A stretch of DNA of 64,000 bases, taken from positions 896,001 through 960,000 of the forward strand of contig CAVRAG010000008.1 in the NCBI GenBank assembly GCA_963718895.1. Reading direction: 5' to 3'. A model generated the notes under the pieces. It had not been told where the DNA came from and did no database searches. It was given only the letters and a program-made list of their open reading frames with translations. The stretch is from an uncultured Nitrososphaerota archaeon (GTDB taxonomy: Archaea; Thermoproteota; Nitrososphaeria; Nitrososphaerales; Gagatemarchaeaceae). Shown here piece by piece: positions 1 through 64,000 of the stretch; position 1 is the stretch's first letter; each line of letters begins with the position of its first letter. Position numbers and translations under genes: made by a program.

Positions 1-508
1 AGCAACTTCAGGGTTCTCAGGTACGTGCAGCTGTGTCTCGAGACAATCGGCATTCCGTCGGGTGAGATCGATGCGCACACGCTACCGAATGGCTACGAGG
101 TCATAAGGTGGAACTCGGTGTACAGCAACCTCATCACGTGGATCGTCCGCGTCTGCATGGGTCTGAAGGAAGGAGAAAGGACGAGCGAGAATCCGATAAA
201 GATGGAGTGGCTTCTAGGCTGTCCGCACGACTTCATCGTGGCATTCCTTCAGGGACTAGGCAGACTCGGATGGGCACGTGCACAAGTCCGGGTACTATGC
301 AGACATCAGCAGTGTTCCGAACTCAGAGTTCTACGTGCGACTTCTCAAGCGAGTGTCAGTAGAAGCGAACGCCTATCCCAGAATCATGCCCCAGAGCGTA
401 CACATGTCATTGCAAGACGCGCTTGCAACTCCATTGTTCAACCCCATCATCAATAGCTACAGACATCAAAAACTCCTCGAACACGCAAAGCAACGTAAGC
501 TCTTGTAA
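1..508 (+). CDS. LAGLIDADG-like endonuclease, 5' truncated by window edge, +1 frameshift at ~259
   Basis: Removing one G at ~259 joins ORFs 25..456 and 278..508 into AFLQGLADSDGHVHK, a canonical LAGLIDADG helix. Confidence 0.7.
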
Positions 509-593
509 ACCCAGATCCGTCGATTCCTCCCCCTCCCTCTTTTTTTCTTCCGTGATGATTAAATAAGATCACAGTATTGTTAAGTGATGGATC

Positions 594-1244
594 TTGAGGA
601 CCGAGAGACTGGGCTGGGTCTACGCTTGCGTTGAACCAAGTGCCCGAACTCGAGGCGTGCGATTGCACGGGATACTTGAGTTTGATGAGAAGGCAAAGCT
701 GATTCAGGAACGAACAGGACCGGGCTATGACTTGCTCAAGGGCTTGACGATGGAAGATCCTGATGCCATTAAGAGTAAGATTGTTGAGATCCTTCAGGGT
801 AATCTGGAAGAGACTGCGGGCCTCAAGCTCGAGCCAGATTATACGAAATTTGTCATTATGGGGAGGCAGGAATTCGAGAAGGTCGCCAGAAAGGCAGGCT
901 CGATGTACTACCAGGACGTTGATCGACACAAGGACATCAAGAGACCAATAACCGTCTACTTCTCTCCTTTCCGGAGCGCTTCAACGGGCAAAGTGAGGAG
1001 CAAGCACATTCTCGTGATAGATGCTGACGGGAAAGTTGCGGATGACTGGAGCGACCCTTCGGGCTGGATAGTCGGATGGACCGACAAACCGCTGACCAAC
1101 CTCAACGCTCTCAGTATGGTCAGAGAGTTCCTCGCGGAGAACGGGATATCGATGTCAAAGCGCGATAGAGCCTACAGGCTTAATCCGCAGGCGATGAGGA
1201 ACAAGTTGGTTCAATTCCAGATTCCTGAGGAACCGAGTCCCTAG
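594..1244 (+). CDS. Hypothetical protein
   Basis: 216-aa ORF preceded by an AT-rich promoter-like stretch; no recognisable motif. Confidence 0.55.
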   Translation: MRTERLGWVYACVEPSARTRGVRLHGILEFDEKAKLIQERTGPGYDLLKGLTMEDPDAIKSKIVEILQGNLEETAGLKLEPDYTKFVIMGRQEFEKVARKAGSMYYQDVDRHKDIKRPITVYFSPFRSASTGKVRSKHILVIDADGKVADDWSDPSGWIVGWTDKPLTNLNALSMVREFLAENGISMSKRDRAYRLNPQAMRNKLVQFQIPEEPSP

Positions 1245-1289
1245 AGCTTGACCTCGGTCAGACCTGGGCATGAGCTTACATTCAGGAAA

Positions 1290-1547
1290 GTGGGGCGTCG
1301 GAAGTAAGATTCACGAGGCATGCGACAGAGAAACTCCGTATGCTCGAAAGCCATGGTGTGAAGATATCGAGAGCACAGGTGGAGCGGTCGGTGCTGGAAC
1401 CGGAGAACATCATCTCAGGGTTGGGAGGCAGGTCCATAGCCGAGAGCAGACGACGAGGAACACGCCCTGCGGGTCGTATTCGTCAGGGAGGAAAGCCAGA
1501 TATGAGTCATCACCATGTATCAGGCGAGGAGAGGGAGATACCATTGA
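1290..1547 (+). pseudogene. DUF4258-family (RelE-like) toxin, disrupted
   Basis: VRFTRHATEKL...LEPENIISG then, in another frame, DEEHALRVVF...I*VITMYQARRGRY; frameshift plus internal TGA. Confidence 0.7.
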
Positions 1548-1750
1548 ACGTCCATTACAGCAGGGACGAAGACATCCTGACCTACGAAGTCAGCGGCGAA
1601 CCGATCGACTACGCCGAAGGGATGGACTCTGTTATCGTCCACTTCACCAAAGACGGGAAGCCCGTGATGCTCGAGATACTCGATGCAAGGAAGTTCCTCG
1701 CTCAGACCGTCGACGCGACAAAGAAGAGAACGGTTTCTGCACGCAGTTAG
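1544..1750 (+). CDS. DUF2283-family antitoxin
   Basis: NVHYSRDEDILT...IVHFTKDGKPVMLEILDARKFL; TTG start overlaps the toxin stop. Confidence 0.8.
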   Translation: MNVHYSRDEDILTYEVSGEPIDYAEGMDSVIVHFTKDGKPVMLEILDARKFLAQTVDATKKRTVSARS

Positions 1751-1753
1751 CCG

Positions 1754-2038
1754 GTCGGCCCGATCTGGGCGGGCGGCGAACACGGAGAAGCCGAGGTCCT
1801 CAGCGATTGCTATAGGAATTCCCTTCAGCTGGCGGCAAAGATGAGAGTCGAGTCGATCGCCTTCCCTTCGATAAGCACGGGCGCATATGGGTATCCGATT
1901 GGCGAAGAGAGCAAAGTGGCGCCGAGGACAGTCAGGGGGTGCGTAGAACGGGAATCGGGACCATCGGAGGTTCGTTCTGTCCTGTTTGACCTGCGCGATC
2001 TGGCAATCTACGAGAGCGTTGCATCCAGCCTTCGGTGA
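1754..2038 (+). pseudogene. Macrodomain (ADP-ribose processing) C-terminal half
   Basis: VGPIWAGGEHGEAEVLSDCYRNSLQLA...SIAFPSISTGAYGYP; N-terminal half absent. Confidence 0.8.
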
Positions 2039-2408
2039 AGGGCGAGGACCAAGGCGAATCCCCTTGACACTAGGGCGGATTGGCGACTGGAGATTTCCTG
2101 GTTTTTGGTCGCCAGCGAGGCGACTCGCCTGTATTTCTTGCTCTTCGCGTCCGCATCGAATAGTGGAAGCCTCACCGCATCGTCCACGCTTAGGCTACTG
2201 AGATTCGATTGGTTCCGAAGACGTGCGAAGGAACATTGAGGTCCTTGAGAAGCCGTATCAGGGCAACGAGTGAGAACGATGAGACGGGAATCACGACCGC
2301 ACGTTCCTTGGGGCTGATCTTCGCCGACTTCTCGAAGAGGTCCCGAAGGAAAGCTATCCGCAGATCACGTGACGCCGACTGAATACGTTCGAGTTCAGAT
2401 TCTTGCAT
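2008..2408 (-). CDS. Degenerate single-domain LAGLIDADG-like protein (frameshift ~2195)
   Basis: RIAFLRDLFEKSA helix, then after the shift LSVDDAVRLPLFDADAKSKKY, matching the C-terminus of the 1..508 product. Confidence 0.5.
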
Positions 2409-2454
2409 GCCAAGATACTTCAGAACTATTCTTAAGCATCACCAGAATGCATTT

Positions 2455-2901
2455 TCAGAGAAGACGAATAGCAGGATAGTCCTTCGCAGGTCGATAATTC
2501 ATTATCAGGACATCAATCGCGCGTTTGGTTCCGTCTTCCGCGGTGACCGTTACTCCCTTTTCCTGCAGGTTCTCCTTCACATGCCAATCGAGGTTGTCAT
2601 AGGCATAGTCTGAGAGACCTTTGATGCAGAGCCAGACGTCGACGTCGCTTGCCTTGGTCCATCTTCCAGCCGCCATCGAACCGATGATCCAAGCGCCTTT
2701 GAGTTTCCCTTGTTTCTGATGATATTTGCAATCTTCCTCTGCGTAGTCATCATATTCTGTAATACAATCGTACTCGTCGAGAACAAGCTCCAAGGCGCCC
2801 AGGCCGTCGTCCCGGCGTATCGGGTCCTTGTGACGGCGATGCTTCCACTTATCCGCCTGTATGGATTTCGCTTCTCTCTGGATGACTTCGGCCTCTAACA
2901 T
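2455..2901 (-). CDS. Minimal (Pol beta-family) nucleotidyltransferase domain protein
   Basis: IIGSMAAGRWTKASDVDV (GS...DxD) plus distal IDV. Confidence 0.75.
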   Translation of the reverse strand: MLEAEVIQREAKSIQADKWKHRRHKDPIRRDDGLGALELVLDEYDCITEYDDYAEEDCKYHQKQGKLKGAWIIGSMAAGRWTKASDVDVWLCIKGLSDYAYDNLDWHVKENLQEKGVTVTAEDGTKRAIDVLIMNYRPAKDYPAIRLL

Positions 2902-2948
2902 GGAGTAATCAGCCCCGGACAGTATTTAGGGGGATCTGAGGACGAGAT

Positions 2949-3743
2949 TCAACTCTTCGGGTGTTGCGTGCCTTCGTCGTGTTTCCCTAGATATTCATAC
3001 TCGCCAGGACTCACGAACTTGACGAGCCCTAGGTCGCGGAGCACCTGGAGTTGCTGCCTTATCTTGGGACGTACGTTGTGATTGTCGCGATGCTTTCCTG
3101 CCAGTTCCTCCTCGAACTCGTAGAGCTCATCGAGCTTGAATGTGGTTGGCAATCTCTCGACGCACGTTAGTATGTCCGCGACCCAACCCCTGAGATTGGG
3201 TTTGGTCCTGAGGAGGGAATTACTCTGTTTCCATTGTGCTAGGACTTCCTTCTTTTCTCTAATTACTCCTTGATTGACGACTTCAATCTTGCCGAGCTTC
3301 GGGATATCGTCAAGCGAATAGAGACACCCTTGCCAACCGGCACGTCGTGCCGTCGGCGACAATGGCCTCCTGGGAATTATGCAGCTAGTCGTTATGCACG
3401 ATCTATGAATTATCGTGAGCGCTTCTGCCGACCAGTTTGGTTGATCGTAGTGCAAGAGAAACATGGAAGGCTGTGTTCCTGAGAGGATACTGTTTAGTGT
3501 CGTATGATACTCTGACCCAAGGAGAACGTGAGAGAATCTGTGGGCGCTAGACTTGAGTTGGAATCTCTCTGAGCAGGTCGGAGAATAGAAGTCGTAAACA
3601 CTCGTCCCTTGTGGGAAGGATGCGAGCTCAACTCCACATGACGGGCAATAGAAATTCTGAAGAGCCCACGCTTCCGTTGAGACTCTAGCTATCTGAGAGG
3701 CACTCTTAAGTCGGCCATCCGGAGGAGGTAATGCCAGCTCCAT
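2949..3743 (-). CDS. dpnI: DpnI / Dam-replacing family methylation-dependent restriction endonuclease
   Basis: SASQIARVSTEAW...YCPSCG, FQLKS, RRAGWQGC and C-terminal winged helix NHNVRPKIRQQLQVLRDLG. Confidence 0.9.
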   Translation of the reverse strand: MELALPPPDGRLKSASQIARVSTEAWALQNFYCPSCGVELASFPQGTSVYDFYSPTCSERFQLKSSAHRFSHVLLGSEYHTTLNSILSGTQPSMFLLHYDQPNWSAEALTIIHRSCITTSCIIPRRPLSPTARRAGWQGCLYSLDDIPKLGKIEVVNQGVIREKKEVLAQWKQSNSLLRTKPNLRGWVADILTCVERLPTTFKLDELYEFEEELAGKHRDNHNVRPKIRQQLQVLRDLGLVKFVSPGEYEYLGKHDEGTQHPKS

Positions 3744-3849
3744 ACCCTTCCAGTCATGGCAGCAATCAGACCTTATTCTCCTTTATTCCTTCGGGGGGAA
3801 TCGACCCAATCCAACTTCCTCTCCTTGGCTTACCGTCTCAATGTTTGGA

Positions 3850-4160
3850 TTAGATAGACTCAGCCAGCGATCTTATTTCCTGAAACTTCTTGCTACGTAA
3901 CCGTTTGCTGAAAACTGGGATGCGCGCCGCTTCCTCTACGTTAATAGATACTGTGATTGGATCAACTCCGGCAACTCGGGGGAGGCTCCGATACTCCGCA
4001 GAAGTTCTACGACGCCGTTGAGATAGGACGGGCTCACGGGTACCCAGACCGTTCTCGACTTTACTTCCACCACCCCCAGACTTTCGAAGACACCTTGTAT
4101 GAAAACGAGTTTGACATTATCAGGAGCCGCCCTGACCAAATTAGAAAATGCGTCACTCAT
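3850..4160 (-). CDS. Degenerate single-domain LAGLIDADG-like protein (frameshift ~3965)
   Basis: KLVFIQGVFESLG helix, then after the shift PITVSINVEEAARIPVFSKRLRSKKFQEI*. Confidence 0.5.
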
Positions 4161-4218
4161 GCATTCAACCGTCAGGGAATCTAATAAACACCCCCGCTGG
4201 ACTGGATGAGACTACAAC

Positions 4219-4371
4219 CTATTCCTTGTCTGTCGTCGAATTGCGTGTGGCAATCTTCCGGACCTTGATGGTGACCAAGTCTCCTTCCTGAATTTGGAGC
4301 GCGGCGCGAATCTCCTTCGGGATTGCCACGCGTCCCAATGCCTGAACCTTCGCTGTGAAGGTGATTTCCAA
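4219..4371 (-). CDS. AbrB/MazE/SpoVT-family DNA-binding protein (50 aa, not in ORF track)
   Basis: TTG start; EITFTAKVQALGRVAIPKEIRAALQIQEGDLVTIKV. Confidence 0.85.
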   Translation of the reverse strand: MEITFTAKVQALGRVAIPKEIRAALQIQEGDLVTIKVRKIATRNSTTDKE

Positions 4372-4410
4372 TCTTCCTCATACCGTTACCTAAACACATT
4401 ATTTAAGGAC

Positions 4411-4439
4411 ATATGCTCTAATGTTTCCTTATAGCATAT
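4411..4439. promoter_or_regulatory. Inverted-repeat operator candidate in divergent promoter
   Basis: ATATGCT-N15-AGCATAT between divergent AbrB and wHTH genes, flanked by TATA-like elements. Confidence 0.45.
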
Positions 4440-4479
4440 ACCAAATCTTTAGAAAAAGACCTAGCTAGGCAAGTTCAAG

Positions 4480-4731
4480 TTGCCGCTGAAGGAGTCTGAA
4501 GGGAAAGTTCTGCTCGCCCTCCTCCTGAACGGAGACACTCCGATTATGACACTTCCAAAGAAAGCAAATCTCGGTGGCAATGCGGTATACAACTCCATCA
4601 GGTGGTTGTCTGAGCGCAGCCTGGTTGAAGACATCAGGGAAAAGGGGCGGCCGGGGCGTAGAATCATCAAGCTGACCGAGAAGGGGAAAAGAGTGGCGGA
4701 GCTCCTTCTGAAGGTCGAACATAGTCTCTGA
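4480..4731 (+). CDS. Winged-helix (MarR/ArsR-like) regulator
   Basis: AVYNSIRWLSERSLV...RRIIKLTEKGKRVA. Confidence 0.8.
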   Translation: MPLKESEGKVLLALLLNGDTPIMTLPKKANLGGNAVYNSIRWLSERSLVEDIREKGRPGRRIIKLTEKGKRVAELLLKVEHSL

Positions 4732-4767
4732 AAGACTCAAAAAGTATCTCGGATACTATATTGCGGG

Positions 4768-5265
4768 ATGCAATTCGGTGGAGCGAGGACTCCTCTAGCG
4801 AAGCTGGGTATCAACAGGAAGTATGTCTCCTTGCCCGTTGGCAAATCACCGCAGTCTTCCTCCTCGGCCGTTTCGAAGTCGATGCGATCCAACAAGGCGT
4901 CAGGCACAAAGCCCGAACTCACACTTTCAAGACTTCTTAGGAAGAAAATCAGGCGAAATTCCCTTCCCGGCCGACCTGACTTCGCCTATTCGCGGGAAAA
5001 GGTGGCCGTTTTCGTTAACGGTTGTTTTTGGCACAGGTGCCCTGCTTGCAATCTTCCCATCCCTAGAAGGAACTCGTCCTTCTGGAAGCGCAAGTTCTCC
5101 AGAAACGTTGAGCGAGATGAACTAAATCGCAAAGAACTCGAGGCGAAAGGATGGACGGTCGTTGAACTTTGGGAGCACGAGATTAAGACTAGCCCAAAGG
5201 ATTCGTCGCTCAAGGTACTTAACGCGCTGAATCGGTCTTTGCGGGGCGACCGACTAAATCGGTGA
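4768..5265 (+). CDS. vsr: Very short patch repair endonuclease
   Basis: MRSNKASGTKPE, LPGRPDF, VFVNGCFWH, FWKRKF.RNVERD, WEHE. Confidence 0.92.
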   Translation: MQFGGARTPLAKLGINRKYVSLPVGKSPQSSSSAVSKSMRSNKASGTKPELTLSRLLRKKIRRNSLPGRPDFAYSREKVAVFVNGCFWHRCPACNLPIPRRNSSFWKRKFSRNVERDELNRKELEAKGWTVVELWEHEIKTSPKDSSLKVLNALNRSLRGDRLNR

Positions 5266-5271
5266 ATCGGG

Positions 5272-6531
5272 ATGTCTAGAGAGTCCAACGAGTCTCACAA
5301 TCCTGGTCCAAGTCTCTCTCATCTCGCTAGCTCGGATTCTCAGGTCTCGCTGTTCGAGCCTGAAAGTTCCCTTCGAACCCGAAATCGGTGTACGGACAGA
5401 TGGATTAAACTGATGAGGGATGAACTCCCTAAGATCTTCTCCGTCAATTCCGAAGGACTCGTCGTAGCTAGAAACCGCCTAAGAACCATGGATGAGAAAC
5501 AGGGCGAAGTCATTAAGGATACAGCCAAAGGGTCGAGCCAACGCTATTCTGTCATATTCACGAACCAAGGGGAAAAGGCGAAATCCAATCCGAACCGAAT
5601 CAATTTCGAAGTTTCAAAGTCGGAGAGGGTATTCGACCGCTGTCTGGTCTCCTCTTGCAGAAATCCGAGGTCGAAAAAGGGCAACATACGGGGTTTGTGC
5701 AAGGGAAACCAACACAAGCATCTTGAGGTAATCGAGAAACGTAAAGATCTGCCAGACGGCACGTACTATGCGAGACGCAATGACGAAAACGGTCACTTGG
5801 TAACTGGACCTCCGTTGACGGTTTCTCAAGCAGAGGACCTTCTCAATTCACTCAAGACTAAACTAAGGGAAAGAAGGGAAAGAAAGAAGAAAAGCGGAAA
5901 GGACGAGAGGGATGAGAAGAATCCCCGATTGTGGGGCCCATCTGAACTTAAGAAGCTAGACCATTATGTCGACTGGGTAGGCGTTCTCAGGGAGGATGGC
6001 AGCGGACGAGAGATTTTCGCCCCATGGCACGGGGGCATCGCGGAAGTCCTTCTTACCTGGATAGGGGCCGATGAAGAGAGAGGAAAAAAGGTGGATGAGT
6101 TTGTGGGCGACGTGCTCCAGAATGTAGTGGTAGGCCACATCAAGGATTCGACGACGATGCAGATAGAGTATGAAAGAGGCCTCGGTGAAACCGAAACAGG
6201 TTGCAAAGGACTCGGGGCGCTAGACGTGATTTCCTCTGTGAGGAGTGTCGTAAACAAACACTTCGATGACACAAACGAAGGGATAAGCTGGAAAGTTGAA
6301 GACCGGGAACCGTTCGAGCAAGTTCCCATTAGAATAGTAGCGGCTATGATGGCTCTGGGCTTTGCTGCCGAGGAGGCAAACAGGAGTGATGCTTGGTTCT
6401 GCAAAGAAATCCTAGGGGGAGAGAAGTCTCATTACGCGAGCGCCTACATGTCAGCGGTCTACTATCTCCTCAGACGAGCAAAAGCTAGTCAACCCCAAGC
6501 GACGATGGTAGTACAGGCAATGACGCGTTAA
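5272..6531 (+). CDS. Putative restriction endonuclease (unrecognised family)
   Basis: 419 aa; in an operon with vsr and convergent with a C5-MTase; C-x4-C...GLC-x4-H motif; call is from context only. Confidence 0.4.
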   Translation: MSRESNESHNPGPSLSHLASSDSQVSLFEPESSLRTRNRCTDRWIKLMRDELPKIFSVNSEGLVVARNRLRTMDEKQGEVIKDTAKGSSQRYSVIFTNQGEKAKSNPNRINFEVSKSERVFDRCLVSSCRNPRSKKGNIRGLCKGNQHKHLEVIEKRKDLPDGTYYARRNDENGHLVTGPPLTVSQAEDLLNSLKTKLRERRERKKKSGKDERDEKNPRLWGPSELKKLDHYVDWVGVLREDGSGREIFAPWHGGIAEVLLTWIGADEERGKKVDEFVGDVLQNVVVGHIKDSTTMQIEYERGLGETETGCKGLGALDVISSVRSVVNKHFDDTNEGISWKVEDREPFEQVPIRIVAAMMALGFAAEEANRSDAWFCKEILGGEKSHYASAYMSAVYYLLRRAKASQPQATMVVQAMTR

Positions 6532-6540
6532 GCGACCGAA

Positions 6541-7632
6541 CTAGATTGTTTGATACACCAGTGAGTCTTGGGGTGGACTGAGCCCCTCTTCTCGCAGAAT
6601 CGCTTTGGCCATGGCTGAGGAAAGCTTGACAGGGACTGAATTCCCTACTAGTTTGTACTTTGAAGTCAACGTCTTGGCGGGAAACCTGTAGCTGATAGGA
6701 TAACATTGCATCGACGCGCATTCTCTGACCGTGGGCTTACGATATCTGACTTCGCCCTTGTAATCGGTCTTGATTACCATGGTCTCCCTTGAAGCGTTGA
6801 ACTGGGTTGCCATCACCGTCCGTGAAGGCCTGTCGAGGTCGTCCGGGAATTTCATCTTCCCGTAGTATGCGTGGGCGACCTTCTGCCTCTTGTTCCTCTC
6901 CGCCTCCTCCTTGGTCATGAGCGCATCATCGGGGCTCATGAAGTGGTCCTCCAACTGCCGTGAGGGCATCGATAGCTTGTAGTTGGGATCATGGACGACC
7001 TTTCGCTTCGGTACGGGTTCGATGGGATTTGGAAAGGCATCGATGACCCTTCTCATCGGGACCCACGGTTCGTAAAGCAGGTTATCCAGCGTCAAAGCAG
7101 ATTCCGCGAAGTGTGTCTGAACCGGGCTCGGGTACTTCCCAGAAAGGAGCCTCAGGCGCTTCTGCGGAGCCCCGAAGTTGGCCGAATTGAAGACTTCCCG
7201 GCGCGGGATGTCGAAGAATCCGTCTTCAGCTATGCCCATGTCCTGAAGACGGACACGAGAAGGAAGCGTTTGCAGGAGGCGTGGAACGTTCTCCATAATC
7301 CACCATTTTGGTTTGAGTGTATGCACGAACTTGAAATATGCTAGGACCAACTTCATGCCTTTCTTGAAGTCGCCGCCTCCCCCTCTTTTGGATCCCGAGA
7401 ACTCAGTACAGGGTGGCCCTCCGATCAAGACATCCGGGTGGGGGAACTGAGATGGGTCCAGCGTCTCAATGTCAGCCTTGACAACCTCAGCTTCAGGCTG
7501 ATTCAGCTTGTGCGCCTCCAGGGCAGGGTTCCAGTTGTCTATCGCGTGAGTGACTTGAAATCCCATCTGTCTGAATCCTTCAGAAAAGCCACCTGCACCG
7601 CAGAAGAGATCTATGACGGTGAGACGACCCAA
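6541..7632 (-). CDS. dcm: DNA (cytosine-5)-methyltransferase
   Basis: Motifs I DLFCGAGG, IV GGPPC, VI ENV, VIII QKRLR, X GNSVP. Confidence 0.95.
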   Translation of the reverse strand: MGRLTVIDLFCGAGGFSEGFRQMGFQVTHAIDNWNPALEAHKLNQPEAEVVKADIETLDPSQFPHPDVLIGGPPCTEFSGSKRGGGGDFKKGMKLVLAYFKFVHTLKPKWWIMENVPRLLQTLPSRVRLQDMGIAEDGFFDIPRREVFNSANFGAPQKRLRLLSGKYPSPVQTHFAESALTLDNLLYEPWVPMRRVIDAFPNPIEPVPKRKVVHDPNYKLSMPSRQLEDHFMSPDDALMTKEEAERNKRQKVAHAYYGKMKFPDDLDRPSRTVMATQFNASRETMVIKTDYKGEVRYRKPTVRECASMQCYPISYRFPAKTLTSKYKLVGNSVPVKLSSAMAKAILREEGLSPPQDSLVYQTI

Positions 7633-7829
7633 AGCTAACCTTTTCGGCCCTTTTGGAGTCTATTAAATACTATTCAATACTCCAGACATACGAGGGAAAC
7701 AGAGGATAGTACAGGTCTTCTGAATCCCAAGGATCGCAGGCTACCAGTGTCCAAACGACGTAATCCTAGTGATCTCACGGTCCTGACGCACACTCCTTGA
7801 GAGTTGGTGGTTATATCTAGGTTAGAGAT

Positions 7830-8771
7830 ATGGGAACCGTGAACAGAGCAGTCTCTGTGCAGGGAGGTTTGCTTGACCTGTTCGCGCCCAAGTTCGGTCT
7901 GGACTCTCTTGGCGCGCCCGGTGAGACAATCATTCTGAAGGTCGTGATAGAATTAAGGAATCAGGGGAGGCTCGTCCTCTTTGCCTCGTATCCAATCAAT
8001 GGGAGGCACGTCCAGATAAGAACGAAGAAGCTCATCGAGCTTGGTCCTGAGGTGAGTGTGGTCTCAGTGAGCCGATACTCGAAGAAGACCTTCATCGCAG
8101 AAGCCAACGATGCGCTCTCGCGCCAGAGCCTGCAGGATCTCCGCGCTTGGTTTCAGATGGCGAGCAGCTTTCACTCAGCGTTGAAGGGAAGCTCGCCCCC
8201 GCGAACCTTGACAGCCTGTACACCGCTGCGGCGAAGGTTTTCGCGCTCATAGAGTGCCAGGGCGCGACCCTCAGGGTCGCTCTTGGAGACGAAGTCGAAC
8301 TCTTCGACACGTCGAGGCGTCGACTAGTCGGGATGAGGATGGAGGGCGAGAAGCTGACTCTCGAGAGGACCTTTCAGCACGGCGGAACTTCGCGTCTGAC
8401 AAGGATGGGGGGTGCCTCGTTTGACGATGAACCGAAAACCGAGAGGCGACGGAGATTGGATAGTTTATGCATTCCATGCCGTGGTAGGCACAGGAAAAAT
8501 CAAGATTCTTGATGTCGTTGTGCTGGATTCAGAAGGCAATCTAGTAGATGAGACCGGAGGATTTCATCTTGTTGAGGTCGACGATGGCAGAGTAACCCCA
8601 AAGAAAGTGAAACTGTTTGTCCAAGAATTTACGGAGGGTTTTCTTCACGCCGAAGGCATCGACGTAGAGCTTCCACTTGAGAACATCAGGCTGACCGATC
8701 TGGATGGGTTGAGCGCGGTTCTCGCCAGGGCAAACTCGCAGAAGTATGGGCCGATCAGAGACCTCCGCTAG
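7830..8771 (+). CDS. Hypothetical protein(s), probably one or two genes split by frameshifts
   Basis: Chained overlapping ORFs 7830..8252, 8147..8512 and 8412..8771. Confidence 0.4.
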
Positions 8772-9046
8772 GCGACGACGCGAACAGTTCACCCGGGGAG
8801 CAGCGGAAATGAAGACCGAGAGCTAAGTGGCTCTCGATTCTTAGGTTCCTGTGATTGGCTGGATGTGGACTCTCTTCGCCGTTCTCGCCCCAACGCATGG
8901 CCAAAATAACAGGTTCTTGACCTAATGGTCGCCGGCCCCGCCGCGGGCCGTGTAGCTCAACCTGATTACGACATCGGGGATGGCGCTAGAGTCGAAGTCC
9001 CAGTCTGAATCTCAGGGACGTCTCGCGACCTGGTCTATTGGAGCAC

Positions 9047-9457
9047 CTAGGATGTCGAGTAGGTCTTGAAGCTCGTTTCGTTGGTCATTTGATTGACCGT
9101 GCCCTCGACCCAGCCCTTTGTCGAGTTCAGCCAGCCGAGCTTCTGGGACTGGGTCATGTAGGTAACCGACCCGGAGAGTGTCTCCGTAGTGGCGGTCGTC
9201 TGCCTGCCCGTCCCCTTGCCCGTCAGGACGATCACTTCCCCATCCGGGGTGGATTCGATGGCCCTCGATTCGTACTCGAAGGTACCGTCCAGCTTCTGGG
9301 TGATGTCTACGGTCTCGAGGTGGCTCGCTGTGTACCTACCATTGACCTGACCCTGCGCGTTGTACTGGACCTTGATGCCGGACTCGGAGATCTCCTTGAT
9401 GATTATTGCGGTCGCCTTCTCGGTGCACTCGCTGATCTGCTCGCGCTTCCCCATCAT
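9047..9457 (-). CDS. Hypothetical beta-rich protein
   Basis: Protein-like C-terminal part of ORF 9047..10267 starting at MMGKREQ. Confidence 0.7.
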   Translation of the reverse strand: MMGKREQISECTEKATAIIIKEISESGIKVQYNAQGQVNGRYTASHLETVDITQKLDGTFEYESRAIESTPDGEVIVLTGKGTGRQTTATTETLSGSVTYMTQSQKLGWLNSTKGWVEGTVNQMTNETSFKTYSTS

Positions 9458-9469
9458 GGGCTTTCCCTC

Positions 9470-9550
9470 CCACGTCCCGGTTATAGGTTGGATGTGGATC
9501 TCCTCGACGTTCTTACCCAAGACGCAGCCACAGCCGGCTACGCGCCCGCC
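9470..9550 (-). repeat. Diverged copy of the tes 3' end (pairs with 10078..10158)
   Basis: 62/81 nt and 22/26 aa identical by manual alignment. Confidence 0.9.
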
Positions 9551-9558
9551 CGAACAGC

Positions 9559-10068
9559 CTAGCCCTTGAGGGTTATCGTACCTATCTGGGCGTACTGGCA
9601 TCCCGATGACGTGCTGTAGGCCCCCGCGCAGGACTGTCCGCCGCTGGCCGTCGTGTAGGCTATCCACAGGGACCCGTTGTAGGTCTGACTCATGACTGCG
9701 GGACCGGTCGCGTTGAGGTTGTGGACCGTCACGGACTGCCCCGACGAGAGCATGTTGCCGGAGAAGTCGCCCGGGTCCGCGGTGAAGTACGCGGCTGTGG
9801 GAGAGAGGTTCGGGTCGCCGGGCACGTACGCGACGGCTACGTTGTACCACGTGGAGCCGTAGGACTGGCTGACCTGCGGGATGGTGATGTCGCCCGTAGA
9901 GGCGTCGTAGGTGATGGCGTTGCCGCCTGCGCCGCAGTTGGTCCTGAGGTAGGGGATACAGGTGTCGGACGAGGCAGGCGCCAGGTAGATCGAGTAGACG
10001 GAGAGGCCGCCGTAGGCCACGATGGCGATGAGGACTATCGCCGCGACTATCTTGACGGTTCTCTTCAC
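9559..10068 (-). CDS. Membrane-anchored/secreted hypothetical protein
   Basis: N-terminal hydrophobic anchor, S/T/G-rich body, two Cys pairs. Confidence 0.75.
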   Translation of the reverse strand: MKRTVKIVAAIVLIAIVAYGGLSVYSIYLAPASSDTCIPYLRTNCGAGGNAITYDASTGDITIPQVSQSYGSTWYNVAVAYVPGDPNLSPTAAYFTADPGDFSGNMLSSGQSVTVHNLNATGPAVMSQTYNGSLWIAYTTASGGQSCAGAYSTSSGCQYAQIGTITLKG

Positions 10069-10077
10069 GTCGCTGAC

Positions 10078-11769
10078 TCAGGTTCCGGTGATGGGTTGGA
10101 TGTGGATCTCTTCGCCGTTCTCGCCGAGAGCACAGCCGCAGCCAGCCACGTGGCCGCCACGCCTCAGGGTCCCGCGGTAGAGACCGTCCTCGAGCTTGCG
10201 ACCGACCTTCTTCTCCCAGGCCTCGATGGGCATACCGTACTTCTGCTGGACCTTGTCCCTGTACCATTCAGGCAAAACATTAAATGAACAAAATGGTATA
10301 ATTCTCAGGTCCGGCGTGAGGTAGTGGATGTCGCAGCGCTGGAGACGCTCCTCGTCCTGGTTATATTTATCTTGAAAATGCATCATCCCCAGGAACATCG
10401 ACTTCAGGTGGAAGTCGCCTATGGCGGCGTAGTCGTGGCGTATCAGTGCGTTGGTTATCATCTTGGAGAACGAGAGCCCCTTGGGCTGCTTCTGCTTGTT
10501 GACGAACCTGTTTATCTGGGTGAGGACCTTCGCCGCAATCACGTACCTGTTCGTCCCGGAGTATATCTCGTCCGTCTTCTCCTCGAGGTACTCGACGAGC
10601 CCCTGGATGTCGACGAAGTTGGTCAGCGGGACGAGCTTCTTGGTCTCGGCGTCCTCGAAGACGTAGGTCCCGGCTCCGCAGGCGAAGTGTATCGAGAGCT
10701 CGTACTGCTCCTTCTTGGTGAACGCCTCGATGAACGACGTGAGCGGCGAGCACGACGGCACGGGGAACCAGCCCTCCTGTGTTATCTCGCCGTTGGTCTG
10801 CTCCTCTATCCTCTTGATGCAGTCCGGTATCGTTATGCGGTACTTCTCCCTCTCCTTCTTGGTCATGCGCCCCGTGAGCGAGACGGGCTGGAAGTTCACC
10901 GCGTGTACGGTGCCGAGGTTGCGGTGCCCAAAGTCGATTATGGAGCCGAGCTCGTGGTCGTTGATGCCCTTGATCACCGTCGGGACGAGCACCACGCCGA
11001 TGCCGGCCCTCTTGCACGCCTCTATCGCATAGGGCGCCTCCCAGTGGTTCTTGGGGTTCGTCTTGGGCGACGTGCCGTCGAAGGACATGTAGAGGTTGGA
11101 GACCCCGGCGACCTTGAGCCGCTGGGCCATGCCGGGGTCGAGCGCGAGGTTGATCCCGTTGGTGTTGAGCTGGATGTGGTCGACGCCCTCCTCCTTCATT
11201 ATCTGGATTATCTCGGGCAGGTCGTCCCTTATGGTGGGCTCGCCGCCGGTAATCTGGACCGAGTTCCCGGGGACCGGCCGCTCCGCCTTCAGGGTGCGGG
11301 CCATCTCGCGGACCTGGGCGAGGGTGGGCTCGTAGACGTAGGCGCCCTCGAGGCCCTTCTTGACGTAGAAGAAGCAGTACCAGCAGGTGAGGTCGCAGCG
11401 GTTCGTCACGATGATGTTCGAGAGCCCTGTGTGCGAGAGGTGGTTCGAGCAGAGCCCGCAGTTGGCGGGGCACGAGCAGACGTCCATGGGGACGTTCGCG
11501 GCGTGGGTGCCCTTGCCGTCCTTCCAGTACCTCGAGAACTTGGCGAACATCTCGTACGACCCGAAGTAGAGCTCCTCGGTCTCGCCGTGCTGGGGGCAGG
11601 TCTTGGTCATGAAGACCTTGCCTTCGCGCTCGAAGATTATCGCCGGCAGTATCTTGTTACAGTCCGGGCATATCGATTGAGTCTGTCTGATGAAGTTCCC
11701 TTTCGAGACCTCCCTCCTCAGTTCTAGGGAGATGTCTGCGATCTGAGCCATTGCATAGCCCTGGTGCAA
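10078..11769 (-). CDS. tes: Tetraether lipid synthase (MJ0619-family radical SAM)
   Basis: N-terminal CPDC...CPQHG, CPANCGLC, CDLTCWYC radical SAM motif, RCDIHY...IIPFC. Confidence 0.88.
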   Translation of the reverse strand: MHQGYAMAQIADISLELRREVSKGNFIRQTQSICPDCNKILPAIIFEREGKVFMTKTCPQHGETEELYFGSYEMFAKFSRYWKDGKGTHAANVPMDVCSCPANCGLCSNHLSHTGLSNIIVTNRCDLTCWYCFFYVKKGLEGAYVYEPTLAQVREMARTLKAERPVPGNSVQITGGEPTIRDDLPEIIQIMKEEGVDHIQLNTNGINLALDPGMAQRLKVAGVSNLYMSFDGTSPKTNPKNHWEAPYAIEACKRAGIGVVLVPTVIKGINDHELGSIIDFGHRNLGTVHAVNFQPVSLTGRMTKKEREKYRITIPDCIKRIEEQTNGEITQEGWFPVPSCSPLTSFIEAFTKKEQYELSIHFACGAGTYVFEDAETKKLVPLTNFVDIQGLVEYLEEKTDEIYSGTNRYVIAAKVLTQINRFVNKQKQPKGLSFSKMITNALIRHDYAAIGDFHLKSMFLGMMHFQDKYNQDEERLQRCDIHYLTPDLRIIPFCSFNVLPEWYRDKVQQKYGMPIEAWEKKVGRKLEDGLYRGTLRRGGHVAGCGCALGENGEEIHIQPITGT

Positions 11770-11830
11770 ACATACGTTATAAGCCTTTTAACTTCTCTGA
11801 GGGTAAATGGTGAAATGAGCGCGGGACGGT

Positions 11831-12017
11831 CCGGAAGACGATTCTTCTGTATCGCGTCCGCGGAATCGGGCGCATGGGTGAATCACGGGGGCGGCAGAGG
11901 ACGGCACGGGGCAGGACGAGCCCGGGCGGGGTCCAGCCATCCGCCCATCCCTCCATTAATTCAACCGCGGGTCGAACGGGCGAGCTCCGGGCTTTTGCGT
12001 GCGAACATGACCGGGCC
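11831..12017 (+). repeat. Dispersed intergenic repeat, copy 1
   Basis: CCGGAAGACGATT..TTCTG.ATCGC...GCGGAATCGGG...GGTGAATCACG and TTTGCGTGCG.ACA.GACCGGGCC shared with 13942..14028. Confidence 0.8.
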
Positions 12018-12174
12018 CCGTGGCCGCTTGGTCGTGCGACGGCGCGTCGAGCACCCACTGCCGACGGAAAGGTCGGCGCACGCAAGCGAGGTGGAGGGAG
12101 CAGGGACCGTTCGCTCCCGGACCTCCCCTCCTTCCGGCATCGACGTACTGCTCGAGAGGACTCCAGTCAGCTGG

Positions 12175-12615
12175 TCAGTTCGGAGCCGATGCAACATCGG
12201 TCGAGGAGAGCGCGTCCGCGACCTCTTTCCGCCCGACCTCCTTGACCTTGTCGAAGTGCCTGTCTGCGGAGACGATCGCATCGGCGCCCCCGTTCATCGC
12301 CGAGGCGGCGTGGATCGAATCCCTCGGGTCGAGGTGGTACCTCCTCATCACGGAGAGGGCCTCCGCGAGCAGGTCCCCGTCGACGGCGATGAGCTCCAAC
12401 CCCGGCATGTTGAGAAACGCCTCGCCGGCCAGCACCGACGCCTCAGCGGTCCTGTTCTTCTTCACTATCCACACGATTTCGTCGAAGGTGAGGGCCGAAG
12501 AGGCGGCTCTTACCCGGCCGGATTGGACGCGCCTCAGCAGCGAGCGCGCGTCTTCCCCCTCCTTCCCGAGGTCGAGGTTCGCCGAGATGAAAACGTTGGC
12601 GTCCAGGTAGATCAT
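12175..12615 (-). CDS. vapC: VapC PIN-domain toxin
   Basis: IYLDANVF...DSIHAASA...SADRHFD. Confidence 0.9.
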   Translation of the reverse strand: MIYLDANVFISANLDLGKEGEDARSLLRRVQSGRVRAASSALTFDEIVWIVKKNRTAEASVLAGEAFLNMPGLELIAVDGDLLAEALSVMRRYHLDPRDSIHAASAMNGGADAIVSADRHFDKVKEVGRKEVADALSSTDVASAPN

Positions 12616-12878
12616 CCTCGCTTCACCGCCTCGTTCCTCTCTTCCAGTTCTTCCTCGTAGGCGTGGACCGATACCCTCCCCGTGGACCTGGCGCCGCCGC
12701 TGCGTGCGATCTTCTCGAAGACCGCGACCGCGTCCGTCTCCTGCTTCTCGATGATCGCACGGTTGTCCTCGAGTCTGAACACGACCTTCGAGCCGGGATG
12801 GATGTTCAGCGCCTTCCTCATGACCCGAGGGATGACCACCTGCCCCTTGGGCCCGACCTTCATCTCCTCTTCAATCAT
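12612..12878 (-). CDS. vapB: AbrB-type VapB antitoxin
   Basis: KVGPKGQVVIPRVMRKALNIHPG; 4-bp overlap with vapC. Confidence 0.9.
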   Translation of the reverse strand: MIEEEMKVGPKGQVVIPRVMRKALNIHPGSKVVFRLEDNRAIIEKQETDAVAVFEKIARSGGARSTGRVSVHAYEEELEERNEAVKRG

Positions 12879-12890
12879 GTATGATTCGAG

Positions 12891-12908
12891 GTTATACTCT
12901 TGTATAAC
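12891..12908. promoter_or_regulatory. vapBC autoregulatory palindrome
   Basis: GTTATAC-TCTT-GTATAAC just upstream of vapB. Confidence 0.6.
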
Positions 12909-12946
12909 TGTGATTTATACTCATCGTCCTGGAGTGACAAGTGACC

Positions 12947-13124
12947 GGTGACGGGGTCCCCTCCGAGAACTTCCCCTCGCCGGACGGCCGCTGTCCCGTG
13001 GTAGTCGCCAGTTGGGACGCCCACGCGACCATGTTCCTGGTGGAGCTCCCAAGAAGAACGGCTCGAACTGTGCCTGAACGCGCTTCATCCGGAGCCCCTT
13101 CTCTCGTGCTTCTCTCAGGGTGAA
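12947..13124 (+). pseudogene. Remnant 3' end of a beta-propeller gene (paralog of 24556..24743)
   Basis: GDGVPSENFPSPDGR...SWDAHATMFLVEL vs GDGVPSENFLSPDGH...NWDSRATMFFVEL; similarity extends past the stop. Confidence 0.85.
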
Positions 13125-13290
13125 GGATGAATCGGGCGCGGGGCGCGCCAGCGAGGCAGGTCCCGACCGGTCCTGGCGGCCGAATCATCCTCTCCTGTGA
13201 TGATGGTGAATTGGGCGTGGAGGGGAAGCCTCGGCGCTTGAAACAGGGGCCAGGCGTGGCGCTTATATCTTACTGTAAGGAAGTAGTGCT

Positions 13291-13563
13291 ATGAAGCAGT
13301 ACCAGGTGACGCGTAAGCTTCAGGTCACCATCCCGAAGAAGCTGGCAGACAAGACGGGGATAAGACCGGGCGACTCGGTCGTCTTCGAGGAGGCCGATGG
13401 GGCGATAACGCTGAGGAGGGCAGGGCGCGGCGAGGTAGACAGGCGCGCCCTGATATCCGCGATCGAAGGCATGGCGGGCGACATGGAGAAGGTCGGGCCG
13501 AAGGTGAAAGAAGCGGAGCGGGGACTGGTTGAAGGTCTTTCTCGACACGTCTCTCCTCAGTGA
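13291..13563 (+). CDS. vapB: AbrB-type antitoxin
   Basis: QVTRKLQVTIPKKLADKTGIRPGD; palindrome CTTACTGTAAG at 13269..13279. Confidence 0.85.
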   Translation: MKQYQVTRKLQVTIPKKLADKTGIRPGDSVVFEEADGAITLRRAGRGEVDRRALISAIEGMAGDMEKVGPKVKEAERGLVEGLSRHVSPQ

Positions 13564-13924
13564 CGCGGGGCTGGCCCGGTTTGCGAAGGAGATCGCAGAC
13601 GGAGTCGAATCAGGCAGCACCTTCTGCGTGTCTGCGGTCACGCACTTCCAGCTGCAGTGGGGGTACTCGATGGCTGGGATGTCCCAGGCAAAGTACGATG
13701 CATTCCTCGACGCGACCAGGACCGAGGTGGTGCCGCTCACCAAGACAGACGCGGAAGAGGCTGCTTCGATGAGGCCGGGCAGGGATGACATCCCGGACGC
13801 CCTGATCGCTGCTACCGCGAAGAGGTATGACGCGAGCGTATGGACCCTCGACAGGGACTTCCTGAGGTTGCTTCCAAAGGCGCGCGTCCGCCTGCTGAGA
13901 AAATCCCCGGACGTTGAAGGGTGA
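13529..13924 (+). CDS. vapC: VapC PIN-domain toxin
   Basis: VFLDTS...DALIAATA...WTLDRDF. Confidence 0.88.
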   Translation: MKVFLDTSLLSDAGLARFAKEIADGVESGSTFCVSAVTHFQLQWGYSMAGMSQAKYDAFLDATRTEVVPLTKTDAEEAASMRPGRDDIPDALIAATAKRYDASVWTLDRDFLRLLPKARVRLLRKSPDVEG

Positions 13925-13941
13925 ATCGAGCGTGAAACCAC

Positions 13942-14028
13942 CCGGAAGACGATTGTTCTGCATCGCTGTTGCGGAATCGGGGTCGCACCGGTGAATCACG
14001 AGCATTTGCGTGCGGACAGGACCGGGCC
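13942..14028 (+). repeat. Dispersed intergenic repeat, copy 2
   Basis: Matches 11831..12017 but lacks its ~100-bp internal segment. Confidence 0.8.
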
Positions 14029-14172
14029 TCTTAGCCTGCCGCCCGCCGATTCCGGGGTCACGAGACTGCCGTCGCTCACGGACAAGGGGAAGAACGCGAT
14101 CAGGCCGCGTCCCGCGTGAGTCCCAGGGGCGTGTTGCTTATCTAGGGCCGGGGGGGGCGATTCTTCGTGAGA

Positions 14173-14394
14173 ATGAAGACCAAAGGGGGACGTTCCTTCA
14201 CCGTTGCCATCGAGAAGGGAGAGGTCGGATACTACGTCGCCAGCGTGGTCGAACTTCCCGGATGTCATACCTAGGCCAGGACCCTGAAGGAGCTGGACGC
14301 ACGGGTGAAGGAGGCAATCGAGCTCAACCTCGAAGCAGGGGGCGGTGACCTCAAGATCCCTGAGCTCGTCGCTGTGAAGAAGGTCCGTGTTTGA
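14173..14394 (+). pseudogene. hicB: HicB antitoxin with in-frame TAG at 14272
   Basis: YYVASVVELPGCHT*ARTLKELDARVKEAIELNLE. Confidence 0.85.
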
Positions 14395-14540
14395 GCGGTC
14401 GCGGCAAGAGGAACAGCGGGCTGCGGGCACAGAGGTCGAGAGGCGTGGTCAGGGCGCTCGTCAGACTCGGGTTCTCGACAAGGCACACAGACGGGTCGCA
14501 CGTCTTCCTGAAGCAGCCTCATCGACGAGGCCTAGGACGA
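14391..14540 (+). pseudogene. hicA: HicA toxin, truncated
   Basis: VVRALVRLGFSTRHTDGSHVFLK, then similarity is lost. Confidence 0.75.
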
Positions 14541-14770
14541 CCCTCGGAAATAGGACGGGGCCGGCCCAAGCCATGGCGAGACCCGACGGCGAAAGGTGTA
14601 TCGAGCGCGGGACGGCTGTGTTGCATCTCCGGGAGATTTGAAGCGGCTTTGCGTGGGGTGATGCCTCGTAGAACGAGTTAAGCAGGGCGCTCAGTCTCAG
14701 CAGAGAGGCACCGGGTCCTTCTCCGTCTGGAATCGACGGTTTGGCTCTTATATCAAGGTCGAACGACTCG

Positions 14771-15148
14771 ATGGTCATGAGCCCAAACAAGAAAGTCGTA
14801 GAGACGTACATAGATGGCCTAGGTAGGATGGACCGTGCGGCGCTGCTCTCCTGCCTGGCGGAGGACGTAGAGAGGGTGGAGTGGGCCGAAGGATTCCCCG
14901 GGTCGGGAATCCCGGTGCGAGGAAGGACCGCCGTCATTCAGAACCTGGATCGCCCCGCGGACGTGGCCCTCCAAATCGAGATCGCGAGGATGACGGAGGA
15001 GAACGACGTCGTGGTCGCTGAGGGCACGGCTCGCGTCACCAAGAAAGGGAGCGCCCCCGTGACCGTCAGGACTCTGAGCGTCTTCGAGTTCGAGGGTGGC
15101 AGGATGAAGCGCCTTGACTCGTTCACGGCTACGGTAAACTCCCCTTAG
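14771..15148 (+). CDS. SnoaL/NTF2-like protein
   Basis: NKKVVETYIDGL...LAEDV...VVVAEG...VFEFEGGRM. Confidence 0.85.
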   Translation: MVMSPNKKVVETYIDGLGRMDRAALLSCLAEDVERVEWAEGFPGSGIPVRGRTAVIQNLDRPADVALQIEIARMTEENDVVVAEGTARVTKKGSAPVTVRTLSVFEFEGGRMKRLDSFTATVNSP

Positions 15149-15374
15149 ATGGGCACTGGTGGGGATCCTTTCACACCCCATCCGTCATGCAACACGCCTC
15201 AAGACAACCCGAAGACGCGCCAGTGGCCATCGGACTCGCCGGTGAGCCGCAACGCCGGATTTTTGTCCCGTGAATCGAGTCTGGACTGCGCGCTTCGCGT
15301 GGGTAGGCGACGATGCGGGCGTCGAAACGGCTTCGGCTCTCCTCCGGCAAGTGGCGAATTGAGGATACGGGGGC

Positions 15375-16157
15375 TCACGAAGCCTGTGCTGCTACGCTTT
15401 CCCGGGATGAGGGACCTACGTCCCGCTCCACCCTCCCCAGCGGGGTCAGAGACATCACCGAGAGGTAGAGGAAGATGGTCGCGCCGAGGGTGAGGAAGTC
15501 ACCCAGGATCGTCACGGGGTCGGTCGAGCTGATGGAGGAGGTGACCAGCGAGAGCACGAACAGCAAGAGTGCCAGGCTGAGCAGCCGGATGTTCCTGTTC
15601 AGCGTCTTGTCTGGCGTCCTTCGTGAGCCGACAGCGGCCGCGACGCCCCCGAGGCCCAGGACCGCCACGGCGACGACGATCAGCAGATCGAACGCGACCA
15701 TGAGCAGGAACGGCCCTCCTGGGGAAGAGCTTCCCGGCAGCAGGGAAAGAGAGGTGAGTACAGCGCAGCCCTCGAGGAAGACTAGGGTTGCCGCCAGAGC
15801 GATGCCTGCCGGTTTCCTGACCTGCACCCAGCCGAGGACGTTCCTGTGGAAGAAGTCCGAACTAATCGACACGAGCACGGTCCTGTCGATGAAGGCAAAG
15901 GACACTCCGATGATGGCCAAGAACGGGAGAACGCCGACCGAAATCCCCAGCAGGTCGTTGGACTGGGGGATGAGGTTCTCCGAGAGAGTAGCGACGACCG
16001 CGGTCATCAGGAAGATCGACCAGAGGGCTCTGCTGCGGTAGGTGGAATCAACGAACCCCCTTCTCATCTCGAGCGCACGATAGATCCCGAGGAGGAGGAT
16101 CGCCAGCTGTGCCAGGTTGGTGACGTCTGTGATCAGGTAGGTCGGGTCACCTGACAT
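15375..16157 (-). CDS. 7-TM membrane protein, receptor-like (copy A)
   Basis: Seven hydrophobic segments; paralog of 17111..17875; overlaps upstream ATPase gene. Confidence 0.8.
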   Translation of the reverse strand: MSGDPTYLITDVTNLAQLAILLLGIYRALEMRRGFVDSTYRSRALWSIFLMTAVVATLSENLIPQSNDLLGISVGVLPFLAIIGVSFAFIDRTVLVSISSDFFHRNVLGWVQVRKPAGIALAATLVFLEGCAVLTSLSLLPGSSSPGGPFLLMVAFDLLIVVAVAVLGLGGVAAAVGSRRTPDKTLNRNIRLLSLALLLFVLSLVTSSISSTDPVTILGDFLTLGATIFLYLSVMSLTPLGRVERDVGPSSRESVAAQAS

Positions 16158-16815
16158 GTGGCAGGACCTCCATCCCTGTGTTCGAGACCGAGAAGCGGAA
16201 GTATCCGTGGAGCGGCGGAAGGCCTAGCATCTTCCTCACGCGGAAGAGGGGGGTTATGGCTAGCCCCTCTTCGTAGAGCCTCATCTCTATGACGCCGTCG
16301 AAGAGCTGTTCCATCGTCGTGAGCACGTTCTGGGGGTGCATACCCTCCTCGGCGAGCGCGAGCAAGACCGAGTCCTGCCGCTTCAGGTCGGCCAGGAGCT
16401 GGGACCAGTAGCCGTACATCGATTCTAGCGGGTTCAGCACTAGAAGCGGCGAGAGGACGTCGGTTGCCACCCTGACCCTCCTCCCCTTGTTCCTGTGGAC
16501 GGCCTCCTTGATGTTGTACGAGATGGAGGTAGAGTCGCGGAGGTCGCACTTGACGGCGGAGCCGGAGCTCGCAATCCACTCGGGGACTCTGTCGCTGCCT
16601 ACCCCGACCCCTTTCATGTCCTTCATGACGTCAGAAGCCGGGCGATGGGTGGCGTAGAGGCAGTAGTCACCCTGAACCAGACCTGAACGAATGAACCAGT
16701 AGCCCAGCGCCTCCTTGCCGATACCAGGCGGGCCGACGACCAGTATGGCTGATCTTTCAGGGTACCCATCGTTGCCAAGGAGGTTGTCGAGGGATGGGAC
16801 ACCCGTGGAAACCAA
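16147..16815 (-). CDS. KaiC/RAD55-like ATPase with degenerate active site (copy A)
   Basis: STGVPSLD.LLG.G, GPPGIGKE, FDGVIEM, RKML. Confidence 0.88.
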   Translation of the reverse strand: MVSTGVPSLDNLLGNDGYPERSAILVVGPPGIGKEALGYWFIRSGLVQGDYCLYATHRPASDVMKDMKGVGVGSDRVPEWIASSGSAVKCDLRDSTSISYNIKEAVHRNKGRRVRVATDVLSPLLVLNPLESMYGYWSQLLADLKRQDSVLLALAEEGMHPQNVLTTMEQLFDGVIEMRLYEEGLAITPLFRVRKMLGLPPLHGYFRFSVSNTGMEVLPHVR

Positions 16816-17110
16816 GCGATACTAGGAGGAGAGTCAGCGCCAGAGATAAGTGTATCCAGCGCGCGTGACCGACGCCGACAAGTCGAGTCCTTAGTTTCCA
16901 GTGCGGGGCCATCGGTGACCTTGGAATCTGAACTTGTAGTTCAGGTTACGCCCGGGGCGCCTTCCATCATCTGGGAACGAAATCTGGCGTGAAGGATTGG
17001 GATTTGAACCGTGCCCCACGCGGCCGAATCTCCGATCGGCCCAAGGACAGTCCTTGGGACTTGGACGTGTCCATTCTCGCGGCAGGGAGACCCGGAAAAA
17101 GGCGTGCCGC

Positions 17111-17875
17111 TCACGGATGAACTGGCTGTGTCATGCCGCTCTCGCCTGGCTTCGAGGGGACGCCCACCTCCTTCTCGACGCGGCCCACCGGAGATAGCGC
17201 CATGACCGCCTGATAGAGGAAGTAGGCGGCCGCAGGGACGAAGAAGTCAGAGATGAGATTCCCCAGGTCCGCCACGGTCACGCTGAATGCTTGGAACGGA
17301 ATCCAAACGGTAAAGAAGAGGACCATGCAGATGATCGCCAGACCGAGCATCCTGACGAACCTTCTCATCGACCTCTCCGGAGTTCTCCGAGCTCCGACGA
17401 CCAGAGCCGCTGCCGAGTATGAAAACACTGATATTATCACGGCGAACCAGAGAACCACCCCTACGCCGGAGAGGATGGCATTCGAGGATTCGAGTAAGGC
17501 GAAGGCCCCCGCCGTCGAAATTGCGAACACCAGGACGTACAGGGGCTTCCTGAGACGCTGCCACCCCAGCGGGCTCCTGTGAAAGAAGTCCATTTCCTGA
17601 GTAACCCCGATGCTGCTGTCAACGAAGGCGAGAAGGATCAGAACTATCACAAGAAACGAGAGCGTACTCAATGGGTTTGAAGCGGGCAGGTCACTCGCAA
17701 GAGTGAAGAGAATGAGAGTGATCATCGTGCCGCCGGCCCAGAAAGCCCGATTCCTGTAAACCCCCCTGACGAGGACCCTTCCTAACGTGAACGCCCTGTA
17801 CGTCGCGAAGAGGAAGATGCCTAAGGCCGCAAGGGCGACCGGCGTCTGCGCCGCATTGAAGATGTCACTTAACAT
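17111..17875 (-). CDS. 7-TM membrane protein, receptor-like (copy B)
   Basis: Seven hydrophobic segments; shared loops YR.RA.W, DFFHR..LGW, RRTP, GRVE. Confidence 0.8.
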   Translation of the reverse strand: MLSDIFNAAQTPVALAALGIFLFATYRAFTLGRVLVRGVYRNRAFWAGGTMITLILFTLASDLPASNPLSTLSFLVIVLILLAFVDSSIGVTQEMDFFHRSPLGWQRLRKPLYVLVFAISTAGAFALLESSNAILSGVGVVLWFAVIISVFSYSAAALVVGARRTPERSMRRFVRMLGLAIICMVLFFTVWIPFQAFSVTVADLGNLISDFFVPAAAYFLYQAVMALSPVGRVEKEVGVPSKPGESGMTQPVHP

Positions 17876-18533
17876 GGGGGGTGACCTCCATCCCTGTGCT
17901 GGAAACCGAGAAGCGGAAGTATCCGTGAAGCGGTGGCAAACCGAGCATCTTCCTCACGCGGAAGAGCGGTGTGATCGCGAGGCCCTCCTCGTAGAGCCGC
18001 ATCTCGATGACCCCGTCGAAGAGTTGCTCCATGGTGGTCAAGACGTTCGGGGGGTGCATCCCCTCCTCGGCAAGGGCGAAAGTCACGGAGTCCTGTTGCT
18101 TCAGGTCCGAGAGTAGCTGAGACCAGTATCCGTACATGGATTCAAGAGGATTGAGGACGAGCAGTGGAGAGAGCACGTCGGTCGCGACCCTGATCCTTCT
18201 CTGCTTGTTCCTGTGGACGGCCTCCTTCACGTTGAAGGAGATCGCTGTGGAGTCGCGGAGGTCGCACTTGACCGGCGAGCCGGAGCTCGCCATCCACTCA
18301 GGGACGCGGTCGGCTCCGATTCCCACGCCCTTCATGTCTCTCAGCACGTCGGAGACCGGACGGTGGGTGGCGTAGAGGCAGAAGTCGCCCTGAATCAGAC
18401 CGGAGCGGACGAACCAATACCCGAGGGCTTCCTTGCCTATTCCCGGTGGCCCGACGACCAAGATCGCAGACCTGTCCGGGTACCCATCACCGCCGAGGAG
18501 GGCATCGAGCGATGCCACGCCGGTGGAGACCAT
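17865..18533 (-). CDS. KaiC/RAD55-like ATPase with degenerate active site (copy B)
   Basis: 195/222 aa identical to copy A by manual alignment. Confidence 0.88.
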   Translation of the reverse strand: MVSTGVASLDALLGGDGYPDRSAILVVGPPGIGKEALGYWFVRSGLIQGDFCLYATHRPVSDVLRDMKGVGIGADRVPEWMASSGSPVKCDLRDSTAISFNVKEAVHRNKQRRIRVATDVLSPLLVLNPLESMYGYWSQLLSDLKQQDSVTFALAEEGMHPPNVLTTMEQLFDGVIEMRLYEEGLAITPLFRVRKMLGLPPLHGYFRFSVSSTGMEVTPHVK

Positions 18534-18823
18534 ACGATGCCGTGGTTACTAGGAACGCAGGAGATAAGAGTATCTCGACGCTGTCACGGCAACAACGGGC
18601 TTGTCGCTTTGCGATAATGGCAGTGCGGCCATCCTGCCCGCAATACACGACTACCCCTGGCCGGCCCTTTGTCCGCCACGGCGAGCGAACCCCATTCCCC
18701 GACGACCGCTTCCATCATCGTCATCCTCCTTTCGTCTGGCGCCCCCAAGCCATCGGTCGGCGCGCTGCCGGCGCAAACCTGGCAATTCGGACTTCGAAGG
18801 GGTCCCCCTCCCTTGTTGTCCAG

Positions 18824-19204
18824 TCAGTTGTCAGATGGACCGGGTCCAAGCAAACCACCCCGGAGGCCGTGATAGACATTGTGGGCCGAGACCACTCCGA
18901 CCAGGGCTACGACGAGCTCGGCGATTCCAACCACATCCCCGCCGAACGGGATCGTGTCGCGAGTCGACAGCAGCTCCACCAGGAAGACGATGATTGGTAT
19001 CCAGAAGATTATGCCGGCGAGGAGCGGACCGAGCTTGAATCTTGCACGCAGTAAGAGAATCGTAGCGATCAGACCCACAAAGAAGATGGGCTGCGCCTCG
19101 GACTGGAAGGCAGGGTCGAAACCGAGCCCCTCTATCACCCCGAGCGCATCCAGGATCGCTGCGCACGCGATGCAAATCCACAGGACCTTCAAGCTCACGG
19201 CCAT
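18824..19204 (-). CDS. Small 4-TM membrane protein
   Basis: Four hydrophobic segments. Confidence 0.65.
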   Translation of the reverse strand: MAVSLKVLWICIACAAILDALGVIEGLGFDPAFQSEAQPIFFVGLIATILLLRARFKLGPLLAGIIFWIPIIVFLVELLSTRDTIPFGGDVVGIAELVVALVGVVSAHNVYHGLRGGLLGPGPSDN

Positions 19205-19502
19205 GTGGATCTCCCTCCGCGCTCAGCCACTAACCCAACGCTCTCCTTCAACAGGACCCCGCGTCCAAGCACCAGACTTCCCAAAGAATTGAGTGCGGGT
19301 TGCCCTAGTTTTCGCACTCGTCGGCAGGCTTCGAGACAGTCCGATTCGACGGCGCCGGGGAGTCTGTCTCGGGACGAAGCCCCCTGCAGACAAATCCCAT
19401 GGTTCGATTTCTCTACGGGGCATGAACTCGTCGCCGGCGACACGGTCTCGTCCCGAAACCGATATAAAACGGAGTTATGAACTTACGACAAGGTTCCATT
19501 TA

Positions 19503-20231
19503 GTGGGCGCAAAGATTCCAATCGGCATCGCCGGGCTGGACTCCATCCTCAGGGGCGGACTCCCGGAGGAGCGCGTGGTCCTCGTACTCGGCGAGCCCGG
19601 GACGGGAAAGACAATACTGTGCTCCCAGTTCCTCTACCACGGCGCATCCACGGGTGAAGGGAACGCCGTCTTCGTCGGGATGAACGAGCCGAAGTCGCGC
19701 TTCATCGCGGAGATGGCCCAGTTCGGGATGGACTTCGCCAGGCTGGAGTCTGCCGGGAGCTTTTCGTATGTCGACGCCACCGAGATCAGGCGGATACCCG
19801 AGCAGGCAAGGGTCGGGCGGATCCCGGTGGGCGGCAAGGAGCTGGGGGTGGTCAACCTCATCGACATGATCCAAGAGGCCGTCGAGAAGACCAAGCCCAA
19901 ACGGATAGTGGTCGACTCGATCTCAGACCTGATATTCCGATTCCCCCTCGTCGAGGAGCGCAGGCCGGTGGTCCTCGACATGGTCGAGACCCTGCAGTCC
20001 TCCGGGGCCACCTCGCTGCTCACGAGCGAGCTGCTGTCGACCGGGGACGAAAGAGCCCTGCAGCCGGAGGAATACCTCGCGGAAGGCGTGATACTGTTAC
20101 GGACCCTGAGGAAGGGCGTCAGAGCTCTCCAGGTCCCAAAGATGAGGGGCTCGGACGTCGACACGGCCCAGAGGCCCTATGCCATCAAGGACAGGGGCCT
20201 GGAGGTCTACGCGACGGAAGAGGTCTACTGA
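19503..20231 (+). CDS. KaiC/RAD55-like ATPase, intact motifs
   Basis: GEPGTGKT, IVVDSIS, KMRG. Confidence 0.9.
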   Translation: MGAKIPIGIAGLDSILRGGLPEERVVLVLGEPGTGKTILCSQFLYHGASTGEGNAVFVGMNEPKSRFIAEMAQFGMDFARLESAGSFSYVDATEIRRIPEQARVGRIPVGGKELGVVNLIDMIQEAVEKTKPKRIVVDSISDLIFRFPLVEERRPVVLDMVETLQSSGATSLLTSELLSTGDERALQPEEYLAEGVILLRTLRKGVRALQVPKMRGSDVDTAQRPYAIKDRGLEVYATEEVY

Positions 20232-20247
20232 GCCCCAGCGCGATGTG

Positions 20248-21036
20248 ATGCTCTTGGCGGCCATCGAATATTCGGACATCCCGGAACCGGTGCTGGCGGT
20301 CCTCAAGACTTCCAAGATCGGCTACCTCTCGGTCAAGTCGGAGAAGGGAGACCTGTACACCTATCCCGTCGCCTTCCTCTTCTCAGGGAAGCAGGTCTAC
20401 ACCATGACGCCCATAAGCGCGGCGAAGCTCAGGTTCATGAAGGCCAATCCGGGTGTCTCCTTCCTCGTCGAGAACAAGGGCCTGACTCTTGGGGCGGTCG
20501 GCGCGATGGTACAGGGAAACGCCAAGGTCTACAGCATCGCGAAGACCGTCTCCTCGATCCTGTCGATCGGTCCCAACATGGCCAAGTATGCCAAGAAGTA
20601 CCCGAGCCAATTCACGTTCTACGCACGCGGGAAGCACCTGCCCGACGAGAGGAAGCTCTACAAGTACAGGTTCATACGGATCCAGCCGACCAAGATCCTG
20701 TACTGGGTCGGGTACGAGTTCGGGCGCTACAAGGGGAAGGGTGCAAAGGAGGACGCGCTCGCCGGCGCGTCCGACGACGAGAAGATGGAGGCGTTCGCCA
20801 CCCTGATGAAAGGGGCGGACGAGGAGTTCGCAGCGGGGGAGGTCCCTCCACCGACCGGAGAGTGGGCGAGCAGGGTCGAGGAGGCGGTCGAGAACGGAAC
20901 CATCTCGGAAGAGGAGCGCCAGGCGATGGGTTCGTTCAGGGGCTTCCTGAGACAGGCGACCGAGCAGAGCAAGGTCGGGCACAAGGTCACGGATGATGAG
21001 AAGCGATTGCTGAAGAAGTGGAAGTCGGCTTCCTGA
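20248..21036 (+). CDS. Pyridoxamine 5'-phosphate oxidase-like FMN-binding protein with C-terminal extension
   Basis: IGYLSV...YPVAF...AAKLRFMKANPGVSFLV...VQGNA...IRIQPTKILYW. Confidence 0.75.
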   Translation: MLLAAIEYSDIPEPVLAVLKTSKIGYLSVKSEKGDLYTYPVAFLFSGKQVYTMTPISAAKLRFMKANPGVSFLVENKGLTLGAVGAMVQGNAKVYSIAKTVSSILSIGPNMAKYAKKYPSQFTFYARGKHLPDERKLYKYRFIRIQPTKILYWVGYEFGRYKGKGAKEDALAGASDDEKMEAFATLMKGADEEFAAGEVPPPTGEWASRVEEAVENGTISEEERQAMGSFRGFLRQATEQSKVGHKVTDDEKRLLKKWKSAS

Positions 21037-21364
21037 GTAGCAACGAGCACTCAACATCTTGGAAGGGCTCGCCCTGAAATCGTGTCGGAACTCGACCTGA
21101 TCCGCGGGTGGTTTGCATACGGCGCATGGGCTCGCCAAGAGCACCTCCAAGCCTTCTCCAAGCTGTCACCCTGCGGGCGCCGGGCTCTTACGCGCGAACT
21201 GGACCGGACCTTGCGGCCGCTCTGATAGGTCAGGACGACAATCCTCCCGCATCAGTGCACACGACGCCCGGTGACGGCGGCTAGGGTGCTGCGGAGGAGA
21301 GGAGCCCCGTTTGAAATGTCTGACCTTCTCCACCACGAGCGGAGCTGCACGGGAAACCAGGGCG

Positions 21365-21637
21365 CTAGAGAGCTGTCACGACCCAAAGGTAGCCGGCCAG
21401 GAGCGCGGCCACCGCGAGCACGGCCACGACGACCAGGAGCGTCCGCCTGCCGTGCCGCTGCCAGGACCTGCTCGGAGGGCCGTAGGTTATCCCCCTGTGC
21501 GGGCCCTCTATCTGCGCGACGAAGGACGGCACGTGAAGCGATTGGGCCACGTGCTTGTGCGTAGTCCCGCAGCGCTTGAGGTGCCTCTCGTAGTGGCTGT
21601 CGCTGATGAGCGTGCGGCACTTGGGGCAGACAGGCAT
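21365..21637 (-). CDS. Small Zn-finger protein with C-terminal TM helix
   Basis: CPKC...HYERHLKRC plus hydrophobic tail. Confidence 0.6.
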   Translation of the reverse strand: MPVCPKCRTLISDSHYERHLKRCGTTHKHVAQSLHVPSFVAQIEGPHRGITYGPPSRSWQRHGRRTLLVVVAVLAVAALLAGYLWVVTAL

Positions 21638-21840
21638 GGTTGAACTCCGTTCTTTTGGGGTCGAGGCCGCTGTTACGTGTTTCTGGCTTTCTCGAAGGAC
21701 GAGGCTCTGCGCTACCTTAGCGTCGCTTCGCTCTGGTCATACAACGACCTTGCGCGATGACGAACGAATAGGCCCATCGACCTTGTCCGAAAGGGGTGCG
21801 TGCGGGCTGGCTTAATACGGGGCAGCCGTTGATTGGAGAC

Positions 21841-22797
21841 GTGAAGAAGACCCCGACCGACTGGCTCCTCGAGGAGGACCAGCCTGCCGCCGGGTATCTC
21901 GCCCTGACACAGCTCCTGGGCAGGGGTGAGAGGGACCCGGACGTCGTCGCGGCCCGAGAGCAGATTCCCCGAAGGGGCTGGGCGGCGGAGATAATGGCCG
22001 CCCAGGAGCCGGAGGGCTGGTGGGTGAACGGCGAGAAGAGCCTCTACACCCCGAAGTATCTCTCGACCAACTGGATGCTCCTGATGCTCGCCGACCTCGG
22101 GATGACCAGGAGCGACCCCAGGATAGCGAAGGCCTCAGAGGTCTGGATCGAGCGGTTCTCGAGGCCGGACGGGGGTTTCGGGACCAGCGGGAAGAAGAGC
22201 CATCTGTGCGTGGTGGGGAACACGACGAGGGCGCTGGTCCAGTTCGGGTATGCGGACCACCCGAGGGTCGCCATGGCCTTCGAGTGGCTGGTGAAGAACG
22301 CGGCCGAGAAGGGAGGCTGGTCGTGCTTCGGGAGCAGGAGGAACCTGGACTCCTGGGAGCCCATGAGCGCCTTCGCCGTGTATCCCAGGCAGCGGTGGAC
22401 CAGGGGCATGAAGCTTGCGGTGGAGAAGGGTGCCGAGTTCTTTCTCGAGAGGGAGATGCACGTCCAGGGAGACCACTACGAGCCATGGTATCGCTTCCAC
22501 TACCCGGTCCACTACTACTACGACCTTCTCGTCGGCCTCGACTTCATGACAGCCCTGGGGTACGGCAATGACCCGAGGCTGGGCCACGCGACAGAGGTCC
22601 TCAAGAAGAAGAGGTCGAAGGACGGGAGATGGAACCTTGATGCGGTCCATCCCGACGCGGAGGGAGGGACGGCAGAATGGTACAGCAAGCACCCGACGCA
22701 GGCGCCCACCCCTTTCTCGCTCGAGAAGACCGGAGAGCCGAGCAAGATGATCACGCTGACGGCGCTCAGAGTGCTGAATCGGCTCGGGGGAGATTGA
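21841..22797 (+). CDS. Prenyltransferase/squalene-cyclase repeat (alpha/alpha barrel) protein
   Basis: AQEPEGWW, YTPKY, RPDGGF, EKGGWSC, KDGRWNL repeats; GEPSKMITL. Confidence 0.75.
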   Translation: MKKTPTDWLLEEDQPAAGYLALTQLLGRGERDPDVVAAREQIPRRGWAAEIMAAQEPEGWWVNGEKSLYTPKYLSTNWMLLMLADLGMTRSDPRIAKASEVWIERFSRPDGGFGTSGKKSHLCVVGNTTRALVQFGYADHPRVAMAFEWLVKNAAEKGGWSCFGSRRNLDSWEPMSAFAVYPRQRWTRGMKLAVEKGAEFFLEREMHVQGDHYEPWYRFHYPVHYYYDLLVGLDFMTALGYGNDPRLGHATEVLKKKRSKDGRWNLDAVHPDAEGGTAEWYSKHPTQAPTPFSLEKTGEPSKMITLTALRVLNRLGGD

Positions 22798-22861
22798 TGA
22801 CGTCAGGCGGGCATCGAAGTGAATGTCTAGGCTCCAGGTCCTGTCCAGTCAACTGGTGACC

Positions 22862-23059
22862 TTAGACCCGCCTCACGCGGGACGGTGACGATGCCGGAGA
22901 CCTACGATCATGATGCCGACCAGCTCGCCCTTCCTCGTCCGCATGATGACGCCGTCCTGAGGCTCGATTGAGTCGTCCCGCCTCTCTGGGCTTGCCGAGC
23001 GAGATGTAGAGGACGTCGCCCTTCTCGTCGTAGTCTATGTCCAGCTTGTCGGGCTTCAT
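22862..23059 (-). pseudogene. DUF2283 antitoxin (frameshifted), preceded by a toxin C-terminal remnant (~23060..23125)
   Basis: DYDEKGDVLYISLG...GELVGIMIVG; upstream ITAHFTSDLKRIKGELIWKD*. Confidence 0.7.
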
Positions 23060-23250
23060 GACTAATCCTTCCATATCAGTTCACCCTTGATCCTCTTCAG
23101 ATCGGAAGTGAAGTGCGCTGTTATCATAGCCTTGTGCCTGTTCCTCTCCCTGTAAACCGCGACGAGGTATTTTGGCCCTGGATGCGTCTACTCGAAGAAT
23201 CTGACGCTTACCTCTCCTCCTCCGTGGCTCTTAAATATGTGCATGCGCTT

Positions 23251-23487
23251 GTGCACACATCAACGACCAAAGTCATCAGCCTCTCCAACGAGGCCTACGG
23301 CGAGCTCAAGAAACGGAAGGCGGCGGGAGAGTCGTTCTCGGACGTGGTCCTCAAGATCGTGAAGGGAAAGAGGTCAGAGTCGATTATGGAGCTCGCCGGG
23401 ACCTGGGCGGGGGGCGACGCCGACGAGGTGATAATGCGGTTGTCGAAGCAGCGTAGCGCCACCAAGCCCAGGGAGTTCGGCGCCTAG
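23251..23487 (+). CDS. VapB-like antitoxin (DUF217/UPF0330)
   Basis: TKVISLSNEAYGELKKRK..GESFSDVV...LAGTW. Confidence 0.85.
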   Translation: MHTSTTKVISLSNEAYGELKKRKAAGESFSDVVLKIVKGKRSESIMELAGTWAGGDADEVIMRLSKQRSATKPREFGA

Positions 23488-23560
23488 TTGGTCTGTCTCG
23501 ACTCGGACCTGCTGATCTCGTTCCTCCGCGGCCAACCGGCGGCGAAGTGGACTAGGCCCG
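23488..23560 (+). pseudogene. VapC N-terminal remnant
   Basis: MVCLDSDLLISFLRG, then truncated. Confidence 0.7.
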
Positions 23561-23691
23561 TGATCGCCCCGTCCCCGGTGCTCGTGTCCGTGATGACGAC
23601 GGAGAGCGAGGAGGCGTTGTCGGTCTTCGCGCCCGCCATTCGGACAAAGGTGTATTAGTCGAGAATCGGGCCGATTTCAAGGGAGAGCAGA

Positions 23692-24684
23692 TTGCACCAG
23701 AGCCTGGGAAGGAGAAGGACGCTCCTGGCGCTGGCCGTCCTGGTACTCGTCGCCGCGGGCGCCGCGGCCGCCTACGCGTACCTTGTGGTGTACCAGCCGG
23801 GAGCATCCAGGCCGCAGGGCGCTCTCTGGTCCAAGACCTTCGACTACACCCCCGGAGTCAAGATCTGGTCGGCCGACGATGACGGGATCGGGCAGGTCGT
23901 CGTCTCGCAGGACGACTCGACCATCCTGGTCGGCACCGGGCAGGCGATAGGCAACGGGAGCATCTACGCGTACGGCGAGAGCGGGACGATGCTGTGGAGC
24001 CACCAGCTCGACCGCTCCGTCTCGTCGATACGCACCTACGCCAACGGCTCGGTCATAGTCGTCAGCGGTTACGAGATCAGGCAGAATCCGGCGGGGACCT
24101 ACGAGAACCCTGCCCTCTTCGTCTTCGACGGGCGGGGCGCGGAGCTGTGGAACCAGAGCTTCGCCGGGCAGTCGGTGGACGCACAGGTCTCCTCCAACGG
24201 TTCGAGGCTAGCGGTCGCGACCGATGCGGCGCTGCTCTTCATGAACGACCAGGGGAACGTGATCTGGAGTTTCGCCCTTGGGGCCCGGGGAAGCTTCGAG
24301 GGCTTGGCGATGTCGCCCGACGCGAGCAGCGTGACCGTCGCCGTGTACTACTCTCCGGCGAGCAACATCTCGCAGACCGTCTCCCGGTCCCTAATCGTGT
24401 TCAACTCGATTGGAAGGGTCGTCTCCAATCGGACGACGACCGGTACGCTGACGAATCCTCCTCCCGGCATCACCAGCGACCTGACCTCGACAGCGAGCGC
24501 GTCCGAAGCCTCGTCGACGACGGGCCAATCCTGCGCGCCCGCTACCTTCTGGAACGGCGATGGTGTCCCGTCTGAGAACTTCCTCTCGCCGGACGGCCAC
24601 TATGCCATGGTCGTCTCCAATTGGGACAGTCGCGCGACCATGTTCTTCGTGGAGCTCCAGAAGAACGGCCTGAACTGCACCTGA
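23692..24684 (+). CDS. Membrane-anchored PQQ/WD40-like beta-propeller protein
   Basis: N-terminal TM; repeats G..LWS, AMSPDA, VSSNG. Confidence 0.75.
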   Translation: MHQSLGRRRTLLALAVLVLVAAGAAAAYAYLVVYQPGASRPQGALWSKTFDYTPGVKIWSADDDGIGQVVVSQDDSTILVGTGQAIGNGSIYAYGESGTMLWSHQLDRSVSSIRTYANGSVIVVSGYEIRQNPAGTYENPALFVFDGRGAELWNQSFAGQSVDAQVSSNGSRLAVATDAALLFMNDQGNVIWSFALGARGSFEGLAMSPDASSVTVAVYYSPASNISQTVSRSLIVFNSIGRVVSNRTTTGTLTNPPPGITSDLTSTASASEASSTTGQSCAPATFWNGDGVPSENFLSPDGHYAMVVSNWDSRATMFFVELQKNGLNCT

Positions 24685-25132
24685 ATGCGCTTCAGCTGGG
24701 ACCCCTAATCTCTGCCTCCAGCGGGCTCCTCTCCGAGGGTGAACGGCGGCTCGAACGGAAGGGTCCTCTGCGACGATTGACCACGAACGCGGACTTCCTG
24801 AATTTCCTCTCGAAGGCCCCGCGTGCGGCTGCTGCGTGGTTGAGGCTAGGCCGACCGGACGGCCCGTAGTCGGGTGGCACGGGAGGGTCACTGACCGGCG
24901 GGGCAGCAGAGAACGGCACCGGCCAGGACGGACGCGGTGGGAGAGCCCGGAGGTCCACCGTGAAGTTCAGCTCGTCGACCCGGCCCCAGGGGCCGAGGGC
25001 GGCTATCATGCAGCAGCCAAGACTGGACTTGCTGCCCGAAGATGCGTGCGCGCAAAGCGTGCTCCCTGCATTAACAACATGTCAGAACAATTCAGCTAAA
25101 GACGTATCATGACTTAGAACCACCAAACTGCC

Positions 25133-25306
25133 ATGAACCCCATCAGCAAGCCAAGGCGGAAACAGATCAGGGGAAGAGTGCGCGAGAAGATCGGCGGGAT
25201 GACAGGCAATCGGAAGCAGCAGATATCTGGCAGGATGGAACGATACGAGGGGACGGCTCGCCTTGAGGTAGGGAGGGTCGCCAAGAAGATCAAAAGGCGA
25301 CTCTAG
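25133..25306 (+). CDS. CsbD-like small protein (57 aa, not in ORF track)
   Basis: QIRGRVREKIGGMTGNRKQQISGRMERYEG. Confidence 0.65.
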   Translation: MNPISKPRRKQIRGRVREKIGGMTGNRKQQISGRMERYEGTARLEVGRVAKKIKRRL

Positions 25307-25462
25307 TCAGAATTCGTATTTCCGCTACTCCAACCTCCTCTACGGAACTCGACGAACTCCCTTGACTACGCACGGATGGACTTGAAATTCATCCACCCAG
25401 CCGCGAATCGAGCGCGGAGAGCTAGCTACCGGCCGTGACTCCGACCCTAAACGGCATCGCGC

Positions 25463-26164
25463 CTATCCGAACGGCAGGTACACCACGCCAATCCCCTGGA
25501 CCGACACGCCGACCGGCGCGAACGGGAGGAATGGACAAGAGGGCGCCGCGATGGGGGCGAAATCGGACGCGTTGACCTGGGAGTATCCCACCGCCATCGG
25601 CATCCCGCTGCAGCGCTCATAGGGCGCCGAGCGGTCGTAGAACCCCGTCGAGCTGCCCAGGGCGGTGACCGTGTACACCATCGAGACGTAGTCCATGGTC
25701 GGCGTCGGGATGATCGAGGCGGGGGAGGCTGTGATGACGAAGGAGTGCGAGACGGTCTCGGCGCAGTAGGTCCCTGTCCCTCCTCCGCTCGCCGTGCAGC
25801 TCTCGGTCCCTATGGAGAGCTCGAACGGGTAGATGCCGTTCACGAAGTACTGCTTCTGGTACAGGCTTGAGTTCCCCTCCCAGACCGACTGGTAGGTCAC
25901 GCAGATGTATCCGGTCGAGCCGGGCTGCATCAGGAGCACTGGGACGTTCTCCATGGTCATGGCGGTCCTGCTGTTGTACACGTCTTCGCTGCAGGACTGG
26001 GGTACGCTGGTCGTGACGGTCTCCGAGCTCGTCGACGGACCTGTCGACCGCGGGGCGGCCGTTCCGGAGTAGGACGACGCGGCGATGGCCGCTCCTATGA
26101 CCGCCGCGGCCACGACCAGGGCTATGACCGGACGGGCAAAGCCCCTGACCGGTCGATCGCTCAT
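25463..26164 (-). CDS. Secreted/membrane-anchored hypothetical protein
   Basis: N-terminal hydrophobic helix, S/T linker, several Cys. Confidence 0.7.
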   Translation of the reverse strand: MSDRPVRGFARPVIALVVAAAVIGAAIAASSYSGTAAPRSTGPSTSSETVTTSVPQSCSEDVYNSRTAMTMENVPVLLMQPGSTGYICVTYQSVWEGNSSLYQKQYFVNGIYPFELSIGTESCTASGGGTGTYCAETVSHSFVITASPASIIPTPTMDYVSMVYTVTALGSSTGFYDRSAPYERCSGMPMAVGYSQVNASDFAPIAAPSCPFLPFAPVGVSVQGIGVVYLPFG

Positions 26165-26260
26165 CCGTTCCTAGCCTTCTGGACATTCGGCGCAGCTACG
26201 TGATTAATAGTTTTGTCCCAGCGGGGCCCGGTCACGAGAAGGCAACGCGTGAGGTGACGA

Positions 26261-26488
26261 CTAGCCGTAAATGATGGTGGTCGCGCTGAGCCAGAGCAGG
26301 AGCGTCCCGAGGATGAGCAGGAAGGGAGACCCGAGGACCAGCGTCCTCTTCTCAACCTGGCCCCTTCGCAGGAGCGCGACCACGGAGACCAGCAGCGAGA
26401 ACTCGATCACGAGCAGCTCCGCCTCCAGGAGCCCCTTCAGGAGGGCGCTTCTTGAGACGATTTCGACCGTCCCGAGGGTCGTGAGCAT
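26261..26488 (-). CDS. Small membrane protein
   Basis: 2-3 hydrophobic segments; start uncertain. Confidence 0.45.
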   Translation of the reverse strand: MLTTLGTVEIVSRSALLKGLLEAELLVIEFSLLVSVVALLRRGQVEKRTLVLGSPFLLILGTLLLWLSATTIIYG

Positions 26489-26683
26489 CGTCGCTGCGGC
26501 CGTCGCGATGGCTGCCGCAATCAGGTTGTAGTTTGCTTCGTGAGGGGTCAGTTCGTCGCTGGCCGACGTTGCGCGGAAGACAGGATTCCAGGGGGTAAAT
26601 GTAAGCCGTTCGGTCTCGACCAGAGATTGGAAGGAAACGGTGGCATGGTGCGCCCCCGGTCGAGACCAGAGGATGCTTATAGG

Positions 26684-28822
26684 CAGGCGCTGTTCCATTC
26701 TCGGCTCGAGAGCCTGTTATCGAGACTCCGGGGTCGGACGGTCATCCTCATCGCGCTGCTCATCGTCGTGCCTTTCGCCGCGATATCAACAGCCCTGCCG
26801 GCCCATGCCGGAGGGTCGGGCCCGGTCTGCCCGGCGGGGACGTCCTACGACTCTGTGGCAGGCGACTGCAGTGGGTCGGCCACCTGCCCGGCGGGCTTCG
26901 TGAACACGGGCCCCAAGTGCGAAGGGTACGCCACCGGGTACTGTCCCTCAGGATATTCCTATGAGGCGGTCTTCGATTCTTGCGTCACTTGCCCGACCGG
27001 CACGAACTTCAACCCGCTGGCTGGCAACTTCTGCTCGGCACCCCCCATCTGTCCGCCCGGCTTCGCGAACATAGGCCCCAAGTGCGAGGGCTATGGCACC
27101 GGATACTGTCCGTCGGGCTACTCCTACGAGGCGGTCTTCGACTCCTGCGTCACATGCCCTGCGGGGACGAACTTCGATCCTTCAGCCGGCAACTTCTGCG
27201 CAACGCCCGCCATCTGTCCACCCGGAACGACCCTCACGGGGTCGACATGTTCAGACGGGTCCAAGCCGACGTGCCCCACCGGCACAGGTACGACGTTCAA
27301 CACGACCTACGACGATTGCAGTTTACCCTCTACCACGACGCCCTACCTGTGCGAGGCAGGAACGTACAACGACAGTGGGCGGTCCTGCCAGTCCATACCG
27401 ACCTGTCCAGCAGGCACGGCCTTCGACACGACCTACGACGTGTGCAGCGTACCGTCCACGACGACTCCCTATCTGTGCGAGGCGGGGACATACAACGACA
27501 GCGGGAGGGCCTGCCAGTCCATACCTGCTTGCCCCTCGGGGACGAGCCTCACCGCTCCTTCGTATCTCTGCATCGCCGGGGCATCTTTCCCATGCCTCGT
27601 AACCTCGGCCCTCGGCACATTGAGCATATGCACGGTGATCGGCCAGCCGGACCTGACTGCCCTGGCCGCCGGTAAACCCCCCAGTGCCACCTCGATCGGC
27701 AATCCGACGGCGGTCGCCCTTGACTCCAAGGGAGACCTCTGGGTCGTCGACAACAGCAATGCTCGGGTCCTGGAGTACAAGCCTCCCTTCTCGACAGACG
27801 AGGCCGCCAGCCTGGTCATTGGCCAGACGAGCCTCACCGGGTCGGGGGACTCGTCGCCGGCAGGGAGCCTTTACGGCCCCACGGGCCTCGCGTTTGACTC
27901 GGCCGGGAACCTATGGGTGGTCGACACGGGCAACGACAGGGTCCTCGAGTTCAAGGCCCCGTTCTCCGACGGGGAGATGGCGTCCCTCGTCCTGGGGCAA
28001 CCCACCTTCGGCGGGTACATCGGGCAGACGACCGCCGCGGGTATGAACTCCCCCTCCTATCTTGCGTTCGACCCGAGCGGGAACCTGTGGGTAACCGACC
28101 AGGGCAACAACAGGGTGCTCGAGTTCACGACCCCCTTCTCGATCGGCCAGAAGGCATCGGTGGTCCTCGGCCAGTCGAACTTCACCTCGCTCGCCCCGGC
28201 ATCGGGCGCGAAAGGCCTGTTCGAGCCCCTCGGGATCGGGTTCGACTCGAAGGGAGACCTGTGGGTGGTCGACAGCGCGAACCACCGCATCCTCGAATAT
28301 GGCGCCCCGTTCTCGACCGATGAATCCGCCAGCGTCGTCATCGGCCAGCCCGACTTCAGCGGAGGGGCCGGGAGCGCCACGGGGAGCAATGTCTATGCAA
28401 TCACGTTCGACTCGGGCGGCAACCTCTGGGTCTCGGACGGGATTAACGGGGTCGCGGAGTACGCGGCTCCCCTGTCGACTGCCGAGATAGGCAGCCAGAT
28501 GATAGGCCCGAAGACCGTCACGGGCAACGGCACGACGCCGGGCTCCAGGCTGAGCGACCCTCAGGGCCTCGCGTTCGACTCGGGCGGCAACCTCTGGATT
28601 GCGGACTACGGACACGGGAGGGTCCTGGAGTACGGCAGTGGCGCCCCATCCTCCACAACATCCAGTTCGTCCTCGTCGACCACATCCTCAGGCACATCTG
28701 GGGGAGGAGTGCCGGTCTTCCCCTACCAACCCGTCATTGCGGCGACCTTCACCGTCCTTCTGGTAGCCTCCTACCTGCTCATCCGCCGCCGCACAGGGCC
28801 GTGGGACCACGGTCCTCGCTGA
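26684..28822 (+). CDS. Cell-surface protein: Cys-rich repeats + NHL beta-propeller + PEF-CTERM-like anchor
   Basis: Signal helix; CPxG repeats; repeated P.GLAFD.SGNLWV.D..N.RVLE; VPVFP-TM-RRR tail. Confidence 0.88.
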   Translation, partial: QALFHSRLESLLSRLRGRTVILIALLIVVPFAAISTALPAHAGGSGPVCPAGTSYDSVAGDCSGSATCPAGFVNTGPKCEGYATGYCPSGYSYEAVFDSCVTCPTGTNFNPLAGNFCSAPPICPPGFANIGPKCEGYGTGYCPSGYSYEAVFDSCVTCPAGTNFDPSAGNFCATPAICPPGTTLTGSTCSDGSKPTCPTGTGTTFNTTYDDCSLPSTTTPYLCEAGTYNDSGRSCQSIPTCPAGTAFDTTYDVCSVPSTTTPYLCEAGTYNDSGRACQSIPACPSGTSLTAPSYLCIAGASFPCLVTSALGTLSICTVIGQPDLTALAAGKPPSATSIGNPTAVALDSKGDLWVVDNSNARVLEYKPPFSTDEAASLVIGQTSLTGSGDSSPAGSLYGPTGLAFDSAGNLWVVDTGNDRVLEFKAPFSDGEMASLVLGQPTFGGYIGQTTAAGMNSPSYLAFDPSGNLWVTDQGNNRVLEFTTPFSIGQKASVVLGQSNFTSLAPASGAKGLFEPLGIGFDSKGDLWVVDSANHRILEYGAPFSTDESASVVIGQPDFSGGAGSATGSNVYAITFDSGGNLWVSDGINGVAEYAAPLSTAEIGSQMIGPKTVTGNGTTPGSRLSDPQGLAFDSGGNLWIADYGHGRVLEYGSGAPSSTTSSSSSSTTSSGTSGGGVPVFPYQPVIAATFTVLLVASYLLIRRRTGPWDHGPR
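26885..27531 (+). repeat. Intragenic tandem repeats (2 x 165 bp; 2 x ~130 bp)
   Basis: GPKCEGY.TGYCPSGYSYEAVFDSCVTCP twice; TTYD.CS.PSTTTPYLCEAGTYNDSGR.CQSIP twice. Confidence 0.9.
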
Positions 28823-28946
28823 GGGACAGGTCCTCCAGGACGGGAGGTCCCTCTCGCCGAGGCGTCCGCTCCCCTCTCTTTCTCCCACCGTAAGAAAGGG
28901 GGTCCAGCTTAACTACAAGTGGCCTCAAGGACACTCCAGACACACT

Positions 28947-29333
28947 ATGAGCGCAGTGGAACAGGACGCAAAGACAACGGTTGAAGAGCTCCTGAAGGTG
29001 ATCTCGACGAAGAACGTCATCGCCGATCCCATCGAGGTCGGCGACAACGTGGTCATCACGATCACCAAGGTCGGTCTCGGCTTCGGGACTGGTGCAGGCG
29101 AGGGGAAGGGGGAGAAGGGCGAGGCGGGCAGCGGGAGAGGGATGGGAGGGGTGGCCGGCGTCAGCCCGGTGGCCGTGATCATCGTCCACAAGTCGATGAT
29201 GGGGCCCGAGGGCGTCGAGGTCAAGTCGCTGGTGCCGCCGAGCGCGGTCGGAAAGGCCATCGGCGAGATCGCCTCGACGATCATGGAACGGGTCGGCAAG
29301 TCAAAGCCCAAGACCGAGAAGAAAGCCGAGTAG
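28947..29333 (+). CDS. GerW/YtfJ-family protein
   Basis: NVIADPIEVGD.VVITITKVGLGFGTG...GGVAGVSPVAVI. Confidence 0.85.
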   Translation: MSAVEQDAKTTVEELLKVISTKNVIADPIEVGDNVVITITKVGLGFGTGAGEGKGEKGEAGSGRGMGGVAGVSPVAVIIVHKSMMGPEGVEVKSLVPPSAVGKAIGEIASTIMERVGKSKPKTEKKAE

Positions 29334-29417
29334 CCGGGTCGAGGAGGGAGACGGTCGCCCTTACTGCTCGAACTTCTGGCGATTGTCCTTCTCGCGTTCC
29401 TCGGCCTGATAGTTGCT

Positions 29418-29960
29418 GTGCTCCTGATCCCGTTCGAGGTCGTCTTCGAGGGGTCAAGGACCGGCTCCTCCCAGGAGAGCAGCATCGCAATCCGGTGGCT
29501 CGGCCTCACCCTCAGGCGGGTCAGACCCGGAAACCGGGCGGAGAAGCCTCGGAAGGCGAAGCCCTCAGAGGACCTGGACTCGAAGAAGACCGGGTTTGAC
29601 CCCCGTCGTCTCTGGAGGATACTCACGCTGCTCCGGGACTCGACCGCACCCCTATCGATCATCGCGAGGTCCTTCCCAAAGGCGGTCTCGGTCAGAAGGA
29701 TCTCCATCGACCTGACCTTCGGGCTCGGCGACCCGGCCGAGACTGCGCTGGCCGCAGGATACATCTGGTCGTTTGCCTGGATCCTCGACCGGTCGGCTAG
29801 GATCTCGCTGGCCGTGCACCCTGACATGGAGGCCCTCCGGCTGGACGGGTCGGTCTTTGCGCAGCTGAGGGTGAGGCTGTTCCCCCTCGTCTCAGCTTTC
29901 GTGAGGGCCTACCTGCACAGGTCCTTTCGGTCGCTGATCAGGGAGGTCAGAAGCCGGTGA
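29418..29960 (+). CDS. DUF2953 (YtfI-like) protein; frame is open upstream to ~29355
   Basis: FGLGDPAETALAAG motif; follows YtfJ. Confidence 0.75.
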   Translation: MLLIPFEVVFEGSRTGSSQESSIAIRWLGLTLRRVRPGNRAEKPRKAKPSEDLDSKKTGFDPRRLWRILTLLRDSTAPLSIIARSFPKAVSVRRISIDLTFGLGDPAETALAAGYIWSFAWILDRSARISLAVHPDMEALRLDGSVFAQLRVRLFPLVSAFVRAYLHRSFRSLIREVRSR

Positions 29961-30241
29961 TGGACGTCCAGAGGGAGACGAGGATGCAGGCGGACGCGTC
30001 CTTCACCGTGGGGGAGAGGGTCTTCTACGTCGTATGCGAGGTCTCCACCATGAAGGCCTTCGGGGGGAAGGCCGGCGGGACCATGGTCTCTCCGGCGGCC
30101 CTGCTGGTCGATGAGGGCGGACGCCTCTACTCGGTGCCCCTCGGAGCGGAGGAGATGGATGTCGAGGAGATCCTCCGCCTCGTACCATCGTTGAAGGATA
30201 AGACCCGGCCAGTTCCGGACCCTGAGCCAGGCTCAATATAG
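29957..30241 (+). CDS. Hypothetical protein (divergent YtfJ-like)
   Basis: GTMVSPAALLV; overlaps previous gene. Confidence 0.55.
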   Translation: MMDVQRETRMQADASFTVGERVFYVVCEVSTMKAFGGKAGGTMVSPAALLVDEGGRLYSVPLGAEEMDVEEILRLVPSLKDKTRPVPDPEPGSI

Positions 30242-30373
30242 GCGACCGTAGGGTGAACTAGGCTCCGGGAGGCCGACCGACCATCCGCCTTCTTTCCCAT
30301 ATCAAACAACCCCCGGTGTCATGTGAATTCTAAATTCATGTCTCTGAATTTCGGATTCGTACGGCTTGGGATC

Positions 30374-31528
30374 TCAATCAGCTCGTCCTGTCGATATGGG
30401 TGGCCCGTGCTGGCTCTGGATCTCCGCCTCGACCAGCAGTCCCCGGGGTCGTCGGCGCAAGATGAGCAGGACGAACGCGATGCCCGTTATCACCAACAGG
30501 AACTGAAAGGAGGCGATCCTCCACATCACGATCCCTGCCCACGAGGAGAACCCGAAGACGGACGAGAGGTACGACTGGACTGCGAGCTCCATTACCCCGG
30601 AGCCTCCTATGGAGATCGGTATCGCCGACATCGTGACACCCCCATAGGCTACGAGCGTAGACGATAGGAGGTCGATCTTCACGTCCGCGGCGGAGAGGAC
30701 GATCCAGAGCGACAGGCCAATCAAGATGGCCTCGACCGCGCTGAGGGCGAAGACCGCCGCTGCCAGAGGTAGCGACTCCCTGCGCAGCATCGCACGCGCC
30801 GCCACGGAGAACCCCTCGGCGCCCTTCTCGAAGGTCCTCATGAGATGGCGCGCCCTTGTCCTGCCCATCAACCGCGAGGCGACGCGGAACATCCAAGTGG
30901 GGACCCTGAGAGGACCCCTCATCGCCGGTAATAGGAAGACGACGGTGTAAGCCGCGGTCAGGAGAATCACGACGACCATGATGACAGAGCCGACGGCGAG
31001 CGCACCTCTCGAGAGCGCGTAGATCGATGCCACGAGCCCGAGGGCCGAGGCGACGTAGACCTCGGATATGAGCTCGAAGTAGCCGATCCAGAAAGCCTTG
31101 CCGACCTCTACCCCCCTCGAGTTCAGCCACGCTCCGCGCAGGAACTCTCCCCCGCTCATCGAAGGCGTCGAGAGGGCGATGAACTCGCTCGCCATTCGGG
31201 CGGTGGCGAGCCCGCTCAGGTCCTTGTGAGGGTCAACGAGCCTCGTCGCCACCAGCCTGAACCTGATTACCTGGACCAACAGCCGGCCCACGGAGACTGC
31301 CGCAGCCGCGAAGAAAGCGACGTAGCCAATCTTCTCCAAGTCCGAGAGATTCACGCCTGATAGCAACGAGATCGCCAGGATGACAGTGGTGCTCACGACA
31401 AGACCGGCGATGGCCCAGGAGACCGCCCGCTTGGGCAACCCGAGGTCGCTCGCCGAGCTGCTCCCACCCTTGCGGGCCATCCCAATCTCTCGAGCATCTC
31501 TTGTGGCACCCACCTCGCTCACCGACAC
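30374..31528 (-). CDS. UPF0104 / lysylphosphatidylglycerol synthase TM (flippase-like) protein
   Basis: TPSMSGGEFLR, IPISIGGSGVME, WR; multi-TM. Confidence 0.85.
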   Translation of the reverse strand: MSVSEVGATRDAREIGMARKGGSSSASDLGLPKRAVSWAIAGLVVSTTVILAISLLSGVNLSDLEKIGYVAFFAAAAVSVGRLLVQVIRFRLVATRLVDPHKDLSGLATARMASEFIALSTPSMSGGEFLRGAWLNSRGVEVGKAFWIGYFELISEVYVASALGLVASIYALSRGALAVGSVIMVVVILLTAAYTVVFLLPAMRGPLRVPTWMFRVASRLMGRTRARHLMRTFEKGAEGFSVAARAMLRRESLPLAAAVFALSAVEAILIGLSLWIVLSAADVKIDLLSSTLVAYGGVTMSAIPISIGGSGVMELAVQSYLSSVFGFSSWAGIVMWRIASFQFLLVITGIAFVLLILRRRPRGLLVEAEIQSQHGPPISTGRAD

Positions 31529-31941
31529 CTAGACAGTGGCTCCTCCACGGGCGCAGTCACCGGCCGCCTGGAAGGCGGCAAGGGGAAGCAGAGCCAGGGG
31601 TGCGCAACTGCGGCTGCTTGCGGCACGTGGGCCGCAAGGACGATCGGGAGACGCGAGCCCTGGTTCGCTGAACGGGATTCCAGTTCAGGCTGGGGCAGCT
31701 GGATCGACTTCTCGCCTGCCTGGCTGACATACCATCTGGGCGTCGCAGGGGCTTAAATGACTAATCTACGAATTTCTTCGCCGCCGGTTCAGAAAGATGA
31801 TTCGGGATGTGGACGAGCGCCGGCTCAATGGCTCCCGGAGTCGTCGAGGCGGGACAGGTACATTCCCGCCCACCTTGCCCGCGGGGGTCAGTAGAAGGAA
31901 CGCCCCGACCTCAGCGCGTCGGGAGGGAGCTCCGTTCGGCC

Positions 31942-32154
31942 TCAGAGTGGTTTTGGCATGACCAGCATGACCTTGGCGAACTCCTCGATGAGTTCCGCCA
32001 CCCTGTCGGCGTCCTTCTTGGTGTAGAGGGGCTTCTTCGTGATGGTGGCCAGCTCCCTTCGAAATTCGTCCCCTTTGGCGCGGACCTTTACCTGGTACTC
32101 CGACCACTCCTTCAGCTTGTTCTCCATCTCCTCTTTCGAGTGCTGTGCGACCAA
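31942..32154 (-). CDS. Hypothetical helical protein
   Basis: 70-aa charged ORF with host-like codon usage. Confidence 0.5.
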   Translation of the reverse strand: MVAQHSKEEMENKLKEWSEYQVKVRAKGDEFRRELATITKKPLYTKKDADRVAELIEEFAKVMLVMPKPL

Positions 32155-32256
32155 TGCTAATCCCCGCCGACCTTATGGGTTTCCGGTTATTTACGTGGTT
32201 TACTCTGGCGATCCTAAGCAGGTCGGAAGGAGCGAGGCAGCCCGCAAGGGAAACGG

Positions 32257-32388
32257 CTAGGGATGCGGCACAGGGACGGGGTCCGTGTCGGAGTGCAGAG
32301 CCGTGTTGTGAGCGATGAGCTCTTCCTGGGAGTTGAACGCCGCGCCGCACTGCAGGCACTTGTAGTCCGCGAAATCGGATCTCTCCAT
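32257..32388 (-). CDS. Small C2H2 zinc-finger protein
   Basis: YKCLQCGAAFNSQEELIAHNTALH. Confidence 0.7.
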   Translation of the reverse strand: MERSDFADYKCLQCGAAFNSQEELIAHNTALHSDTDPVPVPHP

Positions 32389-32634
32389 TCTCGACACCAG
32401 TGAAGGTCTTGCCCGGACTCGATAGCAGTGAAGCATCACTCTTCGCTAAGATTCCTCTGCAGGCCGCGCCTCCCCCGGACCTCGGGCAGGAGTCCTACTG
32501 AGTCCCGGCTTTCATGCCTCTGCAGGCCGCGATGGAGCTCGTCGCGTCGGAGACGATCGCTGGCGGGTCCGCTAGGGATGGACCCAGCGGCGTGCCATTG
32601 CAGCGACCTGCCCGTCGTGCCTGGCCCGAAGTAG

Positions 32635-33057
32635 CTAGGATCGTGTCTCTTCCATGTACGTGAGCATCCATTCGTTCCCGAATCTGTCGACCAGCTGGCC
32701 GTAGAGGCCGCCCCAGGACGCAGGAGCCACGGAGAACCCGACCCTTCCACCCGCCGAGAGCTTCGCAAAGAACCTCCACATCTCCTGCTCGCTGGCGCAC
32801 TCGAGAGCGAGGGCCATCGTGTTCCCCTTCAGCAGCCCTCCCTTGGGAGCCATGTCCGACCCCAGGAGCTCTATGCTCCCGCTCGTGAGGCTGGAATGGA
32901 AGACGTGGTTTGGGTTCTCGGTCGGCATATGGCTCTTCTCCGGCGACTCCGCGACGGTCATCAGAGTCAGTTCCCCTCCGATGCACTCCTTGTAGAACTG
33001 CATCGCCTCGCGGCAGTTTCCGTTGAACCTGAGGTAGGGGCTTACCCGGGTCGCCAT
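32635..33057 (-). CDS. VOC/PhnB-family protein
   Basis: PYLRFNGNCREAMQFY...WGGLYGQLVDRFGNEW. Confidence 0.9.
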   Translation of the reverse strand: MATRVSPYLRFNGNCREAMQFYKECIGGELTLMTVAESPEKSHMPTENPNHVFHSSLTSGSIELLGSDMAPKGGLLKGNTMALALECASEQEMWRFFAKLSAGGRVGFSVAPASWGGLYGQLVDRFGNEWMLTYMEETRS

Positions 33058-33244
33058 CCTCGTCTCCCTGCGCATCCTAGACTGGGTGCTCACGCCCATG
33101 ACAGAAAATCCGCTGGAACGTTAACTGTCTAATCGAAGAGAGATAGGTAGGCGGATTACATTGCGCGCCTAGGCTCCGGACAGACGATGAACGGGTGGAA
33201 GGAGCCGCTCCATCTGCTCGACTGTGGGAGATAGTCGCGCGCGG

Positions 33245-33868
33245 CTAGGCGGGGACGTAGTACGCGCCGCGGGCACACGGGCCGCAGAGAGGCATGCCGT
33301 TCACGACGATCTCCTTCCCGTCCATTATCTCGTCACCGCACTCGGCGCAGGGTACGTTCGGCACCTTCATGCGGGAGAGGAAGGGAGCGGCGCCCACCAT
33401 CGTGACCCTCTCGACGTCGAAGAGCTCCTCGGGCTTCATCTTCATGAACGCATTCTTGGATACCTTCCTGTCCAGGTGCGATCTCGGCTCCACCTCCTCG
33501 CCCTCCTTGAGCAGCCCGTCCCTGACCGCCAGGTCCCTGGCGCGCCTTGGGAGGTCCCTCTTCGTCGCCACCCTGAACCCCATCCCTGTTGTACCGTCTA
33601 AGAAGACTGCCGCCGATTTCCCGTAATCGAGGACCCTCAGCCTTCTGCTCCCGGCGCTGCAGCCGGTCGCCACCTGGATCCCGTCGACGGGACACTTGTT
33701 GTTCTCGACTATGACCATGAGGTTGGCCCTCTCTTCCGGCGCCTCCATCTTCAGGAGCCGGAGACCCTCCAAGCCCATCTTGACGCCCAGCGGGAGACCG
33801 ACGCAGAGATGTCCCCTGAGCTTCGCTGCCTCGCCGACAAGGGCGTCGAAACCATCCGATTCGATCAT
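33245..33868 (-). CDS. FmdE/FwdE-family protein with C-terminal Zn finger
   Basis: GHLCVGLPLG, CPVDGIQVATGCSAG, CAECG...CGPC. Confidence 0.88.
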   Translation of the reverse strand: MIESDGFDALVGEAAKLRGHLCVGLPLGVKMGLEGLRLLKMEAPEERANLMVIVENNKCPVDGIQVATGCSAGSRRLRVLDYGKSAAVFLDGTTGMGFRVATKRDLPRRARDLAVRDGLLKEGEEVEPRSHLDRKVSKNAFMKMKPEELFDVERVTMVGAAPFLSRMKVPNVPCAECGDEIMDGKEIVVNGMPLCGPCARGAYYVPA

Positions 33869-34047
33869 ATCCACCGGACCTCGCGAAGGAAGGGGGTTAA
33901 CTACCCTTGGGAAGAACGATGGGTCGCTCGTGGATTGAAGAGCCCCGCCTCGAAGGCATAGGCCCACGGCGGCATGCAGAGATGCAAACAATAGAATAGG
34001 ATACTCGTAAATAGAGATATGGGCTGCTTCGCCGCGTCCGGATAGCA

Positions 34048-34917
34048 TTGAAACAAGCGGATTTCGTCGAGGTGATGAACGGACTCCTCGCCAGGGGCGA
34101 GCCTTTCGCGGTCGCCACCGTCGTCAGAATCGAAGGCTCGACACTCGGCAAGCTGGGGTTCAAGACGATCATCTCGAAGGAGGGAGAGGTGCTCTGCGGG
34201 TCGCTGGGAGGCCCCTGCCCGGAGTCAGCGATAGCTGAGAAGGCCAAGGAGACGCTCAGTTCGGGAACCCCGAGGACCGTCGAGGTCTTCCTGGAGAACG
34301 TCGAGGACGCCGTCGGACGGATGGTGACGGTCCAGGACAAGGACGAGGTCCACCTCGAGACCAACTGCGGCGGGAAGATGGAGGTCTTCATCGAGCCCTA
34401 CGTCCCGCAGCAGAGGATCCTACTGGTCGGCCAGGGCGGGAGGAGCGACGTCGAGGACTCCCTTGTCAGGTTTGGGAAGATCCTCGACTTCGAAGTCATT
34501 GTCGTGGATCACAGTCCCGTCTTGACAGAGGAGCCGGACCAGCTCATCGATGATCTGGACTTTGACATCGCCGGCTTCAAGTTCTTCGAGTCCGATTCGG
34601 TGGTGGTGCTTACCCACAGCGAGAGGGACGTCGACGTCCTGCGAGCGCTCTCAGGCTTCAAGCTGAGATACGTGGGCCTCCTCGGAAGCCGGCAGAGGGT
34701 CAAGGAGAACCTGGACGCCCTGCGCTCCAGGGGAGCGGAGGAGAAGTTCGTCTCCTCAATCAGGGCCCCAGTCGGCGCTGACATCGGCGCGAGGACGCCC
34801 TCGGAGATCGCGCTCAGCATCATGGCCGAGGTCGTCGCGACGAAGTACGGGAGGAAGCTTCTCCGGAAGGACGCTGCGACGGCGGAAGGACTGGTACCCA
34901 CCAGCGGCGCAGGGTAG
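34048..34917 (+). CDS. xdhC: XdhC/CoxF-family Moco chaperone
   Basis: GSLGGPCPE, NCGGKMEVFIEP, YVGLLGSR, APVGADIGARTPSEIALSI. Confidence 0.9.
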   Translation: MKQADFVEVMNGLLARGEPFAVATVVRIEGSTLGKLGFKTIISKEGEVLCGSLGGPCPESAIAEKAKETLSSGTPRTVEVFLENVEDAVGRMVTVQDKDEVHLETNCGGKMEVFIEPYVPQQRILLVGQGGRSDVEDSLVRFGKILDFEVIVVDHSPVLTEEPDQLIDDLDFDIAGFKFFESDSVVVLTHSERDVDVLRALSGFKLRYVGLLGSRQRVKENLDALRSRGAEEKFVSSIRAPVGADIGARTPSEIALSIMAEVVATKYGRKLLRKDAATAEGLVPTSGAG

Positions 34918-34985
34918 GACCTGGCCTCACCCGGGCCATGCCGAAGAAGGTTTAACCGAACGAAGGCGCGCCCGCAGGCAGAATC

Positions 34986-35807
34986 ATGCCCAGCACACTC
35001 GTGAAAGACGCCCTTGAAGAGGTCCTCCTGAGGATTGGGAAGAAGAGGGACGAGATCAAGGTCAAGGAGCTGGTCGTTAGCGTCCTCTACACGGCTGTCA
35101 GGCTCTCCTCCGACGACATCGGCTTTGCCTCCACGCCCCTCTCTGACCTTCCGGCCGAGAGCCGCGAGTTCTTCTCCAGGGCCGGGACCCTGACCGACCT
35201 TCCCGTGGGCGAGCTCGCGGAGTTGGCCCAGTCTTGGGATTTCAGCGAGCGCGTGATAGGAATAGCCGCGCTTAACGCGCTATCGCAGCTGGCGGTCAGG
35301 ACCAGAGGTGACGACATCGTCAGGAGCTACGGGGACGTCGTGGACATGGTGAAGGTGGGGATGGGGGACACGGTTGTCGTGGTTGGGAACATGCGCCACA
35401 GCGTGGAGAAGCTCAGAGCCCGTGCGAAGCAAGTCCTGGTTCTCGAGAGAAGCGTCGGTCTCAGGGACGAGGGCTCGTATCCCGACACTGCCGGAGAAGA
35501 GGTGATCCCCAAGGGCGACCTGGTCTTCATCACCGGCGCGACCCTGTGCAACGGCACGATAGACCGCATCCTGGAGCTGAGCAGGAACGCGCGGGAAGTC
35601 GTGATGCTCGGGGCCACGGCCGGCATCTTTCCTCCGCCGGTGTTCGAGAAGGGCGGTACCGCCGTCGCCACGATGGAGATCCTTGACGCTGAGAAGGCGA
35701 TGAGAGCGATATCTCAGGGCGGCGGAAAGCCGGCGCTTATCAAGAACGCCCGTCTCGTGGTCTTCAGGCCCCGGAAGAGACTACCTCGAGCTGGCATCAG
35801 AAGCTGA
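34986..35807 (+). CDS. DUF364/DUF4213 (Rossmann-like) protein
   Basis: IGIAALNAL, ITGATLCNGTIDRIL, MLGAT. Confidence 0.85.
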   Translation: MPSTLVKDALEEVLLRIGKKRDEIKVKELVVSVLYTAVRLSSDDIGFASTPLSDLPAESREFFSRAGTLTDLPVGELAELAQSWDFSERVIGIAALNALSQLAVRTRGDDIVRSYGDVVDMVKVGMGDTVVVVGNMRHSVEKLRARAKQVLVLERSVGLRDEGSYPDTAGEEVIPKGDLVFITGATLCNGTIDRILELSRNAREVVMLGATAGIFPPPVFEKGGTAVATMEILDAEKAMRAISQGGGKPALIKNARLVVFRPRKRLPRAGIRS

Positions 35808-36154
35808 AGACGGCGTCCGCCTGCAGCATTTTCTGCCTCAGCTCCTCCCGGGATGCAACCCCGAACCCCCCGTCGAGCTCCGACTCGGATATTCCTTCTT
35901 CCTCGAGTGACTCGCTTTCCACGTAGAAGAGGTGGCCCGCTGCGTCCTTCGGGAGCAGCTCAAAGAAGTCCTGGGCGTAGGACCTGTCGACTCCCTTGAG
36001 CGCGCACATGACGCCCTTCCCGAGGTGGGCTATGGTGATGTCGTGCTCGTCGGTCCCCCCGAGGATCCCGAGCGCCATCCTGAGGCCCTCGACGTAGTAG
36101 GACGTGCCGACCGGGGGCCTGAGTATCGAGATGAAGACCTTCTTGCGCAACCAT
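35797..36154 (-). CDS. DsrF/TusC-like protein
   Basis: PPVGTSYYVEGLRMALG...ESLEEEGI. Confidence 0.75.
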
Positions 36155-36159
36155 GACAC

Positions 36160-36420
36160 CTAGAGGAAGTTTACGACCTTCTCTTCTTCCATCATCGCCA
36201 CGAGGTCCTCGTAGCCTATGATGCGGACAGAGGAGGGTATCCTCGACCCCAGGCCCCTTCGCATGACGTCTTCCTCCATGACGTACAGCTGGGCTGGCGT
36301 GCGGACACTCGTCGCTGAGTAGACGGCGTCCTGGAGGAGGACCAGTCGGGCGCCGGCGTCCCCGGCCGCGTAGGAGACCGCGACATCGACGAAGGGCTCA
36401 TCCACGAGATAGACCGTCAT
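36160..36420 (-). CDS. DsrH/TusB-like protein
   Basis: LLQDAVY...EDVMRRGL...IGYEDLV. Confidence 0.85.
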   Translation of the reverse strand: MTVYLVDEPFVDVAVSYAAGDAGARLVLLQDAVYSATSVRTPAQLYVMEEDVMRRGLGSRIPSSVRIIGYEDLVAMMEEEKVVNFL

Positions 36421-36433
36421 AGCTCGTCGGACC

Positions 36434-36787
36434 TCAAAGGTTTATGATCCTCTCGCACTTGCTGACCATCTCCCCCGCCTCGGTCGCGCCCGTCACCTGG
36501 ACCCGCTTCAGGTACCCCTTTCCGTCCTCGAGTCCCCGGTTGTCAGTGCAGGTCAGGCACGCAAAGACTTGGGCGCCTTTGTCGAGCAGGGAGTCGAAAT
36601 GGTCTTTTGGGAGCTTCTCCATCGCCGAGAAGTCCTCGGCCGAGAGCGCGTTGTACACCCCGTCCATGTAAAGGAAGACAGTGACCGTGTCCGACCTGCT
36701 CAGGGCTGCTTCGGCTATCTTGTATGCCGTCTCCCAGCGCTGGGTCTGATAGGGGCCGCGGCGGAGGACGATCCCGAAGTCGGTCAA
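36434..36787 (-). CDS. DsrE/TusD-like sulfurtransferase
   Basis: GPY...VFLYMDGVY...CLTCTDNRG. Confidence 0.85.
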   Translation of the reverse strand: MTDFGIVLRRGPYQTQRWETAYKIAEAALSRSDTVTVFLYMDGVYNALSAEDFSAMEKLPKDHFDSLLDKGAQVFACLTCTDNRGLEDGKGYLKRVQVTGATEAGEMVSKCERIINL

Positions 36788-36910
36788 ATCGACTCGAAGG
36801 GTTGAAATCCTTCGGATAAGCGTTTCCCGGAGTTGCCCGAACAGGCTGATCCCGCGCCGGGTACGGAAGAGCTGAAGAACTTCCGAATCCGGTCGAGGAC
36901 TTGATTCACG

Positions 36911-37450
36911 TTGACCAGCGAAGACGATTCAGCCGTCGAGGGCGAGCATTCTGTCTTCCTCTTCGAGCACTTCCGGGACGGGATGAGGGCCGAGGACGCG
37001 CTCATCAGCGCGGGATTCCACACCCATTCAGGCGCCCCGCCACCGGACGTGAGGACCGGCTGCGACCTTTCCGTCTCGGTGCCGACCAGCGAGACGGCAG
37101 CGGCGGAGAAGAAGCTGCTGGAGAAGGGGATCAAGGTCTGGGACGTGATCTTCAAGTTCAGCGGATCCCTGCCAGAGCTGCAAATCAGCAAGCTCGTGAA
37201 GAGGGTGGACTACGGCGACTACGTCATGATAAGGGTCGGGAACATGAAGCTCACCTATCAGAAGAAGACGGGAGTGATAGTCAACATCTCGGGCGGAGGC
37301 TGTCCGGACATCCCCCTCCTTGCAGTGAAGATGATCGGGAGGAGCCTGCAGGACGTCACGCCCCCCGCCCAGACCGGCTTCACGCTCTGCGCCTACACCC
37401 TCCAGAAAGCATACGAGGTGGCGCTCAGGCAATGGAGAGAAGGCGCCTAG
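36911..37450 (+). CDS. DUF3343 (putative S/Se carrier) domain protein
   Basis: F...GMRAE...APPPDVRTGCDL; NISGGGCPD; TLC. Confidence 0.8.
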   Translation: MTSEDDSAVEGEHSVFLFEHFRDGMRAEDALISAGFHTHSGAPPPDVRTGCDLSVSVPTSETAAAEKKLLEKGIKVWDVIFKFSGSLPELQISKLVKRVDYGDYVMIRVGNMKLTYQKKTGVIVNISGGGCPDIPLLAVKMIGRSLQDVTPPAQTGFTLCAYTLQKAYEVALRQWREGA

Positions 37451-38326
37451 ATGCTCCTACTCTCCGGGACGCTGCCTTCGGCTGACGTATCCATCACAGT
37501 CGGGCGGGTGAAGCTGGAGGGAAGGCGGATGAGCATCGGCGACACGGAGGTACCGCCGGAAATGCTCTCGATCGGCGCGACCGCGATGATGGCCGCCGCG
37601 CTGAAGACGACCGAGGCTCTCGGGGTCGAGCCTCCGATGAGTGTGGTAGCCGGGGACCTTGGCGACGGCGCCGGGTCGAAGCTGGTCTACAAGTTCCTTA
37701 CCGAGGAGGCGGGCGGTCTCGGTCCGTCGATAGTCACCCTCCACTACATACTGCCGCTCAGGAACGAGTTCCTCGGCTTCGTTGAGATGGCCGACTACTG
37801 GGCGAAGAGGCCGTTTCTGGTCGCAGACGCCGGGGCGCTTCTCATCGCCAAGGCGACGAAGGTCTGCGACAAGTTCGACCTGTTCACACCGGATGCCGGA
37901 GAGATATCCTTCCTTGCCGATCCAGATGCGGGTCACCCAGCGTACGTGAAGGCCGCACTCTTCGAGGTCGATACGACAGACGTCCCAAGGTTGATCGCGG
38001 CGGCCTACGCCGCAAAGAACACCCCGCGGTACCTTCTGGTGAAGGGGCCCACCGACTACATTGTTGAGGACGGGAAGATCCTGTTCACGGTATCGGAACC
38101 GAGCATACCGGCCCTGGAGCCAATAGGAGGGACCGGAGACACGCTGACCGGGATAGTCTCGGCACTGATATCGGGAGGGATCGACCCCATCAAGGCAGGC
38201 TTAATCGCGTCCAAGGCCAACAGGCTAGCCGGCGCGCTCTGCAATCCGACTCCCGCGACGAGGGTCTTCGAGGTCGTCGACCAAATTGAGGAAGCGGTCC
38301 GCAAAACGGTGGATGAACAGCGGTAG
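37451..38326 (+). CDS. YjeF-C/ribokinase-fold (NAD(P)HX dehydratase-like) protein
   Basis: ADAG, FTPDAGE, LVKG, IGGTGDTLTG. Confidence 0.8.
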   Translation: MLLLSGTLPSADVSITVGRVKLEGRRMSIGDTEVPPEMLSIGATAMMAAALKTTEALGVEPPMSVVAGDLGDGAGSKLVYKFLTEEAGGLGPSIVTLHYILPLRNEFLGFVEMADYWAKRPFLVADAGALLIAKATKVCDKFDLFTPDAGEISFLADPDAGHPAYVKAALFEVDTTDVPRLIAAAYAAKNTPRYLLVKGPTDYIVEDGKILFTVSEPSIPALEPIGGTGDTLTGIVSALISGGIDPIKAGLIASKANRLAGALCNPTPATRVFEVVDQIEEAVRKTVDEQR

Positions 38327-38777
38327 CCCTGATTCACAGACAGGTCCAGGCCATAGATCTACCTCAGAACGGAAACTCCCCTAGGCGTTAGTCTTGCGGG
38401 CCCTGTGAGAGAAGGACAGCCAACCAATGATGACCATGCCGGCCACCAGCACGACCGATGTCGTCAGAGCTACTTCGAAGACGCCCGGGTCGAACCCCAC
38501 CACCGCGAATGCGTAGAGGAAGACGGCCCAGGTAAGAACCCAGGACAACCGCTGTCGTGACCAAGAGAACTACAAAGCGCCGGTCTACCAACGAACTCGC
38601 AGGACGCTCCGGTCTGCTATAAGAGTTAACGTAGCATCGAAGGATGATCAGTGATTGGCTCGACATACCCATATTGCTGACCCCAACCAAGGCGCGAAAA
38701 CGCCGATTAGGGGGGTAACGTTTTTACCTTGACGAAACCGGCTCCCATATATATCAGACAATCGCTCTCCTCCATCC

Positions 38778-39137
38778 ATGGAGAAAACAGTCGCGGTAGA
38801 CGCTGAGCGAGCTGCAGCGTCGATTCCCAGCGAGAGCGGCGACTTTCAAGGGCATGCGAATCACACCGTCGACTGCAGGGATCAGCTCTGCCCGAAGCCC
38901 ATCCTGATGGTCAAGAGGTCGCTCTCAGAAGCGCTCCTCGGTGAGGTCCTCGAGGTGATAGTCAACGAGCACGTGTCCAAAGAGAACGTCCTCAAGTACT
39001 GCTGGAACCACGGTCAGGAGGTATTCAAGTCATACGAGAGCGGCCCTGACTTCCACATCTTCGTGAAGAAGTCTCCCGAGGTCAGGGTCGAGAAACCGAT
39101 GCCCGTAATAGGCCCGTGCGGCGCACGGTGGGATTGA
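38778..39137 (+). CDS. tusA: TusA/SirA-family sulfur carrier
   Basis: VDCRDQLCPKPIL (CPxP). Confidence 0.85.
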   Translation: MEKTVAVDAERAAASIPSESGDFQGHANHTVDCRDQLCPKPILMVKRSLSEALLGEVLEVIVNEHVSKENVLKYCWNHGQEVFKSYESGPDFHIFVKKSPEVRVEKPMPVIGPCGARWD

Positions 39138-39170
39138 ACACATCCGAGCGTCTCTGGAAGTGCGATAACA

Positions 39171-40055
39171 ATGGAAGAGTTTTACAGTTTCGTCGGAAAG
39201 AGGCTCGCCGAAGGGAAGCGAGTCGTAGTAGCCACCGTCATCGAGGCGGAGGGGTCGGCCCCGCAGGGCGGCGGAGCAGCGATGGCGATTACCGAGGATG
39301 GCCCGATTGCTGGGACCGTGGGTGGGGGTTGCGTTGAAAGGTACATCGTCAAGTCCTCAAGAAAGGTCTTCGCAGACGGCAAGACAAGGATCGAGGAGTT
39401 CAACCTCGGGGACGACAGCTGGTCCGGGATCGGGATGTCCTGCGGCGGAAAGGTGAAGATGCTGATGCAACTAGTAGAACCGGTTGAGAGGCTCATTGTC
39501 TTCGGCTCCGGAGGAGTGGCGAGGAGCTGCTGCCAGATCGCGAAGATGATGGGCTACGACGTCATAGTGCTCGATCCCTTCGCAGACAAGGAGTTGTTCC
39601 CGGGCTGTGAGATCTACACACAGGGGATACTCCACAAGATCGAGGAGATACCGATAACACCGTTCGACAGTATACTCATGCTGACGGACCACCGCTACGA
39701 CTTCGAGGCACTCCAGAAGGTTCTGGGCTCCAAGGCGAGGTTCATCGGCATGATCGGCAGCAAGAACAGGGTCAACCAGACCTTCAAGCAACTCCTGGAG
39801 ACTGGGGTGCCTCTCGAGAAGCTCCTCACGGTTAACGCCCCCGTTGGGCTGGACATTGGAGCGGTCTCGCCTGCGGAGATTGCCGTCAGCATAATGGCGG
39901 AGGTGATACAGGCCCGGAAGGGCGGCTCCCTGAAGCATCTTCGCCTCACGGGGATTCTAGAAAAGCCTGAGAAGCTGCACGCCTCGAATGAACCTGCGAA
40001 GGAAGAGACGGAGGCCGCCATGGAAGTACCTCCGGCGGCGTCGAAGCCCGAGTAG
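39171..40055 (+). CDS. xdhC: XdhC/CoxI-family Moco chaperone (second paralog)
   Basis: GTVGGGCVE, GMSCGG, FIGMIGSK, APVGLDIGAVSPAEIAVSI. Confidence 0.9.
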   Translation: MEEFYSFVGKRLAEGKRVVVATVIEAEGSAPQGGGAAMAITEDGPIAGTVGGGCVERYIVKSSRKVFADGKTRIEEFNLGDDSWSGIGMSCGGKVKMLMQLVEPVERLIVFGSGGVARSCCQIAKMMGYDVIVLDPFADKELFPGCEIYTQGILHKIEEIPITPFDSILMLTDHRYDFEALQKVLGSKARFIGMIGSKNRVNQTFKQLLETGVPLEKLLTVNAPVGLDIGAVSPAEIAVSIMAEVIQARKGGSLKHLRLTGILEKPEKLHASNEPAKEETEAAMEVPPAASKPE

Positions 40056-40088
40056 ACGGTCCTTCGGCGGGTCTGAAGCCGAAGCTGG

Positions 40089-41270
40089 TCAATTCTCAAC
40101 CAGATGGGGCCCTGCCGCTCGCTCTCGCCTTCTCCGGTCCCGTCTCCTAACGAAAAAGAGGGCCAGCAGGAGCGAGACACCGATGATGATGAGAGCCACC
40201 AGGTAGGCGAGGGGCGCGTCCAAGCTCGGTGAAGAGGATGTCGATGCTGCGGGGGCGCTGAGTACGATCAAGCTGGTGACGTCATCCTCGGTGATGTAGA
40301 GGCTTCCCGTGACCGGGCTGAAGGCCATGGAGGTTATGCCCGCGAACGAGATTCCTTCCGGCTGGTCCCCCGTCGAGTTCAGGATAACCTCACCGCTCGC
40401 TCCGTCGACCTCGTAGAGACTGTTCACACCGGGGTCGCTGACGTAGACATCGGGCGAGGAGCCGGCCGCCAAGAGCTGCGGGGCGTCTCCCAGATGGAGC
40501 TCGCGGACAATCTGGAACGTCCTGTCGTCTATGACGACGAAGTTGGGTGACGAGGAGTTCGACCCCGGCCCGGTCACGAAGAGGAGGTGCGTGCTAGGGT
40601 CGACCGCGAAGCTCATCGGCGCGACGGGTATCGGGATCGATCGGATCGCCGTCAGGCTGTCGCTGCTCACGACCGTGACGGACCCGCTGTGGTAGTCAGA
40701 GGAGACGTTCCCGATGAAGGCCTCGTGGGCGCCGGGGTCGAAAGCTAGCGCCGACGTATCACCCATCGAGACGCGCGACTCAACCGTGCCTGCCGAGGCG
40801 TTGATGACCCAGAGAGAGTTGCTGGCCGTATCCGCCGCGAAGAGGAGGTTCTGGGACTCGTCGACCACCATTGCGTAGGGCGTCCCTGCCCCGTCGATCG
40901 TCGAGAGAACCGTGTTGCCGGAGCTGTCGATGACCGAGACGGAGGCGCGCTCGCCCTGCGACACGTAGACTAGACCTGTGACCGAGTCGACCGCGACGGC
41001 GTAGGGGGAGGGCGTCGCGACCCTCCCGAAGACGGTGAAGGTGAGCGGCGAGAGGGTCACGGTGGTCCCGTTCAGGAAGAGCACCGTGTAGATCACTCCC
41101 GAGTTGGAGTTCACCGCGACGCCCCGCGGGACAGTGCCTAGGCCGACCGAGGAGAGCGTCGCTGTCGCGTTGCCCGACACCTCGCCCTCGGCGGAGAGCA
41201 GCGCGACGGAGGCCACCAGCAGAAACAGGGCCATCGCAATGACCATCGGCGGTGCGTGGGGGCGTGGCAT
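40089..41270 (-). CDS. YncE/YVTN beta-propeller surface protein
   Basis: P.GVAV repeats; signal helix; C-terminal TM + Arg tail. Confidence 0.85.
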   Translation of the reverse strand: MPRPHAPPMVIAMALFLLVASVALLSAEGEVSGNATATLSSVGLGTVPRGVAVNSNSGVIYTVLFLNGTTVTLSPLTFTVFGRVATPSPYAVAVDSVTGLVYVSQGERASVSVIDSSGNTVLSTIDGAGTPYAMVVDESQNLLFAADTASNSLWVINASAGTVESRVSMGDTSALAFDPGAHEAFIGNVSSDYHSGSVTVVSSDSLTAIRSIPIPVAPMSFAVDPSTHLLFVTGPGSNSSSPNFVVIDDRTFQIVRELHLGDAPQLLAAGSSPDVYVSDPGVNSLYEVDGASGEVILNSTGDQPEGISFAGITSMAFSPVTGSLYITEDDVTSLIVLSAPAASTSSSPSLDAPLAYLVALIIIGVSLLLALFFVRRRDRRRRERAAGPHLVEN

Positions 41271-41549
41271 GATTTCACATCAGGGATGAACGCCGGCGCT
41301 ACCTCGGTCTGAAAGCCGTCGGGAGAATCCGACCTTCGACGCTCGAGCGTGGACCACACTTGCGGGACAAACTCGGCGAACGATTTGGCGGGGTGGGACA
41401 CGCGCCCGAAGGCCGATACGTCATTCCTTCCGGACTCAGCCGGGTCGGAAATATAAAGGGAAGGGATGAATGCTCCGCTTTTGTCCGGAAGAGCGACCCC
41501 CGACCCTGGAGTCATCCATCTCGATTATATTCTGCGGATGAGCATGAGG

Positions 41550-41870
41550 ATGGCGGGAAGACAATTGGACCTTCTCAAGAAATGCCCGAATTGCGGCAAG
41601 CACTTCTCGGTCGAGAAGAAGGGGAAGGAGCTCGTTGAGACCGAGCACCACATGGAACACATAGACCTCGACCTCGCGACCCGTACGTCGGGCTTGATGC
41701 ACGACAACAGCATCCAGCACCCTCCGCCCAACCCGATCTCCGAGGAGATACCGATCGAGACGGAGACTTTCGAGACCAGTTACGAGTGCTCGCACTGCCA
41801 CTACAGGTGGACCGAGAAGTCGGTCGACGTGGTCGAAGGGACGGCCGACACCAAGGGCTTCCGCGCCTAG
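41550..41870 (+). CDS. Zn-ribbon hypothetical protein
   Basis: CPNCG...YECSHCHYRW. Confidence 0.65.
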   Translation: MAGRQLDLLKKCPNCGKHFSVEKKGKELVETEHHMEHIDLDLATRTSGLMHDNSIQHPPPNPISEEIPIETETFETSYECSHCHYRWTEKSVDVVEGTADTKGFRA

Positions 41871-42050
41871 GGAAGAACTCCGCCCGACGGCGACTCACTC
41901 CGCGCTCGAACTCTCTTTCTCGAACACCAGTCCGAACCCATTCGGGACTCGGCCCCGCAGGATGGAACACGTTTGAGGGATGACGTCCCCCAACCTATTC
42001 GGGACACCCCGTAAATATCTCAGGTATTGCTGGGGGGTAAGCGAATTAGC

Positions 42051-43337
42051 TTGACAAACCAGCAATATGCGGAGATGTGGAAGGACCTCGGGCTGAATCT
42101 CGAGAAGCACGATGTGCTCCTCAGCGCCCTCGCCAAGGGGTACGGAGACCTCTTCATGACGCAGAAGAACCGGCCGGCCGGGATGGGCTACTTTGACTTC
42201 GTCATCTCGGAGGTGCACGGGCTCAGGATCAAGGAGTTGGTCGACCGCAAGAAGGCTGGTAAGAAGATTATCGGAGCGTTCTGCCTCTACGTCCCCGAGG
42301 AACTCGTCTACGCCGCTGACGCCACCATGGTGGGCCTCTGCGGAGGCGCCGACTTCTCGATACCCGACGCCGAGACTGTGCTGCCCAGGAACATCTGCCC
42401 GCTGGTCAAGTCCTTCTTCGGGTTCAAGGTCGGAGCGACCTGTCCCTACTTCAATTCATGCGACATGGTTGTCGGCGAAACGACCTGCGATGCGAAGAAG
42501 AAGGTCTACGAGGTCCTCGCAGACTACGCCCCCACCTACGTGATGGAAATCCCACACAAGGTGGACACGGAGCAGTCCAAGGCCCTCTGGCTTGCTGAGA
42601 TCAAGCTGTTCAAGCAGCAGATGGAGACGCTGACGGGCAACGTCATAGAGAAGGACTCCCTGAAGGAAGCCATCCGCCTGATCAACGAGAAAAAGAAGGC
42701 GATGAAGAGGGTGAGCGAGGCCCGCAAGGCCTCACCGACCCCGATCAGCGGTCTGGACGCCCTGCTGGTCAACCAGGTGAGCTTCTACGACGACGTCAAC
42801 AGGTTCACCCTGAAGACCAACGAGCTCGCAGACGAGCTGGAGGAACGGAACAGGAAGGGAGTGGGCGTCGGCGACCCGACCAAGCCGAGGCTGATGTTCT
42901 CTGGATGCCCCATGGCCATCCCGAACTGGAAGCTGCACTCGATCGTAGAGTCGACGGGATCGCCCGTAGTGGCCGAGGAGAGCTGCATCGGCTCACGGTA
43001 CTTCACCGACCCCGTCGTCCCCAAGGGTGACTCCATGGAGTCCCTCCTCGAGGCACTCTGGGAGAGATACCACAACATCTCCTGCGCGTGCTTCACGCCC
43101 AACAACGACAGGGTAGACAAAGTGGTCGAGATGGCCAAGGAGTTCAACGCCAGCGGGGTCGTCTACAACGTGCTCCAGTACTGCCACACCTACAACATAG
43201 AGGCCATCAAGGTCGACAAGGCCCTGAAGAAGGCGGGAGTGCCAATGCTGAAGGTCGAGACGGACTACGGGTCGGAGGACGTCGAGCAGATCAGGACGAG
43301 GGTCGAGGCCTTCACTGAGATGCTCAGCTCTGCGTAA
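42051..43337 (+). CDS. Double-cubane-cluster anaerobic reductase (2-hydroxyacyl-CoA dehydratase family)
   Basis: GAFC, GLCGG, NICPLVK, CPYF, ETTCDAKKK, SGCP, EESCIG, CACF, QYCH. Confidence 0.82.
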   Translation: MTNQQYAEMWKDLGLNLEKHDVLLSALAKGYGDLFMTQKNRPAGMGYFDFVISEVHGLRIKELVDRKKAGKKIIGAFCLYVPEELVYAADATMVGLCGGADFSIPDAETVLPRNICPLVKSFFGFKVGATCPYFNSCDMVVGETTCDAKKKVYEVLADYAPTYVMEIPHKVDTEQSKALWLAEIKLFKQQMETLTGNVIEKDSLKEAIRLINEKKKAMKRVSEARKASPTPISGLDALLVNQVSFYDDVNRFTLKTNELADELEERNRKGVGVGDPTKPRLMFSGCPMAIPNWKLHSIVESTGSPVVAEESCIGSRYFTDPVVPKGDSMESLLEALWERYHNISCACFTPNNDRVDKVVEMAKEFNASGVVYNVLQYCHTYNIEAIKVDKALKKAGVPMLKVETDYGSEDVEQIRTRVEAFTEMLSSA

Positions 43338-43355
43338 GCACAGGGGTGAGCCCGA

Positions 43356-44288
43356 TTGGCCGTCGCGGGAGTGGACATAGGCGCGGTGGCGACGAAGGTC
43401 GCCGTTCTCGCCGACGGGAAGGTGCTGGCCTTCCAGATACTCCCGTCCGGCTATGACGGAAACGGGGCCGCACGACGGGCCCTTAGGCTGGCGCTCGAAG
43501 GGGCCCGTCTGGCCCGAGGGGACATCGACTTCATCGTCTCCACCGGGTACGGGAGAAAGGTCTTCAGCGAGGCCAACAAGAGCGTCACAGAGATAACCGC
43601 CCACGCCGAAGGGGCGAAGGCAGTCTGCCTCTCTGCCAGGACCATCCTGGACATAGGCGGGCAGGATAGCAAGGCGATCAGCCTGACCGACGACGGTCAG
43701 GTGGCGAACTTCGTCATGAACGACAGGTGCGCGGCCGGCACGGGCAGGTTCATCGAGGTCATGGCTAGGGTCCTGCACGTCAGGGTCGCCAAGATGGGGG
43801 AGCTTGCGCTCAAGAGCTCCAACCCGGCGAGGATAAACAGCATGTGCACCGTGTTCTCGGAGTCTGAGGTGATATCTCTCCTCACGAACGGAAGGAGCAG
43901 GGAGGACGTTGCCGCGGGACTGTGTGAGTCCATTGCGAGAAGGGTCTGCACGATGGTGAGGTACGTCGGCGTCAAGGAGGGGGTCGTGTTCAGCGGCGGA
44001 GTGGCGAAGAACGTCGGTATGGTCGCCGCCCTCGAGAAGGAACTCAAGACCAAGCTGCTGATCCCACCCGAGCCGCAGTTGATCGGAGCCTTGGGCGCCG
44101 CGTCGATCGCCCGGAAGTCCCTGGACAAAGAGGCGAATGCTGCCGTGCCGCTTCAGGTCGAAGAGGGTGGCGCCTGCGCCTTGACGGCCGGGGTTGCCGA
44201 TCCCATGTCCCAAGGCATCATTGCGCCCGGCATCGCCGCCGTAACTCATCGTCTCGGCGAATCATCTGGCCGAGAGATTCCAATCTAG
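43356..44288 (+). CDS. ASKHA-type activator ATPase (HgdC/BadF family)
   Basis: GVDIG, STGYGR, DIGGQDSK, MNDRCAAGTGRF, SMCTVF.ESEV. Confidence 0.92.
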   Translation: MAVAGVDIGAVATKVAVLADGKVLAFQILPSGYDGNGAARRALRLALEGARLARGDIDFIVSTGYGRKVFSEANKSVTEITAHAEGAKAVCLSARTILDIGGQDSKAISLTDDGQVANFVMNDRCAAGTGRFIEVMARVLHVRVAKMGELALKSSNPARINSMCTVFSESEVISLLTNGRSREDVAAGLCESIARRVCTMVRYVGVKEGVVFSGGVAKNVGMVAALEKELKTKLLIPPEPQLIGALGAASIARKSLDKEANAAVPLQVEEGGACALTAGVADPMSQGIIAPGIAAVTHRLGESSGREIPI

Positions 44289-44304
44289 TGGGATGGAGAG
44301 TCTC

Positions 44305-45186
44305 TCAGCCGTCGAACTTGTTTGTGGGCAGTCCCCTGACTCCAGGCTTCACCACGAATAGAGCGCCGCTGAGAGGCTTGGCGGCGAGGGCCTCGGCGTC
44401 CAGCCTCTTCCTCGCAGTCGTGATGTACAGGTCGTCGAGATTTTTCCCACCGAAGCAACACGAGGCGACCTGGTCGGCGGGCACGGCCATCGTCTCAAGG
44501 AGCCTGCCGGTCGAGGGGTTCCATCTGGTCAGTCTCGCTCCACCCCAGTGAGCCACCCACATCATGCCCTCAGAGTCCACCGACATTCCGTCCGGATTTC
44601 CCGGCTGCTGGCTGACCGAGAAATCCACTATCGTCCGCCTGTTCCCAACACTGCCCGTCTTCAGGTCGTAGTCCAGGGCCGAGACCTTCCTGGTCGGGCT
44701 GTCGATGTAGTACATCGTAGCGTTGTCCGGACTCCACCCGAGCCCGTTTGAGATCGTCACATCCGCCAAGACCTTCTTCGGTGTCCGCCCGTTCTCCAAG
44801 ACGTAGAGGGCTCCGCTGGGGGTCTTCTGCAGTTTGTCCATCGTCCCGGCCCAGAACCTCCCCGCCGCGTCGCACTTGCCGTCGTTGAACCTGTTTGTCT
44901 CGACATCGGCTTCCACCGGTCTCGTCAGCGGCGAGAGCTTCCTGCTCTGTATGTCCAGCCCGTAGAAACCGTGCTGGGAGGTCACTGCGAGCCCGCCGCT
45001 CCTCCTCGGGACGACGGAGCTGACGTCCTTCACCCTTTGAACTACCTCGTCCTCCGGATCGTTTGGCTTGTGGGCATAGACGATTCCGCCGCCTATGTCA
45101 ACCCAGTAGAGGACTCCTCTCTTCTCGTCCCAGCTGGGCCCCTCTCCTATCTCCGCTCTTGGGTTGGACGCTACCTCCGGTTTCAC
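44305..45186 (-). CDS. SMP-30/gluconolactonase family protein
   Basis: GEGPSW, RFNDGKCD, SNGLGWSPD, PDGMSVD. Confidence 0.92.
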   Translation of the reverse strand: MKPEVASNPRAEIGEGPSWDEKRGVLYWVDIGGGIVYAHKPNDPEDEVVQRVKDVSSVVPRRSGGLAVTSQHGFYGLDIQSRKLSPLTRPVEADVETNRFNDGKCDAAGRFWAGTMDKLQKTPSGALYVLENGRTPKKVLADVTISNGLGWSPDNATMYYIDSPTRKVSALDYDLKTGSVGNRRTIVDFSVSQQPGNPDGMSVDSEGMMWVAHWGGARLTRWNPSTGRLLETMAVPADQVASCCFGGKNLDDLYITTARKRLDAEALAAKPLSGALFVVKPGVRGLPTNKFDG

Positions 45187-45264
45187 GGTCGATCGTCGGG
45201 TCGGCTCATCTTCGTAATAACTGTGACCTCCCGAAAAAGGAGAGTGGAGCACCCAAGCGGGTGC

Positions 45265-46081
45265 TCAGCTGATCGCGTAGACGGATTGGACGGAGCGCGG
45301 AGACGGTGAGCGACTGGGGCGCGACAATCGGCGTCGCGCTCGAGCCTGAGGCGACGGCGTACTGCATGGATGGGGAGGGCGTGTAGGACGGGCTCGTGGA
45401 GACAGAGACGACGCCTGTGATGGTCACGCCGAGCGCGGTCGCGATTGCCTTGGCCTGGCTCGCACCGTTCTGGACCGCCAGCTGGAGAGCCTGCTGGTTT
45501 GCCTGTTGGACCGCTGCGTTCGAGGCGGTGAACTGTACTCCGTAGACTTCGTTGGCTCCCTGTCCGACGGCTGCGTCGATGGCCGAACCCACCTTGGTAC
45601 CCAGCTGGACCTGCGCCTGGCTGGCGGTCGTGGCCGCCGATATCGTGACTTGGATCTGGCTGTCAACCTGGTAGCCCGTGATCGAAGGCTTCTCGTTTTG
45701 GTAGTAGTTGGTCTGGGGGTTGATGCTGTACGAGACCGTCTGGATGCTGCTGCTGTTTATCCCGAGGTTCTCGAGCGCTGTTATCACGTTGGCCATGATG
45801 TTCGCGTTCTGCTGGGCCGCGGTCTGGGCCGACGGGTCCTGGGTGTTCACCCCGATGGTGAGGATGGCCGTGGTCGGTTGGATCTCAACCTGACCTACGC
45901 CCGTGACGGTCACCGTGCCGTTGGTGGGAGGGTCGGTGGTACCGCCGGCCTTGGGGATCCCGGCCGTGCTGAGGGCCCCGCCGGTCGTCAGGGTGTACGC
46001 CTGGAGGGATAAGAGAGCGAGCGCCAGAACGGCGCCCACCGCGATGAGCTTCTGCGTCCGTGAGCTTACTGCTGTTTGCAT
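45265..46081 (-). CDS. SIMPL (DUF541) protein; frameshift near 3' end
   Basis: VTVTGVGQV.I.P, IDAAV..GAN; true end VQSVYAIS* lies in a shifted frame. Confidence 0.85.
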
Positions 46082-46234
46082 GTTTCGTCGCATGTGCTAT
46101 GCGCCGCAGGGGGGATAATCCTGAGTGCACGAACAGCTGTTCTAATGGCTGGTCGGACAAAAGTATTAATCATGACGGGGTCGAAAACGACCCGAGGCAG
46201 GCTTATTAGACGTCGCCGGCTAGGACGTTCAGCC

Positions 46235-47300
46235 GTGAAACCGTCGTCTGCTAGATACAGAGTCCCGGTCAAGATAAACAGGAACTCGCCAACACCAGCG
46301 CTCGAGACGTTCACCGATTATTTCCAGGGGTTCGAACGGGTCGGGGCCGTACGGTCGGTCTTCGGGGACAGGACGGAGGAGGTGCTCGGGGGGCTGCGGA
46401 TAGGGTTCATGCCCAACAGGAGGATGTACATGGGAATCAGGGACAACGACGGGAACATCGCGGTCGGGACCTACCACCTCAAGAACAGCCCGACGAGGAC
46501 GCTCTACCTTGACGTCGTCCACGAGCTCTTCCACATCAACCAGAGGATGACCGACGAGAGGTACTTCCACGACGAGTTCATGAAGTTCATGGGTGACAGG
46601 TCGCTCTACTACGCCAGCCCCATCGAGATCCCCGCCTACGAGCACACGGTGAGGGAGGCCGAGAGGATCGGGATGACGCCGGACGAGATAACGGAGTACC
46701 TCAAGATGGGCGAGGCGCCCCCTAAGGTCTGGAAGAGCTTCCTGAGAGAAGATGAACCTGAAGAAGGAGACGCCGAAGCCCGCAAAGCGGATCACGAGGT
46801 TCCCCGTCAAGATCAAGCGGGACGCTCCCTCCAGGCTCCATGCGTTCTCCGAGTACTTCCTGGGCTTCGAGAGGGTCGGCGCCGTGAGAGACCTCTTTGG
46901 AGAGGCGACGGAGCGGGTGCTCCGCGACTTGAAGGTCGAGTTCATCGACAGTCCCTTCCCGACGATATACCCGAACGAGGACGACGGCCACCTGATCGTG
47001 GCGAGCGAGTACTTCCGGAAGGCCCCCGTCAGCTCATTGTACCTGGACGCCTTCGTCTGCCTCAATCTCATGAAGGCCTTATCCACGGGCGGGGAATCCG
47101 CGGACCCCGCTGTCGAGTTCGGCGACAATCCTGCCGTCTTCCAGGCGTACGGGGCCATGGTAAAGGAAGCGAGGAGGTTGGGTGTGGCCGACGCGAAAAT
47201 CCTAGGGCACCTTCAACTGATGCGGTTCATGATGTCTCCGCCTGAATTCAAGCGATTCCTCAGGGGCGTCGGACTGAAAGGGTCTGAAATTAACAACTGA
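46235..47300 (+). CDS. Tandem-domain zincin-like protein (frameshift ~46750)
   Basis: HELFH...EIPAY in domain 1; domain 2 repeats F.EYF.GFERVGAVR..FG without HExxH. Confidence 0.65.
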
Positions 47301-47356
47301 GGGTCAAACGCGAATCGCGCCTCTTATTACTGCTCGCCACCAAAACCGGTCCGCCG

Positions 47357-47773
47357 ATGTCAAAACAGAACAAGGGCAAGGGCACCAAGGAGCAGCCTTG
47401 GCTGCTGAAGACCCCTCCCGGAACATCAGAGTTCGAGGCTTACAGGGACGAAAGCTCGACCCCCGCGAGTCTCGTGGTGCAGGTCGGAAAGACCCAGCTG
47501 AAGTACGACCTGCGCTGCCTGGACGACCTCCATGCGATGCTGAAGAAGCACGGTGACTGGATGGAGCTCGGCAGCGCCGACGAGCAGAAGCCGGCCAAGG
47601 ATGGCACTGTCGAGGCCTGGGGACGCTCGGCAAAGAACCCTGTCGGAGGGTGGTACGGCCTGAAGAAGGGGTTGAGGGGAAGGTTCGGCATGTATGTCCC
47701 TCCGGTCATGGAGGTGCTCGGGACCGCCGAGGTCGAGCACAACCCGAAGGGCAACCGCATGCGCGCTCTCTGA
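47357..47773 (+). CDS. Conserved hypothetical protein (DUF6855-like)
   Basis: PWLLKTPPG, LGSADEQK, GGWYGLKKG.RGRF. Confidence 0.75.
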   Translation: MSKQNKGKGTKEQPWLLKTPPGTSEFEAYRDESSTPASLVVQVGKTQLKYDLRCLDDLHAMLKKHGDWMELGSADEQKPAKDGTVEAWGRSAKNPVGGWYGLKKGLRGRFGMYVPPVMEVLGTAEVEHNPKGNRMRAL

Positions 47774-47878
47774 CCAGGTTCAGACCGGCGGGCGTCTTCC
47801 CGGGCTCGGCGGAGGCGGACGAGACCTCGGAGACCCCAATCGTTAAGATGAGCGTGCCATCGGGGCCATCGTAGGAAA

Positions 47879-48781
47879 TTGGTGGTGGGCTGGACCACGC
47901 GGTCGAGGACGATCTTCGTCGCGGCAGTCTTGTGTCTGCTCGCGCTGAACCTCGTGGTGCTGGCGGCCGCGTATCCGGAGACAATGACCATAGACTCTGG
48001 ATGCTGTTCGAACCGATTGCTCCAGAAGGACTTCTCGGCGTTCTACACGGCCGCCTGGAGGCTCCTCTACGACCCTTCTCACGTCTACACCCCCGGAAAC
48101 GTGAGCGATGGCGGACTTCAGACCACCCCGCCGCCGGAGTCTTACAAGTACCTGCCGTCGTTCTTGCTGATGGTGCTGCCCTTCGCCGTCCTGCCATACC
48201 AGCAGGCGCTGACGGCATTCGATGTCCTCCAGTTCCTGCTTCTGCCGCTTGTGGCCCTACTCGTCTACGAGCTCACTAAGGAGAAGGGGGCAGCCGCGGC
48301 CGTCGTAGTAGCCGTCATAGCGCTCTTGCTGCCGTCTCCGAGCACTCACTGGAGCCTCTCGGCCGCGTACTACTGGCAGTGGGCCGAGGGGCAGTCGAAG
48401 GTCCTGGAGACCTTCCTGCTGCTCCTTTCGCTCCACCTCGGCAAGACGAAGAAGCCGGTCCTCTCGGGGGTTGTCCTCGCTCTCTCTGCGTTCGATCCGA
48501 GGTTCGCGCTCCTCGCGCTCCCGCTCTTCTTCATGTACAACAGACCCAGCCTCAGAGCCGCATTCGGGGCTGGGGCACTAGCGCTGCTCGTGACCAACGC
48601 CGTCCTATTCATCCCCGGGGTGGGGAGCGGCTTCCTTGTCATGCTCTCGACGAGCGGGCTCACCACTCCGCTCTACTGGTACGCGCTCATACCCCTCTTC
48701 ACGGTGGTCTCGCTGACGCTGCTGAACCTGCGAGCCATCGCGGGCTCGCTCAAAGCGCATATTAGGGACGATGCAGAATAG
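47879..48781 (+). CDS. GT-C (GT87-like) membrane glycosyltransferase
   Basis: DFSAFYTAA, YKYLP, EGQ; multi-TM. Confidence 0.75.
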   Translation: MVVGWTTRSRTIFVAAVLCLLALNLVVLAAAYPETMTIDSGCCSNRLLQKDFSAFYTAAWRLLYDPSHVYTPGNVSDGGLQTTPPPESYKYLPSFLLMVLPFAVLPYQQALTAFDVLQFLLLPLVALLVYELTKEKGAAAAVVVAVIALLLPSPSTHWSLSAAYYWQWAEGQSKVLETFLLLLSLHLGKTKKPVLSGVVLALSAFDPRFALLALPLFFMYNRPSLRAAFGAGALALLVTNAVLFIPGVGSGFLVMLSTSGLTTPLYWYALIPLFTVVSLTLLNLRAIAGSLKAHIRDDAE

Positions 48782-49289
48782 GTCGCGTTTGATACTGAAT
48801 ACGGTGGTCCTCTGGGTCCACATATTCGGCGCGATAGGCTGGCTTGGTGCGGGCATGGTGTTTGCGATAGTCATCGGTCCGTCGCTCTCGAAGACGTCTC
48901 CACAGGCAAGAATGGAGTTCTTTGCGCAGGTCATGCCCAAGTACATCGCGTACGTCAGAGTCTTCTCGATCGTGGCGGTGCTCTTCGGGGTCGCCATGGT
49001 CCTAGTGATAGCCGACGGCGACTATTCCATCATGTCGCCTTCGACCACGTTCGGCCTGTTCATCTCGGCGGGCGCACTCCTCGCGCTCGTTGCCATCGGG
49101 TTGGCCATGAGCGTGATTCTGCCTACCGCGACCAAGATAAGCAGGATTTCTCAGAAGCTGCTGGAAAGCCCGGGTCAGCCACCTCCGGAGATGGCAGCCC
49201 TATCCAAGAGACTCAGGGGGAGCTCGACCGCGGCTCTCGTGATACTGATACTGGTCACGATCTGCATGGTCGCAGCCGCTACCCTCTAG
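48771..49289 (+). CDS. 4-TM membrane protein (CopD/DUF2269-like)
   Basis: WVHIFGAIGWLG. Confidence 0.65.
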   Translation: MQNRSRLILNTVVLWVHIFGAIGWLGAGMVFAIVIGPSLSKTSPQARMEFFAQVMPKYIAYVRVFSIVAVLFGVAMVLVIADGDYSIMSPSTTFGLFISAGALLALVAIGLAMSVILPTATKISRISQKLLESPGQPPPEMAALSKRLRGSSTAALVILILVTICMVAAATL

Positions 49290-49314
49290 GGACCTCTAGA
49301 CCAAAGAGCGTGAG

Positions 49315-49905
49315 TCAGGTCGGAGGCAACTTCGCAGCTCTAGCTTCTGACGCCGGTTCCTCTTTCCGTCCTCTGCGGAAGAGGCTGCTGATGACGTTGC
49401 TGTGGTGCGCGTATTCGTGGTTGATGTACTCCATGAGGAGGTAGTAGCTTGTCTCGAACTGCTCCATGTTGTCGTTCTTGAACTTGAAGAACGGGAGGGT
49501 GTGGGCCGGCTCCTGCCAGACCGCCTCGAAGGCCCTCAGAGGACCGAGCTTGCCGCCCTTCCGGGCCCTCTCCTGGAGGATCTTCTTGTCGACGTCCATC
49601 ACGATGGCCAGGTGCCTGCTGCGGTTGTTCCCGCTGAGGAAGTACTCCCTTGTGATGTGTCTCGGGGCCGTGGAGTCTATGATCACCGAGTGGCCGTACG
49701 AGAGAGCGAGGTCGCGGAGGCTGCTCAGTGCCTTGTAGACGAGGTCCTCGTCGTGCTGCGGGGCGAGGTCGTTGAAGAGCATCAGGCGCACCTCGTCGGG
49801 ATTGATCCGGACAGAGTCCCTCACGCTCTGTAGGAGTCTCCTCGCTAGGAAGCTCTTCCCGGAAGTGGGAGGGCCGATAACCAGTATGGTCCAGATCGGT
49901 GCCAT
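49315..49905 (-). CDS. P-loop kinase (AAA_33-like)
   Basis: GPPTSGKS, DEVR, VIIDST. Confidence 0.8.
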   Translation of the reverse strand: MAPIWTILVIGPPTSGKSFLARRLLQSVRDSVRINPDEVRLMLFNDLAPQHDEDLVYKALSSLRDLALSYGHSVIIDSTAPRHITREYFLSGNNRSRHLAIVMDVDKKILQERARKGGKLGPLRAFEAVWQEPAHTLPFFKFKNDNMEQFETSYYLLMEYINHEYAHHSNVISSLFRRGRKEEPASEARAAKLPPT

Positions 49906-50048
49906 CTTCGCTGCACTGCTTTGGCGCGCGCGATTCTTCAAGATAAGGTTTAGCGAAGCGCGGCGGTAGGAACCAGGGAGTCCGGCCCCCTTTTCGTGGT
50001 CGAGGGGAAGGGAAAGACGCAAAAGGGGGTGGTTTTCGCTATCTTCCC

Positions 50049-50390
50049 ATGTTCTCGAAGAGCTTCAGCGTGGCCGTTATGGTCTCGGACGCGAAGAAAT
50101 CGGCGAAGTGGTACAAGACGAAGCTGGGCTTCAACGCCTCTGTCGAAGATCACTGGGTCACCGTCTGGCCGAAGGGAGCGACCTGGAAGCTTCACCTCTG
50201 CGAGGGGAAGCTCGAGCCTGGCAACACGGGTATCGCCTTCTACGCCGAGGACCTGGAGAAGGCCGTGACTTCGCTCAAGAAGAAGGGCGTGAACTTCTCC
50301 AAGGACTACACCAAGGCCGAGTGGGGAGAGTTCGCCGGCTTCGACGACCCTGACGGAAACGTCTTCTCGTTCCTGAAGGGAAGCCCCTAG
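50049..50390 (+). CDS. VOC/glyoxalase family protein
   Basis: VSDAKKSAKWY...WG...DPDGN. Confidence 0.88.
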   Translation: MFSKSFSVAVMVSDAKKSAKWYKTKLGFNASVEDHWVTVWPKGATWKLHLCEGKLEPGNTGIAFYAEDLEKAVTSLKKKGVNFSKDYTKAEWGEFAGFDDPDGNVFSFLKGSP

Positions 50391-50456
50391 GCCCACCACA
50401 CTATCCGCTGAGAAGGAAGTTTCGGCCGCTTACGACCGGAGACAGCGATAGCGCAA

Positions 50457-51224
50457 TTGAGCCTTAGCGAGAAGGCTGGGTCCGCCCTGGAGGCCCTCGG
50501 TCTCACCAAGACCCAGGTCAAGGCGTACGTCGCGCTCATTGAGAGGGGGACCATGACCGCGAGCGAGGTCAGCAGGGCGGCGAGAATCCCATACTCGAAG
50601 GTCTACGAGGCGCTGGAGGGGCTCCACGCCAGCGGATGGATAGAGGAGCAGAAGAGCAGGCCGATCCTCTACACAGCCAAGTCTCCGGGCACTGCGATCG
50701 AGGAGATGAACTCGAGATACGACGCCGAGAGGAGGGAGAGGGAGCAGCTCGTCCTGAAGGAGCTCACCGGGATCTACGAGAAGAAGGGAGAGCAGGAGAG
50801 GCCCGAGATCTGGATACTCAGGGGGACGGCGGAGATCCTCTCGAGGCTCAGGACGATGGTCCTCGAGTGCAGGAACGAGCTGCTCATCGCGCTTCCGCTG
50901 GTCATCGCTCCCTACGCCGAGGAGATAGCGGGCATCCTGGCAGCGCTCAAGGAGAAGGGCGTCAAGATCGAGATACTCACCTCGAAGGACCTCCCTGACT
51001 CTACGCAGACGGTCCTCGGCTCCGTGGCCGAGGTGAAGACCAGGAGCGTGCTCTACGGAGGAGGAGTGATCGCAGACTCGAAGCAGGTCGTGCTCCTGCT
51101 CGGGGGAGGCGAGACGGCGAGCTCCGCTCTGGCCATCTGGGCTGAGCACATAGGCCTCGCCGGGTTCGCCAAGGACTACTTCCAGATCCTCTGGAACTCC
51201 CCGGACACCTCGAAGAAGAGGTAG
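50457..51224 (+). CDS. TrmB-family transcriptional regulator
   Basis: LGLTKTQVKAY...IPYSKVYEAL..L...GWI; PLD-like C-terminal domain. Confidence 0.9.
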   Translation: MSLSEKAGSALEALGLTKTQVKAYVALIERGTMTASEVSRAARIPYSKVYEALEGLHASGWIEEQKSRPILYTAKSPGTAIEEMNSRYDAERREREQLVLKELTGIYEKKGEQERPEIWILRGTAEILSRLRTMVLECRNELLIALPLVIAPYAEEIAGILAALKEKGVKIEILTSKDLPDSTQTVLGSVAEVKTRSVLYGGGVIADSKQVVLLLGGGETASSALAIWAEHIGLAGFAKDYFQILWNSPDTSKKR

Positions 51225-51295
51225 AGGTCCGCCGGAAGCCTTTTGCTTGGGCGAGGTCGGGTCCCAAAGATCGCTTGATTAGAGACGAGGGGTCG

Positions 51296-51605
51296 GTGGT
51301 CCAGAGGCTCACCCTCGAGCTCGGCCTGACCCGGGGCGAGGCCGAGACGTATCTTAGGGTCTTGAGAGAGGGTTCGATACCCGTCGGCGACAAGGCAGCC
51401 CATCCGCTCTTCGCGCGGGGAATGCTCGATCCGGGCCTCTGACGAAAAGGTCTATCTCCCGGTCCACCCGAGGCTGGCAATATCCAACTTGTTCCGGTCC
51501 TTTCCCGACAGGGCGTCGCCCCAGATGAAGGCTAAGAGGAGGATGGCCGACAAGCTTACCTTGGAGCTCATCCCGGCCTACGAAGCGAGGAGAGGGAGAG
51601 AATGA
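51296..51605 (+). CDS. Short TrmB-N-like protein (frameshift ~51430)
   Basis: LGLTRGEAETYL...LFARGM.../PVHPRLAISNL. Confidence 0.55.
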
Positions 51606-52030
51606 GCCAGCCCGCGCACGAGCACGAGATCGTCATGGTCGGGATGATCAACGTCGACAGGGACAACTACCTCCAGGGTACGGTCGACGTCTGGAGGTGC
51701 AGGTCCTGCAGGAGGCTCTTCTGCGACGACAAGAGGTACGGAGAGCCGCTGAGGCCGAGCGTCGGGTTCGAGGAGATCGGGCCGAACGAACAGTGGGCCA
51801 TTCTGACCTGCACCAACATCAGGGAGGTCTACATGATGAGCCTGGGCGTCGAGCCGGGCAAGAAGATCTCGCACACCTGCAAGGACGGGGCCCAACACGA
51901 GTTCACCGTGCTCGATGACTGGACGATTGCGCCGGACGACGGCGAGTCGGTCCACAGGCTCTTCATGGTGAAGGACAACATCAACAAGCACATCGAGGCA
52001 GGGTTCTACAAGCTCCGGATGCTGAAGTAG
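51602..52030 (+). CDS. Hypothetical metal-binding protein
   Basis: HEHE, CRSC, C..H motifs; host-like codon usage. Confidence 0.7.
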   Translation: MSQPAHEHEIVMVGMINVDRDNYLQGTVDVWRCRSCRRLFCDDKRYGEPLRPSVGFEEIGPNEQWAILTCTNIREVYMMSLGVEPGKKISHTCKDGAQHEFTVLDDWTIAPDDGESVHRLFMVKDNINKHIEAGFYKLRMLK

Positions 52031-52426
52031 TTGAAGCTCAAGACGGTCGCGGCAACCGTGAGCCTCCTAAACGGGGTGTGGCTCGTCGCCGCGGGCGCAT
52101 ACTGGAATCAGATATTCAGCTTCCCGCTCCTCGGATTGGGAACGAGGCAGGCAGAGAACTGGATTCTCCTGGCGTTGGCTGTGATCCTGGTGCTAGATTC
52201 GGCCATCTGCTTCTTGGGCTGGGTCGAGGCGCTCTACGCCTCGGCCGCGATCTCTGCGCTCGGCGTCATGGGCATAGCGATAGGCGGGGTTGAGTTGGCC
52301 ACGTCGGCATTTGCATTTTCTGCGTTTGTTGGCCTCCTGGCAATATCCCTGGACATCCTCGCTGCAAGGAGAACGGTGTTCATCCCGGAGGAAGACCATC
52401 CCCTGAATCTTCCGGTGTTCGGCTAG
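52031..52426 (+). CDS. Membrane protein
   Basis: 4 TM; HPLNLPVFG tail. Confidence 0.65.
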   Translation: MKLKTVAATVSLLNGVWLVAAGAYWNQIFSFPLLGLGTRQAENWILLALAVILVLDSAICFLGWVEALYASAAISALGVMGIAIGGVELATSAFAFSAFVGLLAISLDILAARRTVFIPEEDHPLNLPVFG

Positions 52427-52983
52427 AGTCTGAGGAGGGAGAGCTCCCCATCATCCACCATTCTGGTCATTCTTCCCCTGACATTCGGTACATCGATAGA
52501 GTAGTAAGACGAGTTGTTCCTGCCGAGCAGGGGTAGTCCTCGACGTGCGACCCCTAGGGCGACGCTCTTCTCGCCCTTCTGCAGATGAACGAAGGCAGCG
52601 CAGACCAAAATCAGCCCCTGAAGCAGCTTCTTCTCCTCGCCCTCGGCGGCCCTCCAGAGCGACTCTAACACTTCGTGGGCCTCCCAGAACCGCTCAGCGT
52701 TGAAGAGGGTGACCACTTCCTTCACCGCCTCCTCCGTCGGCATGAAACGCGGGGGCTCCTGGAGGTCCTTCTTGAACTCCAGCCTTCCGAGCGGCTCAAT
52801 CGCCGCCATGATGACCTGAAAATCCTGGCGAGCGGGGGCGAAGATGTCTATCTCAAGGGCCCCGTAGGAGGTCCACTTAGGGTTCACCGCCCTCCCGCCT
52901 AGGTTGGCAGCGATGCTCCGGACCGCAGACAGGAGCCGGGCGCGGTCTTTGTCTTCGGGCAGGAACCTCACGAGGAACCTCAT
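52423..52983 (-). CDS. DUF309 domain protein
   Basis: FNAERFWEAHEVLESLW...QGLI..AAFVH. Confidence 0.9.
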   Translation of the reverse strand: MRFLVRFLPEDKDRARLLSAVRSIAANLGGRAVNPKWTSYGALEIDIFAPARQDFQVIMAAIEPLGRLEFKKDLQEPPRFMPTEEAVKEVVTLFNAERFWEAHEVLESLWRAAEGEEKKLLQGLILVCAAFVHLQKGEKSVALGVARRGLPLLGRNNSSYYSIDVPNVRGRMTRMVDDGELSLLRL

Positions 52984-53096
52984 TGCCGGGCAGGTGGTCC
53001 TAGAAGACGGGCTCGGAACTCAAGATCGTGGATCACAAATCACCAGGGCTAATGTCGTCACTGCCCGCCTCTCCCAGAGATTCCGCATCCTGCATA

Positions 53097-53507
53097 TCAC
53101 CCTTTCGAGGTCATCGGCTCCGACCCGTGGAACTGCATCCAAAGCCACTTGTCCCCGCGCTTCTCGAAGACAGCACTCAGCCTGTACGGCGAGGGCGTCT
53201 CCGTCTTCCCGGTGCTCGTGCGGCAGTCTCCGGTTGCGAGTACCCAGGCCACCGAACCTGAGGTGGAGACCGAGTGCCATTTCCATTCCCACCTGTAGGT
53301 CTCGTCTCTGGAGAGTAGCCTGGTGAAGAGGGCGCGCAGGTTCTTGTAGCCTACCCCCATCTCCCAGTCTTCCGAACCCAGCATCACGACGTCCGCCTCC
53401 TGGGCGAAGAGGCTGAGCACCCCGTCGATGTCCTTCGTCCAGAAGCAGTCGCTGAATCCCTTGAGGAGGCTGAGGATGGCCTTCTCGGTCTTGGCGTCGG
53501 CCTTCAT
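53097..53507 (-). CDS. SnoaL-like (NTF2 fold) protein
   Basis: VAWV...RLSAVFEKRGDKW...HGSEP. Confidence 0.85.
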   Translation of the reverse strand: MKADAKTEKAILSLLKGFSDCFWTKDIDGVLSLFAQEADVVMLGSEDWEMGVGYKNLRALFTRLLSRDETYRWEWKWHSVSTSGSVAWVLATGDCRTSTGKTETPSPYRLSAVFEKRGDKWLWMQFHGSEPMTSKG

Positions 53508-53622
53508 CCGAGGACGATTCGCGCCGCCGCCAGATAAGCTTGAAGGTCAGGACCGCCGGCGGCGCAGGGGCCCTATGTTCAAATATAGGCCCAAAGCGCT
53601 CCTGAGTTGGAAGGGGTCAACG

Positions 53623-54162
53623 GTGGTAGAGATTGATCTGACGTGCCATCTTGAGGGATTCCGGCGGTTCCTGATAAACAGCACGTGCAGGAGCTTCATA
53701 CCAGAGTCATACCTCAGGGACGATGAGGTCTTCCCCGAGAAGGAGATGGACCCTGGCTCGATCTACATCGAGGCCGCGGACAAGGTGACGCTCAAGAAGA
53801 TCAGGGACATCACCTTCATCAACGCCCAGGACATACTCGGCATCATCTACACCTCGAAGTCCGGCAACACGAAGCTCAAGTGGCGCCAGGCGAGGGGACC
53901 GATCGGCAGGCTCACCGGAGACGCCAGCAACAACAGCCTCGTCAACCTGTCCATGGCAAGGATAATCACGCCGCAGGAGGTCGAGGAGATAATCAGGAAC
54001 GCCGGGACGGGCCCGCAGGAACCGATGGAGCAGCAGGTGAGCGAGCCGGGGATCTCGGGAGAGGATTCGGGGTTTCCCGAGGCCGGGAAGACCGCCGCAG
54101 AACTCCTGGGCGTGGAGACCGAGGAGCCCAGGCAACAGGACGACGACGGCGAGACTGGATAA
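53623..54162 (+). CDS. Conserved hypothetical protein
   Basis: Protein-like part of ORF 53428..54162 with acidic tail. Confidence 0.65.
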   Translation: MVEIDLTCHLEGFRRFLINSTCRSFIPESYLRDDEVFPEKEMDPGSIYIEAADKVTLKKIRDITFINAQDILGIIYTSKSGNTKLKWRQARGPIGRLTGDASNNSLVNLSMARIITPQEVEEIIRNAGTGPQEPMEQQVSEPGISGEDSGFPEAGKTAAELLGVETEEPRQQDDDGETG

Positions 54163-54205
54163 GACGTTCAACCTGCTTTAATACCGGCGCGTTTTCACTC
54201 GGCAC

Positions 54206-54538
54206 ATGGTCCAGGTCAGGGTTCACAGGATAAGCAGCGTAACCGAGCCGCTCACCGGCCTGCCCGCCAAGCAGATAGAACTCGTCGAGGTGAAGCAGAG
54301 GGGGAGCCAGACCTACGGGATGGGCGACGAGGGGAGGATGGTCCAGAGCATGGTCAACCAGCTGCAGTCGATGGGTCTGGTCCCCCAGGTCCGTGAGATG
54401 GTCTTCCCCAAGGTGACGATGGTCCTGACCGAGAGCGAGTACGACATGTTCGGGCTGCGCCTCGACGTCAACGACGTCTTCGAGCTCGAGATAAAGAACG
54501 GCAGTCTTGCTCTCAAGAAGTCTACCGAAGGGACATAG
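54206..54538 (+). CDS. Arcadin-1-like protein
   Basis: RV.RI.....G...KQIELVE...PK.T.VLTE.EY..FG...DVN.V.E pattern recalled from arcadin-1. Confidence 0.65.
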   Translation: MVQVRVHRISSVTEPLTGLPAKQIELVEVKQRGSQTYGMGDEGRMVQSMVNQLQSMGLVPQVREMVFPKVTMVLTESEYDMFGLRLDVNDVFELEIKNGSLALKKSTEGT

Positions 54539-54598
54539 GCACCCAACGGAAGATTTGGAAGAAGGCAGTTATATCTCCGTCTTCCACCAAGCAGTGGA

Positions 54599-55072
54599 TT
54601 GTCGAAGATAGCAGTCGGTGACAGAGCACCCGATTTTTCTCTCCATTCCCAGAGCGGAGAGGTCGTCCGCCTTAGTGACTACATCGGAAAGAAGAACGTC
54701 GTCCTCTATTTCTATCCGAAGGACTTCACCGCGGGCTGCACGGCCGAGGCTCGGGGGTTCAGGGACAGCTACCAGGAGTTCCGGGACAGCGAGACCGAGG
54801 TTATAGGGGTCAGCTCCGACAGCGTCGAGACCCATCAGCGGTTCTCCCAGCAGTGCAGCCTCCCGTTCAAGCTTCTCAGCGACTCCGGCAAGGAGCTGCG
54901 GGAGCTCTACGGGGTCTCGTCGACCCTGGGCATGTCGGGGCGCGTGACGTTCGTGATCGACAGGGAGGGCATCGTACGACACGTGTTCTCGTCCCAGCTT
55001 CGACCTACGAAACACATCAACGAAGCCCTGGACGCCCTGAAGGCCGTGAAGAAGACTCTGAGTGCTACCTGA
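54599..55072 (+). CDS. bcp: Peroxiredoxin BCP/PrxQ
   Basis: YFYPKDFTAGCTAEA, RVTFVID. Confidence 0.92.
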   Translation: MSKIAVGDRAPDFSLHSQSGEVVRLSDYIGKKNVVLYFYPKDFTAGCTAEARGFRDSYQEFRDSETEVIGVSSDSVETHQRFSQQCSLPFKLLSDSGKELRELYGVSSTLGMSGRVTFVIDREGIVRHVFSSQLRPTKHINEALDALKAVKKTLSAT

Positions 55073-55523
55073 TTACTAGCACGCTGCATGGAGCGTGCGA
55101 GACGAGCGCCCCCGAGACGCTGCCCAAGAGCAGTTTCTTGAACCCGCTCAGGCCCCGGGTCCCTACCACGATGAGGTCGACCCTCCACTCCTGGGCGTAC
55201 TCGGATATCGCCTCGACGACGGATGGGACGTTCTCTGTAATCTCGCCCCGTACCTTGACATCCTGGGCCTCAGCCTTGGAGACGATGCCCCCCACGAACG
55301 CCTCGGCTTCCTTCTTGGCCCTGTCGAAGAACTCCTCCGAGACCGGGCCGGAACCCACCGCGCCCTGGGCTCCCGTCGCCGCGTAGATGGGTGTGGGAAT
55401 CACGCTGAGGACGTAGAGGAGCGCGCCGCTCCTCTTCGCGAGGTCTATCGCCTCATCCGCAGCCCTCGAGGAGTTCGCTGAACCGTCGACCGCGACCAGG
55501 ATACCCTTGAACGAGCTCAACAC
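55065..55523 (-). CDS. Universal stress protein
   Basis: ILVAVDGS, VGTRG, LLGSVS, PCSVLV. Confidence 0.93.
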   Translation of the reverse strand: MLSSFKGILVAVDGSANSSRAADEAIDLAKRSGALLYVLSVIPTPIYAATGAQGAVGSGPVSEEFFDRAKKEAEAFVGGIVSKAEAQDVKVRGEITENVPSVVEAISEYAQEWRVDLIVVGTRGLSGFKKLLLGSVSGALVSHAPCSVLVIR

Positions 55524-55704
55524 GGTCCTAGGCTCGATTCCAACTTATGAAGATAATGGTCGGGTGCGGTCGGAGGTCATGGTAGCTTGGCTCGTGACTT
55601 TCCTAGAACGTAAGTGTCGAAGGTCCGTCGACAAGAGCAAAGCCCGAATTACGGCCTAAATCGACCTAAAAGGTAGGAATCCAACCCGCTTTTGGCAAAA
55701 GGAG

Positions 55705-55806
55705 TGGTGCGGCGTGCGGGATTCGAACCCGCGCAATAGGCTGTCTTCCCCTCATCTTCCGACGAGGGATGGGAAGCCCATATCCTAACCACTGGATCAA
55801 CGCCGC
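55705..55806 (-). tRNA. tRNA-Gly(CCC) with 27-nt intron at 37/38 (55743..55769), encoded CCA
   Basis: GCGGCGT/ACGCCGC acceptor stem, D arm, TGGGC-TTCCCA, GGTTCGAATCC T arm. Confidence 0.92.
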
Positions 55807-55905
55807 GCTGCCCGAGCAACCCTGAGTGCCAGTTATAAATCAGGTTTCGCTCGGTCAGAAATTGCGTGTCATTGGCCCATAAATCCTGAATGACCGTGTT
55901 AGCCC

Positions 55906-56310
55906 ATGGACTTGAACGAAGTTGGTACCGTGTTGTATTGGTGTGAAGGCAGCAAGAGAGAAGAGGACTACCGAGTGGAGTTCGTGAACTCAGATCCGAA
56001 GATGGTCGCTGTATTCATGAAGTACATTCGGGCCAAGCACATAGATGAGGCACGACTGAGGATCAGGATGGCAATTCATATCCAGGACGATGAGAGCGAG
56101 TGCAGAAAGTACTGGATGGGAGTCACAGGATTGAGGGACTCCAATTTCATGTGTACGATCGTGAAAGAACAAAGTCTGTGGAAGAAGCCGTTGCCTCACG
56201 GAACAGTGACAATCCGGTACAACTCCATTGCACTGCTTCAGGAGATAAAGCGCGAAATCTTGGTCTTGGCTGAAAAACTCTCGCAGAACTGTACACTGGC
56301 GACAGGCTGA
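55906..56310 (+). CDS. Free-standing LAGLIDADG-like protein
   Basis: GTVLYWCEGSK helix, FVNSDP, YW, HGT; lower GC than flanks. Confidence 0.65.
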   Translation: MDLNEVGTVLYWCEGSKREEDYRVEFVNSDPKMVAVFMKYIRAKHIDEARLRIRMAIHIQDDESECRKYWMGVTGLRDSNFMCTIVKEQSLWKKPLPHGTVTIRYNSIALLQEIKREILVLAEKLSQNCTLATG

Positions 56311-56372
56311 CTCCCTCCTATCTTCCGACAGGAGATGGGAAGCCTATATCCTAACCACTGGATCACAGCCGC
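56299..56372 (-). pseudogene. Truncated second tRNA-Gly(CCC): 5' exon + BHB intron + anticodon arm, no T arm or 3' acceptor
   Basis: GCGGCTGTGATCCAGTGGTTAGGATATAGGCTTCCCA-intron-AGCCTGTCGC; own TTATAAAT box. Confidence 0.85.
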
Positions 56373-56455
56373 GCTGCACCGGCAGGCCCGGAGGCCCATT
56401 ATAAATCGCATCTCAGCCTGGTTAAATACGTAATGAGGGGTATCCATGCGAAGCC

Positions 56456-56802
56456 TTGGCGGGCGAACTACTGCTCGGGATTACAATCCTCAGTCCGGGG
56501 GGAACAACGACCGTCCCCAGACGGGTCAGGGAGGTGTTGAAGCTGGAACCCACGCCCCACAAGAGGGGAAGATCCTGTGGACCCAGGAGGGCGATGATGT
56601 CATCGTCACGAAAGGGACGCCGCAGTCGAGCTTCAGGAAGACGATGCTCAGGAGAGGCGGAAGGGCGGCGGTCCCCAAGCACATAATGGAGGCGCTGGGG
56701 CTGAGATCCACGCCGCACAAGGAGGAGAGAATAGTGTGGATACAGAGGGGGGACGAAATCGTCGTCAGGAAAGGCGCACCGCTCTCGAGTCCCACCGACT
56801 AG
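56456..56802 (+). CDS. Tandem AbrB-domain protein (frameshift)
   Basis: GGTTTVP..VRE.L.L / GGRAAVPKHIMEALGL with repeated W.Q.GD.V.V.KG. Confidence 0.65.
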
Positions 56803-56836
56803 GAGTCTGCGTGAAAGGATGGGGATTCGACCCGTC

Positions 56837-58789
56837 CTAACCTGGCCTCAGATTCTTCGCCAGGCCCGTCCTCTCCAGCATCGAGAGATAGCGGGGGTCT
56901 GACCTCACGCCGTCCAGCTCGGATTCCACCGCCATCGCGTAGATCCTGCGGTCCAAGGATGTGAAGGCCCTCTCCAGCCACTCGAAGCCTGCGTCGTTGT
57001 CCTTCAGGATGAAATAGAGCGATGCGATCAAGAACGGACTCGCGGTCTTCACATCGGGCGAGCGTTCCACCTCGGAGAGCAGTCTGCGGCTCTCCTCAGC
57101 CCTCCCCATGGCCGCGTAGATCCAGGCATATACGAGCTTCGCGTCGGTCGGGTCGGTGAGCCTGCTGTAGATGTCGGCCATCGCCAGCGCCTCGCCGAAC
57201 ATCGACTTCGCAAGGTACGTCTGGATGAGGCTCGGGTAGACGCTGGAGAACCCGGGATCCATCTCGATGACCTTCTTCCCCTGTGCGATGGACTTGTCGA
57301 GCTCCCCGTTGTAGTAAAGGCCATCCATCAGGTTGGTGTTTATGATGAGCGACAGCGGGCTCAGCTCGACGGCCTTCCTTATCTCTGCCAGCGCCTCGGT
57401 ACGCCTCAGCTCGAACGCGAGCAGGTGGGAGTACCACTGGTGCGCGGTGGCATAGCTCGGATTGAGTTCGATGGCCTTCCGGAATGCTGCTTCGCTCCTC
57501 GCCGGGTCCCGCTCGTAGGTCAAGGATGCGGCCGCGATGACCGTGTGAGCCTCAGCCAGGCCGTCGTCCAGCGAGAGCGCATTCCGGGCGTTCTCGATAG
57601 CCCTGGGATAGTAGACCGACGGTTCATCGTAGTAATTGGCCGCCATGACCTGATAGCACTGGGCCATCCCCGCATAGCCTAGGGCGAAGGCAGGGTCGAG
57701 GTCGACGGCCATGGTGAAGAGCTCGGCAGCCTTCCTGAGCGCCTCCGGGGTCCTCCTGTTCCACTGAAACATCCCTTTCAGGTAGAGCGTGTGCGCCTCC
57801 GGGTTCCTGGTGGCGCCCTTCTCGATTCTCTTGAGCCCCTCATCGCTCAACCTGACCTTCAGGGCCTCCGCCACCTTCTGCGCGACCTCGCTCTGGATGG
57901 CGAAGACGTCGTCGAGCTGCTTGTCGTAGTTCTGGGCCCACAGGTGCCCCTCGTTGCGGGCGTCGATGAGCTGGACGGTTATCCTGACCTTGTTCCCGGC
58001 CTTCCTCACGCTCCCCTCTATCAGGGTCCCGGTGCTCAGTTCCCTGCCGATCTCGCCTATCCTCTTCGTGGAGTTCTTGTACTGCATGGTCGAGGTCCTT
58101 GCGATGACCGTGAGGTCGGTGACGGTGGCTAGCGATGTTATCAGCTCCTCGGTCATGCCCTCGGCGAAGTACTCGTCGTTCGGGTCTGGGCTCATGTTCT
58201 TCAGAGGAAGGACCGCGACCCTCCGCACATCCAGCTCCCCAACCTCCGGCGTGCTCTCCATCTCCCAGGGCATGACTATCCTGTAGACTTCGATGGGGAT
58301 GCTGACGTTCTTTAGAGTCTTGCCCTCCAGCTTCTCCAAGGGCAGGCCTATCTTGTTCCTGACCTGGTCATAGACCTGTGCCGAGATACAGACGCCTCCC
58401 GGCGCCGCGAGCGGCTCGATGCGGGAGGAGACGTTGACGGCATCGCCGAGGATGTCTCCCTGGGAGTGGACCACGTCGCCCACGTGGACGCCGACCCGGA
58501 TCTGGATGCGCCTCTCGGGCGGCAGAACCGCGTTCCTTTCGTGCATCGCCTGCTGGATCTCGGCGGAGCATGCGACCGCCTCCAGCGCGCTCGGGAACTC
58601 GACGAGGAAGGCGTCGCCGATCGTCTTCACCTCCTTCCCGTTGTGCCTGGGGAAGATCGTGCGGAGGAGTACCCGGTGCTCCTCAAGCACGAGGAGCGTT
58701 CGGGCCTCGTCAGCCTGGGAAAGGGCGGTGAAACCCACTATGTCGGTGAACATGATAGCGGCGAGCCTCCGCTCGGATTTGACTGCCAT
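56837..58789 (-). CDS. Class III adenylate/guanylate cyclase + TolB-N-like + TPR
   Basis: FTDIVGFT, KTIGDA, GDAVNVSSRIE, AVLPL.N...YFAEG, TPRs. Confidence 0.92.
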   Translation of the reverse strand: MAVKSERRLAAIMFTDIVGFTALSQADEARTLLVLEEHRVLLRTIFPRHNGKEVKTIGDAFLVEFPSALEAVACSAEIQQAMHERNAVLPPERRIQIRVGVHVGDVVHSQGDILGDAVNVSSRIEPLAAPGGVCISAQVYDQVRNKIGLPLEKLEGKTLKNVSIPIEVYRIVMPWEMESTPEVGELDVRRVAVLPLKNMSPDPNDEYFAEGMTEELITSLATVTDLTVIARTSTMQYKNSTKRIGEIGRELSTGTLIEGSVRKAGNKVRITVQLIDARNEGHLWAQNYDKQLDDVFAIQSEVAQKVAEALKVRLSDEGLKRIEKGATRNPEAHTLYLKGMFQWNRRTPEALRKAAELFTMAVDLDPAFALGYAGMAQCYQVMAANYYDEPSVYYPRAIENARNALSLDDGLAEAHTVIAAASLTYERDPARSEAAFRKAIELNPSYATAHQWYSHLLAFELRRTEALAEIRKAVELSPLSLIINTNLMDGLYYNGELDKSIAQGKKVIEMDPGFSSVYPSLIQTYLAKSMFGEALAMADIYSRLTDPTDAKLVYAWIYAAMGRAEESRRLLSEVERSPDVKTASPFLIASLYFILKDNDAGFEWLERAFTSLDRRIYAMAVESELDGVRSDPRYLSMLERTGLAKNLRPG

Positions 58790-59084
58790 CGGGCTGTGTG
58801 TTTGTACCAGCCCTCGAGTTAAAACTATTTGCTGGTCCAGCGCCCGACGCTTATCGGTCAAGCCTGCCCGGTATGATGGAGGCTACGTTCTCGACATGAA
58901 CATGGCGACCTTGTTCACCTTGAAAAGCCGGTCGTCTGCTGCCGAAACAGCAAGCGTCCTCCTTGCCTGCCTATCCGGACACCCTAGCTGCGGAGGGCCT
59001 CTGCCATCCTCACGACCCTGCAGGTCGAACCCGCCGCGCCAGGACGCTATGATCGTCTGGTGAATACTATAAATCAACCCACCC

Positions 59085-59960
59085 GTGCGCGCCACCGTGC
59101 AAAAGGACCTCCTAGACGGCGTCTCGGCGAGGATCAAGGAGCTCGGCAAGGGAGGCTACTCGAGGGTCTACAGGTCCAGCGGCCGCGAGTACCCTGATGC
59201 TCTGCACGTCCTTGTGAGCAGAATCCTGGACGCGGCGGGCGTCGAGTACCGGACCGGCGAGCCAATCTTCCCCGGCTCTCCCAGGCTGGCCGACTTTGCC
59301 GTCGGGGACAGGCTGATCATCCTCGGCGGAGACCTCAGCGCTGACGAGAGGAAGAGGGCCGCCCGCGCCGGGAAGAAGTGCGTCGTGATCGCAAAGAGCG
59401 AGATGCGCAGCGACGTCTTCGACACCGGGACGAGGGTCCTCCGTTCGGGCGACCGCTCGAAGGAGAGGCTTCAGACGATCTTCCTCGACGACCCGTCGTT
59501 CAACTTCGACTATGCACACATCCTCCCCAAGACCGAGAAGTGCTCCGTGATGCACGGGCACACGTCCTCGGTTCTCGTCGAGCTCGTGGGCTCGCCGAGG
59601 GACGGAATGGTCGTCGACTTCAACGACGCCAAGCCGATAATCAGGGAGGCGGTGCGAGGACTCGACCACAAGCTCTTCATCAGCAACAGGTACGTCACGG
59701 GGAGGGAAGGGAGGAGCGTGCTCATAGGGTTCGACACGGTCCACGGGAGGTTCGAGATGAGGGTCCCCGCCAAGACCACCGTCCTCCTCGAGGAGGAGGC
59801 GACCGTCGAGAACCTGGCGCAGGAGCTGGTCCGTAGGATAGCCCCAGGGATGCCCGAGAACGTGGAGGCCGTAGGAGTCTACGTCTACGAGGGCCTCAAC
59901 AAGGGCACCCACCTCCTTGCGCTCATCCATTCGAGAGAGGCCGAGCGGCGACGGAAGTAA
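59085..59960 (+). CDS. queD: QueD/PTPS with extra N-terminal domain
   Basis: CSVMHGH, GMVVDF, LDHK, TVENLA, VYEG. Confidence 0.85.
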   Translation: MRATVQKDLLDGVSARIKELGKGGYSRVYRSSGREYPDALHVLVSRILDAAGVEYRTGEPIFPGSPRLADFAVGDRLIILGGDLSADERKRAARAGKKCVVIAKSEMRSDVFDTGTRVLRSGDRSKERLQTIFLDDPSFNFDYAHILPKTEKCSVMHGHTSSVLVELVGSPRDGMVVDFNDAKPIIREAVRGLDHKLFISNRYVTGREGRSVLIGFDTVHGRFEMRVPAKTTVLLEEEATVENLAQELVRRIAPGMPENVEAVGVYVYEGLNKGTHLLALIHSREAERRRK

Positions 59961-60623
59961 TAGTCCTCCTCTCGGGGGGCATCGACTCGGCCACGTGCCT
60001 CTACCTCTCAAAGAAGAAGGGGTACCTGAACAGGGCCCTCACGATGCGGTTCCACGGGATGGCCGCCGGAGAGGAGCGGGCCGCAACCCGCCTGGGTGTC
60101 GCTGCGGGGGTCGAGGAGCACAGGTTCTTCTCGATGCCGGAGCTGAGGGAGCTCGGCGACATCGGCCCGCTCGAACGGCTCGCTGGCCTTCCTTCCGCCT
60201 ACATCCCCATGAAGAACTCGATCTACTACAACGTGGCCGCCGCCTTCGCCGAGGAGGTCGGGGCGGGACGGGTCGTCGGGGGCCACAACGGCGACGACAG
60301 GGCGGTCTACGAGGACACGAGCGACGCGTTCTTCAGGAACCTGCAGCGGACGCTCAGGTCGGGCTCGGCCAGGCTCAGGCAGCAGGACTTCAGGATCTGG
60401 AGGCCGCTCCAGCGCGATGAGCAAGGCGGAGGTGGTGGCGCTGGCGTCGACCCTGGGCGTACCCTTCGAGATGACCTGGAGCTGCCACAGGGAGGGCAGC
60501 AAGCACTGCTGGGAGTGCGAAGGATGCCTAGGGAGGGTCCTTGCGTTCCGTCAGGCGGGGGTCCTGGACCCGTTGAGTGCAGCCAAATACCGAAAGGGTA
60601 TAAAACGGGCTCTTCCCGGCTAG
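59951..60623 (+). CDS. queC: 7-cyano-7-deazaguanine synthase (frameshift ~60415; start unclear)
   Basis: LLSGGIDS, YIPMKN, SKAEVV, TWSC..HCWECEGC..R. Confidence 0.88.
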
Positions 60624-60627
60624 ATTC

Positions 60628-61383
60628 GTGCGTCGCGGAAAGGATCAGGACGAAACCGCAGTCAGGACCCAGCTAGTGGACGTCCTGGCAGACACCCAGA
60701 GCGAGCCCGCCGAGGTCGTGGTAGACGCAGGAGTGTCCGACCTCCAGGTCCTTTACCACAACGGGCAGACCTCCATCCCGGTATTCCTGACCATACAGAC
60801 CTCCACAGGGCTGCACCGGGGCGTCCACATGAGCAGGCTGGTCCACGCGGCCTCCGCCAAGGACGGGTCGGGCATCGAGGGATGGCTGAAGTCGATCTGC
60901 CGGGAGGTCAACAGGACCCAGCCGGGGTCGTGGGTCACGTGCAGGTTCGAGATCCCGTACTCCGACCAGTTCATCCCCGTCTCGATAAGGACGACCGAGA
61001 AGGGCGCCGTGAGATACCAGTTCACCGCAAAGGGTATGACTGCCTGCCCCTGCAGCAAGAGGATGATCGGCATAGGACACATGCAGAGGGCCGAGATAAC
61101 GATGGTCCTCGATAGGAAGGGCCCCCTCGACATGATGGAGACCATAGGGAAGATGGAGGAGTGCTTCTCCGCCATGCCGACCGAGAAGATGAAGAGGGTC
61201 GAGGAGGCGAAGAAGATCCTCGAGGCCCAGGAGAACGGGAGGTTCGCCGAGGACCTGGTGAGGGAGTGCGCGAAGAGGTTCCCCAACTCGCTCTTCATCC
61301 GCGCCAGGTGCTTCGAGTCGATACACGCCCACGACGCAGTCGCGACTTGGTCAAAGAAGGCGGGCTGGGCGCCCCTGCTCTAG
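60628..61383 (+). CDS. GTP cyclohydrolase IB/MptA (FolE2) family
   Basis: DTQ, RGVHMSR, TACPCS, HMQR, FAEDLVR, ESIHAHD. Confidence 0.88.
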   Translation: MRRGKDQDETAVRTQLVDVLADTQSEPAEVVVDAGVSDLQVLYHNGQTSIPVFLTIQTSTGLHRGVHMSRLVHAASAKDGSGIEGWLKSICREVNRTQPGSWVTCRFEIPYSDQFIPVSIRTTEKGAVRYQFTAKGMTACPCSKRMIGIGHMQRAEITMVLDRKGPLDMMETIGKMEECFSAMPTEKMKRVEEAKKILEAQENGRFAEDLVRECAKRFPNSLFIRARCFESIHAHDAVATWSKKAGWAPLL

Positions 61384-61392
61384 GCGCGTCTG

Positions 61393-61816
61393 CTACTGCT
61401 GAATCTCTTGTTGCGGCGGGGCCGAGACGGGTTCGGCCGCGGGTTGCGGTGCCGGGGCGGCCGCCGGAGCTTGGGCCGGAGCGGGGGCGACCGCTGCGAC
61501 GGGCTTGGCCTCGGGCTTGGTCATGTATCCGTTGTTCTCCAGCCACTCGGCATGGTCCTTGATGTATCGCCAGATGATGTCGGCGCGCTTGTTGTCAAAG
61601 TCCCATGGCGAGACGAGTACGATGTCCCTCTCCCGGATCCACATCCTGCCGCTTCATCTTGCCTCGGATCCTGCAGAGCCTTGTCAGCCCGTCGACGCAG
61701 GCGACTATGACCTGGTTCCCTCCGGAGATCTTCACCACGCGGCCGAGGATCTCTCCCTGCTGGGGGAGGACCAGCTCTTTCAGGTGCGCTTCGTTCAGGA
61801 CCTTTCTCTTACCCAA
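61393..61816 (-). CDS. eif1a: Translation initiation factor aIF-1A (frameshift ~61645)
   Basis: GKRKVLNE...C.DG..RLCRIRGKMK / WIRERDIVLVSPWDF. Confidence 0.92.
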
Positions 61817-61974
61817 CTCAATCTCCTCACTTGGGAGTAGCATGCGCCGCACAGGCTCTTGAATGTTCTGGAATCCTCATTGAAGATGATGCTCGAGTGC
61901 GACCTGCAGACCCAGCGCTGACAGTCGCCGCACTGGACCTTGGCCACGGAGTTGCAGTTGTAGCACTTCACCAT
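61795..61974 (-). CDS. B-box-like zinc-finger protein (59 aa, not in ORF track)
   Basis: CYNC..CGDC..VCRSH..LCGAC; overlaps both neighbours. Confidence 0.7.
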   Translation of the reverse strand: MVKCYNCNSVAKVQCGDCQRWVCRSHSSIIFNEDSRTFKSLCGACYSQVRRLSWVRERS

Positions 61975-63258
61975 CGAGAACCCCTCCAGCTCCCTCCTCT
62001 GCTGTCGTTGTTGCTGTTGTTGTAGCCGCCGCCTCTTCCGCGGCCCCTGTAGCCCGAGCTGTATCCCCGCCTACCTCCGCCGCCGTGCCTCTGGTTCTGC
62101 AGCTCGGTTATCGTGCCCCTCGTGTTGATGTAGAAGTTGTGCTCCGCGTCCTCCGGCCGCATTGGCTTGATCACGGCCTTGGTCAGGCCCATGATGCGTG
62201 CGAAGTCCGTGTCCTCCTCGTAGGAGACGAGTGTGAAGGCCTTGCCGGAGTCTCCCGCTCTCGCGGTCCTCCCGACCCTGTGGAAGTAGAGCACCGGGTC
62301 CTCGGGGACGTCATAGTTGATGACGCAGTCCACCTGGGAGATGTCGATCCCCCTGGACGCGACGTCTGTGGCCACGAGCACGTCTGCGTGGCCCGACCTG
62401 AAGACGCCCATCGAGTGGTCTCTCTGGTGCTGGCTCAGGTCGCCGTGTAGCGGGACCGCGTTGATGTAGTTCCTCTGTAGCTCCCTGGCGAGCTTGTGCG
62501 CTCCGTACTTCGTCCTGCAGAATATTATGGCGCTGTCGGGCTTCTCCCTCTGAAGGAGGTCGAGGAGAACGTTCTGCTTGTCCTTCTGCTCTACCATGGC
62601 GTAGAACTGCTCCAGCGTGTCCACGGTCGGCTCGTCAGCGGAGACCAGTATCTTCTCAGCGTCGTGCATGTACTTGTTGGCGATGTCCATGATCCTCCTC
62701 GGCATCGTCGCCGAGAAGAGGCCCATCTGCCTCGGCTCCGGGATGGAGTCCAGTATGAACTCGATGTCCTCGATGAAGCCCATGTCGAGCATCGTGTCCG
62801 CCTCGTCGAGGATGACGTACTTGACCCTGCTGAGGTCGAGGCTGCCACGCTTGATGTGGTCCATTATCCTGCCCGGGGTGCCGACCACGACCTGTACGCC
62901 GCGGTCCAGGGCCTCGAACTGGACGTTTATCGACTGACCACCATAGATCGTCACGAGCTTTATGCGGGTGAATGCGGCGAGCCTCTTCAGCTCGGCGGTT
63001 ATCTGGACAGCCAGCTCCCTCGTCGGGGCCAGCACCAGCGCCTGCACGTCCCAGCTGTCTGGGTTCACCCTCTGCAGCAGCGGCAGTCCGAACGCCGCCG
63101 TCTTTCCGCTTCCTGTCTTCGCCTGTCCTATCACGTTACGGCCTGATAAAAGGGGGCCTATCGCGAGTTCCTGGATCGGGAACGGGTTCTCAAATCCAAG
63201 CTGATCTCACACCCTTCAATAACTGAGGGTGTAAGTCCATTTCTTCGAAAGTTTTCAT
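61968..63258 (-). CDS. DEAD-box RNA helicase (frameshift ~63205)
   Basis: Q motif GFENPFPIQ, TGSGKT, PTRELA, DEAD, SAT, HRVGRTAR, RGG tail. Confidence 0.95.
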
Positions 63259-63453
63259 TTTCTTTTGTTTTCCACGGCAATTCGACGTCAGAGAATCAGA
63301 GCGTAATCGTCCTGAATCAACAAGACTGCGACTTGCAGTAGTCCAATTCCCCGACTCGTCCTATTTAAGCATATCACTGCCGACCCGAGTCGACGACGGT
63401 ATCCAATCGCGCAAGCGAGATATACCGAAGACGACGATAATCCGGCGATACAG

Positions 63454-63936
63454 ATGGCCCAAGGTGACGAACCCGCGGACGGGATTGCGTCCAGGCTGCT
63501 TCTGGACATCAAAGCGCTGACCCTCCTATATCCTTCGGACCAGGGACTGAGGGGAGCGCTCGAGAAGTCCTTCGTGGACTACAGCGACGACGACGTTCGG
63601 CGGCTGGCGGACATCATACGGCCCGGCCGCCCGGAGAGCAGGGTGGGAGGCGTCCTGGTGGCGGCGGGCGAGATCCTGTTCGCCTCGTTCTTGGCCATCT
63701 TGGGGATCGGCGCGTTCGTACCCAGCATGATCGGCGTCGAGTCCCCTCAACAGTTCTTCAACTACTTCTCCGGTAGGCTCTCTCCGTCGTTCGGGACGGG
63801 CGCGCTCGCCGTAGCGGCACCGGTCATAGACCTCGGGTTCGCAATCGTCTTGATAATAGCCGCGCTCTACCTCCTCCGCCGCGCCGCCGCAGAGCTGAAG
63901 GGGGCCGGGCTCGTCATGGAAACGAGCGGGAAGTAG
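63454..63936 (+). CDS. Hypothetical membrane protein
   Basis: 2-3 TM segments. Confidence 0.6.
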   Translation: MAQGDEPADGIASRLLLDIKALTLLYPSDQGLRGALEKSFVDYSDDDVRRLADIIRPGRPESRVGGVLVAAGEILFASFLAILGIGAFVPSMIGVESPQQFFNYFSGRLSPSFGTGALAVAAPVIDLGFAIVLIIAALYLLRRAAAELKGAGLVMETSGK

Positions 63937-64000
63937 CTTTTGCGCAGGTTCCATGCGGCCGCGGTCGTCGTGAAGGTGGCTGCGCTCCTCGTCGGGCTGG

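Follow-up and report, generated by a model that had tools for sequence, protein, structure and literature searches.

Why should two genes for the same tRNA-Gly(CCC), one complete and the other cut short, stand on either side of a small open reading frame (ORF) of low GC content in the genome of a soil archaeon? Introns, inteins and the intergenic regions of phages are the familiar settings of homing endonucleases, and integrases are known to target tRNA genes. The arrangement analyzed here lies within a stretch of 64,000 nucleotides (the window), where a first-pass annotation had tentatively read it as a nuclease gene that invades a tRNA gene and supplies a replacement. If this reading is right, a selfish gene would settle in an essential gene without any splicing element and bring its own replacement tRNA, which would constitute a new lifestyle. 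The overall observation of a tRNA gene, a nuclease-like ORF and a truncated tRNA gene was borne out, and the features of the locus are collected in Table 1.

Table 1. Features of the tRNA-Gly(CCC) locus and contigs spanning the ORF/remnant junction, in window positions.
Feature	Position	Strand	Basis
Complete tRNA-Gly(CCC), allele A, acceptor GCGGCGT/ACGCCGC, encoded CCA	55705..55806	-	Rfam, ARAGORN, sequence
Exon 2 of complete tRNA-Gly(CCC)	55708-55742	-	
27-nt intron of complete tRNA-Gly(CCC)	55743-55769	-	
Exon 1 of complete tRNA-Gly(CCC)	55770-55806	-	
TATA box of complete tRNA	55833..55839	-	Read from sequence; 26 nt before base 1
TATA-like box, 21-28 nt before ORF ATG	55878..55885	+	Sequence
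Intact 134-aa single-domain LAGLIDADG-like ORF, putative homing endonuclease	55906..56310	+	ORF listing
Contig X4 record 9	56142-56406		Public-run contig, 0 differences
Contig X1 record 3	56287-56437		Public-run contig, 0 differences
tRNA-Gly(CCC) remnant, allele B'', acceptor 5' strand GCGGCTG	56298..56372	-	Alignment, sequence, fold
TATA box of remnant	56399..56405	-	Sequence; 26 nt before base 1
Possible degenerate tRNA 3'-end scar (T loop, T stem, acceptor-like), uncertain	59023..59043	+	Sequence reading
QueD-like gene (Pfam PTPS)	59097..59921	+	tblastn C8:955103-955921; PF01242 on L003 orthologue; synteny

The complete gene matches Rfam family RF00005 with 55.8 bits (55708-55806, minus strand). 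ARAGORN under default settings returned no tRNA in the window; once introns were allowed, it assigned the anticodon CCC and placed the 27-nt intron at position 38. The second copy comprises positions 1-49, likewise with an intron of 27 nt, and aligns on the same strand with the complete gene over the TATA box, acceptor, D arm, anticodon arm, intron and variable loop. These are two alleles with promoters of their own, as had been claimed: the acceptor strands read GCGGCGT and GCGGCTG, and TTTATAA is found exactly 26 nt before base 1 in each. The first-pass annotation was also correct in placing the cut of the upstream allele near the T arm, where the low-GC ORF ends (GC 0.48-0.50, against 0.60-0.67 in the flanks). 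The gene breaks off where the T stem begins, at position 49, and the ORF stop lies inside the remnant with an overlap of 13 nt, the last five or so codons and the stop being encoded by the remnant. Folding reproduced the reported difference in the bulge-helix-bulge (BHB) motif, which is canonical in the remnant (3-nt bulge, 4-bp helix, 3-nt bulge) and relaxed in the complete copy.

A remnant that keeps a correctly spaced TATA box and a canonical BHB intron could be taken for the working 5' half of a tRNA that is split and joined by trans-splicing, a possibility raised in the first-pass annotation. However, the two sides of the anticodon arm are already present in it, its end at position 49 is no BHB junction, and a complete tRNA-Gly(CCC) stands 500 bp away. 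The T arm followed by CAGCCGC, the strand pairing with the remnant acceptor, occurs nowhere else in tRNA-like form in the host assembly (3.13 Mb, 80.5% complete), where its single match lies in an unrelated context and no matching 3' half was found. A split tRNA is thus highly improbable. The strand CAGCCGC is instead that of an orphan 3' fragment in sister locus L050.

The source genome being of metagenome type with 5.41% contamination, two strain variants of one tRNA locus might also have been joined during assembly. Against such an artefact, contigs from public runs of two studies cross the ORF/remnant junction with 0 differences, with the reservation that they cover only parts of 55500-56600 and that the bridging runs may include the sample behind the window's own assembly. 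Moreover, loci L002 and L075 are built alike, with a 5' tRNA remnant touching the 3' end of the ORF. The misassembly contemplated at the outset therefore deserves next to no credence. The public-run search returned no RNA run among those listed, and its best DNA runs kept at most 0.30 of the sampled words.

What the ORF encodes is less evident from annotation databases. Its TATA-like box suggests a leaderless mRNA, and a similar TAAAT/TAAGT box occurs at equal distance in L050, L051, L066 and L090. We collected 79 homologues of about 128 aa. The protein is strongly conserved, with a mean column identity of 56% and many invariant residues; residues E14 and G15 are invariant in a broad alignment of 47 diverse sequences. 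Pfam yielded 0 families for the ORF at E up to 1, the NCBIfam and PHROG models gave nothing relevant at E up to 1 or 10, and ten longer relatives compared with Pfam showed helix-turn-helix (HTH) domains only and no LAGLIDADG model. Foldseek against the PDB returned no LAGLIDADG match, only OmpA-like and YjgF-like folds with E above 1e-3, and the ESM Atlas search retrieved unnamed clusters only. Matches to snake C-type lectins (E 0.03-0.4; phmmer or narrow profile against the PDB) were judged to be due to chance.

Other comparisons point to a LAGLIDADG-like protein. When the broad family profile was run against PDB sequences, I-DmoI accounted for seven of eight matches (E 0.007 to 0.019), and the best of these (E 0.007) superimposes the invariant Glu-Gly motif on the second motif of I-DmoI (residues 113-120), whose glutamate aligned with E14 we take to be catalytic. 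The AF2 model of the ORF protein reached a pLDDT of 88.6. In a wide VIA-align search, LAGLIDADG domains occupied seven of the 11 top rows with Z scores of 6.3-5.1 over 80-85 aligned residues, all scores staying below 8; the values were 6.3 for the endonuclease domain of the TliVMA intein, 6.2 for I-DmoI, 5.9 for E-DreI, 5.9/5.8 for WhiA, and 5.7 for I-Tsp061I, and I-Vdi141I followed with 4.8. A homodimer model scored 0.42 as opposed to 0.04 for the best control, passing a mark that 20 of 30 solved homo-pairs and one of 23 single chains also attain. The homodimer runs had at least 56% of contacts in common and a pLDDT of at least 83; the predicted interface is formed by the helix of residues 1-14, and residues 13/14 of both copies touch. 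Fold search, profile match and dimer model support the proposed LAGLIDADG-like gene. The family is an unannotated one with a modeled LAGLIDADG-like fold, and its members are putative nucleases.

The association with tRNA genes extends far beyond the window. A survey of homologs for tRNA adjacency, recommended in the first-pass annotation, revealed a tRNA-Gly 5' exon upstream of the ORF and on the opposite strand in 48 of 54 archaeal-clade loci, at 94-224 nt and mostly 95-110, the metagenome loci in this count not being independent samples. Among the other six, the locus sequence of L002 and L079 extends little or not at all upstream, L056, L063 and L068 gave no 5'-exon match while other output shows a tRNA part or 3' exon, and L007 is the one locus without a tRNA upstream. 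Of 42 distant homologues, 38 lie no more than 400 bp from a tRNA; no partial tRNA duplicates were found next to the ORF in these 42 bacterial-type loci. Many distant relatives bear an N-terminal HTH domain, and the whole family, present in archaea as well as bacteria, numbers at least 1316 representative clusters. In other genomes, a second kind of LAGLIDADG gene, recognized by Pfam as LAGLIDADG_3, sits at the same tRNA; an hhalign comparison between the family profile and such a LAGLIDADG_3 protein from genome G227 aligned the motifs without reaching significance (E 0.28).

The constant distance of about 100 bp to the tRNA that most of the 48 loci show would also suit a domesticated WhiA-like DNA-binding protein, transmitted vertically and regulating the divergent tRNA-Gly(CCC) or QueD-like promoters, with the tRNA pieces left by unrelated rearrangements at a hot spot. 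The strong sequence conservation, the presence of WhiA among the fold matches and the HTH domain of distant relatives all speak in its favor, as does the agreement between ORF and host trees in host clade H2. It accords poorly with the invariance of the catalytic-type Glu-Gly motif and with the recognized LAGLIDADG_3 gene at the same tRNA elsewhere. The distribution also tells against it: only 8 of the order's 201 genomes, every one belonging to a single family (7/40), carry the ORF, and it is found in two of five other genomes of the genus. Furthermore, 20 of 59 copies (about 14 distinct) are broken according to a crude test that looks for a stop or a frame break upstream of where the match ends; genomes G174, G183 and G122 are among those with a broken ORF. 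On host clade H4, the ORF tree is at odds with that of the host: monophyly of the H4 ORFs is rejected by the ORF data (p-AU 0.0026), and the host gene supports H4 at 100, the groups for these tree tests having been named after the trees were seen. Tests for horizontal transfer were not significant for L002 (p 0.067) and in the host test of L006 (p 0.21).

Empty-site relatives, which had been suggested as a check, do exist. In genomes G144 and G118, the tRNA adjoins the QueD-like gene and the ORF is absent from the syntenic site; the upstream flank of G144 is 78% identical to that of the window at the nucleotide level. The site of G118 contains a degenerate T-arm-like piece and may therefore be a formerly occupied one. 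The QueD-like gene is the native neighbor of tRNA-Gly(CCC) in relatives, and in the window about 2.7 kb of other genes lie between it and the remnant. The uncertain scar listed in Table 1 precedes the TATA box of this QueD-like gene by about 25 nt, at a place where loci of class I have an orphan tRNA 3' fragment. Behind the complete tRNA there is no clear resident 3' scar in the window, and the trailer on that side resembles that of a resident tRNA from the same genus.

The leftovers of tRNA genes found at many loci indicate where the resident gene would have been interrupted: every one ends in the T arm or T loop. The 5' remnants stop at position 58 in L002, at 53 in L075 and at 49 in the window, and in 26 loci an orphan 3' fragment starts in the T loop and meets the ORF stop or overlaps it. 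Insertion into a single break predicts two orientations of the flanks, and both are observed. In L053, the complete allele-A tRNA and an orphan 3' part of allele B, 15 nt behind it, point the same way. Other loci are less regular: the L075 remnant has an acceptor 5' strand identical to that of the complete copy, and many B-linked loci, grouped as class III, are without any scar. An invertible switch, consisting of one 5' part and two outward-facing 3' parts, was considered and rejected, the 5' acceptor and T-stem strands always matching only one 3' part.

Partial tRNA copies call to mind the att repeats of an integrase-mediated element or virus, of which the ORF would be cargo or a relic. tRNA genes are described as classic integration sites in PMC3218864, and extra tRNA 3'-end pieces in direct orientation 2.5-3 kb downstream on contig C23 of genome G186 do look att-like. 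The unit under discussion is nevertheless of 0.6 kb and of constant size across loci, with no integrase inside or beside it; as the first-pass annotation had stated for the unit of about 600 bp, no recombinase was found among the ORFs of 54500-57500. In addition, what is repeated is a promoter-bearing 5' part or an inverted 3' part and comes from another allele, where an att site would duplicate the 3' part directly and identically. On these grounds an att origin is very unlikely.

The allelic difference is in fact systematic. In 24 of 24 scorable loci, corresponding to about 20 distinct sequences from at least seven clades, the allele of the orphan 3' fragment differs from that of the intact neighbor, and the orphan fragments agree with the usual allele of their own host clade. 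A family survey found a LAGLIDADG gene beside allele A in seven of eight loci as compared with three of 13 for B-type alleles. This fits the swap of tRNA genes envisaged earlier: in the window, the truncated copy is of the allele type of the host's relatives and the complete copy is the allele that commonly has a LAGLIDADG neighbor. Both the different-allele rule and the position of the junctions in the T arm are difficult to reconcile with unrelated rearrangements around a domesticated regulator which, all its evidence considered, remains an unlikely explanation.

The idea that the intron helix acts as an immunity site found no support. It is the T arm or T loop that contains all junctions, and those allele differences that go with the element, in sequences read by eye, concern the T stem and the foot of the acceptor stem (at positions 6-7, 49-50 and 64-67) with none in the intron. 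The remainder of the tRNA behaves differently. In allele-A copies, the tRNA body (D arm and anticodon stem) tracks the host clade and not the ORF lineage, from which it follows that the cassette tRNA is often a mosaic and was not imported wholesale.

Taken together, we consider that positions 55705-56310 probably represent an integrase-free homing cassette of about 0.6 kb that inserts in the T loop of a resident tRNA gene and replaces the resident tRNA. The cassette would consist of the complete tRNA-Gly(CCC), a shared promoter spacer of about 100 bp and the divergent gene of a single-domain LAGLIDADG-type nuclease. Acting as a homodimer, this nuclease would cut the resident tRNA-Gly(CCC) in or near its T loop, and repair of the break from a cassette-bearing donor would place the cassette there. 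Homology-facilitated recombination, previously listed as an alternative, is in fact a possible repair route and as such part of the homing model. The essential tRNA would then be provided by the cassette copy, whose T stem and acceptor base are unlike those of the resident and which would presumably escape cleavage. In the window, the 3' end of the ORF would thereby have come to abut the 5' part of the resident gene, persisting as a dead, promoter-bearing remnant.

A bolder extension can be put forward only tentatively, and we regard it as rather doubtful. LAGLIDADG lineages could each be welded to the tRNA-Gly(CCC) allele they spare and cut the T arm of the other, in a two-state reciprocal homing where every invasion would swap the essential tRNA, often turn it from the AhpC side to the QueD side or back, and leave the 3' end or 5' part of the loser as a scar. 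Each type would make targets for the other, so that the nucleases would avoid the usual cycle of fixation and decay. T stem, acceptor base and T-loop introns would evolve as escape variants, and the whole family would form an unrecognized class of nucleases targeting tRNA genes.

Several consequences would ensue if the homing cassette is real. It would give a name to a large unannotated family located beside tRNA genes in archaea and bacteria. As compact site-specific nucleases, small LAGLIDADG enzymes of a single domain, each aimed at a defined tRNA gene, could be of practical use. The cassette would also be a concrete and testable agent for the proposal of Randau and Söll that the introns and odd structures of archaeal tRNA genes guard against mobile elements, as cited in PMC3218864. 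A full-text literature search, covering few subscription journals, revealed no LAGLIDADG gene linked to tRNA-Gly and no tRNA-replacing homing cassette.

Among known systems, SegB of phage T4, a free-standing homing endonuclease gene in a tRNA gene cluster (PMC13096335), offers a close parallel in lifestyle. Like the ORF, it lies between genes, outside any intron or intein, and beside tRNA genes; it is thought to spread via break repair co-converting its neighbors, and differences in sequence spare the copy on its own genome from being cut. SegB is however a GIY-YIG enzyme of a phage, whereas the ORF is LAGLIDADG-like and resides in archaeal chromosomes. Unlike SegB, the proposed cassette carries a whole replacement tRNA and leaves resident tRNA halves broken at the T loop.

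A parallel in structure is found in I-DmoI, I-Tsp061I and I-Vdi141I, which resemble the ORF product in predicted fold, in their archaeal origin and in targeting a stable-RNA gene, I-DmoI further sharing the Glu-Gly motif by way of its second motif. These enzymes are two-domain monomers encoded within splicing rRNA introns, in contrast to the single 128-aa domain and predicted homodimer of the ORF family. The ORF itself stands outside the tRNA gene, on the opposite strand, and has no intron-encoded layout, the tRNA intron measuring just 27 nt; function would consequently be restored by a duplicate gene and not by splicing.

WhiA, a domesticated LAGLIDADG transcription factor, has in common with the model of the ORF product a LAGLIDADG-like fold and, with many of the distant relatives, the link to an HTH domain. 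It consists of two degenerate LAGLIDADG domains in which no catalytic residues are known and is universal in its phyla, whereas the ORF family is patchy and often broken, with its Glu-Gly motif kept. Finally, SSV-type and other integrase elements also enter a tRNA gene, restore it with tRNA sequence borne by the element and leave a partial duplicate behind. They depend on a tyrosine recombinase, are kilobases long and are bordered by identical 3' direct repeats; the cassette, by comparison, has no recombinase, spans 0.6 kb, carries a full tRNA with its promoter and leaves a leftover of the other allele.

A complete tRNA-Gly(CCC) gene, a divergently oriented LAGLIDADG-like open reading frame (ORF) and a truncated second copy of the tRNA gene lie side by side in the window (see table). 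This arrangement is best read as a small homing cassette that takes the place of the resident tRNA-Gly(CCC), the break falling in or beside the T loop. The complete tRNA, whose 3' CCA is encoded in the gene, is missed by ARAGORN at default settings and carries a 27-nt intron after position 37 when introns are allowed. In both copies TTTATAA lies 26 nt ahead of base 1; the acceptor 5' strands differ (GCGGCGT in the complete copy vs GCGGCTG in the remnant) and the intron stems are distinguished by paired changes. The anticodon arm and intron of the remnant, folded alone, form a textbook 3-4-3 bulge-helix-bulge and those of the complete copy a relaxed one. The ORF has a GC content of 0.48-0.50 vs 0.60-0.67 in the adjoining genes. 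The remnant follows directly 3' of it and contains its stop codon 13 nt within; since relatives terminate about six codons earlier, the C-terminal tail of the window ORF is probably derived from the junction. Misassembly would make this junction an artefact, but contigs from public runs of two studies bridge it with 0 differences. The arrangement described in the first-pass annotation thus proves correct in every checkable detail.

Features of the tRNA-Gly(CCC) locus in window coordinates
Feature	Position	Strand	Remarks
Complete tRNA-Gly(CCC)	55708-55806	-	Rfam 55.8 bits; ARAGORN with introns allowed
ORF	55906-56310	+	134 aa
tRNA remnant (second copy)	56298-56372	-	Alignment with the complete copy, TATA box to variable loop; break at T-stem position 49
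118-aa ORF (internal repeat) and 674-aa adenylate-cyclase/TPR gene	56446-58861		Between remnant and QueD-like gene; no family match for the 118-aa ORF
QueD-like gene	59097-59921		About 2.7 kb of other genes between remnant and this gene

No Pfam, NCBIfam or PHROG model matches the ORF protein. It has 79 close homologues of about 128 aa, the named ones all from Nitrososphaerales archaea, and at least 1316 clusters were retrieved at E up to 1e-3 when 1.84 billion representatives were scanned; many measure about 220 aa and have an HTH domain at the N terminus, and some, of 400-576 aa, contain the family domain twice. The AlphaFold model (pLDDT 88.6) gave no clear match with Foldseek; an independent fold search placed LAGLIDADG domains on top, namely an intein endonuclease domain (Z 6.3), I-DmoI (6.2) and E-DreI (5.9), followed by WhiA (5.9 and 5.8) and I-Tsp061I (5.7). 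As every Z lies below 8, this search alone constitutes moderate evidence. A 47-sequence alignment of diverse members retains only three invariant residues, two of which are the Glu-Gly closing the first helix; the derived profile matched I-DmoI alone among all PDB sequences (E 0.007), pairing the Glu-Gly motif with the second LAGLIDADG motif of I-DmoI. A two-copy model scored 0.42 vs 0.04 for the best control and passes the controls; among solved homo-pairs 20 of 30 attained this mark, among single chains 1 of 23. Its runs have at least 56% of contacts in common with pLDDT of at least 83, and the motif helices of both chains pack together; the good score may stem from a resemblance to LAGLIDADG dimers of known structure. 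A domesticated regulator is a rival of the homing cassette, and WhiA and HTH domains do occur among the matches and clusters. The ORF product is best taken as a divergent LAGLIDADG-type protein of a single domain, in which the catalytic-type acidic residue is retained, and as a putative nuclease.

The association of the ORF with tRNA genes is widespread. The archaeal clade comprises 54 loci, 10 from species genomes and 44 from metagenomes, and in 48 of them a tRNA-Gly 5' exon lies 94-224 nt (mostly 95-110 nt) upstream of the ORF on the opposite strand. Three more lack a 5'-exon match and still hold part of the tRNA or its 3' exon, and two have little or no upstream sequence. The one clear exception is an intact homologue with 55% identity (L007/L046, contig C4 of genome G036) with no tRNA, tRNA-Gly included, within 3 kb; the tRNA-Gly(CCC) of this genome adjoins the QueD-like gene on another contig (C6), without the ORF. 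The 42 distant homologues, with 25-48% identity and mostly in bacterial MAGs, show a tRNA within 400 bp in 38 cases; it is usually tRNA-Ser(GCU) or tRNA-Trp(CCA), on the same strand and 12-90 nt downstream. None of the 42 showed a partial tRNA duplicate beside it. We estimate chance adjacency at a few percent, given about one tRNA in every 50 kb of genome. Distant homologues (loci L094-L129 and L011-L016) often carry an N-terminal HTH, and their partner may also be tRNA-Gln or tRNA-Pro. In L011 a group I intron (Rfam RF00028, 68.2 bits; 3403-3645) begins 28 nt after the ORF homologue, apparently within a tRNA-like gene (ARAGORN: 3378-3702).

Three kinds of leftover tRNA pieces were found across loci, and the ends of all of them fall in the T arm. 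The first is a promoter-bearing 5' part abutting the 3' end of the ORF, which extends to position 49 in the window, 53 in L075 and 58 in L002, where it ends inside the T-loop TTCGA. The second, present in 26 loci, is an orphan 3' part running from T loop to acceptor, often with CCA, oriented as the ORF and often containing its stop codon. The third is an allele-B orphan 3' part located 15 nt behind a complete allele-A tRNA in the same orientation (L053). The first and third kinds are the residue expected of an ORF, spacer and complete tRNA inserted at a T-loop break in one orientation, and the second corresponds to the opposite orientation. An integrase scar would instead make these pieces the trace of an integration event; the proposed cassette of about 0.6 kb carries no integrase. 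The opposite orientation of the cassette also predicts swapped flanks, which are observed in nine loci (L001, L050, L051/52, L066/67, L077, L079 and L090). Eight of these have upstream sequence, and in them the QueD-like gene adjoins the 3' end of the complete tRNA; in those with an identified downstream flank (L001, L066/67, L079), either Usp, or AhpC together with the arcadin-like gene, comes after the orphan fragment. Many loci linked to B alleles are scar-free, the ORF stop abutting the QueD-like promoter. L002, entitled Terriglobia bacterium MAG, bears a tRNA-Gly remnant of archaeal type together with the ORF, and its QueD-like gene shares 78% identity with its archaeal counterpart; it is probably a contig of archaeal origin placed in a bacterial bin. 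L043 (genome G186, contig C23) holds two extra tRNA-Gly 3'-end pieces (5367-5390 and 5815-5835), 2.5-3 kb downstream of the complete tRNA and oriented like it, a layout expected of att repeats from integrated elements.

Complete tRNAs fall into two types, A (GCGGCGT/ACGCCGC) and B (GCGGCCG, GCGGCCT or GCGGCTG with matching 3' strands), which the top pairs of the T stem also distinguish. The orphan 3' fragment differs in type from its intact neighbour in 24 of 24 loci where both are known, amounting to about 20 distinct sequences from at least seven clades; in L075 the acceptor rule fails, the two copies there (remnant and complete) differing only in the T stem. Where the QueD-like gene allows the host clade to be placed, fragments beside allele-A cassettes represent the usual allele of that clade (B' in clade H4, B in H2). 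The window remnant GCGGCTG pairs with the orphan fragment CAGCCGC of L050, the sister locus with the closest ORF (77% nucleotide identity) in opposite orientation. A split tRNA is the remaining rival. Among 21 full-length tRNA-Gly(CCC) loci surveyed in the family, eight are of type A and seven of these adjoin a LAGLIDADG gene, two belonging to the window ORF's family and five to a different gene or its remnant (Pfam LAGLIDADG_3); the ORF stands beside only 3 of 13 B-type loci. The D arm and anticodon stem of type-A copies track the host clade, which counts against a simple 'foreign tRNA' picture, and the tRNA of genome G227 is a mosaic drawn from both window copies, so that recombination between copies or conversion tracts must be frequent.

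For the homing cassette, self-immunity likely rests on the differences between alleles in the T stem and at the base of the acceptor; no support was found for the anticodon-intron helix in this role. A 6-bp palindrome forms the centre of the T loop, with the T-stem strands inverted on either side, a layout that would fit an enzyme acting as a homodimer. T-loop introns occur in the tRNA-Gly(CCC) of genome G144 and of loci L005 and L050/L077, and would split such a palindromic target; they would then fit the protection idea for tRNA introns, as quoted in PMC3218864. Each is a second intron of 21-31 nt at about position 59/60, where scars begin (L040 ~5040-5065 in G144), and those of G144 and L050 have sequence in common.

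Of 201 genomes sampled from the order, 8 were found to contain the ORF, every one of them within a single family (7/40); it was also found in two of five other genomes of the window's genus. Three of the copies in this survey are broken, and by a crude frame test 20 of 59 copies, representing about 14 distinct ones, are interrupted. The native family context is arcadin-like gene, AhpC, (Usp), tRNA-Gly, then the divergent QueD-like gene. In G144, whose upstream flank is 78% identical to the window in nucleotides, the tRNA is separated from the QueD-like gene by about 190 bp lacking the ORF; G118 is similar, and may be the site of a former ORF, since lost, because its spacer holds a degenerate T-arm-like piece. 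Relatives have a mere spacer of about 190 bp where the window carries the two genes listed in the table, and an old tRNA scar possibly lies immediately ahead of the TATA box of the window's QueD-like gene. In L042 (~2300-2400; genome G174, contig C70) an N run just downstream of a broken ORF has the same ~55 nt on either side and looks like a scaffolding artefact.

On the ORF tree lineages are well separated and the linked allele type switches only three times. Clade H4 has a support of 100 from the QueD-like gene, yet contains two distant ORF lineages; monophyly of its ORFs is rejected by the ORF data (p-AU 0.0026). Tests of two further candidate transfers did not reach significance (p 0.067 for L002; p 0.21 for the L006 host test), and in H2, which contains the window, ORF and host trees are congruent. 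The groups were named post hoc after inspection of the trees.

The LAGLIDADG_3 gene (E 2.4e-12; L133 1594-2178, minus strand, in G227) immediately precedes the allele-A tRNA-Gly(CCC), is oriented like it and overlaps the first 10 nt of the tRNA with its 3' end. It is found in four genomes of the family (L133, L153, L137, L139), with one 19-aa remnant (L134), so that tRNA-Gly(CCC) hosts two unrelated putative nuclease gene families. Elsewhere in the window's genome (G000 C8:181487-181588; L131 1237-1641, minus strand), a 135-aa ORF with two LAGLIDADG-like motifs matches LAGLIDADG_3 weakly (E 3.5e-4) and ends just past the second motif; no tRNA was found within 1.5 kb of it.

Full-text literature searches of partial coverage returned no report of such a tRNA-replacing element. 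Taken singly, its parts are of known kinds, namely a free-standing homing endonuclease and a targeted tRNA gene restored by element-borne sequence; what is new is their combination, together with the location in archaeal chromosomes, the junctions in the T loop and the pattern of two alleles.
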